A stretch of DNA of 35,497 nt from a virus: positions 1-35,497 of the IMG/VR virus record IMGVR_UViG_3300000271_000004; one strand, written 5' to 3'. A model generated the notes under the pieces. It saw only the letters and a list, made by a program, of their open reading frames with translations, did not search any database and was not told where the DNA came from. This document shows, in pieces, positions 1-35,497 of the stretch. Position numbers and translations under genes: made by a program. Within the stretch, counting starts at the first letter, position 1. Each line of letters starts with the position of its first letter.

Positions 1-75
1 GACCTTGCTTCGATTGGTAACGATTGTTCGATTGGTAACCGTGCTTGGATTGGTAACGATTGTTCGATTGGTAAC
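1..75. repeat. Exact 75-nt duplicate of 35423..35497 (assembly overlap of a circular or permuted genome, or a true terminal repeat)
   Basis: Base-by-base comparison of the two ends shows no mismatch. Confidence 0.95.
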
Positions 76-117
76 CGTGCTTCGATTGGTTACCGTGCTT
101 CGATTGGTGACGGAATT
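1..117 (+). repeat. Tandem 18-nt (6-codon) repeats TCGATTGGTnAynnnkst, part of a 12-unit array continued from 35324..35497
   Basis: Direct reading: units at 10-27, 28-45, 46-63, 64-81, 82-99 and 100-117, all in frame. Confidence 0.9.
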
Positions 118-342
118 AAACTAACAACAGGGATTTATTTTAATGGCACTTATCATTCTGTAACATACGTTGGAGAAAATAAGATTTCAATAGGATGCAA
201 ATGTTTTTCAATTGATGAATGGAAAGAAAGATTCAAAGAAATCGGAGAGGATAACAATTATTCAGAAAAGCAAACAAAAGAGTACGAGAATTACATTTTG
301 CTAATTGAGCAATTTGTTAAGTTACAAGAAACAACAATTTAA
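1..342 (+). CDS. Hexapeptide-repeat (left-handed beta-helix type) protein, C-terminal part; continuation of 35225..35497 across the window ends (about 179 aa merged)
   Basis: Frame 1 is open from nt 1 to TAA at 340-342. It begins inside SIG[NDY]xx hexapeptide units identical to those at the window end, followed by a non-repeat C-terminal segment (...EWKERFKEIGEDNNYSEKQTKEYENYILLIEQF). Confidence 0.75.
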   Translation, partial: DLASIGNDCSIGNRAWIGNDCSIGNRASIGYRASIGDGIKLTTGIYFNGTYHSVTYVGENKISIGCKCFSIDEWKERFKEIGEDNNYSEKQTKEYENYILLIEQFVKLQETTI

Positions 343-352
343 ACCAATAATT

Positions 353-919
353 ATGAACGAATTAGAAATTGACTTGGGGGTTACGATTGTGCCGAAGTCA
401 GACCAATTGAACGCAGATGATTTAATTGCAGGAGCGCGTACGATTAGAATACGTGACATGAAGCAAACAGACAGCGAAACACAACCTATTAGCATTTACT
501 TTGACGGTGATAATAACAAGCCTTATAAGCCAAATTTAGGGATGCGTAGGGTTTTAGTTCAACTATGGGGTACAAAAGGTAAAGAATACATTGGACGAAG
601 CCTAACACTATATCGTGATGAAACGGTTAAATGGGCGGGTGCAGAAGTTGGTGGAATTGTAATCACGCAAGCAAGCCATATTCAAGGTGTTAAAAAGCTA
701 TCTGTTACAATTGCAAGAAGTAAAAAGAAAATGTTTACTATCACACCAATTGACTACATAGCACCCGCACCAATTGACCCGACAAAGCCAATTAGAATTT
801 TGAACGAATCGAAAACGTTGACAGAACTTCAAACAAATTGGAGTAAATTAAACAAGGAAGAACAGGCTTTACCAAGCGTTGTTGCTGTTAAAGATAAATT
901 GAAAGGAGAATTAGCATGA
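353..919 (+). CDS. Conserved-looking phage protein of unknown function, directly upstream of the exonuclease
   Basis: ATG at 353 is preferred over the track's TTG at 305. 188 aa. The stop overlaps the next ATG as ATGA. Confidence 0.7.
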   Translation: MNELEIDLGVTIVPKSDQLNADDLIAGARTIRIRDMKQTDSETQPISIYFDGDNNKPYKPNLGMRRVLVQLWGTKGKEYIGRSLTLYRDETVKWAGAEVGGIVITQASHIQGVKKLSVTIARSKKKMFTITPIDYIAPAPIDPTKPIRILNESKTLTELQTNWSKLNKEEQALPSVVAVKDKLKGELA

Positions 920-1053
920 AATACATATTCATAAACTCGTTACCAATATCACTTTTTATTTTAGCTGGATTTTTAGCTTATAATAATTTACCTTATTGGG
1001 GTTGGTGCATAGTAGCAGGAGTATTAACATCACATACATTTGGAGGAAAATGA
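916..1053 (+). CDS. 45-aa hydrophobic micro-protein (two predicted TM segments), absent from the ORF track
   Basis: MKYIFINSLPISLFILAGFLAYNNLPYWGWCIVAGVLTSHTFGGK. ATGA overlaps at both ends (916-919 and 1050-1053), with AAGGAG 8 nt upstream. Confidence 0.5.
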   Translation: MKYIFINSLPISLFILAGFLAYNNLPYWGWCIVAGVLTSHTFGGK

Positions 1054-1697
1054 TAGCACACAAAGAAATCGAACAAGGAAGCGAAGAATGGCATTCGATT
1101 AAGTGGGGCAAAATTGGCGGGACACTTGCGAAAGGATTATTTATTAAATCAGATACGCTGCTAATCGACATACTTTCACAGCGATTAGAAGGGTTTGACT
1201 TTATCGAATCTTTTACTTCAGATGCAATGGATCGCGGTAATGAACTTGAACCAGAAGCACGCGAATATTTGAATCAGTACACAGGATTAACATTAGAAGA
1301 GTACGGATGGTTACAAAGTGATGAAAACGAATTGTTAGGCATTTCACCAGATGGAATGATAAGCGATGAAACAGTAGCGTGTGAGATTAAATGCTTTGGA
1401 AGAAAGAAACACATGGAAATTCTTTTAAGCCAAGAAATACCATTAGAAAACATTCCACAATGTATTCATTATTTCACAGTAAATCCAAAGTTAGAGAAGC
1501 TATACTTTATTGCTTACAGACCCGAAGCACCGAAACACTTTATTAAAGAGTTAACGCGTGAATCAATGCTTAATTTTGGAACTAAATATAAGCCTGTATT
1601 AGAATCAATAGAGGAAGCCACAAAAGTATCATTAAGAGAAGCGAATACATTACTCACAAAAATTAACGAGAAAACAAAACAACTAAACGATTTTTAA
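1050..1697 (+). CDS. YqaJ-like viral recombinase-domain exonuclease (lambda-Exo-type PD-(D/E)XK fold)
   Basis: N-terminal EQGSEEWHSIKWGKIGGT motif and ISPDG...CEIKC (D..E.K) catalytic pattern. ATG at 1050 has GGAGG upstream. Confidence 0.8.
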   Translation: MIAHKEIEQGSEEWHSIKWGKIGGTLAKGLFIKSDTLLIDILSQRLEGFDFIESFTSDAMDRGNELEPEAREYLNQYTGLTLEEYGWLQSDENELLGISPDGMISDETVACEIKCFGRKKHMEILLSQEIPLENIPQCIHYFTVNPKLEKLYFIAYRPEAPKHFIKELTRESMLNFGTKYKPVLESIEEATKVSLREANTLLTKINEKTKQLNDF

Positions 1698-1698
1698 G

Positions 1699-1926
1699 AT
1701 GGAAAACGGAAACGAACCAGCATTTGCCACACCTGATAACGGTACTGAATTTAACACAACATGGCAAGGTCAAAAAAGCTTAACAAAAAGAGAATACTTT
1801 TCGGGGTTGGCTATGCAAGGTATTCTATCTAGTCCAGAACATTACACTTTAACACAAGGAGCAGTTGATGTAGCTAAAAGAGCAATTGATTGTGCCGACG
1901 AACTTTTAAAACAACTTGATAAATAA
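1699..1926 (+). CDS. Small phage protein (LTKREYFSGLAMQGILSS motif, common in phage early regions), function unknown
   Basis: 75-aa ORF tightly packed after the exonuclease gene. Confidence 0.65.
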   Translation: MENGNEPAFATPDNGTEFNTTWQGQKSLTKREYFSGLAMQGILSSPEHYTLTQGAVDVAKRAIDCADELLKQLDK

Positions 1927-1931
1927 ATAAC

Positions 1932-2129
1932 ATGGAAAACGACAGAAAAAAAGAGGTTGAAATAATACTGAAATCAATCGCTAAAGATTTGATAACCGAT
2001 TCTACTATTATTTCAGAGGGCGAACTAAGCAAAAAAGCACGCGATATAATGGTTATTAATTGTGAACGATTCATTGACTATAATAAGCAGTTGGATAGTT
2101 TAAGTGGTAAAAATAGTATTATTGGTTAA
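1932..2129 (+). CDS. Hypothetical protein
   Basis: 65-aa ORF in the co-directional gene string. Confidence 0.55.
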   Translation: MENDRKKEVEIILKSIAKDLITDSTIISEGELSKKARDIMVINCERFIDYNKQLDSLSGKNSIIG

Positions 2130-2257
2130 CGTCCGGCAGTTTGGCAAAAGCTGCCATAAACATTATGCGAACTTTGAACTTTCCTTTAGGCAGCCTTCGA
2201 CAAACCGCTGTTATGTTCTTGGCGGTTTATCAGCTCTAAATTTAATTTGAAAACGAA

Positions 2258-2518
2258 ATGGAAGTAAAAAACATTAACGAGAACGACCTTTTAGAGATAG
2301 GTTTTGAAAAGAAATATGGACATCGTAAAGATGGTTTTTATACATTAGGTGTGAATGATAAATTCTATTTTACATTTGACTTCAAAACAATTACTTTATC
2401 CATTCAATTGAAAGGTTATGGATACATACAAAAATTAGAACACATAAAAACCATCGAGCAGATAACCGATTTGTTTTTTGCTTTAACTGTTAAAAATTTA
2501 TTAGAAGCAGTATCGTAG
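2258..2518 (+). CDS. Hypothetical protein
   Basis: 86-aa ORF following a structured spacer. Confidence 0.6.
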   Translation: MEVKNINENDLLEIGFEKKYGHRKDGFYTLGVNDKFYFTFDFKTITLSIQLKGYGYIQKLEHIKTIEQITDLFFALTVKNLLEAVS

Positions 2519-2594
2519 CCTTGCACATAACACCAAAATAGGGAGTGTTTCAATGCGACTTTTTGGATGTTAAAAAGAGTTTTAATGCGTAATT

Positions 2595-2622
2595 ACCACT
2601 CAACACACACTACAACCGTTCA
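2595..2622 (+). promoter_or_regulatory. Bipartite motif ACCACTCA-N11-AACCGTTCA, copy A
   Basis: The same motif with identical 11-nt spacing occurs at 28013 and 30791. It lies 88 nt upstream of the ATG at 2683. Confidence 0.5.
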
Positions 2623-2682
2623 ACATAATTTCATTAAATGTTCGGTTGGTTGTGCTTATCTTCGTTGAAACAAAAAGAAATT

Positions 2683-3111
2683 ATGAAAGCATTTATAGCA
2701 AAAGGAAGAGTTTTAAAGTGTCCAATAGTCGCTTGTTTGATTAGCGAAAACAACTATTCAATACACGATTTTAACGACAGCGTACAAGTTAACGATGTGT
2801 TTATTGACATATCAGATGAAAGCATGAACAAAGTTGAATTTGTGTTTGTATCTAATAACTTCGATAGTGATTCAATTGACTACTTTAACAACGAACATTC
2901 ATCAATATCTATGCACTTAACACACGGTCAAAGTGATAGTTTTTATCATGTTGAAATAGGCGGTTCAGTTGTAAATGATTTCAACAAAGAAACTTTAGCG
3001 TACTTTGAAACAGTACTTGAAAACAACCGAGAAAAGTATTCACAGGATATTGAAGATGAATGTGAAGATATGTATAACGATAGACGCGAATGTGAGAGTA
3101 CTGGTAATTAA
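2683..3111 (+). CDS. Strongly acidic early protein (about 28 D/E vs 10 K/R in 142 aa), function unknown
   Basis: ATG at 2683 is preferred (context AATTATGAAAGCA, shared with 30866). It is the first gene after motif copy A. Confidence 0.65.
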   Translation: MKAFIAKGRVLKCPIVACLISENNYSIHDFNDSVQVNDVFIDISDESMNKVEFVFVSNNFDSDSIDYFNNEHSSISMHLTHGQSDSFYHVEIGGSVVNDFNKETLAYFETVLENNREKYSQDIEDECEDMYNDRRECESTGN

Positions 3112-3211
3112 AAACAAAAAATTGCAGTATACAGACACGAAAGGCACAAGGAATCTAATCAACTGTATTAAGATAGAAAATTGTGTGCAATTATTTTAAA
3201 AACAAAACAAT

Positions 3212-3661
3212 ATGAACAACGAAACATTAGAACGCGACCTTTGTAGTAGGTTGATGGATGGGGTTAAGGTATCTCTAAATGGAGACGTATTTGAATTAAT
3301 AGCATGCACTAAAAGAGGTAAGTTTGCGCTTGAAAAACACGAGGTAAATAAACTTTTTAGAACTAGAGAAATTGAAGATTTTATCCCAATACTCTTTTCA
3401 ACCTCATGCCTAACCAAACCAATCAAAGTCAGCACTTACAACGATGGAAAGCCGTTTGTGCCGATTGAGGAAATAGCAAAAATGAATCAAGGACATTATG
3501 ATTGGATAACAAATGAAAGAGAAGATATTATACAAAGATACGGTTTTGATTATTGGTTAAACTGTATTCCATTTGAAATAATTGAGTTTTTCCATTTAGT
3601 ACATATAAACTACCGCCTATCACCAGACCAATTCATTGAAGCAACGAACGAGTATGAGTAA
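3212..3661 (+). CDS. Hypothetical protein
   Basis: 149-aa ORF ending ...NEYE* within the repeated junction AACGAGTATGAGTAAGA. Confidence 0.65.
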   Translation: MNNETLERDLCSRLMDGVKVSLNGDVFELIACTKRGKFALEKHEVNKLFRTREIEDFIPILFSTSCLTKPIKVSTYNDGKPFVPIEEIAKMNQGHYDWITNEREDIIQRYGFDYWLNCIPFEIIEFFHLVHINYRLSPDQFIEATNEYE

Positions 3662-3890
3662 GACTATAATTTTATCTAACGGAATAGTAACACTTTCAGA
3701 AAGCAATGCTATTTGTCCTAAATGCGAAAGAAAAATACCATTTGAAGAAATAGAAAACAAGTGGGTTAAGCAAGACAAACACTTTATGAGATTTAAGTGT
3801 AAATGCAAACGATTTATTGGTATAACCACTAATATGACAGGTGATTTTATTGCCTTTGAATTAAATGCAAAAACTAACGAGTATGAGTAA
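3654..3890 (+). CDS. Small zinc-ribbon protein (CPKC...CKCK)
   Basis: Start MSK at 3654 within the ATGAGTAA overlap. 78 aa. Flanked by identical 17-nt junctions. Confidence 0.6.
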   Translation: MSKTIILSNGIVTLSESNAICPKCERKIPFEEIENKWVKQDKHFMRFKCKCKRFIGITTNMTGDFIAFELNAKTNEYE

Positions 3891-4140
3891 GAAATACATT
3901 AAGCCAATTGAAGAATTTGAAGAGTGTCCAAATTGCGGGAGTGATTATGGATATTATCAATCTCATTATGTAAGCGGAAAAATACAAATGTCTAAAGATT
4001 TCAATGGCAACCCTAATTGTTCTGAAGTTTATGATTATTTAAAATGGTCAAGAGAAAGCAAATTCTTCTTTTGCTGTCAATGTGATTACAGATTAGCAAG
4101 AGTAACAGCGAAAGACGCGCAAACGAACGTAATAAATTGA
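3883..4140 (+). CDS. Small zinc-ribbon protein (CPNC...CCQC)
   Basis: Start MSK at 3883 within the ATGAGTAA overlap. 85 aa with two Cys pairs. Confidence 0.65.
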   Translation: MSKKYIKPIEEFEECPNCGSDYGYYQSHYVSGKIQMSKDFNGNPNCSEVYDYLKWSRESKFFFCCQCDYRLARVTAKDAQTNVIN

Positions 4141-4144
4141 AGTG

Positions 4145-4345
4145 ATGGAAATTGCATTTAATATTAAGAAAGAAAAAATAGATATTTCAAAGAACATTTA
4201 TGAATGCTCTAACTGTGGCAAACTATTTAATTGGGGTAAAAATAGTTCTTGGTTTGGTTCTTATCATAACCTTGAAAATAACCCAGAATTAATTACTTAT
4301 TCATGTAGTGATAAGTGCCAAAAAAATAAACCAGAAACAACATGA
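4145..4345 (+). CDS. Small zinc-ribbon-like protein (CSNC...CSDKC)
   Basis: 66-aa ORF with Cys pairs. ATGA overlap with the next gene. Confidence 0.6.
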   Translation: MEIAFNIKKEKIDISKNIYECSNCGKLFNWGKNSSWFGSYHNLENNPELITYSCSDKCQKNKPETT

Positions 4346-4605
4346 AAGACTTAAAACAATACTATTGCGAGGTTACGCAAGATGAAGCCAATGAAGCTAA
4401 AGAGTTGCTTGTTAAGGCTGGGGAAGATATTTGGGATTATGATATTGCATTTGAAGTTTATTATAGCGATGAAATTTTACAGTATTTAGATGACACATGG
4501 TTTGTTTCTGATGATTCACTAATGGAAGATTTCACAAAAACAACCTACCCACAATTCAAACAAATGTTAATCGATAAAATTAAAGAGAATGAAATTAACG
4601 CGTAG
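4342..4605 (+). CDS. Strongly acidic small protein (about 22 D/E vs 8 K in 87 aa)
   Basis: ORF with an ATGA-coupled start. Confidence 0.65.
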   Translation: MKDLKQYYCEVTQDEANEAKELLVKAGEDIWDYDIAFEVYYSDEILQYLDDTWFVSDDSLMEDFTKTTYPQFKQMLIDKIKENEINA

Positions 4606-4825
4606 AAAAGCAGCAGACTTAGTTGATATTTTTAGCAGTTATCAACCAGATAAAGAACAAGTAGTATCCAATTATGATAGTTATGAAATGGCTAGATTAT
4701 CAGCTAAAAAACTGGTAGAAGAAATGATAGATTATCTAACTGTTGATGGTTTTAAATTAGAAATCGAATTTTGGAAAGGTGTTTTATTTGAGGTTGAATT
4801 ATTAAAAATCAAGAATAATGAGTAG
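4589..4825 (+). CDS. Hypothetical protein
   Basis: 78-aa ORF whose end overlaps the next start in ATGAGTAG. Confidence 0.6.
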   Translation: MKLTRRKAADLVDIFSSYQPDKEQVVSNYDSYEMARLSAKKLVEEMIDYLTVDGFKLEIEFWKGVLFEVELLKIKNNE

Positions 4826-5201
4826 AATTATATTATTTAAAGGAAAATCGGTTAATACTGGTGAATGGGTTGAAAGTATGACAATTGCAAAAGGAACTAT
4901 TAAACGCAAAAATGACGATGTGTTTATGGAAATTGACGAAAACAAATGGGTTAGCATTGTTCCAAATTCATTAAGCCAATTTATAAACCAAAAGGATAAA
5001 AACGGCAAAAAGATTTTTGAAGGCGATTATGATGCTGTTGGAAATTGCATTATATGGTGTAACGAGTGTAATGGATTTGAATTTTCTGGAATTGAAGTAG
5101 AAATAAAAGAACAATATGTACCATGCCATAGATGTGATGGGAATTTCTTTTTTCAAGACCAAATTAATGACTTTGAAATAATCGGAAACATACACGACTA
5201 A
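4818..5201 (+). CDS. YopX-family protein
   Basis: FKGKSVNTGEWV..., ...QKDKNGKKIFEGDY... and a C-terminal IIGNIHD are characteristic YopX motifs. Confidence 0.75.
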   Translation: MSRIILFKGKSVNTGEWVESMTIAKGTIKRKNDDVFMEIDENKWVSIVPNSLSQFINQKDKNGKKIFEGDYDAVGNCIIWCNECNGFEFSGIEVEIKEQYVPCHRCDGNFFFQDQINDFEIIGNIHD

Positions 5202-5350
5202 TGAAAGCAATTGACACGAAACGAGGGCAAACGGTTATCTATAATGGTAACTAGTTTGAAGTTGTAGAAACACGAATTAACAACGCAGTGATTAGCAATG
5301 GTAATTTAAAACTTATTGTTAGTTATGATAAAATTGAAATTAAACCGTAA
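5201..5350 (+). pseudogene. 49-codon reading frame interrupted by a single in-frame TAG (5252-5254)
   Basis: ATG at 5201 overlaps the previous stop (TAATG). The frame reads MKAIDTKRGQTVIYNGN*FEVVETRINNAVISNGNLKLIVSYDKIEIKP*, with no other ORF in this 150-nt gap. Confidence 0.35.
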
Positions 5351-5368
5351 CAAATAAAACAAAATAAA

Positions 5369-5623
5369 ATGTTAGAAGCAACAACAATTCCGTATGTAAA
5401 GTCATACGATGAAAACGGAAACGTTTTAAATAAATTAGAAAACCATAATTGGGATGGTAGTAATCGAAGAAGTAGACGTGAAGCTATGCAAAAAGTTAGA
5501 TTGAAAAGTGGTTTAGTCGTAATCGGTAAATATGCTTATTATCGAACACTCCAATTTGAAAAAGATAAGAATGGAGATAAAAAAATTATTCAACATCTTT
5601 TACCTAAGATTTGCAAAAATTAA
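5369..5623 (+). CDS. Hypothetical basic protein
   Basis: 84-aa ORF flanked by the 15-nt direct repeat AAATTAAACCGTAAC (5337-5351 and 5617-5631). Confidence 0.6.
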   Translation: MLEATTIPYVKSYDENGNVLNKLENHNWDGSNRRSRREAMQKVRLKSGLVVIGKYAYYRTLQFEKDKNGDKKIIQHLLPKICKN

Positions 5624-5664
5624 ACCGTAACTTAGCAATTCATAATTTCTTAGGTTTAGCATTT

Positions 5665-5692
5665 CCCGCTTTTATTGGCGGGTTTTGTTTTT
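5665..5692 (+). terminator. Rho-independent terminator
   Basis: CCCGC (5665-69) pairs with GCGGG (5678-82), followed by TTTTGTTTTT. Confidence 0.65.
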
Positions 5693-5709
5693 ATCGCTAT
5701 ATTTATACT

Positions 5710-5976
5710 ATGGAACAAATTGAACAAAAAACAAACGACGCTATTTTTGAATCAGACTTTACACAAAGACCAAAGAATAGTAGTGATTTGCAAGAACATA
5801 TTGAATCTTATTCGCAACTGAAAGAACCAATATTAATGGCTATAATGTTGACGGAATTAAAGCTAATGAATCGAAAAGTTAGCAAGATAACATTTATACT
5901 TTCAACCGTTTTTACAATTTCAATTATAGGTATTTCAATCGGTGTTATTTATTACTTATTTAAAACTTTGGTGTGA
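5710..5976 (+). CDS. Small protein with a C-terminal TM helix
   Basis: ATG at 5710 (MEQIEQ) is preferred because the track's N-terminus spans the terminator. C-terminal ITFILSTVFTISIIGISIGVIYYLF. Confidence 0.55.
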   Translation: MEQIEQKTNDAIFESDFTQRPKNSSDLQEHIESYSQLKEPILMAIMLTELKLMNRKVSKITFILSTVFTISIIGISIGVIYYLFKTLV

Positions 5977-6371
5977 TGGCGGGTGGTAATCAATATAACG
6001 AAAAATGGACTTTAGAAGAGTGTGAGAAATTCATGTTAGAAGCAGTAGAAATATCACTTAAAGACAACATGGATTTTATTGGTGAAGTAGCAAAACAACA
6101 TGGTACATATCGCGACGTTTACGATTATATAGTAGATAAATTTCCAGAGTTAAAAAGGCTAAAAGCACAAATAAAAAACAACTGCGAAACCAATTGCTTT
6201 TCGAACGGTAAAAACCAAAATATAGTTCCATCAATGGCTATTATGAATCTTAAATCTAATCATGGTTGGACTGATAGATTAGACCAAACAACAAAAGGTA
6301 ATGAAATCAATCAAACACCACTATCTCAAGATGAACTAAACCGCGTTAAAGATTCGTTAGATGACTTATGA
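5976..6371 (+). CDS. terS: Terminase small subunit
   Basis: Position directly upstream of, and ATGA-coupled to, the large terminase. NQYNEKWTLEE N-terminus and MNLKSNHGWTD motif are typical of small terminases. Confidence 0.65.
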   Translation: MAGGNQYNEKWTLEECEKFMLEAVEISLKDNMDFIGEVAKQHGTYRDVYDYIVDKFPELKRLKAQIKNNCETNCFSNGKNQNIVPSMAIMNLKSNHGWTDRLDQTTKGNEINQTPLSQDELNRVKDSLDDL

Positions 6372-7804
6372 CCGATTACAACAATTTAACACGAAATCAA
6401 TTAGCCTATGCAAGGGTTAAATGCGATGAATCACTATTGTTTTTTACTCGCTTTTGGTTTCGTGTACTTAAAAATCAAAAGTTTGTTACCAATTGGCATC
6501 ATGAAGAGATTTGCTTTGAGTTAGATAACATTGAGAATTACCGCCTTGAATTATTAAACATCAACATTCCACCAAGATTTTCAAAAACAGAGATAGCAGC
6601 GGTTAATTTCATCGCTCGCGGTGTTGGTATGAATCCATACTCTAATTGGCTTTATATTACAGCATCTGATGAATTACGCTCACAAGTATCTGTATCTATT
6701 CGCGATATTGTTACACACCCATACTTTCATATTATGTATGGTGTTGAATTAAAGCCAGACCAAAATAGTAAGAACCTTTGGCGAACTACCCAAGGTGGAG
6801 GATTAAAAACAGCTACTATATTCGGTCAAATTACAGGATTCGGAGCAGGTCAATTGAATGATGAATTAATAGATGAAATGCGAATTTTTGAGGGTGCCAT
6901 TATATTAGATGACTTAAATAAAACAGACGATTCACAGGAAGAAAACGCGATAAACGAAAAGGTATCAAGAACTGTTTTTAATACTGTTTTAAGCCGTAAA
7001 AACTCACAAGATACACCAATTATAAACATACAACAAAGAGCGGGTGTAACAGATGTTACAGCGCAATTTATGGAACACTATGGTGAAAGTGATAAGGCAA
7101 AATTTATGGTTTATCCTATTGTTTCAAATGATGGTGTTCCACTTTGGGAGTACAAATTCAATTTAGATTCAATCAATGAACTAAAAACAAGCCCTAAAAC
7201 AGCGCACGTATTCGAAACGCAGTATATGCAGAACGCTACGAAACGTGAGGGTTTGATATACCAAAAAGAAGATTTAAACCATTGGGAAACGTTACCAGAG
7301 AAATTCGAATCTATCTATTCGTTTACAGATATTGCAGATACTGGGGAAGATAAACATAATACTATTTCAGCTGGATTAATTGGTAAAAAATGGTACTTAA
7401 TACCTAAGATGGTATTTACAAAAGAAGGAACTGAAATAAACACGCTTTTAACAGCAGAACATCTAAATGAGTTTTTACCTAAAGTAGCAATGATTGAAAC
7501 GAATATGGGTGGTTCAATGTATGTTCAATTATTAAAGCCATTGGTAAATGGTTCGGTTACTATTTACGGCATAAAGAATACAAGCAATAAGATAACGAGA
7601 ATGATAGGAAGCAAAAAGTTTATAATGGATAACTTCCTTTTGCCACCAATTGAACTAATGAAAAATGACCCTATTTTATGGTCATGGTATTCCGAACTAT
7701 TCAAAGTGACTAAAGACGGTAAATATAAACACGACGATGCGTTAGACACGTTAACAGGACTTTCAGAAGCAGTTTATAGCCATTTTAATCACTTATATCA
7801 ATAA
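6368..7804 (+). CDS. terL: Terminase large subunit
   Basis: 478 aa with a PPRFSKTE P-loop-like segment, an ILDDLNK Walker-B-like segment and a C-terminal KHDDALDTL nuclease motif. Confidence 0.85.
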   Translation: MTDYNNLTRNQLAYARVKCDESLLFFTRFWFRVLKNQKFVTNWHHEEICFELDNIENYRLELLNINIPPRFSKTEIAAVNFIARGVGMNPYSNWLYITASDELRSQVSVSIRDIVTHPYFHIMYGVELKPDQNSKNLWRTTQGGGLKTATIFGQITGFGAGQLNDELIDEMRIFEGAIILDDLNKTDDSQEENAINEKVSRTVFNTVLSRKNSQDTPIINIQQRAGVTDVTAQFMEHYGESDKAKFMVYPIVSNDGVPLWEYKFNLDSINELKTSPKTAHVFETQYMQNATKREGLIYQKEDLNHWETLPEKFESIYSFTDIADTGEDKHNTISAGLIGKKWYLIPKMVFTKEGTEINTLLTAEHLNEFLPKVAMIETNMGGSMYVQLLKPLVNGSVTIYGIKNTSNKITRMIGSKKFIMDNFLLPPIELMKNDPILWSWYSELFKVTKDGKYKHDDALDTLTGLSEAVYSHFNHLYQ

Positions 7805-9021
7805 GTTTCCATGACTAATCGTTCAGCATCTTTTGCGCTATATCCAGCGTCAATATACGTTTTAATTGCGCTTGCTTTCTTTTCAGCTATTTCAACATCG
7901 GTGGTAGAATCAGATTGTAAAGCGCTAATGTGGTCATAACTAATAACCAATTTATGACCATCTTTTAAAAATAATCCATTGGTCATATTATTACAGAAAT
8001 CTTCTGCGAATGGCTGTATTCCATCTTGATAAGCCATTTTTAAACCTTCTTTTAAGTTTGCTTGAACCTTTGACTTTTCCTTACTAAAAATGTTGTCATT
8101 CAAATTGATGGCATCTATTAAACGCTTCATACCTTCTGAAATAGTTTCGAAAGTCATAAAATCTTTAACGGGTAACGTAGTTGAATTCCACTTTACGTCA
8201 CCATTAACCATCTTAATTGACGATTGACCATTAAATATTCCGTATTCTTCTATATCTTGTTTTGCAAGTGCTATTCTATCCGATTCACTCATAGCTAAAG
8301 AATTACCCATACTATCCTTAGATTGGGATGAATAGAAGCCTAAAGCCCCTTTTTTAGTGTACAAAACGTTTACTAAGCCGTGTGCAGCACGAATGTTTGA
8401 AATAGTCATGTGAAGGGATTCTAACACTGAACGTCCGATGACAGGATTCATTGGGTCAACTCTTCTATGGTGTATCAATTCACTTGCTAACCATTCTTTT
8501 CTATCGTTATTTGTACGGTTATCAATATAGTATCGATTTATAATACCATCAATATCCATTTGCTCAAACATTTTACCTGTTAATTCAACTTTAACTTCAT
8601 TTGGTGGTAAATTCCAAAGTACAGTAGGTAAATCACTTAGTTGGCTTCCTTTTAATGGATATGTTATTCTATTGCCAAAAATAAGGTAATGTAAAGCGGA
8701 TTGAATCATAAAAGATTTACCATCTAATAAAGGGTTTGGATTTAAAAGTAATTTAACCAATTCGGATTTTTCTACAATATTTCCATCTTTGTCTAATTCT
8801 TGATAGATACCATTTGAAAACATTGAAGCGAACCTATTAAAAACAATATTTATCTCTCCTGTAGTATCATACAATTCCGCTTCATTCCCTTGTACAACTT
8901 CGAATTGTGCCTTTTCAGAACCTAATCCAAATAACTGACGAAACCAATTAGCGTTAGTTCTAACGAATCTATCATTTCCGCGATTCCAGTTAATTCCGAG
9001 TTTTCCAAGTTGAATATTCAT
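7798..9021 (-). CDS. Portal protein (HK97-family type)
   Basis: 407 aa with LLLNPNPLLDGKSFMIQSALHYLIFGNRITYP and ELIHHRRVDPMNPVIGRSVLESL, which are portal-like motifs. It is the only convincing minus-strand gene. Confidence 0.85.
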   Translation of the reverse strand: MNIQLGKLGINWNRGNDRFVRTNANWFRQLFGLGSEKAQFEVVQGNEAELYDTTGEINIVFNRFASMFSNGIYQELDKDGNIVEKSELVKLLLNPNPLLDGKSFMIQSALHYLIFGNRITYPLKGSQLSDLPTVLWNLPPNEVKVELTGKMFEQMDIDGIINRYYIDNRTNNDRKEWLASELIHHRRVDPMNPVIGRSVLESLHMTISNIRAAHGLVNVLYTKKGALGFYSSQSKDSMGNSLAMSESDRIALAKQDIEEYGIFNGQSSIKMVNGDVKWNSTTLPVKDFMTFETISEGMKRLIDAINLNDNIFSKEKSKVQANLKEGLKMAYQDGIQPFAEDFCNNMTNGLFLKDGHKLVISYDHISALQSDSTTDVEIAEKKASAIKTYIDAGYSAKDAERLVMETY

Positions 9022-9042
9022 AGCTTTTATTTATATTTACAT

Positions 9043-9069
9043 CAAATGTATTGATTTTAATTATATTTG
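9043..9069. promoter_or_regulatory. Divergent -7-type boxes (TAcaTTTG on the minus strand at 9043-9050; TAtaTTTG on the plus strand at 9062-9069)
   Basis: Both match the Bacteroidota TAnnTTTG -7 consensus and lie in the 151-nt gap between the portal and protease starts. Confidence 0.4.
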
Positions 9070-9172
9070 TGTATGGAAAACGAAAAAGAACGCGAGAAAA
9101 TTGATATTAAAACTATCAAAAATGACCGTGAAAAGGTTGTTAAAGGTGATAAAATCGTGAAAAAATAAAGTT

Positions 9173-9985
9173 ATGGATAAACCTACTTTTACTAATAAGT
9201 CAGAGGAAATTAAATGGATAGTTGAAAATAAAGAGTTTTTGATTAGCCAAAAGAAAGCTACTAATAAGCATTCTGATATTATCGAATTTTCACCCGAATT
9301 AACTTCTAAGCATTCAGCGAATAAAGCCGAATCAACTGATATGTTAGACCCTCGATTAAGTGTTAAAGCTGTTATTAATACCACAGGTTTAATAGATTCG
9401 CACATGGATTGCCATATTGAAGGTATTTGGACGAAATCACTAAAAGAACAATCATACTTACTTTGGCTGCAAGAACACGAATGTGAGTTTGAGTACATTA
9501 TAGCCGATTCAAGAAATGATGAATTGAAAGCAACTGCTAAAATGATGTCATGGAAAGATTTAGGATTCAACTTTGAAGGCAATACACAAGCCTTAATATT
9601 TGATGCAAAATTGAATAAAGAGCGTAATGAATTCATGTATAAGCAATATGCTAATGGATGGGTATTACAACATTCAGTTGGGATGCGTTACGTTAAGCTG
9701 TATTTATGCGTTGATTCAAGTGAGCCAGAATACACACAGGAAAAAGAAGCTTGGGACAAATACTATCCAATGGTTGTGAATAAAGAAGTAGCAGACCAAA
9801 AAGGGTATTTCTGGGCTGTAACAGAAGCAAAGATAATTGAAGGTAGCGCGGTTGTAAAAGGTTCAAACTATGCAACACCTACACTTTCGGTAAGCACTAA
9901 AAATAACGAAGCCGTCAATGACACTTCAAAACAAGAGCCGTCAAGTGACACTCAAAAATCAAAATCAACACATTTATTAATTTAA
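9173..9985 (+). CDS. Prohead maturation protease (HK97 family, S78/U35 type)
   Basis: LIDSHMDCH, LLWLQEH, QHSVGM and IIEGSAVVKGSNYATP motifs, located upstream of the capsid gene. Confidence 0.8.
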   Translation: MDKPTFTNKSEEIKWIVENKEFLISQKKATNKHSDIIEFSPELTSKHSANKAESTDMLDPRLSVKAVINTTGLIDSHMDCHIEGIWTKSLKEQSYLLWLQEHECEFEYIIADSRNDELKATAKMMSWKDLGFNFEGNTQALIFDAKLNKERNEFMYKQYANGWVLQHSVGMRYVKLYLCVDSSEPEYTQEKEAWDKYYPMVVNKEVADQKGYFWAVTEAKIIEGSAVVKGSNYATPTLSVSTKNNEAVNDTSKQEPSSDTQKSKSTHLLI

Positions 9986-9997
9986 ACAATCGAAAAG

Positions 9998-11254
9998 ATG
10001 TTTGTAGAAAAAACAATTGAAGAATTCGAAGCATTGACGGCTAAAGAACAGCAAGAATATGTTATCGCAAAGCGTACGCATGAAGCAGAAGCGCGTAAAC
10101 AAGAAATTGCTGATGCAATCGCAGAAGCGCAAAAAAATAACGCAAGCAAAGAAGAAATTGAAGCGTTACAAGCTAAGTCTGAAAAGATTATCAAAGAATT
10201 GGAATTATACGGTATGCGATTAAAAGCGATATTAGAAGTTCCAACAACTGATAAAGGTAGTTCAGTAAGTCTTGAAACAGCTTTGAAAGAAGCATTTGAA
10301 GCAAAAGCAGATGAGTTTAAAAAACTTGCTGATGGTGATATTTCAGCAGTTAAAGCAGTAGTAAATATTACAGATGCTACAACTATTGACGCGGCTGGTT
10401 CGGCTTCTCAATACTCATTAACAACTAACACAGGTATTATTTCTAAGATTCGTTCAAGAATCATGAAGTACTTGGGTAATGTTTCAGTTGGTCGTATGAC
10501 AGGAAACCGCGTTATGTGGATGGAAGAGTTGGACGAACAAGGAACACCAATCTTTATTGCAGAAGCAGCGACTAAAACAAAGGTTTCTGTTCGTTACGAA
10601 GAGCGCGAAAAGAAATCGAAGAAAATTGGTATTCACTCCAAAATTTCAACGGAGTTTTTGCGTAATTTGCCACAGTTGGTAAACTATGTACGTATGAACT
10701 TAGTTAAACGTGTTGACATTGTTACAGAAGACCAATTGTTTAATGGTGACGATACAGGTAATAACTTAGCTGGTTTAACAGAATACGCAACACCATTTAC
10801 GGGTGGCTCATTAAATGGAACACTTACAACACCTTCAACGGCTGATGTATTCCGTGCGATTGCTTTACAAGTAGAAGAAGCATTTGGTATTGCTACAGCT
10901 ATCTTTGTTCGTCCAAGCGTACTTGCTTCAATGGACGTTGAAAAGTCTGTTGATGGTGTTTATTTGTTACCGCCTTTCCGTGCAGCAAATGGAAACATGG
11001 TGGCTGGAATGGAATTAATTTCTTCAAATGGTTTACCAACTGGAGTTGATTTTATAGGTGGTGATTTATCGGTTGTAAACGTTGCTTTCGCTGACCAAAT
11101 GACAGTTGAAATTAATCGTTCTGGTGACGACATGATTAACAACCTACGTACCGTATTAGTTGAACAAGAATTGGTTCAGTATGTATCAGCTAACGATACA
11201 CAAGTATTAGTTCAAGGAAGCATCGCTACGGCTATCACAGCGTTAACAGTTTAA
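9998..11254 (+). CDS. Major capsid protein (HK97 fold) with an N-terminal coiled-coil delta domain
   Basis: 418 aa with an E/K/A-rich first ~100 aa followed by a capsid-like core, in the canonical position after the protease. Confidence 0.85.
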   Translation: MFVEKTIEEFEALTAKEQQEYVIAKRTHEAEARKQEIADAIAEAQKNNASKEEIEALQAKSEKIIKELELYGMRLKAILEVPTTDKGSSVSLETALKEAFEAKADEFKKLADGDISAVKAVVNITDATTIDAAGSASQYSLTTNTGIISKIRSRIMKYLGNVSVGRMTGNRVMWMEELDEQGTPIFIAEAATKTKVSVRYEEREKKSKKIGIHSKISTEFLRNLPQLVNYVRMNLVKRVDIVTEDQLFNGDDTGNNLAGLTEYATPFTGGSLNGTLTTPSTADVFRAIALQVEEAFGIATAIFVRPSVLASMDVEKSVDGVYLLPPFRAANGNMVAGMELISSNGLPTGVDFIGGDLSVVNVAFADQMTVEINRSGDDMINNLRTVLVEQELVQYVSANDTQVLVQGSIATAITALTV

Positions 11255-11264
11255 TACTTTAGCC

Positions 11265-11411
11265 ATGAAAAAAATTGAAATCACACAAGATGTTGCTGGA
11301 ATGAAAGTGGGTACTATTAAGAATGTACCTGTTAAAATTGCAGACGCTATGATTGAAAAAGGATTGGCAAAAGAAGTGAAAATGTTAAAATCTGAAAAAA
11401 GCAGAAACTAA
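11265..11411 (+). CDS. 48-aa protein after the capsid gene, absent from the ORF track
   Basis: MKKIEITQDVAGMKVGTIKNVPVKIADAMIEKGLAKEVKMLKSEKSRN fills an otherwise empty 175-nt gap. Confidence 0.5.
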   Translation: MKKIEITQDVAGMKVGTIKNVPVKIADAMIEKGLAKEVKMLKSEKSRN

Positions 11412-11429
11412 AAAAGTAATAAAAGAATA

Positions 11430-11936
11430 ATGGGACTTTTACAAACAGCTGATTTTGTTGGTAGCTATGCAGTAGCACAAGACCAAATTACGATCATTGA
11501 TTTACAGAAAGTAATTGATGAATATGAGAGTGTGTACTTAGCTAAAATGTTCGGTGCTACATTATCGGTTGATTTGTTCAATTATGTTGACGGGGGTTCT
11601 ACTCCTGTCAACCCATTATTTGACTTTATATACAATCCTTTCACTTTAGATTTGGATTGTGAGTTACTTATTAGTTTAGGTGTAAAACAGGCTTTAATTG
11701 GATTTATTTACTATGAATTTGTAGTAAAGAATAAGATAAAAGCAAGCCAAATTTCGGGTGTTGAACGTGTTAAAATGGAAAATTCAACTTCAAGTATTGG
11801 TATTGAGCCACAAGTGTATAACTCTTATAATAATGCTGTTAAAACAACTAAGGCTATTCAATACTATATCTTAAAAAACAAAGTTGATTATCCAGACTTC
11901 AATGGTAGAAAGTTTCTATTAAACTACTCTTTATAA
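11430..11936 (+). CDS. Virion protein, possibly a head-tail connector/adaptor (weak call)
   Basis: 168-aa ORF at the synteny position after the capsid gene. The functional call rests on position only. Confidence 0.6.
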   Translation: MGLLQTADFVGSYAVAQDQITIIDLQKVIDEYESVYLAKMFGATLSVDLFNYVDGGSTPVNPLFDFIYNPFTLDLDCELLISLGVKQALIGFIYYEFVVKNKIKASQISGVERVKMENSTSSIGIEPQVYNSYNNAVKTTKAIQYYILKNKVDYPDFNGRKFLLNYSL

Positions 11937-12652
11937 TGGTAAAGACAGGACGCGAAGTATTTAAGGCGGTTGTATACGACAAGATTAACGGCTTAATTAA
12001 AGTTGAACGTATTATTGACGCTACAGATTCAAATTATTATATCGTTCAGATTTGCGAATTAAAATGGCTTAGAAATGGTTCTTTTGTTACATTAAACAAC
12101 ACCGTAACTTTTGCAGTTTCGGAAATTGACTACTCACTAAAAACAGTCAAATTAACAAAGCTAAATCCGTTAGATACATTGGTTAATGGTGACGTATTGC
12201 AATTAGAATTTCCAGCGTTTAATAGTGGTACACCACTTAATTACAACAAGGAAAGACAAATGACAATTAATGCAGCTATTCAAGTAGCACCAATTAACAT
12301 CTGGCTTTTAGAATCTATCAAAGGTTCACGTCCTTTAAAAACTGAATACATGGGGTATTCATTTGATTTTGTTTTCTATATCCTTTACGATGCTGATTTG
12401 ACTAATACACTTAATGCACAAAGACACGAAACAAACATTCGTTATGCTACACAGATACGCGCTGAAATAGAACGTGTATTGGATGAAACAAATGGTGTTT
12501 TTAGAACGTCTGAACTTGCATTTCGTGAGTTACCAATATTCGGAAAGGAAACTGAAAACGGAATTGAGCAATATATTATTGATGCTAATATGTCGGGCAT
12601 CGAGTGCAGAGTTTCTGTAAGAGTTACGACAGAATTTTTATGTAAATGTTAA
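11936..12652 (+). CDS. Structural protein of unknown function
   Basis: 238-aa ORF whose start overlaps the previous stop (TAATG). Confidence 0.65.
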   Translation: MVKTGREVFKAVVYDKINGLIKVERIIDATDSNYYIVQICELKWLRNGSFVTLNNTVTFAVSEIDYSLKTVKLTKLNPLDTLVNGDVLQLEFPAFNSGTPLNYNKERQMTINAAIQVAPINIWLLESIKGSRPLKTEYMGYSFDFVFYILYDADLTNTLNAQRHETNIRYATQIRAEIERVLDETNGVFRTSELAFRELPIFGKETENGIEQYIIDANMSGIECRVSVRVTTEFLCKC

Positions 12653-12663
12653 AACTTTAAAAT

Positions 12664-13665
12664 ATGGTAACAACACAAGGATGTTGTGCAGAAGCACTTC
12701 ATAGCGTAGGACAGGCTTGTTCATTAGCGCCTAACGCGTTCACTAACTTTTTCGTATTTTCAAGATACCGAAACGGTGTAAGAGCATGGATTCCATCAAA
12801 TACAGCACCACTTGCTGGATTGAGTATTGGTGAAGAAATCCAAGAAATGGTAAATCAAACATCGAATATTCACAATTCGTTATACCCGATTCCTAAGCCT
12901 ACACAAATCATGTTCACGCCAAGCGACTACACAACAAGTGCAGACCCGATTGGATTCGAACAAGTTAATGGTGGTGGAAATATCCAAATGGCTACAATTA
13001 CTTGGACGGGAGATTTAGCAACACCATTGTTGGAGCGTGATTTGAATAAAATGTTTACTGAGTGTGGTGACCGTGATATTGTTTTCGGTGACGATTTCGG
13101 TGCATTGGTAGGTATTAAAAAGGTTGGTTACGACTTAGGATTATTTGGGTTTCAAGTAGTGCGTTCTACAGTTCGTATTAAATTTGACCCAGCTGTTAAT
13201 GGTTCAAGTGTACGTACTTTGACTTTAATGTTCCAAGTATTAAAAGAGCCTAAAAACTCAACGTACATGGCTGTTATTTCATCAAACGTACTTGGTTACG
13301 ATTCAGACGATTTAAAACCGTTACGTTACTTTACAGGGCTTTGTGAAGCTATTACAACTACAGAGTTAAGTTTTCAAATGTCTGGCGATTCGGCTGATGC
13401 GTCAAAACGTTTGTATTTGGTAGGATTTACGGGTGCAACACCACAAGTTTTGCAATTGGAAAATGTTACAGCCAATACATTCACTGCAATTTCATCTGGT
13501 GACATTGTAGAAAACTTCGTTCCAGACGACCAAGTGACAAATACCAATGGTACAAGCTACACCGTTACAATTACAGCTGCTACAACAGGCGATTTAATTC
13601 GTTTAGTTGCAACAGGTATAGGTGGATATGAAAAGATTGTATCTAACACGGTTGAAGCGTTATAA
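12664..13665 (+). CDS. Candidate major tail protein with a C-terminal Ig-like segment
   Basis: 333 aa and the last large gene before the tail-assembly block. The C-terminal T/V-rich beta-like ~90 aa supports the call, which is mostly positional. Confidence 0.5.
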   Translation: MVTTQGCCAEALHSVGQACSLAPNAFTNFFVFSRYRNGVRAWIPSNTAPLAGLSIGEEIQEMVNQTSNIHNSLYPIPKPTQIMFTPSDYTTSADPIGFEQVNGGGNIQMATITWTGDLATPLLERDLNKMFTECGDRDIVFGDDFGALVGIKKVGYDLGLFGFQVVRSTVRIKFDPAVNGSSVRTLTLMFQVLKEPKNSTYMAVISSNVLGYDSDDLKPLRYFTGLCEAITTTELSFQMSGDSADASKRLYLVGFTGATPQVLQLENVTANTFTAISSGDIVENFVPDDQVTNTNGTSYTVTITAATTGDLIRLVATGIGGYEKIVSNTVEAL

Positions 13666-13880
13666 TGAGCGTTATCGTAGTAGATGGATTTACATTCAAT
13701 GCTGAATACTTTAAAAAGATTTCAGAGGTTGATGCGGTTAAACGGTTAAGTCACGTTTACCAATATTCAACGATTATGAAGGCTTGGAAAGTAGCAAATG
13801 GAAAATCTATTCCGAATACGAAGAAAAGTAGTAAATCGGAAAAGGAAAAACCAATTGAGGAAACTCCAATTGTAGATTAA
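13665..13880 (+). CDS. Hypothetical protein with a lysine-rich tail
   Basis: 71-aa ORF with a TAATG overlap to the previous gene. Confidence 0.55.
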   Translation: MSVIVVDGFTFNAEYFKKISEVDAVKRLSHVYQYSTIMKAWKVANGKSIPNTKKSSKSEKEKPIEETPIVD

Positions 13881-13886
13881 AAATAG

Positions 13887-13918
13887 AAAGGCTTGCAGAA
13901 ATGTGAGCCTTTTTTTTG
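13887..13918 (+). terminator. Rho-independent terminator with a GAAA tetraloop
   Basis: AAAGGCTTGCA-GAAA-TGTGAGCCTTT stem followed by a T8 run. Confidence 0.7.
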
Positions 13919-13947
13919 TTTTGTATTTAATTTTATTCTTATATTTG
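13915..13947 (+). promoter_or_regulatory. Bacteroidota-type promoter candidate (TTTG-N21-TAtaTTTG)
   Basis: TTTG at 13915-18 and TATATTTG at 13940-47. Confidence 0.5.
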
Positions 13948-14375
13948 ACCTATCCAATAATGAATTGAGACGCATTAAGGAAAGATATTCAAGACCGTTT
14001 TTAGGTTACATACACAAAATATACCCTCAAGTTCGTCTCAAACTCTATTTGCTTGGGGGTTGTGTTGTTTAAAAGTGAACATAACGAATCACACCATTAA
14101 AACGGTTCAATCAAAAACACTTGTAACTTAAAATGCTTATTCGATAAATAAAACCCCGCAATGTTTAAGGTTAACAACGGGTACTGCAAGCCGAAAGGTA
14201 AAAGAATAAGTAAGGTAAATATCCCAAGTTTAAACTGAATACATAAGAAAGGGACGTAGTGCGAAGTGTTTAAGGTTGCATTGATTGTTAAAAGGTGTAT
14301 TTAACATGAAGTATTACAAGTTTGATTACTTGCAGTATAGAACCTTGGTGTATCAAATAGTTAAAAATTAAAATT
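13948..14375 (+). other. ORF-free transcribed-looking region (candidate non-coding RNA or leader)
   Basis: There is no ORF of 60 aa or more on either strand. It contains a 9-bp hairpin at 14023-14060, the 11-mer TGTTTAAGGTT twice (14162, 14267), and a 9-bp long-range complement (14182-90 with 14329-37). Confidence 0.35.
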
Positions 14376-14540
14376 ATGGAAGTTATTATTGGTTTGAGTA
14401 TTTGTGTATTATTTGGATTGTTATTTTTTTATATGACTTATACCATATTTAATATTATGAACGAATTAAACGAAAAAAGAATACAAGATATGAAGGATTC
14501 AAAAAATACTATTGATAGATTCAAAATGAAAAAAGAATAA
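14376..14540 (+). CDS. 54-aa single-TM micro-protein, absent from the ORF track
   Basis: MEVIIGLSICVLFGLLFFYMTYTIFNIMNELNEKRIQDMKDSKNTIDRFKMKKE has a hydrophobic N-terminus and a charged C-terminus. Confidence 0.45.
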   Translation: MEVIIGLSICVLFGLLFFYMTYTIFNIMNELNEKRIQDMKDSKNTIDRFKMKKE

Positions 14541-14583
14541 TTTGGTTTAAAATAAAACGTATATTTGCTTAAATGTTTATTGG

Positions 14584-14611
14584 AAAGCGGGGTGAAAACT
14601 TCGCTTTTTTT
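14584..14611 (+). terminator. Rho-independent terminator/attenuator hairpin
   Basis: AAAGCGG...TCGCTTT stem followed by a T-run. A TAtaTTTG box lies just upstream at 14560-67. Confidence 0.6.
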
Positions 14612-14621
14612 GTTTTGTACT

Positions 14622-15089
14622 ATGTCGTATTTGGATTTCACAAGCATAACGGATTTAATAAGTAGAGGTCTTTCAATTACAGAAAGTAATGCTTGGACTT
14701 ATTCTATATCCAAAAGTGAAATACAACGCGAAATAATACGATTGAACCAAGAACAATTATATGAAGATGGGATTGATTCAAAGAATGGTAGTTTAGGTGT
14801 TTATCGTCCTTTTACTATTGAAAGAAAGAAAAGCAAAGGCGTTGGTAAAGGTAGGCGAAATGACCATGTTACACTTTATGACCAAGGTGATTTTTACGCT
14901 TCTATGAAAGTAACATACGATTCAGACTCATTTGAAGTAACCGCTGACGATTCAAGCAAATATGATAGACCATTATTTGAGATTTACGGTGAAGATGTTG
15001 TGGGATTAACGCCATTTAATTTGGAACGAATAAGAAACTTTATAGTTAAATATTATGCAGAATACATTGATAAAAAACTATTTTACTGA
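14622..15089 (+). CDS. Tail-module protein (candidate assembly chaperone by position)
   Basis: ATG at 14622 (MSYLDF) is preferred because the track's N-terminus spans the terminator. 155 aa, two genes upstream of the tape measure. Confidence 0.65.
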   Translation: MSYLDFTSITDLISRGLSITESNAWTYSISKSEIQREIIRLNQEQLYEDGIDSKNGSLGVYRPFTIERKKSKGVGKGRRNDHVTLYDQGDFYASMKVTYDSDSFEVTADDSSKYDRPLFEIYGEDVVGLTPFNLERIRNFIVKYYAEYIDKKLFY

Positions 15090-15576
15090 CATAGCAGAAC
15101 TCATGCTATTCAATTGGCAAAACTGCCAGGCTGGTAGAATCGAGTTTTTACGTAAAGGTGAAGAAAAGGAAGTTAAACAGTCATTTTTAAGCCGTTTAAT
15201 GAAACGTAAACAAGAAAAGGAATATACACGTGAAAATGACATTAAAGCGTGGGAAATGGTACAAAAAGACTTTGTAGATAGGTTGGGAATGCCAACACAT
15301 TCAAAAGACTTTGCAAAACTTCAAGAAAAGCATACTAAAGCAATTTACAAGTACTTAGGCGCAAATGATGACCACCCGCAGAAACGATTCTTTATGAATG
15401 ATGTTGTGTATTGGCAAAATGAGATTGAAAAGGCTTTAAAAGTTGACCCAAACACTCCAAAAAATACGATTGAACAAACATTGTTAACGCTTTCGAAGAT
15501 GGAAGGTAGGCAACTAACAATAAAAAATACAAGTGTTTTAGATTTTCACTTACTAATTAACCAAAAAACTAACTAA
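15055..15576 (+). CDS. Tail-module protein (second chaperone-position gene); start could be 15055 or 15103
   Basis: The ORF overlaps the previous gene by 35 nt in the +1 frame and lies directly upstream of the tape measure. Confidence 0.6.
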   Translation: MQNTLIKNYFTDIAELMLFNWQNCQAGRIEFLRKGEEKEVKQSFLSRLMKRKQEKEYTRENDIKAWEMVQKDFVDRLGMPTHSKDFAKLQEKHTKAIYKYLGANDDHPQKRFFMNDVVYWQNEIEKALKVDPNTPKNTIEQTLLTLSKMEGRQLTIKNTSVLDFHLLINQKTN

Positions 15577-15577
15577 G

Positions 15578-18529
15578 ATGGCAAAACAGAAACTTTGGGA
15601 AGGTGAAAAGTCGCCCATAGCACAATTAAGCGAGGATTTAAAGAGGTTACAAACCGAAACTAACATACAAATAGCTTTAACTGATAAACTTAAAACTAGC
15701 CTTGGAAGTATTCAGGCGACTGCAAAAAGTAGTGGTTCAATTGGTGGTGATAAAAACGAAATAGATACGTTAAAACGATTGAATGAAGAACACTTAAAAG
15801 CTATTGCCTTACTTGAAAAAGAAAAGGTTACACGTCAAGCATTGGAACAAACTAGTAAAGAAGTTGAAAAGAACAGACTTGCTGAAATACGTTTGATGCA
15901 ACAACGCGAACGTGCGTTTGATAATTACGAAAAGAAATTATCTAAGGAAGTAGCAACACAAACACGTTTAAGTTCCGTTTACTCAAAGGTTGACCAGAAG
16001 CTATCCAACATGGTTAAAGAATACCGTGATTTGGCAGTAAGAAAAGAGTTGAATATAAAACTTACTGAAAAAGAGAATTCACGAATGGATTTCTTAGCTA
16101 CTAAGATAACCAAGTATGACCAAGCGTTAAAAGCAACTGATGCAAATAGTGGGAAGTTCCAAAGAAACGTTGGGAACTATGCGAGTGGATTTAATACTTT
16201 AAATAATTCGGTTAATCAGTTAACGCGAGAAATGCCAGCTTTTGCAAATAGTATGCAAACGGGATTCATGGCAATATCTAATAACTTACCGATGTTCTTT
16301 GATGAAATTAGCAAACTAAAGAAAGCTAATATTGAACTTACAAAAAGTGGTGAACCTACAAAAAATGTATTTAAGAGCCTTGGTTCTGCAATATTTTCTA
16401 CCTCTTCACTTCTTTCAATTGGTGTTACTTTGCTAACTGTGTACGGGGCTAAATTAATTGACATGATTAGTTCTGGTGATAAAGTTAATAAGCAAGCAGA
16501 AGAAAATAGAAAAGTAAGAAAAGCGCAAAATGAAGAAATGCAAAAACAAGCTGATTTCATAGGTCGTGAATCTTCTGAATATGTTGGCTATATATTACAA
16601 TTAAAGCGAACAAATGAAGGAAGTAAAGAGCGCTCAAGATTAATAACACAAATCAATGATAAATACGGAATAACGCTTAAAAACTTATCAGATGAAACAG
16701 CATTTCAAAAGATGCTAAATAACGAGATTAAAAACTATATTGAATATGCAAAACAAAAGTATTTGGTTCAAAAAAACGATGAATTAATACAACGAAATCT
16801 ATCTAAACAGGATAAATATAAAGCTGAATTATTAAAAACAAATATAGATGGTCTTAAACAGGAATTGTACTTTTTAGATTTACAAAAAAGAGCGGGTCAA
16901 GATGTTAACCAAGATAGATTAAAAGAACAAAGTGGATTACAAGCCGTTATTGATAAACGCGCTGATTTAGAAGAAAAACTACGTTTAGCAGATATTCGAT
17001 TACAATCATACGGTTATCATTTATTTGAAGCAAATAAAAACTTAGAAGGATTTGGATATAATACAAACAAAAATAATAAAACCTTAAATGATAATGCTAA
17101 TTCGCTTAAAAATGTAAATACAGAGCTAAAAGAATACGACGATTGGTTACAACGTAGAATTGAACACGCTACAGATGAACGAAAATTAATTGATGAAATC
17201 TTAGCAATTGGTCAAGAAGAACAGGTGAAAATACGTCAAAAAGTAAGTGAGGAAATGTTCCAAGATTCATTAATTCTTGCTACTAAAACGGGTGAAGTTT
17301 ATATTGATACTTTAGAAAAAACTATAAACGATGAATTTGATTTAAGAGCACAATCAATACGTGAAAGAAATGAGTTTGAAAAACAAGAACTATTAAAAGG
17401 TATTGATGCTACACGTGTACTTGAAATTGAGCGTTTGATACGTGAGAAGGATGAATTATTAAAACAAGAGGGATTAACAGCAGAACAAAAGACAGCTATT
17501 AATGAATCATACGAACAAAGAATAGCAGAACTACGTGTAAGAATGTTACAAGATGAAAAAGTTGTAGCTCTTAAACGTGAGAAACTTGAATTAGAATTAA
17601 ACACCACTTTAGGAGATTTGAATGAAGAGCGTGCAAAACGATTGAAACAAGTAAATGATGAATTAATTGATGCACAAAAACAATATGCAGAAGGAACAAA
17701 AAAAGTAGGTGAAAAATCAGCTAAAGATGAGATAAAAACGGAAAAAGGTAAAAATAAAGAGTTAGCCGATTTACGTAAAAAATCAATAGATGAACTTATT
17801 CAAATGCAAATTAATAAGTCAAAACGAATTGAAGATGCTATTGATAAGGAAATATCAGCTAATCAAAAGTTGCAAGATTCACTAAAAGAACAGGCAAATT
17901 TAGGCGTTGATACCGCGCAACAATCGTTAGCAACATTAAAGGAACAAGAAGCAGAAAAGACAAAAGCAAAGGAAAAAGAAGCTAAGAAACAAGAAACATT
18001 AGAGCGTATAAAGGTAGCCTATTCACTATTTGAAGCGTCAATTTCTAAAGGCGATAACATCGGTACTGCAAGTGTAAAAACAACGGCTGGAATATCAATT
18101 GTAGAAGCTATTATACAAAGTTTCAAAAAGTTCTACCATGGTACAGACGATACAGGAAGCACAGGAATGATGCGTGACCAATTTGGAGCGATTACAGGTG
18201 TTACACATGAAAATGAAACCGTACTTTCAAAAAGCGATAAAAAAGACTTGGGATTTATTTCGCGCCAAGACTTAAAGGAAAAGGTTAAATTAGCTAATTC
18301 AATTCTATATGAAAAGCAATTGAAAACATCTACAACACAGAACTTTGGATTTGCTGAAAATGTGGCTAATTCGCTTAATCCTTTAGGCGGTAAATTGGAT
18401 AGGCTTATTTCACTTATTGAAAACCAACCAACGCAAACACTAAGCGAAGAGGTTGTAGATGGAATAGGTCGAGCGGTTGTAGCTACGTATACAAAAGGAA
18501 ATGATAAACTAACTAAAATATACAATTAA
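15578..18529 (+). CDS. Tail tape measure protein
   Basis: 983 aa, long E/K/Q/L coiled coil, internal hydrophobic segments (SAIFSTSSLLSIGVTLLTVYGAKLI), canonical position. Confidence 0.85.
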   Translation: MAKQKLWEGEKSPIAQLSEDLKRLQTETNIQIALTDKLKTSLGSIQATAKSSGSIGGDKNEIDTLKRLNEEHLKAIALLEKEKVTRQALEQTSKEVEKNRLAEIRLMQQRERAFDNYEKKLSKEVATQTRLSSVYSKVDQKLSNMVKEYRDLAVRKELNIKLTEKENSRMDFLATKITKYDQALKATDANSGKFQRNVGNYASGFNTLNNSVNQLTREMPAFANSMQTGFMAISNNLPMFFDEISKLKKANIELTKSGEPTKNVFKSLGSAIFSTSSLLSIGVTLLTVYGAKLIDMISSGDKVNKQAEENRKVRKAQNEEMQKQADFIGRESSEYVGYILQLKRTNEGSKERSRLITQINDKYGITLKNLSDETAFQKMLNNEIKNYIEYAKQKYLVQKNDELIQRNLSKQDKYKAELLKTNIDGLKQELYFLDLQKRAGQDVNQDRLKEQSGLQAVIDKRADLEEKLRLADIRLQSYGYHLFEANKNLEGFGYNTNKNNKTLNDNANSLKNVNTELKEYDDWLQRRIEHATDERKLIDEILAIGQEEQVKIRQKVSEEMFQDSLILATKTGEVYIDTLEKTINDEFDLRAQSIRERNEFEKQELLKGIDATRVLEIERLIREKDELLKQEGLTAEQKTAINESYEQRIAELRVRMLQDEKVVALKREKLELELNTTLGDLNEERAKRLKQVNDELIDAQKQYAEGTKKVGEKSAKDEIKTEKGKNKELADLRKKSIDELIQMQINKSKRIEDAIDKEISANQKLQDSLKEQANLGVDTAQQSLATLKEQEAEKTKAKEKEAKKQETLERIKVAYSLFEASISKGDNIGTASVKTTAGISIVEAIIQSFKKFYHGTDDTGSTGMMRDQFGAITGVTHENETVLSKSDKKDLGFISRQDLKEKVKLANSILYEKQLKTSTTQNFGFAENVANSLNPLGGKLDRLISLIENQPTQTLSEEVVDGIGRAVVATYTKGNDKLTKIYN

Positions 18530-20241
18530 TGGAAGTATTCGCTGGTTTAAACAATGACCAAATTAACCCCGTTGGAGTTTTAGATTTTGGATTGGTTCGT
18601 GAGTTTGAAGTGCAAGGTCAAAGATTGACTGTTACAAATGGGCAGTTAGAATTGGTAAATGAAGATAGAGTAGCTTTACTCAATTGGATTTATAACGAAT
18701 ATGGTCGATTCATCAATTACCCTATTTCAATAGTTAGCCTTGGATTTAATCAACGTTACTTCATGGATTTGAAAACGGCAAAGATTACAGATTCAAGCAT
18801 AACAGCCGATTTAATAGTTCGTCGTGGAAATGACAACTTCTATGAACGTTCACGTGGATTAACCTTTGAGGAAGTATTTAAAAAGGGTTTTATTCCTTCT
18901 GATTTGATTAATTACTTACCGTACCAAGTAGTAAGGGAAACCACAGCACTTGAAAAGGTTATGTTGCTCGCTACATTGTTAACGGTATCACAAACATTAT
19001 TTACAATCATTCAACAAACAGCTTATTTAGTTGCAGAAGGCGCGAATCTATTAAACGTACTTGTTCTTATTTTAAAAGCCGTTTTAATTGCGGTATGGCT
19101 TATTGCTACCTTAGCTTTATTAGCTACTATTTTAAAGGAAATAAAGTCAATTATTTTACCAAAAGTAAGATACTTTCAAATGTGTTCAGACTATGATTTA
19201 ATTAAGGCTGGATGTGATTATTTAGGCTTTACGCTTCAATCAACATATTTGAAAAGCAAGCAGAGTAAGTACTTTACAGTTCCTGTTCCAAAGGCAAAAC
19301 CAAACAAAAGTATATTTGATTTCTTACAAGATGAATTAGACCAAGTATATCACAATCAAGCATATCCAAGCTCATTGGATGGTTCAATTGCTACACATTG
19401 GGGACTTATTGAAGATTGGTTAAAACTACATAACCTTGAAATATTTGTGAGTGACGGTGTTGTTCAAATTGAGCAGCCAAGTTTCTTTAATAGTACTACA
19501 AATTTAACTTTACCCGTAGCATTTTCAGACCAGCAAAAGAGCGAAAAAAGCTATGTTTTTAATTCAGAATTACTCGATGTTTGGCGAAGAAAGTATTTAT
19601 CTTATCAAATAGATTATGTTGATACGCATAGTCCAGATATTGACGGAAGTATGCGTGTTGAAGTTATTACAGAACCTATCACTATTCCGCCAAATTGTAA
19701 CGATTTAGTTGCACATACAGGGCTATATGAAGTTCAATCAGCACACGCGTTAATGAAGCGTAAAGATAAATTATTACCAGCTGAAAAAGCATTATTAGTA
19801 CTTGCAAAGAAAGCAGACCAAATATTGAACTTATTTGGTAATGGTTCAGATTTAGCGAGCGGTATTTCAGCACGTGATGGAATAGGTATGATTGGTTCAC
19901 AATGGTTTTCTATACCCAAAAGAGTTTATGTAGATAAAGCCACAGGAAAGCAACCAAAGGATTATTTAGCTAAGTTATCAATGGATGTGCTATATCAACA
20001 AAATCATGCTTCATTCGATGTTAAAACACGTAATGCAAGACGTTTTGAAATGACTATACCAATGACACCTAATAATTTTCAAGTGCTACAATCAAATAAT
20101 AGATTTTATACAGAAGACGGTGAATTAGCACGTGTAATGAGTTGTAAATTTTACGATTCAGAACAACAAAGAAAAGCCGAAATGATAATTCAATTGAGCG
20201 ATAATAGCGCGTTTAATACGAAAGTCACTAAATTAGCATAA
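18529..20241 (+). CDS. Tail protein in the distal-tail position with an internal ~60-aa hydrophobic block
   Basis: 570 aa with a TAATG overlap to the tape measure gene. Residues about 145-203 are almost entirely L/I/V/A/T. Confidence 0.7.
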   Translation: MEVFAGLNNDQINPVGVLDFGLVREFEVQGQRLTVTNGQLELVNEDRVALLNWIYNEYGRFINYPISIVSLGFNQRYFMDLKTAKITDSSITADLIVRRGNDNFYERSRGLTFEEVFKKGFIPSDLINYLPYQVVRETTALEKVMLLATLLTVSQTLFTIIQQTAYLVAEGANLLNVLVLILKAVLIAVWLIATLALLATILKEIKSIILPKVRYFQMCSDYDLIKAGCDYLGFTLQSTYLKSKQSKYFTVPVPKAKPNKSIFDFLQDELDQVYHNQAYPSSLDGSIATHWGLIEDWLKLHNLEIFVSDGVVQIEQPSFFNSTTNLTLPVAFSDQQKSEKSYVFNSELLDVWRRKYLSYQIDYVDTHSPDIDGSMRVEVITEPITIPPNCNDLVAHTGLYEVQSAHALMKRKDKLLPAEKALLVLAKKADQILNLFGNGSDLASGISARDGIGMIGSQWFSIPKRVYVDKATGKQPKDYLAKLSMDVLYQQNHASFDVKTRNARRFEMTIPMTPNNFQVLQSNNRFYTEDGELARVMSCKFYDSEQQRKAEMIIQLSDNSAFNTKVTKLA

Positions 20242-20495
20242 TGGAAATACAGAACCTTATAAAAGACTTAGATAAGACGGTTAATAATCTTCTAAGCAAA
20301 TCGGATTTAACTACACAAGAAAAAGCCGATGTAATGAAAGTTATGGGTAGCGCTTCTAAAGTTTCAGATGTTTTTTCATCTATTGACTTTGAAAACTCGG
20401 ACTTTTCAGAGCAAATTGAAAAGATGAATGAGATACAAAATGAAAGTAACGCAATACTAAATAAATTGAAAGATGGGTTTAACAATCGTAAATAG
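20241..20495 (+). CDS. Small coiled-coil-like tail-module protein
   Basis: 84-aa ORF with a TAATG overlap. Confidence 0.55.
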   Translation: MEIQNLIKDLDKTVNNLLSKSDLTTQEKADVMKVMGSASKVSDVFSSIDFENSDFSEQIEKMNEIQNESNAILNKLKDGFNNRK

Positions 20496-23400
20496 AGAAT
20501 TTGTAGATGAACAAGGGCGTGTATACAATCAGTATATAGGCAATGTTTTGGATAAACGAACGGTTAAACTCACCGTTGAAATAAATTATAACATTGTTTT
20601 AAGTGCTTCTATTTCTGTTACTAAAACTGATAATTTTCTTTTTTTACCAATAGGTACATCTTGGGAATCTTTCGGTATTGTTGAGGGTTGCGTTATTTCT
20701 GGAAACTTAAATGGAACATCTATAATTGGTGGCACAACTGTAACAAATGTTGATGGTAATACAATGGTATTGAGTGTCAATCAAAGTGGCACAAATCAAA
20801 CATATACAACGGGAGTTCTACAATTTAATATTATTCCAGAATCATTTGAATTAATACCAAACTTTATTCCATCTACTGAAGATGGTAGTAATTTTTCATT
20901 GGTTGATGGTGAAGTAAATCGTTTTGTTTCAGATGGAATTGATGCCTTAACCATAGGTGGTTCATCTTTGCCATTTTCGCAATTAGGAAATAAAAGTGGG
21001 GGATATGAAGTTTTCCCAACAATTAAAAGAATAGCTGATTTAAACGGAAATAGATGTTATTTGATTGAGATACCAGACGAAAGAAACTACCTATATTTAT
21101 TTGCTGATTTATTTACGGGTATTGATTGTGTGAAACCTTGGTGGCGTTTATCGGCTATTTCACAAACAGCAAATCCAAGTGTTCGTTTATCAAACACATC
21201 CACATTCACTTTGGGAAATACGGGGTTCTTTAACGAAACATTCAACCAAGGATTACCGTATTACTATGCAAGTGGTGCAATTGATGGTGTTTATGCAATT
21301 GACTATACAACGTTTACTATTTCGGGTGAAATAGCCACAGCATTTGACCACACGCAACAAACAGATTTTGAAGTTAGAGTAAATGGTAAATTTAACGCAA
21401 CATCAAAATTTGGTATTGCATTTACACGTCAACCGAATGTAGATGAATTTCAAAATAAGTTAAATTGGATTAATCATAATACATCTTTATCAATCAATGA
21501 TAATCTTTCAGTTGGTACGCCATCCGATATTACAGGATTTGAAAATGATTCATTGGCGAGTGTCGATATTGTGGATATTGAAATAACACAGTTTTCAACG
21601 TATGCAATAATAAAGGGTACGTTAGTTCCAAATGCTTCATATACGACTTATATAAATTCAAGTGAAGATGTAAGCAAAACATATCGATTAGCTGTAAAGG
21701 TAGAAGATTGGGAATTAATAGGTGATAATGTTAAGCCTGTTTGGTTGTCTGCTTCTTATACGGATAGTGTTAAATTCGTACTTCCTTTAGGTGAATATCC
21801 AAATACACTTTACACGGCTTTACTAAATCATAACGATGTAGAAATACCTTATGTTACTGGCACTGAATGGGGTGTTCCAGCTTCTGTTCCAATGACATTA
21901 ATAACAGAAGATAACATAAAACATAGACATTTACTTGCTATTCCAAGACCTACAAAACAGGCTATAAGTGGTCAAGTATTTACAGGTATTACAGTTTCAA
22001 TTGTAGCAAAGAAAAATACGGGTGCAGAATTCAATTTAGAATCTTACACGCTTAATTTTGGTTCAGTTTTAACGGGTGATGATACAATGATTGTTAACCA
22101 AATAGTACCGAGAGGTTTTAAATTACCACCTACAAGTGATAAAAATAAGGTTCAGATTTCAAGACATTTACCGCTTGATAATCCTTTAGTGTTTGGTATT
22201 GAAGTTGATTACGGTTTACTTTTGGATTGGAAATATTGGCAGAATCAATTGAATGCTGACATTGAATTTTTCCCAAATCAAAACAAAAATTGGTTTAATT
22301 ATCAAAATATTGATTGGTCTGTATTTGCTAAATTAGAAGTAAATACTACAGATGGAAGTTATGTTAATTTATACAGTTTTCAACATTCAGATTACGATAC
22401 TTGGCATGAACAAACACTTGGAACGTCGGTAATATCTTATCATTTAGTTGATGGAACACCAATAACAAAGCCTTTAGCTAATGAAATAACAATGGTTCGT
22501 GCTACACATACACACCCTTCTGAAAATTGGGATGTTCCGAGCACTTGGGGTGAAATAACGGTAGAGCCTTATGAATCTACACCGCGTTGGTACACTTCAA
22601 GTGTTTTGCCAAATGGTGCAGTTCCTCAAAATCCATTAGTTCCTTTATCGGGTGAAATAAAATGTAAGCTAACAGTTACGGGTACAGTTGCCGTTTTGGA
22701 AACTTTATTCGACCCTTCAAAAATTGATATTACAAAAGGAATTTCTTTCACATCAAGAATAGAAGATTTTGCAAGAAAGGGTGATGTTTACGATTCAAAA
22801 TTAAACAGAACTAAGGATTATACCGTACCTATTCAATCACCTAAACAATTTGAAAATGACGATAGAGCCGATTTTGAATGTTGTGAGAAAAGAAAGGTAA
22901 TAGGTGACTTAAACAATACTGAAACAAAAAGAAATGATGTAACAAGCCATGTTGTAGCGGGTGAAAGTGTTGAATTCATATTATACAATCCAAGCGGAAA
23001 TACAGGGTATGTAATTGATTCTTTAGCATTTGCAGAACAATCGAATATGTGGTATTGTCAATTAAATTGGCGTGATATACTTTCGAATTTTGGCGCTGGA
23101 TGTTATCGCATTTCGGCTTTAATTGATTATGCTGGTCTTCAAACTGAAATCGTTTTAGAGAATTATCAGTTATTGCATTATAGCTATGAATCCACGGCAA
23201 ATGATGTTAGATTAACCGTTATTTATAACGCTAATGATTTAAAGAATAACATCATTTACAACAATACAAATGTTATTGATTCTATTCGCGTAAATGGTCA
23301 ATTCAATTATTCACAGCCTAACTTAAATATTCAAAACTACACTAAAACAAGTTTTGAGCAAAACAAGATTACAAGACAGGCGCGTGAAACATTTGAATTA

Positions 23401-23865
23401 AGAACAGGGCAACTGTCTGAAAAGGCAATTAGAATGTTGAAATACGTTTTACAACATGAAAACTATTTATTAATTACAGACTATTGCTTACTTAATCCGC
23501 GTTATGATTTAATTGATAAAGCTGTTATCTTAACCGAAACACCCGTTTTGAACTACATTGATACGGGAAGCCGTACAATATCGGCTACGGCAAAATTTGA
23601 GGAAAAGATAATTAGTAATATTTCAACTTTCTCAAATGATAATGTACAACAATTACCAATTAGTATTACTTTTACAAATGGCAACGGTGGCGGTGGATTT
23701 TCAACAATTGTAAATTCAGACGGTAGCTTTAATGTTACATTTGATAGTGGTACTACTTATGAATTAGAAGATTATACGTTGAATGTGTTAAGAAATGGAG
23801 TTTTAATAAGCACAACTACATTTCCAGCACTTGAACCCGTTACGGATATAAATATTACAATATGA
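20473..23865 (+). CDS. Large tail/baseplate (host-recognition candidate) protein
   Basis: 1130-aa ORF, beta-rich in composition, after the tape measure and distal-tail genes. Confidence 0.75.
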   Translation: MGLTIVNREFVDEQGRVYNQYIGNVLDKRTVKLTVEINYNIVLSASISVTKTDNFLFLPIGTSWESFGIVEGCVISGNLNGTSIIGGTTVTNVDGNTMVLSVNQSGTNQTYTTGVLQFNIIPESFELIPNFIPSTEDGSNFSLVDGEVNRFVSDGIDALTIGGSSLPFSQLGNKSGGYEVFPTIKRIADLNGNRCYLIEIPDERNYLYLFADLFTGIDCVKPWWRLSAISQTANPSVRLSNTSTFTLGNTGFFNETFNQGLPYYYASGAIDGVYAIDYTTFTISGEIATAFDHTQQTDFEVRVNGKFNATSKFGIAFTRQPNVDEFQNKLNWINHNTSLSINDNLSVGTPSDITGFENDSLASVDIVDIEITQFSTYAIIKGTLVPNASYTTYINSSEDVSKTYRLAVKVEDWELIGDNVKPVWLSASYTDSVKFVLPLGEYPNTLYTALLNHNDVEIPYVTGTEWGVPASVPMTLITEDNIKHRHLLAIPRPTKQAISGQVFTGITVSIVAKKNTGAEFNLESYTLNFGSVLTGDDTMIVNQIVPRGFKLPPTSDKNKVQISRHLPLDNPLVFGIEVDYGLLLDWKYWQNQLNADIEFFPNQNKNWFNYQNIDWSVFAKLEVNTTDGSYVNLYSFQHSDYDTWHEQTLGTSVISYHLVDGTPITKPLANEITMVRATHTHPSENWDVPSTWGEITVEPYESTPRWYTSSVLPNGAVPQNPLVPLSGEIKCKLTVTGTVAVLETLFDPSKIDITKGISFTSRIEDFARKGDVYDSKLNRTKDYTVPIQSPKQFENDDRADFECCEKRKVIGDLNNTETKRNDVTSHVVAGESVEFILYNPSGNTGYVIDSLAFAEQSNMWYCQLNWRDILSNFGAGCYRISALIDYAGLQTEIVLENYQLLHYSYESTANDVRLTVIYNANDLKNNIIYNNTNVIDSIRVNGQFNYSQPNLNIQNYTKTSFEQNKITRQARETFELRTGQLSEKAIRMLKYVLQHENYLLITDYCLLNPRYDLIDKAVILTETPVLNYIDTGSRTISATAKFEEKIISNISTFSNDNVQQLPISITFTNGNGGGGFSTIVNSDGSFNVTFDSGTTYELEDYTLNVLRNGVLISTTTFPALEPVTDINITI

Positions 23866-24593
23866 GCACTATAAATATTGATTTAACAGGCGAAACACTT
23901 TATACAGGTGATGGAACTTTAAACTCTGATAGAGTTGTTGATTGCGGCACGTACACTTTGAAATTCACAAGAAATAATGGTGTAACACTTCAAACGAGTG
24001 TTGCGCCTACGGGTGGTGATGCTTCATTTAATGTAATTGGAAATGGTAGTTCTGGTGGTAGTATTATTGAAACTATTAAAAATGGTTCTGGTAATTTGAT
24101 TCGACAAAGTTATGGTGATAAAACAAATATATTCTTTGGAACTACATCTGTAGGAGCTGCTATTGGAACTGCTTTTTTATTTGAGGTTAATGGGACTGCA
24201 CTAAGTCAAAGAGGCATAATATCCCAAAGTAGCGGTTTAGTAGCTATACAGGGAGAAGATAATTCTAATGTTGGTATATTAGGAAAATCAAATAGTGCTA
24301 TTGGAATTTATGGTTTAACAGATACAGGTATAGGTGGTTTATTTGTTACAACTGCATCGGGTTTTGCTTCTCAACACGTAGGTAAAGTATTGATTGAACA
24401 GACAAATACTGGTGTTAACTCATCAGTGGCAATATTTGAAGTGAACCACACAACAAAAGGGTCTTTACCAGCTCCAAGAATGACAACAATACAAAAAACA
24501 TCTATAACTGCTATTGCTGGATTAATGGTTTATGATACAACATTAAACAAGTTACAATGCTATGATGGCACTATTTGGAATGATTTATTTTAA
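23862..24593 (+). CDS. Tail fibre-like protein
   Basis: 243 aa with G/S/T/I-rich repeats (GILGKSNSAIGIYGLTDTGIGGLF) and an ATGA-coupled start. Confidence 0.7.
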   Translation: MSTINIDLTGETLYTGDGTLNSDRVVDCGTYTLKFTRNNGVTLQTSVAPTGGDASFNVIGNGSSGGSIIETIKNGSGNLIRQSYGDKTNIFFGTTSVGAAIGTAFLFEVNGTALSQRGIISQSSGLVAIQGEDNSNVGILGKSNSAIGIYGLTDTGIGGLFVTTASGFASQHVGKVLIEQTNTGVNSSVAIFEVNHTTKGSLPAPRMTTIQKTSITAIAGLMVYDTTLNKLQCYDGTIWNDLF

Positions 24594-24598
24594 TAGAT

Positions 24599-25090
24599 AT
24601 GATAAGAACTAAAAACAACAAAAAAGTGCTTATAGAAGCACAAAACGGCATATTCGGTAACGTTTATATGCAAGTAATGAATCCAAATTTTAACGATTTA
24701 AACGATACCGTACAAGTTGATGTTCAATTGTTTTACATTAAACAAAAAACTATTAAAAACCCACAAATTAATCAAAGTGGAGTACTTGAAGAAATTGAAG
24801 TTACAAAAAGCTATTTTGAACAATTTGGCGGTTATGTAGGCTTATTTAAACGTTCAACATGGAATAATGTTTTCGGCGGTGTTTCAAAAGACGATTATGA
24901 CACATTGTTTATTAATACAATTAATCTTGTAAATGAACGTGAAAGAAACGATGCTTGGACGGGTCAAGAATTACAAAGGATTTCGTATTGGGCTAAACCC
25001 ATTACTTTTAATGGTATAGAATTAGGCGGAATAACGGGAGAAGACTTAGAAATAGTTACGCCACAAATGCTTCAAGATTTAGGATTTTGA
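24599..25090 (+). CDS. Hypothetical tail-module protein
   Basis: 163-aa ORF. Confidence 0.6.
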   Translation: MIRTKNNKKVLIEAQNGIFGNVYMQVMNPNFNDLNDTVQVDVQLFYIKQKTIKNPQINQSGVLEEIEVTKSYFEQFGGYVGLFKRSTWNNVFGGVSKDDYDTLFINTINLVNERERNDAWTGQELQRISYWAKPITFNGIELGGITGEDLEIVTPQMLQDLGF

Positions 25091-25911
25091 TTTTATACCG
25101 TGAAAATAACGAGATAATTTTAGACTACGAAAATGGTAATGTTACGCGTATTCAATGGGGATTGATGAAACCTATTAAAAACGGAACGTTATATACTATT
25201 TCGGATAGTTTAAATTCATGTTTAATTGAGAATATTGATTTAACAGAATTCAAAAAACAGGATTCAAGTAATTATACTGAAATTGAATTAGATATTTTTT
25301 TAGGTACTCAAGGTTTAATAGATTATTTTCCAATATATACTAATTCATGGGGTGAAATTACAGGCGCTTTATCTGACCAAACAGATTTGCAAACTGAATT
25401 AGATTCTAAAGAAGATAATTCCAATAAAAGCGATAACGCGTCATTAGGCACAAGCGATACATTATACCCAACACAAAATGCGGTTAAAACATATGTTGAT
25501 ACGGCTATTGGTAGCTTATCAACTTCTTTATTTGTTCAAGCAACAAATACAAGCCCAGCAGATGCAACAACGCAATACTTTGGGAGCGCACCAAGGGGGA
25601 TGCTTACAACCGCTAACAGAAATTTACAAATATCACGTGTTGCTCAAATTATAACAGCTGCGGATATTACTATTTCAAGCGGTAGGGCTGGAACAGCAGA
25701 ACCTTGGTTAATGTATATTCGAGTGAATAATACGGTTGATTATTTAATTGCAACAGTTGCAAGTACAGCTTTAGATAGAGTATTCTATAATTCTTCTTTA
25801 TCAATTTCTTTAGCTGTTAATGATACGTGGGAAATTAAACTTGTTTGTCCAACATGGGTAACAAATCCAGCTACTTGTGTGACAAGTGGGAATATATATG
25901 TAACAATTTAA
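25087..25911 (+). CDS. Tail fibre-like protein (apparent TTG start)
   Basis: GALSDQTDLQTELDSK and LYPTQNAVKTYVD motifs are common in phage fibre proteins. No ATG is near the ORF start. Confidence 0.65.
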   Translation: MILYRENNEIILDYENGNVTRIQWGLMKPIKNGTLYTISDSLNSCLIENIDLTEFKKQDSSNYTEIELDIFLGTQGLIDYFPIYTNSWGEITGALSDQTDLQTELDSKEDNSNKSDNASLGTSDTLYPTQNAVKTYVDTAIGSLSTSLFVQATNTSPADATTQYFGSAPRGMLTTANRNLQISRVAQIITAADITISSGRAGTAEPWLMYIRVNNTVDYLIATVASTALDRVFYNSSLSISLAVNDTWEIKLVCPTWVTNPATCVTSGNIYVTI

Positions 25912-25942
25912 AATAATTATTAACTTAGCAAAAACAAAGAAC

Positions 25943-26119
25943 ATGGCAACAATTAAGTATAAGGATTCAAGTGAGGTTGAACATACGGTAACGTTTGAAA
26001 GCGAATTAGGTGTAATTATTACGGTTGATTCAGATACGGCACAATATACCGTTACAACTACAAGCCCTACAATTTCAACCACTACCGAATTTATCGGTGG
26101 AAGACCTTCAAGAAAATGA
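25943..26119 (+). CDS. 58-aa T-rich protein, absent from the ORF track
   Basis: MATIKYKDSSEVEHTVTFESELG...; its stop overlaps the next ATG as ATGA. Confidence 0.45.
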   Translation: MATIKYKDSSEVEHTVTFESELGVIITVDSDTAQYTVTTTSPTISTTTEFIGGRPSRK

Positions 26120-26478
26120 GTTTAGCGTTCAAAATATTTGCCACTTGCATATTAACGGCTTTCGGAATGATAACATTTTGGAATCTTAACCACACTTTTA
26201 AATGGTATGAAGATTTAAATTGGTATTATGGTGTGGGTTTTGCAGTGGCATTATTTGGCGCTTTATTCCATGTTCACGATTCAGTTTGCAAGGATGAAAA
26301 ATCAAGCAAATTTCAAGAGATAGTTTCTAAGCTATTTTTATTTTTATCACTTTCCAATTTAGTGGACGAATTATTTTTTAATCCTTTCGTTGTAAATTGG
26401 CACGAATATCTAACAGCCCTAATCACTTTAACCGCAATAATTCATGTTACTAACAGAACTAAAAAAACTCGGAATTGA
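26116..26478 (+). CDS. Multi-TM membrane protein (holin-class candidate)
   Basis: 120 aa with 3-4 hydrophobic segments, first gene of the lysis cluster. Confidence 0.6.
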   Translation: MSLAFKIFATCILTAFGMITFWNLNHTFKWYEDLNWYYGVGFAVALFGALFHVHDSVCKDEKSSKFQEIVSKLFLFLSLSNLVDELFFNPFVVNWHEYLTALITLTAIIHVTNRTKKTRN

Positions 26479-26734
26479 TGTATTCTTCTTTATAGCTGGT
26501 GCATCTGGGGTTTTTGTTTCAAACCGAAAGAAACCAGATTTTAAATGGTGGACTTTTTTAATGGATATGACAGCGGGCGGTCTATCTGCAATGTACATAA
26601 CACCATTATTTACAGATATTATTCGTGTTGGTAGTAATGGTGAATTAGCACTTGCATTTGGTATTGGTTCAATGGGTTACAAAGCGTTGGATTTAATTAT
26701 TGATTTCATAGTAACTAAAATAAAGAAGAAATGA
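26444..26734 (+). CDS. Membrane protein (holin candidate)
   Basis: 96 aa with 2-3 TM segments and a basic KIKKK C-terminus. Confidence 0.6.
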   Translation: MLLTELKKLGIDVFFFIAGASGVFVSNRKKPDFKWWTFLMDMTAGGLSAMYITPLFTDIIRVGSNGELALAFGIGSMGYKALDLIIDFIVTKIKKK

Positions 26735-26943
26735 AACTACTTAGAAAGATAAGAGCAAAAACACCAGAGCGTGACAAGGCAATTGGTAAAGTATCAACGG
26801 TAATAGGAACAACTTGTGCGACTGTTTTAGCACTTGGATTAGTAGCCAACCCTATTGGAATAGTAGCGTTAACAGCTGGTAGTATTTTATTCGGTGGAAA
26901 AGCATTATTTCACGCTACAAAAACGGTTGAAGATGTTAGATAA
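26731..26943 (+). CDS. Small membrane protein (holin/antiholin/spanin-class candidate)
   Basis: 70 aa with a basic N-terminus and two hydrophobic segments. ATGA-coupled start. Confidence 0.55.
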   Translation: MKLLRKIRAKTPERDKAIGKVSTVIGTTCATVLALGLVANPIGIVALTAGSILFGGKALFHATKTVEDVR

Positions 26944-27460
26944 GTTACAGGATTTCGACGTTCTATTTTGCTATGGTGACGGCTTATTATCTAAAGCAAT
27001 TAAAACTGTTACACAATCGGAGTTTAGTCATGCAGGACACTTTCGATTAATCAACGGCAAAGCATTTGTAGTTGATGCACAGAAAGAGGGTTTAACAGCA
27101 CGACCATTTGAAGAGTGGCAAAAGGAGTTTAACTACACGTTTATCGTAATGCGTGAACCTAATTTGACAGCTTTAACAATTGAGAACTACGCGCAACGTG
27201 AATTTGACTTATTAGGTACGCGCTATGACTTCGAAAGCCTAACAATTAGACAACCGAGAAAGATAGTAATTGAACTTTTGAATAAGTTACGCAAAAAGAA
27301 GAAAGATTCCTGGAACGAAAAGAGCGATGCTAAGGAACTTAAACGCTTATATTGTAGTGAACACGTAGCAACGGTTAGAAACTTTGCAGAAAAGCAGTTA
27401 ACACCTAAAGAATTGCTATTTGAGTGTTTACAAAGAAACTATACAGAGATAAAATTATGA
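26933..27460 (+). CDS. YiiX/YaeF-type (C92) permuted papain-fold peptidase
   Basis: FDVLFCYGDGLLSKAIKTVTQSEFSHAGHF (His first) followed by LYCSEHV (Cys later). ATG at 26933 is preferred. Confidence 0.7.
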   Translation: MLDKLQDFDVLFCYGDGLLSKAIKTVTQSEFSHAGHFRLINGKAFVVDAQKEGLTARPFEEWQKEFNYTFIVMREPNLTALTIENYAQREFDLLGTRYDFESLTIRQPRKIVIELLNKLRKKKKDSWNEKSDAKELKRLYCSEHVATVRNFAEKQLTPKELLFECLQRNYTEIKL

Positions 27461-27927
27461 AAACAAAAGGACAAGAAATAGCTGATTTGGCTTTTAAAGA
27501 AGTTGGAACTAAGGAAGAGCCACGAAATAGCAATAAACAAAAGTACGGTGAATGGTTCGGATATAACGGTGTTGCATGGTGCGCAATGTTTGTTTCATGG
27601 TGCTACAATAAAGCTGGTTATCCATTAGGTAAAATTGGATATAAAAATGGGTATGCTGGATGCCAAACAGCCGTTAAGCACTTTAAAGAAACAGGAGAAA
27701 TAACGAATGAGCCTAAAGTTGGAGATATTGTTTTCTTTGATTGGAACGGAGATAAGCGTTATGACCATACAGGAATTTTTAATGGATGGAAAGACAAAGA
27801 TAATGGCATAATGTACACTATTGAGGGTAATACGTCATTAACCAACCAAAGTAATGGTGGCGAAGTAATGAGCCGTAAACGTTCGATTAATAATGTTATA
27901 TTCGTTCACCCTAAAGTATTGGATTAA
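27457..27927 (+). CDS. CHAP-domain peptidoglycan hydrolase (endolysin)
   Basis: GVAWCAMFVSWCYNKAG (Cys), DHTGIF (His) and YTIEGNTS motifs. ATGA-coupled start at 27457. Confidence 0.8.
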   Translation: MKTKGQEIADLAFKEVGTKEEPRNSNKQKYGEWFGYNGVAWCAMFVSWCYNKAGYPLGKIGYKNGYAGCQTAVKHFKETGEITNEPKVGDIVFFDWNGDKRYDHTGIFNGWKDKDNGIMYTIEGNTSLTNQSNGGEVMSRKRSINNVIFVHPKVLD

Positions 27928-27977
27928 ATAGTTGAACAACGCGCGAAAGGCATCATATGATAGTTGTTACTATTGCA

Positions 27978-28009
27978 AACCGATTGAATTATTCAGTCGG
28001 TTTTTTTTA
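27978..28009 (+). terminator. Rho-independent terminator ending the late operon
   Basis: ACCGATTGAA pairs with TTCAGTCGGT (10 bp including one G-U), followed by a T8 run. Confidence 0.7.
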
Positions 28010-28012
28010 TTT

Positions 28013-28040
28013 ACCACTCATCTAATTATATAACCGTTCA
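28013..28040 (+). promoter_or_regulatory. Bipartite motif ACCACTCA-N11-AACCGTTCA, copy B
   Basis: Both half-sites and the spacing are identical to copy A. Confidence 0.5.
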
Positions 28041-28072
28041 TCACAATCTACAAATAAATTATTTAAAACCAC

Positions 28073-28102
28073 TTGCAATTGTTTAAAAGTGTTGTACATT
28101 TG
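28073..28102 (+). promoter_or_regulatory. Bacteroidota-type promoter candidate (TTG-N19-TAcaTTTG)
   Basis: TTG at 28073-75 and TACATTTG at 28095-102, 24 nt before the ATG at 28126. Confidence 0.55.
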
Positions 28103-28125
28103 TAATGTAATAAAAAACGGAAATT

Positions 28126-28641
28126 ATGAGAATCACAAAAATGATGGCTGAAAATGCAGCCCGTAAATTGACAAGAAAACAGTTTGATGAATTGGAATTG
28201 AGTCGAAAACTATTCAAGACCAAACTGACAGAACACTGTTTTTCTTTAGTCCATGAGAATGTAAAGAAAGCATTTATTGATGAGTTGTTAAATAAATTTC
28301 TAAGCTTAACATCATCATCTCAACTTAATGGATGCGGCTTTTCTTACGACTGGATGTCTTTAACACATAGCATCCCTTCAATTGGAGGAAATCGTATTAA
28401 TATTCAATTTGAAAACAATTCCAAGATTGGGAAGGAGTTATTTGAACTTTACGAATCTAACATTAAGGAAACTGACAGATTAAATAAACTAAAAGCAGAT
28501 ATTGAACTGGCTTTAGTGTCAATGAAAACACTTAAACGTGTAGAAATTGAGTTTCCAGAAGCATTGGAATTCTTACCTAAAAATGAGAATACTGCAATTA
28601 TGGTAAATATCAATCCAATTAGAGAGCAGTTAAAGAAATAA
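28126..28641 (+). CDS. Hypothetical early protein
   Basis: 171-aa ORF, the first gene after the promoter. Confidence 0.65.
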   Translation: MRITKMMAENAARKLTRKQFDELELSRKLFKTKLTEHCFSLVHENVKKAFIDELLNKFLSLTSSSQLNGCGFSYDWMSLTHSIPSIGGNRINIQFENNSKIGKELFELYESNIKETDRLNKLKADIELALVSMKTLKRVEIEFPEALEFLPKNENTAIMVNINPIREQLKK

Positions 28642-28685
28642 CAACTACGTTGGGCGAAAACGTTAAGCGCATTAATCAAAAATCT

Positions 28686-28988
28686 ATGAAAAAATCACTT
28701 TTAATCTTATCACTACTATCAACAACAGCAAACGCGCAAAAGATACCCGTTGACAAAGTAGCGCATTTCGGAGTAGGGTTTGCATCAGCAAGCATGACAA
28801 CAGCAATACTAACGCGCTATGATGTTAAACGTCCAGCGTTAATCGGTTTCGGTGTCGGATTCGCTTTGGGAGTGGGAAAAGAAATAGCGGATAAATACAC
28901 AGGAGGTAATCCATCGGTCAAAGATGCGTGTGCTACTATCTTAGGTTCGGCACTTGGATGCGTTACAATTAAAATCGCAATTAAATAA
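28686..28988 (+). CDS. Secreted or membrane small protein with a signal peptide
   Basis: MKKSLLILSLLSTTANA/QK signal-like N-terminus followed by G/A-rich hydrophobic segments (DKVAHFGVGF..., GVGKEIADK). Confidence 0.65.
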   Translation: MKKSLLILSLLSTTANAQKIPVDKVAHFGVGFASASMTTAILTRYDVKRPALIGFGVGFALGVGKEIADKYTGGNPSVKDACATILGSALGCVTIKIAIK

Positions 28989-28998
28989 ACCAATAATT

Positions 28999-29217
28999 AT
29001 GAAACCAACAACAGACAATTGGAGTTTAAATACTCTAACAGAAAAACCGAAACCCAAGTTAATGGACTTTCATGTGTTCTATACTATCTTACAAGACGGT
29101 AAAATAGTGAATACGGGTTTGAATGTAGAAGCATATTCTATGTTAGAAGCAATAGCAAAGTTTAATGAAGAATTTGATATTGAACCTATTTATGTAGTTA
29201 ATAAGGGTTCACTATGA
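28999..29217 (+). CDS. Hypothetical protein
   Basis: 72 aa from the ATG at 28999. Confidence 0.55.
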   Translation: MKPTTDNWSLNTLTEKPKPKLMDFHVFYTILQDGKIVNTGLNVEAYSMLEAIAKFNEEFDIEPIYVVNKGSL

Positions 29218-29339
29218 AAAGCCTAATATTTTACTGTGTAGTATTCCTAATCGCAGTAGTTACCTTTTTCTTACTTGGGTACTACTTAGGATGCGAGGTT
29301 AAAGAAGTGAGAGAGTGTGTAATTAAAGTAGTTGAGTGA
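29214..29339 (+). CDS. 41-aa single-TM micro-protein, absent from the ORF track
   Basis: MKSLIFYCVVFLIAVVTFFLLGYYLGCEVKEVRECVIKVVE. ATGA overlap upstream and TGATG overlap downstream. Confidence 0.45.
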   Translation: MKSLIFYCVVFLIAVVTFFLLGYYLGCEVKEVRECVIKVVE

Positions 29340-29545
29340 TGAAAACAATTAGAGAATGGTTAAGCGAGTTACCAGAAGAAATCGCAAAGGAAGCAATCGA
29401 GGAAACTATTAGATTGAGTGATGAAATTCATTTATCTGTTAAAGATTATAGTTTAAAAGAGGCTTTACTCGGAATGTTTTGTTGGGATAAATCAAAAAAA
29501 GGAAATGATTATTGGTTAGAAATAGTTGAAAAATACGCCAAATGA
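29339..29545 (+). CDS. Hypothetical protein
   Basis: 68 aa from the ATG at 29339. Confidence 0.6.
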   Translation: MKTIREWLSELPEEIAKEAIEETIRLSDEIHLSVKDYSLKEALLGMFCWDKSKKGNDYWLEIVEKYAK

Positions 29546-29685
29546 AACAAACACCATACATACGCGCTAAACGTCGTGAGATGCGAGATTGCAACTATCT
29601 ACATTACATTGACTGCAAACCAACAAAAAAGCTGATTAGATTAAACGCTAAGATGCAAGTAGTAACAATTGAAATAAAAATATGA
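29542..29685 (+). CDS. 47-aa basic micro-protein, absent from the ORF track
   Basis: MKQTPYIRAKRREMRDCNYLHYIDCKPTKKLIRLNAKMQVVTIEIKI, with ATGA overlaps at both ends. Confidence 0.4.
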   Translation: MKQTPYIRAKRREMRDCNYLHYIDCKPTKKLIRLNAKMQVVTIEIKI

Positions 29686-30143
29686 ATAGAACAACAATAA
29701 CGGTAGAGTGGGAAAGTCAACCAGACTTAATAAAAGCCTTAGAGCGCGTTTCTTTGTCTAATCTAACAAATGACACACACGAATCAGAATCGTTCAAATA
29801 CAGCTTTGAAACGGTGCATTCAATTGACCATGAAAGTTTGATGCGATTGGATAAGATAGATAGATTCAAGGCTTATGCTAAAGAGTTGGGAGTGTATAAT
29901 AAAAAAAGAAATCGCCCATTACCCGATATTAGAAGATTAGTTTGGTTGTATCTTTACGAACGAAAGTTATATTTAGGTTTTAGTCTAACAGCAATTGGAG
30001 ATATAACAGGCGGTCACGACCATGCAACAGTATTATTTGGTTTAAAATCAATTAAAAGTATGATAACTTCAAAATACGAAGCAGAGGAACTAAATAAAAA
30101 GAAAGCCGAGATATTCGAGCGAATGAATGAGTTAAATCAGTAA
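29682..30143 (+). CDS. DnaA domain-IV-like (Bac_DnaA_C-type HTH) DNA-binding protein
   Basis: DIRRLVWLYLYERKLYLGFSLTAIGDITGGHDHATVLFGLKSIKSMI closely follows the DnaA C-terminal signature (SL..IG...GG.DH.TV). Confidence 0.7.
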   Translation: MNRTTITVEWESQPDLIKALERVSLSNLTNDTHESESFKYSFETVHSIDHESLMRLDKIDRFKAYAKELGVYNKKRNRPLPDIRRLVWLYLYERKLYLGFSLTAIGDITGGHDHATVLFGLKSIKSMITSKYEAEELNKKKAEIFERMNELNQ

Positions 30144-30153
30144 TCAAATAAGT

Positions 30154-30519
30154 ATGTTTAAATTAACAGGAACACTAAAAGTAAAAAATGATACGGTTGT
30201 TGTATCGGAAAAATTCTCAAAGCGTGATTTCGTTATTACCGACAATTCAAGTATGTACCCCCAGGATATTCAATTCCAACTAACGCAAGATAAATGCGCA
30301 TTGTTAGATTCATTCCAAGTAGGTAAAGCAATAGAGGTTTATTTTAATCTTCGTGGGCGCGAATGGAATAGTCCAAGTGGTGAGGTGCGTTATTTTAATA
30401 CCATTGATGCTTGGAAATTAGAAGGTACACAAATTCCAGAATCAACCCCAACGGCAAACGCACCGATTCCGAGTACACATATTGGAAATGATGAACTAAC
30501 GGATGATCTCCCTTTCTAA
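30154..30519 (+). CDS. DUF3127-type OB-fold protein with an SSB-like acidic C-terminal tip (DDLPF); probable phage SSB
   Basis: The pattern FSKRDFVITDNSSMYPQDIQFQL...GREWNSPSGEVRYFNTIDAWKLE matches DUF3127. It has a P/T-rich linker and ends in DDLPF. Confidence 0.75.
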   Translation: MFKLTGTLKVKNDTVVVSEKFSKRDFVITDNSSMYPQDIQFQLTQDKCALLDSFQVGKAIEVYFNLRGREWNSPSGEVRYFNTIDAWKLEGTQIPESTPTANAPIPSTHIGNDELTDDLPF

Positions 30520-30526
30520 ACTAACC

Positions 30527-30554
30527 AAGCGCGGGTGGATTCATTCGCGCTTTT
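30527..30554 (+). terminator. Hairpin, weak terminator candidate
   Basis: AAGCGCG pairs with CGCGCTT (7 bp) around a 12-nt loop, followed by only a short T-run. Confidence 0.4.
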
Positions 30555-30566
30555 AAAACTTTAATT

Positions 30567-30770
30567 ATGAAAGAAGAAATATTGAAATTAATAAGCGAAA
30601 AAACTCAAACATTTACAGGTAACGGTGAGTACTTTTTTAAATACATAGACCCTTTAGATTGTATAGAAATAATTACTTCGCTAGATATAAAATATAGCTC
30701 CACATTCCTATGCAAACATAAAGAAGTATTAGATTGTAAAGTTCAATGTATTGCGTGTACTAAAAAATAA
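30567..30770 (+). CDS. Hypothetical Cys-containing small protein
   Basis: 67-aa ORF. Confidence 0.55.
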   Translation: MKEEILKLISEKTQTFTGNGEYFFKYIDPLDCIEIITSLDIKYSSTFLCKHKEVLDCKVQCIACTKK

Positions 30771-30790
30771 ACCACTAAACACTTTATCCG

Positions 30791-30818
30791 ACCACTCAAC
30801 ACAATTTTTAACCAAACA
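30791..30818 (+). promoter_or_regulatory. Bipartite motif ACCACTCA-N11-AACCaaaCA, copy C
   Basis: It has the same first half-site and the same 11-nt spacer length. An extra degenerate ACCACTAAACA lies at 30771. Confidence 0.5.
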
Positions 30819-30832
30819 CTTTGAAGTTGTAG

Positions 30833-30840
30833 TATGTTTG
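30833..30840 (+). promoter_or_regulatory. -7 box TAtgTTTG
   Basis: Matches TAnnTTTG and lies 26 nt before the ATG at 30866. Confidence 0.4.
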
Positions 30841-30865
30841 TGGGGTAATTAAAAACAAAGGAATT

Positions 30866-31102
30866 ATGAAAGCAATTTTAATAAATAATGACAGTCAAGT
30901 CGACTGGACTAAAACTAATCAGTTATTAATTTCCACATTTGGTAGAGTTATATTAACCTTACAGCACGAAGGTAGAGACCCTTCGCAATTTACAGGTGTA
31001 ATAGTGTACTCCGTAGATAAAGATGAGATTGGTATTAGTAGCGGTTTTATAAAATCAAATTATAAGCCGTTCAACGGTTCCGTAACCCTTCAAAACGATT
31101 GA
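30866..31102 (+). CDS. Hypothetical protein
   Basis: 78-aa ORF whose start context AATTATGAAAGCA is identical to that at 2683. Confidence 0.6.
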   Translation: MKAILINNDSQVDWTKTNQLLISTFGRVILTLQHEGRDPSQFTGVIVYSVDKDEIGISSGFIKSNYKPFNGSVTLQND

Positions 31103-31105
31103 CAA

Positions 31106-31375
31106 ATGAAATCACTCACTAAACAACCAATACAACGCGACTTTCTAACGCTGTCAAAATACGAAGCGAGTAGAAATATACAGCAGACCAAGTTAATGCC
31201 GTTAGAACTATCTAAAATGACGTTAAAAAGCTATGTAGCTAACAGCGGAATGGGTAGCCGTAAAGATATCACATTCGACAACTTCGACCAGATTATAAAA
31301 TTTAAGCAAGTTGGAAATGTTGTGCAGGCGGTGGGATTAGTTGGGAATTTAGGAACACTTTTAATCTTGGAATGA
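31106..31375 (+). CDS. Hypothetical protein
   Basis: 89-aa ORF. Confidence 0.6.
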   Translation: MKSLTKQPIQRDFLTLSKYEASRNIQQTKLMPLELSKMTLKSYVANSGMGSRKDITFDNFDQIIKFKQVGNVVQAVGLVGNLGTLLILE

Positions 31376-31380
31376 TGACA

Positions 31381-31407
31381 TTTGTATCAGTAAAAACATT
31401 ACATTTG
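31381..31407 (+). promoter_or_regulatory. Promoter candidate (TTTG-N15-TAcaTTTG)
   Basis: TTTG at 31381-84 and TACATTTG at 31400-07. The spacer is shorter than the usual ~19 nt. Confidence 0.45.
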
Positions 31408-31424
31408 TGTATTATATTTTTATT

Positions 31425-32048
31425 ATGGAAAGTAGATTAACTTATTTAGAAGATGCTGGATTTATACAGTATAAAAACCAAAAATGTTTTATGGTTAAAT
31501 GTCAATGTAATTGTGGTAAAATTATTACTGTTAGAAAACAAAATTATAAGAGTAAAAAAACAAAAAGCTGTGGATGTATAACAGTTGAATTATCAAAAAA
31601 GCTAAATGCTTCTCATGGATTAACAAATTCTGGAACTTACAGGTCTTGGTCTGCAATGCTTACTCGTTGTACAAATAAAAAAACAGCTCAATACCATAAT
31701 TATGGTGGTAGAGGTATTTTAGTTTGTGATAGGTGGAAAAAGTTTGAATTATTCTTGGAAGATATGGGGATTAAACCAACTGAAAAACATCAACTTGATA
31801 GAATAGATAATAATGGTAATTATGATATTTTAAATTGCAGATGGGTTACTAGATTAGAGAATTGTAATAACAAGAATAACAATTCAAGATTTAATTATAG
31901 AGGAGAGTTTTTATCTACAACAGAAATATCAAGAAGAACAGGAATATTAAGGTCAAGAATAAGTAATTGGAAAAATAGGTCTAATTATTCTAACGAAAAA
32001 ATAGAATTATTAATAGAAAATTTATCAAATGAAACACTTAGAGTTTGA
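31425..32048 (+). CDS. HNH-like homing-endonuclease-type protein (Cys-rich N-terminus, C-terminal HTH-like segment)
   Basis: CQCNCGK...SCGC, SHGLTNSGTYRSWSAMLTRC, YGGRGILVCDRW and LDRIDNNGNYDILNCRWVT..EN..N motifs. GC is very low. Confidence 0.6.
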   Translation: MESRLTYLEDAGFIQYKNQKCFMVKCQCNCGKIITVRKQNYKSKKTKSCGCITVELSKKLNASHGLTNSGTYRSWSAMLTRCTNKKTAQYHNYGGRGILVCDRWKKFELFLEDMGIKPTEKHQLDRIDNNGNYDILNCRWVTRLENCNNKNNNSRFNYRGEFLSTTEISRRTGILRSRISNWKNRSNYSNEKIELLIENLSNETLRV

Positions 32049-32412
32049 ATTACAAGTAAGAGTATGTGAATACTTAAACACACATTTTCCAGATACTCTT
32101 TTTCTTAGCGACACGGTAGCATCATTGAAGTTAACAATGGGACAAGCGATGCGGAACAAGAAGATACAAAAGGACAGCTTTAAAACTCCTGATTTGATAA
32201 TCTTTGAGCCGAAAGGATGTTACAACGGTTTATTCATTGAGTTAAAAATTGACTCTCCATTCAAAAAAGACGGAACATTAAAGAAGTCAGAACATTTAGA
32301 TGGGCAATGGAAATCGATTTTAGATTTAAGGAGAAAGGGATACTACGCAAACTTCGCCACAGGATTCGACGAAGCAAAAAATATCATTGATTGGTACATG
32401 AGTTTGAAATAA
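32029..32412 (+). CDS. VRR-NUC domain nuclease (PD-(D/E)XK)
   Basis: EFELQVRVCEYL, PDLIIFEP, LFIELK and GQWKSILDLRRKGYYANFATGFDEAKNIIDWY motifs. Confidence 0.75.
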   Translation: MKHLEFELQVRVCEYLNTHFPDTLFLSDTVASLKLTMGQAMRNKKIQKDSFKTPDLIIFEPKGCYNGLFIELKIDSPFKKDGTLKKSEHLDGQWKSILDLRRKGYYANFATGFDEAKNIIDWYMSLK

Positions 32413-32418
32413 ATTGAT

Positions 32419-32530
32419 TATATTTGTTGAACGGTTCGCTCTGACACTATAGAACTAAAAAAAATTAGTTACACCCTGTAATTGAAGTAAGAGGTCAGAG
32501 CCTTACAGATTTTACAGGGTTTTTTATTTT
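32419..32530 (+). ncRNA. Structured leader or small-RNA candidate ending in a terminator
   Basis: TAtaTTTG box at 32419-26. Stem A is 32438-45 with 32494-501, and stem B is 32474-81 with 32512-19 followed by a T-run. An alternative partner TTACAG lies at 32503-08. Confidence 0.4.
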
Positions 32531-32549
32531 ACTTAAATAACGGAATGTT

Positions 32550-33065
32550 ATGGATTTTTTAGAAAAAGATTTGGAAGAAATCATTTACAAATCAGATAAG
32601 CAAAAATTATGTGATGCTGGATTAAGTTTAATGTTTGACTTAAGGAGGCAAGTTAAAATTGGAAATTATGGAATTGCCGATTTAATACATTATAGAAGAC
32701 CTCATTTAAATCCTTATGATAATAAAATGTACAAAGGATTTATTGAGATTATCGAACTTAAAAACAAGAAAATTGGTGTTAGCACATTTTTTCAGGCTTT
32801 AAATTATTTACAAGGGATTAAGACTTATTTAAAGAAAAAAGGAATAGAAAATAATTACGATTATAGAATTACACTTATTGGAAGAGAATTAGATTTATCA
32901 TCATCTTTTTGTTTTTTAGGAGATGTTTTTCAGCCGTCTCATGATGAAAATTATTTACTTAGTCAGTCGTTTACTTCTGTTCATTTATACAAATATATTT
33001 ATTCTTTAAACGGAATAGAATTTGAAGAAATAGAAGATTATAACATATCAAATAAAGGATTTTAA
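32550..33065 (+). CDS. PD-(D/E)XK-fold nuclease candidate (NucS/DUF4263-like core)
   Basis: GIADLIHY...FIEIIELKNKKI...FFQALNYLQG fits a D-x(n)-E-x-K plus Q..Y pattern. GC is very low. Confidence 0.55.
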   Translation: MDFLEKDLEEIIYKSDKQKLCDAGLSLMFDLRRQVKIGNYGIADLIHYRRPHLNPYDNKMYKGFIEIIELKNKKIGVSTFFQALNYLQGIKTYLKKKGIENNYDYRITLIGRELDLSSSFCFLGDVFQPSHDENYLLSQSFTSVHLYKYIYSLNGIEFEEIEDYNISNKGF

Positions 33066-33067
33066 TT

Positions 33068-33994
33068 ATGGCAAAGAATCCAGCATTTTTATTTTATTCT
33101 AATGACTTTTACGAGGGCACTAGAATGATGTTGCCAAATGAAAGAGCATGTTTCATTGACTTGATTATTTATCAACATCAACATGGATTAATTCCCAATA
33201 ATTTAGATAGAGTTTTGTTATATTGTTCAGGAATTGATAAAGCAACCCTTGAAGCAACCCTAGAAGCTAAGTTTGTAGCATCGGATGAAGGTTACTTTAA
33301 TGAAAAGCTAAAACAAGTAATTGAACAAAGAGAAGAATACTCAAATAAACAAAGTGAAAACGGTTTAATTGGTCAATTTTTTAAGAAAGCTAAATCTACA
33401 TTAAATACTAAAGAGTACAGTAAATTATATAGCTATATTCAGTCTAATTCTTTGCGTGAATTTATAATAAATGATTTAAAAAATAATGAATCAAATTATC
33501 AAGCTACCCTAAAAGGCATGCTTGAAGCATCGCTTAAGCATTTAGAAAATGAAATAGAAAATGAAATAGAAAATAAAGATTTAAATAAAAATTATTTAAA
33601 TACTAGTAACTCTGAAAAATTAATTTTGTTCGATTCTTGGTGGAATTTATATAAAAAGAAAAGAGGTAGAGATAAAGCAATTGATAAATGGTTAAAACTT
33701 TCAATTGAAGAAATTAATAAATGCCTAGAAGTTGTAACAGATTATGAAAAATCTAATCCTGATAAACAATATCAAAAAGACCCTTCAACATACCTTAATG
33801 GAAAACATTGGAACGACGAAATAATAATTAAAACCTTAAACAATGGAATTACAAACAACCAACAACAAAAACGAACTCTTGAACAACAAGCCGAAGACAT
33901 TACAGCCAGAATTCTTGGCAATGGTACAGGACAAAATCAAAACACAACAGACCCCGATAACGGCATCGAAGACATTGATTTCGTCTTTTCTTAA
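33068..33994 (+). CDS. DUF1376 (YdaU-like) replication-associated protein
   Basis: The N-terminus NPAFLFYSNDFYEGTRMMLPNERACFIDLIIYQHQHGLIPNN follows the DUF1376 signature. Internal tandem repeats are present. Confidence 0.7.
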   Translation: MAKNPAFLFYSNDFYEGTRMMLPNERACFIDLIIYQHQHGLIPNNLDRVLLYCSGIDKATLEATLEAKFVASDEGYFNEKLKQVIEQREEYSNKQSENGLIGQFFKKAKSTLNTKEYSKLYSYIQSNSLREFIINDLKNNESNYQATLKGMLEASLKHLENEIENEIENKDLNKNYLNTSNSEKLILFDSWWNLYKKKRGRDKAIDKWLKLSIEEINKCLEVVTDYEKSNPDKQYQKDPSTYLNGKHWNDEIIIKTLNNGITNNQQQKRTLEQQAEDITARILGNGTGQNQNTTDPDNGIEDIDFVFS

Positions 33995-34643
33995 AGAAGA
34001 TAACGAGTTTTGCGCTTTGGACATTAACAGACTTTCAAAAGCACTTGTTTACATAACACGCGTTTACTATGGATTGAATCCAGAGAATGTTGCAGATGAT
34101 GTTTACCGTGTTGTAATTGCGGAAGTAATAACCAAGTACAAAACACTCACTTTCTTACAACTCAATTTAGCGTACTCAGAATGCACGATTGAAAAGCGCC
34201 AAGGTGTTTCCCTTACTAAAGGTGAGTTAATGCAACCAATAGAAGATATGTGGCATAAAAAGGGGGTTATTGAATCTATTGCTAAACAAAACTTATCTGA
34301 ATACGAAGAAAAACAAAACGCTTTTCAAATTGCACAGCAATTCAAAGAAGATGCAATGAGTATTTACTTGCAAGATTTAGCAGATAAAAACAAGGTTTAT
34401 AGCGGTTCGGATTTTCAAGCAAGTTCTTTCGCTAAAAACTTTGAGGAACTATTCACATCCGATGAATTAGAAGCGTTTAAATTGGATGCCAAACGTTTGC
34501 ATCGTGAACTAAGTTTTCAATTCGAAAATTCAAAGGAGATTATCAATTTACCGCCAGCTGGTGAAGATAAGATTTATTGCAAAGTGCTACTTAATAACGC
34601 GTTAAATCGTGGAATGAATGGATATTTACTAATTAAAGATTAA
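33921..34643 (+). CDS. Hypothetical protein (start ambiguous: 33843 or 33921)
   Basis: The ORF has normal GC and overlaps the 3' end of the DUF1376 gene out of frame by 74 or 152 nt. Confidence 0.55.
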   Translation: MVQDKIKTQQTPITASKTLISSFLKEDNEFCALDINRLSKALVYITRVYYGLNPENVADDVYRVVIAEVITKYKTLTFLQLNLAYSECTIEKRQGVSLTKGELMQPIEDMWHKKGVIESIAKQNLSEYEEKQNAFQIAQQFKEDAMSIYLQDLADKNKVYSGSDFQASSFAKNFEELFTSDELEAFKLDAKRLHRELSFQFENSKEIINLPPAGEDKIYCKVLLNNALNRGMNGYLLIKD

Positions 34644-34646
34644 GTT

Positions 34647-34781
34647 ATGAAAAGAGAAGTAATAAAAATTGTGATTTTAGCATCTGTAATTGTTGCAGTA
34701 TGGACCATACTTAAAAGTATAGTAGGATTTGAAACGACTGTAATTGTAGCACTTGCCACTATATTTGCGAGCCAAAAATAG
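34647..34781 (+). CDS. 44-aa two-TM micro-protein, absent from the ORF track
   Basis: MKREVIKIVILASVIVAVWTILKSIVGFETTVIVALATIFASQK. Confidence 0.45.
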   Translation: MKREVIKIVILASVIVAVWTILKSIVGFETTVIVALATIFASQK

Positions 34782-34803
34782 AAACATTAATTAACGGGTA
34801 ACC

Positions 34804-35181
34804 ATGAAAGAAGAAGCGAAAAAGAAAGAACAGGACAAGCAATCTTGCAAAAATGATATTAGCAGTATTGCCAATCACAACGATATTAAGGAGATGATAT
34901 TAGCTGAATACAAGAAAGGTAATATTGTTGTTTCAACTTTTGATGGGTTGCAAGTTGCACCATTGAAAGAAATCATTAAACAGCCGATAGATGGACTTCT
35001 TTATGACCTTAACAGAAATGAAATGGTAGTTCTGAAATTCATAAATGACCATAAATGGATTAATGACTATGCAATGGTGCAAGTGGTTAGAGAGTTGAAA
35101 CAACAATTGGAATATAAGTCTAAATACGAATTTACCACTCATAAACTATTCCAACCGTCCATCACAATATTGAAATATTAG
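34804..35181 (+). CDS. Hypothetical protein
   Basis: 125-aa ORF. Confidence 0.6.
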   Translation: MKEEAKKKEQDKQSCKNDISSIANHNDIKEMILAEYKKGNIVVSTFDGLQVAPLKEIIKQPIDGLLYDLNRNEMVVLKFINDHKWINDYAMVQVVRELKQQLEYKSKYEFTTHKLFQPSITILKY

Positions 35182-35224
35182 CTGTAGTGAATGGTTAGAT
35201 TTGTTGAAACTTAAAAAAGTAATT

Positions 35225-35497
35225 ATGAAAAAAGTACATTTAAGAGATGAAAATTACAATTGGAAATCATTTCAATATAATGATTTATCTGAATTAAAAT
35301 CTGAATTAGAGAATAGAAAAATTTCGATTGGTTACGGTGCTTCGATTGGTGACGGTGCTTCGATTGGTAACGATTGTTCGATTGGTGACCTTGCTTCGAT
35401 TGGTAACGATTGTTCGATTGGTGACCTTGCTTCGATTGGTAACGATTGTTCGATTGGTAACCGTGCTTGGATTGGTAACGATTGTTCGATTGGTAAC
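35225..35497 (+). CDS. Hexapeptide-repeat protein, N-terminal part (continues at 76..342 after removing the 75-nt overlap)
   Basis: From the ATG at 35225 there is a 33-aa leader, then SIGYGA SIGDGA SIGNDC SIGDLA SIGNDC SIGDLA SIGNDC SIGNRA WIGNDC SIGN..., with the frame open to the window end. Confidence 0.75.
   Translation, partial: MKKVHLRDENYNWKSFQYNDLSELKSELENRKISIGYGASIGDGASIGNDCSIGDLASIGNDCSIGDLASIGNDCSIGNRAWIGNDCSIGN
35324..35497 (+). repeat. Tandem 18-nt repeats, including 2.5 copies of a perfect 36-nt unit
   Basis: Units start at 35324, 35342, 35360, 35378, 35396, 35414, 35432, 35450, 35468 and 35486. Confidence 0.9.
35423..35497. repeat. Exact 75-nt duplicate of 1..75
   Basis: Base-by-base comparison shows no mismatch. 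Confidence 0.95.

Follow-up and report, generated by a model that had tools for sequence, protein, structure and literature searches.

A probable moron-type accessory cassette with a putative folded noncoding RNA at a tail-gene junction of a siphophage genome

The largest non-coding gap of the window, which is the whole 35,497-nt stretch of DNA analysed (IMG/VR record IMGVR_UViG_3300000271_000004), is best explained as a moron-type accessory cassette, with a new structured noncoding RNA as main cargo, in a recombination-prone slot, a reading to which we give a probability of roughly 0.55. This main cargo appears to be a folded RNA of ~410 nt, previously undescribed and with its own predicted promoter. 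The cassette would contain, in this order, an intrinsic terminator (T1), a Bacteroidota-type promoter, the ~410-nt RNA, a membrane-type ORF of 54 aa, present only in the window phage, a promoter-like box and a second terminator (T2). On its upstream side the slot would border on a gene of ~70 aa, which follows the gene of the presumed major tail protein, and on its downstream side on the tail-assembly genes.

The gap covers 741 nt (13881-14621) and the next largest gaps of the genome are of 304 and 204 nt, which bears out the coding-poor island described in an earlier note on this DNA; the features which that note had pointed out (T1, promoter, 54-aa ORF, second box, T2, a hairpin, two 11-mers and a 9-bp complement) were all found again in their places. 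Between 13881 and 14437 both strands lack ORFs of at least 60 aa, and the longest one there has 59 aa and a TTG start (13893-14072). The genome that hosts the island is a circular siphophage of ~35.4 kb. Terminase, portal and capsid genes are upstream of the island, which sits mid-operon among structural genes. The upstream flank contains, on the + strand, a gene encoding a 71-aa protein (13665-13880) after a gene encoding a 333-aa protein. Syntenic genes of 63-72 aa, counterparts of the 71-aa gene, are present in all relatives, and no family matches were found for the genes of this flank. The 333-aa protein is presumed to be the major tail protein solely from its position; its AlphaFold model has a pLDDT of 36.5 and PDB profile searches were uninformative as to its identity. 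The downstream flank starts with the ATG at 14622 of a gene encoding a 155-aa tail protein (14622-15089, + strand; phrog_6195 'tail protein', E 2.5e-21), followed by an overlapping ORF of 173 aa and a tape-measure-like gene of 983 aa, whose long orthologs in L004 and L060 show TMP_3 or PhageMin_Tail domains. ARAGORN detected no tRNA or tmRNA genes in the genome, and no long imperfect repeat of the island, of the kind of a DGR template, was found elsewhere in it.

Comparison with nine or more related phages shows, at the sequence level, that the island is accessory, an optional insert of some Flavobacteria-type phages. It is missing as a whole from at least eight relatives, in which the tail genes come directly after a single terminator, and all further relatives recovered through the 71-aa and 333-aa proteins are island-less. 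In L003/L018, L006, L007, L056, L057, L058 and L060 the flanking genes are only 48-100 nt apart, and the spacer contains only the T2 homologue. The slot of L004 contains T1, an ORF of 147 aa, the box and T2. The slot of L005, which is a distant relative of the window phage, contains T1, the promoter, the RNA, the box and T2, and the 54-aa ORF is precisely absent from it. T1 (13885-13918, + strand) shows a hairpin at 13885-13914 with a 13-bp stem and a GAAA loop, followed by a run of 8 U (dG -15.8 kcal/mol, z -4.8); this hairpin is identical in all three cargo-bearing phages (window, L004 and L005) and absent from the island-less relatives. T2 is a terminator or attenuator directly before the tail genes (14582-14616, + strand), with a hairpin at 14582-14609 and a U-run (dG -13.7, z -4.6). 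A hairpin with a T-run is found at its position in every relative examined and the stems covary; judged by this comparison, T2 is the ancestral terminator of the locus. T1 and T2 are two of only ~4 strong terminators on the + strand in 35 kb. An exact 15-mer follows both T1 and T2 in the window; it was considered as a target-site duplication and discarded because it is absent from L004 and L005, and thus is window-specific and no cassette-wide insertion scar.

The RNA block (13948-14355, + strand) was delimited by its conservation with L005. Over ~13940-14355 the two phages show 78-94% nucleotide identity (86% for the RNA overall): 78% in the 5' part, 94% (93.6%) in the core (14046-14220) and 90% in the 3' part, against 60-67% in the four flanking genes and ~55-68% in the spacers beside the block. 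The borders are sharp, at the -7 box of the promoter and at ~14355: identity per block is 17/25 from T1 to the promoter, 22-25/25 in the core and at most 14/25 past 14355. Window and L005 have no reading frame in common in the block, which contains stops of all three kinds, with at least two kinds in each of the six frames; indels between the two are of 1-2 nt and substitutions by codon phase are 14/23/11. A hidden gene with a recoded stop was rejected on these stops, indels and phase counts. Aligned in this way, the two copies show the boundaries, the noncoding nature and the selective conservation of the block, and the high identity could partly reflect recent cassette exchange. The conserved block does not end in a terminator, so that its RNA may be a domain of a transcript rather than a discrete gene. 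The suggestion of the earlier note that the region encodes one or more small RNAs stands as regards a phage-encoded RNA, in the form of one conserved, structured domain of ~410 nt with a predicted promoter and not of several small RNAs.

At least three predicted helices show compensatory change between the window and L005, the two independent copies compared. Helix H1 pairs 13965-13972 (UUGAGACG) with 14034-14041 (CGUCUCAA); in L005 it reads GUAGAACG/CGUUCUAC, with double changes at four of its eight pairs and no pair lost, and 500 column shuffles produced no helix with three or more double changes. Helix H2 pairs 14023-14032 with 14051-14060 (10 bp, dG -13.8, z -3.2) and contains two C/U changes opposite G, with pairing kept on the + strand only. 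The 3' arm of H1 is in the loop of H2, so that, from the coordinates, both would form an H-type pseudoknot with a 1-nt junction. One double compensatory change is found in helix 14162-65/14173-76, and G-U-compatible changes are found in H2, 14061-66/14078-83 and 14270-77/14341-48; read on the opposite strand they would give A-C mismatches, which points to a folded + strand RNA. The core contains an invariant 42-nt block (14176-14217) with a GAAA-capped hairpin (14190-14199), within a 9-bp helix (14134-42/14204-12). A model of 15 helices shows five double and five one-sided G-U-compatible changes against L005, with one broken cell when one mis-registered helix is left out of the count; slid controls gave 0-1 double changes, and in the shuffle control, weak with two rows, 21 of 500 reached the observed values. 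The single-sequence minimum free energy fold of the window keeps five pairs and breaks 12 in L005, and the fold z-score is -1.78 for the + strand and -0.35 for the - strand. Because there are two independent copies only, most helices never vary and the competing long-range pairings (14119-26/14314-21, 14182-89/14330-37 and 14270-77/14341-48) are left side by side. The RNA contains only one palindrome of 8 nt or more, AGUUUAAACU (14227-14236, + strand); at the aligned place L005 has a different perfect palindrome, AGUCCAUGGACU, which is likewise its only one, and as a hairpin the palindrome of the window is unstable (dG 0). The covariation for which the earlier note had looked to relatives is thus seen, within two copies, in the double changes of H1 and in the kept palindrome, but not in its 9-bp complement, TACTGCAAG (14182-90) with CTTGCAGTA (14329-37), which keeps 8/9 pairs in L005 with no informative variation. 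The 11-mer repeat (14162 and 14267), which it had listed as a feature, is not kept identical in L005 and is therefore probably due to chance.

The predicted promoter (13915-13947, + strand) is of the Bacteroidota sigma-A type (consensus from PMC2483708 and PMC7366714) and shows TTTG-N21-TATATTTG, with the -33 TTTG at 13915-18 and the -7 TATATTTG at 13940-47. The aligned place in L005 shows TTTG-N20-TATATTTG, and the spacer between both elements has diverged. The pattern alone is not enriched genome-wide (three found, 2.8 expected; for TAnnTTTG, 52 against 60), so that the weight of the promoter call comes from its conservation in L005 and from the similar boxes found in other intergenic regions, ahead of other genes of the window phage. 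The transcription start would be near 13952-13956. Use of the promoter, the ends of the transcript, its action in trans and its role are inferred, as follows. T1 would halt much of the upstream late transcription and so insulate the cassette, and the host primary sigma factor would initiate a rightward transcript near 13953, which would fold as a pseudoknotted RNA, cross the small ORF and stop at T2, with a predicted length of ~660 nt in the window and ~515 nt in L005. Read-through at T2 would supplement tail-gene transcription. The RNA most likely would be a trans-acting folded molecule that binds a protein or itself, rather than an antisense regulator, and may confer an optional benefit such as host takeover or counter-defence, as usual for morons. 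The best complementarity to a phage mRNA is between 14109-25 and 15528-44 (16/17 nt, E 0.18); this antisense target was rejected because the complementarity is not kept in L005 (four mismatches).

Copies of the RNA were found in the window, its Logan twin (L001/L002) and L005. No further copy turned up when 50,697 phage records were searched by blastn, IMG/VR was scanned for exact patterns taken from RNA blocks, 44 loci were searched by nhmmer and 300 kb of relatives were searched with a core covariance model. An IMG/VR pattern scan with the T1 hairpin recovered only the contig of L004 itself, and scans of JGI metagenomes and GTDB genomes gave six and five chance matches, negative by nhmmer and on follow-up, respectively. 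The Rfam search that the earlier note had proposed returned no family: Rfam 15 (4227 models) showed no match at the gathering threshold over the whole window, and permissive searches (E up to 10) with the islands of the window and L005 gave only weak terminator look-alikes and noise, far below threshold. Literature searches found no published description of the ~410-nt RNA.

Like the morons known from lambdoid and HK97-like phages (Juhala et al., 2000, as cited in PMC4104026), the island is inserted between genes that are adjacent in relatives (L003, L006, L007, L056, L057, L058 and L060) and has a variable cargo, which can be an RNA gene; it would share with them a promoter of its own, here predicted and conserved in L005, and flanking terminators, here T1 and T2, predicted by sequence. 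Deviant base composition, a further mark of morons, is not seen: the GC content of the RNA block is 0.336, close to the genome mean of 0.331, and that of the whole island (0.286) is lowered only by AT-rich spacers and the small ORF. Small RNA genes at a moron site downstream of pR' are found in EHEC prophages (PMC4104026). The island differs from them in its host phylum and promoter type, Bacteroidota, in its RNA, ~410 nt and predicted to be pseudoknotted instead of a 51-60-nt Hfq-bound anti-sRNA, and in its site, between tail genes instead of after a Q-dependent late promoter. The conserved brackets of the slot, T1 and box-T2 around different cargoes, also recall a type of cassette found in another phage group. 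In T4-type phages, PeSLs are promoter-stem-loop boundary cassettes that flank shuffled gene modules, and their conserved hairpin and promoter likewise bracket a swapped slot; the hairpins of the island are terminators with U-runs, unlike those of PeSLs, and T2 is ancestral to the locus.

A more far-reaching proposal, which we hold tentatively, is that the block is the first member of a new class of large phage RNAs with pseudoknots, comparable in spirit to ROOL and GOLLD. It would be a swappable module of Flavobacteriia siphophages that possibly self-associates through its palindrome, and its target would be the host and not phage gene expression, for example if it served as decoy or sponge for an RNA-binding or defence factor. 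ROOL RNAs have ~580 nt. Both are large ornate RNAs of phages and prophages (PMC12286853; PMC5737381), and many GOLLD members exceed 800 nt (PMC12286853). The RNA of the island shares with them its phage location, a length of several hundred nt, multiple pseudoknots, in its case predicted, an accessory distribution and the lack of a known protein partner or function, and its conserved palindrome could allow the self-association seen in them. It differs from them in that it shows no match to their Rfam models, is smaller (~410 nt), is not near tRNA genes, of which the genome has none, and is represented by two copies with no robust consensus.

A cis-acting role is rather unlikely. The RNA or the box-T2 unit would modify RNA polymerase or control read-through at T2, and the tail genes would be transcribed from the cassette promoter, as in the lambda pR'-6S RNA-tR' unit with Q, whose layout the earlier note had proposed, or as with the put RNAs of HK022. 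The likeness consists in a promoter and then a terminator ahead of late structural genes, with a folded RNA just downstream of the promoter. The RNA is always between the promoter and T2, directly upstream of the tail genes and with no intervening terminator; in the cargo-bearing phages two terminators stand one behind the other, which makes some compensation for tail-gene transcription plausible, and all three phages have a perfect TATATTTG box before T2 (14560-14567, + strand, in the window). However, at least eight relatives have the tail genes behind the T2 homologue alone, without the RNA, and L004 has a protein gene in its place. The box lacks a -33 element at the proper spacing and is degenerate in several relatives: it is TAAATTTG in L003 and TAATTTTA in L006, L007, L057 and L058, where it overlaps the stop codon of the upstream gene. 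The lambda-Q layout is not supported for an island that is mid-operon instead of heading the late operon, that most relatives do without, that ends in an ancestral T2 and that has no Q-like antiterminator or other regulator gene adjacent. The RNA is also ~6 times longer than put, and to our knowledge all antiterminator RNAs are far below 410 nt.

The block could also have no current function, as the remnant (decayed gene or old element) of a recently swapped cassette, which we regard as unlikely, a little more so than the cis-acting role. The near-identity of the T1 and T2 hairpins among cargo-bearing phages whose genes are ~65% identical suggests recent recombination at the slot, and only two copies were found anywhere. 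Against decay are the uneven divergence within the cassette, from spacers at 55-68% to a core at 94%, the four paired double substitutions in the single 8-bp helix H1, the exchange of one palindrome for another and the lack of any trace of a reading frame.

It is improbable that the transcript is the mRNA of a hok-like type I toxin, in which the 410-nt RNA would be a regulatory 5' leader and the 54-aa peptide (14376-14540, + strand) a membrane toxin or exclusion protein. The peptide shows one hydrophobic stretch, at its N-terminus, and then a charged tail; its ORF has no promoter of its own in the window and would be translated from the transcript of the RNA, and hok mRNAs typically have a long, folded leader and 5'-3' pairing. 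There is no co-conservation, since L005 retains the RNA at 86% identity and lacks the ORF. No TAnnTTTG box, the only promoter type scanned, is present on the - strand of 13881-14621 for an antisense RNA, and the ORF has no family match and no homologue among 1.84 billion representative proteins or in phage genomes. The ORF is an orphan, and would be an additional, optional cargo on the transcript of the RNA. A DNA-level site (pac/cos, replication origin, attachment site or inverted repeats co-varying with a binding protein), which the earlier note had raised for packaging or replication, is very improbable: the H1 repeats, which change in concert, might in principle serve as a pair of half-sites for a DNA-binding protein, but the arms are separated by 61 nt, the block is absent from close relatives and so is no essential cis site, its G-U-compatible changes fit a folded + strand RNA and would be mismatches in duplex-symmetric sites, and the ORFs tested yielded no integrase.

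Few structured RNAs larger than sRNAs are described in phages and almost nothing is known of them in Bacteroidota phages, whose hosts differ from the model systems in promoters and translation signals. The moron-type cassette offers a clean natural experiment, since a single tail-gene junction shows four states: empty, filled by a protein gene, carrying only the RNA, and carrying the RNA together with a small membrane ORF. Even with a non-functional RNA, the locus would be a record of a terminator duplication that created a landing pad in a structural operon. If the RNA is functional, it would add a class of RNA whose boundaries are defined and whose pseudoknot can be tested, and moron slots bounded by conserved terminators would trade RNA genes as well as protein genes.

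The island at 13881-14621, between the 71-aa gene and the 155-aa tail protein gene, is read here, with a probability of about 0.55, as accessory cargo of a slot bounded by terminators: an autonomous transcription unit that would yield a folded RNA acting in trans, with which a 54-aa ORF would travel as a separable second passenger. An exact 75-nt terminal direct repeat (1-75 and 35423-35497) indicates that the window is a circular assembly and a complete phage genome, of ~35.4 kb, and a near-identical contig of 35,333 nt is present in SRA run SRR845265. The window contains genes encoding the large terminase (6368-7804), the portal (7798-9021, minus strand), the major capsid protein (9998-11254) and three unassigned ORFs, the last two being the 333-aa and 71-aa genes; after the island come the 155-aa tail protein (14622-15089, phrog_6195), a 173-aa ORF (15055-15576) and a 983-aa tape-measure-like gene. 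Among described phages, the terminase is closest to that of Tenacibaculum phage JQ, and the tail protein to those of Flavobacterium, Croceibacter and Bacteroides phages. The hosts of these phages, Flavobacteriia and Bacteroides, fit the use, in the earlier note, of a promoter with the Bacteroidota consensus, -33 TTTG and -7 TAnnTTTG (PMC2483708, PMC7366714). The portal gene is the only large minus-strand gene in an otherwise rightward genome, an inversion also present in the related contigs L003 and L005, and the divergent spacer beside it (9022-9172) shows a TATATTTG box at 9062. The two ORFs downstream of the island overlap by 35 nt, and with respect to the first the second is read in frame +1. 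In siphophages a frameshifted chaperone pair is usual just before the tape-measure gene, and this overlapping pair occupies that position.

All the features listed in the earlier note were found where it had placed them: a terminator at the left end (T1, 13885-13918; dG -15.8 kcal/mol, z -4.8), a promoter TTTG-N21-TATATTTG (13915-13947), the 54-aa ORF (14376-14540), a second TATATTTG box (14560-67) and a terminator at the right end (T2, 14582-14616; dG -13.7, z -4.6), together with the smaller hairpin, the 11-mer repeat and the long-range complement. No ORF of at least 60 aa lies on either strand between 13881 and 14437. At 741 nt, this gap far exceeds every other in the genome (304 and 204 nt for the next two), and T1 and T2 are among about four strong plus-strand terminators genome-wide. 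Both T1 and T2 are followed by the same 15 nt, TTTTTTTGTTTTGTA, an exact direct repeat (13911-13925 and 14605-14619, 694 nt apart); since it is not common to the contigs L004 or L005, it looks like local homogenisation of duplicated terminator tails, not an insertion scar.

Relatives gathered via the 155-aa tail protein and the 333-aa protein comprise ~10 contigs with the same gene order. The island is absent in L003, whose tail protein is 80% identical to that of the window, and in L006, L007, L056, L057, L058 and L060, where 48-100 nt separate a ~65-aa gene from the tail gene and contain a single hairpin plus T-run, the T2 homologue. L004 (71%) shows T1, a 147-aa ORF with no family match, a TATATTTG box and T2; L005 (65%) likewise has T1, the box and T2, but with a promoter and an ORF-free block between T1 and the box, and no 54-aa ORF. 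In a further 27 more distant IMG/VR loci, no ORF-free gap above ~330 nt was found at this junction. All three cargo-bearing phages carry one and the same T1 hairpin, which no other relative has. Every relative has a T2-type hairpin plus T-run 5-12 nt ahead of its tail-gene start (e.g., L003 5960-5990, L006 3960-3992, L056 about 205-240), with stems that differ and stay complementary, so T2 would be an ancestral terminator or attenuator ahead of the tail-assembly genes, probably setting how much of the upstream tail proteins is made relative to the downstream ones. T1 with the sequence before it resembles T2 with the sequence before it, and in relatives without the island the latter sequence is where the upstream gene ends; such a likeness suggests an origin of the slot by duplication of a gene end plus terminator. 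In L004 (2290-2400), a TATGTTTG box overlaps the called start codon of the 147-aa ORF; its true start may be an ATG ~28 nt downstream, behind an A-rich leader, in which case this cargo has its own promoter too.

This distribution bears on a cis-leader or antitermination device, including the lambda Q-type layout of promoter, terminated leader and late genes proposed in the earlier note. Most relatives express the same tail genes with no island, L004 has a protein-coding ORF in the slot, the island has no regulator gene next to it, and across the family the second box is not kept as a promoter; this weakens the analogy and makes such a device unlikely.

The ORF-free block (~13948-14355) is better conserved than its surroundings: the window and L005 are 78% (13948-14045), 94% (14046-14220) and 90% (14221-14358) identical within it, versus 60-67% nucleotide identity in the four flanking genes and roughly 55-68% in the spacer from T1 to the -7 box and in all sequence past 14355. 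Conservation begins at the -7 box and ends abruptly near 14355. Several kinds of stop codon occur in every reading frame of the block, no ORF is common to the two copies, their indels are of 1, 2, 1, 2 and 1 nt, and the substitutions follow no clear codon phase. A helix, H1 (13965-72/14034-41), is UUGAGACG/CGUCUCAA in the window and GUAGAACG/CGUUCUAC in L005: four pairs differ at both positions, and every pair is kept. Column shuffles gave a helix with at least three double changes in 0/500. A 10-bp helix (14023-32/14051-60), whose loop contains the H1 3' arm with a 1-nt junction, shows two C/U changes opposite G with pairing kept, and both helices together would adopt an H-type pseudoknot geometry. 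The hairpin 14162-65/14173-76 shows one more double change, and the only palindrome of at least 8 nt in each RNA lies at the aligned place (AGUUUAAACU in the window, AGUCCAUGGACU in L005).

In a model of 15 helices, five pairs are changed on both sides, five on one side via G-U, and one cell is broken, not counting one helix registered one column off; sliding the partners by 1-3 columns gave 0-1 double changes and 33-46% pairing, and the shuffle control, run on two rows, is of little power. Of the two strands, the plus strand is favoured by the G-U-type changes and by fold z-scores of -1.78 (plus) and -0.35 (minus). The 9-bp complement of the earlier note (14182-89/14330-37) is present, but one end pair is lost in L005 and it competes with other invariant long-range helices, among them 14119-26/14314-21 and 14270-77/14341-48. 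The minimum-energy fold of the window is not supported by L005 (5 changed pairs kept, 12 broken), and two copies are too few to fix a 410-nt fold. The block is best described as a selectively conserved, folded plus-strand RNA, as predicted from sequence comparison; the small-RNA proposal of the earlier note holds in modified form, for one ~410-nt RNA domain and not for several small RNAs. A recent import without function, which would also give similar copies, is doubtful: the divergence inside one cassette is uneven, which favours selection over recent transfer alone, and compensatory changes are present. Close to the predicted 5' end of the RNA, at a distance of ~8-10 nt, lies a two-codon mini-ORF (ATG AAT TGA at 13961-13969 in the window, ATG AAG TAG at about 5487-5495 in L005); its in-frame stop is kept although this stretch, the H1 5' arm, changed at four positions, and this mini-ORF may be a start-stop element or a coincidence (with a chance of roughly 5-8%).

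The promoter pattern is no more frequent in the genome than expected by chance, and its evidential weight comes from L005: it lies directly 5' of the RNA block in both phages, with N21 in the window and N20 in L005, and the intervening spacer has diverged while the elements are kept. Similar TAnnTTTG boxes lie 20-40 nt upstream of several other genes of this phage. The TATATTTG box at 32419 is followed by a 123-nt ORF-free leader (region 32413-32549) before the gene at 32550, unusually long compared with those leaders. Since the conserved block has no terminator at its end, the transcript probably runs on to T2, in the window also carrying the 54-aa ORF, a candidate gene and an orphan with no homologue among 1.84 billion representative proteins. 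A hok-like toxin mRNA encoding this peptide is improbable, as L005 retains the RNA but lost the ORF. A DNA site is the least probable reading; the pac, cos or ori suggested in the earlier note is set aside because close relatives lack the block.

The RNA matches no Rfam family, tRNA or tmRNA; exact-pattern and profile searches, which reach close relatives only and covered parts of the relatives' genomes, found no further copies in INPHARED, IMG/VR, JGI metagenomes or GTDB genomes. Within the phage, neither a conserved antisense target nor a DGR-like repeat was found. Absent from relatives, with its own predicted promoter and terminators on both sides, the island has the layout of a moron, and RNA genes are known at moron sites of EHEC prophages (PMC4104026). 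The RNA is similar to GOLLD and ROOL, phage-borne RNAs of unknown function (PMC12286853), in its size and its predicted pseudoknotted character, but it does not match their models and is not associated with tRNA genes as they are. The locus would therefore represent a phage accessory cassette carrying a structured ncRNA outside any described family; the signal from the comparison is real, and the locus makes an attractive natural experiment.
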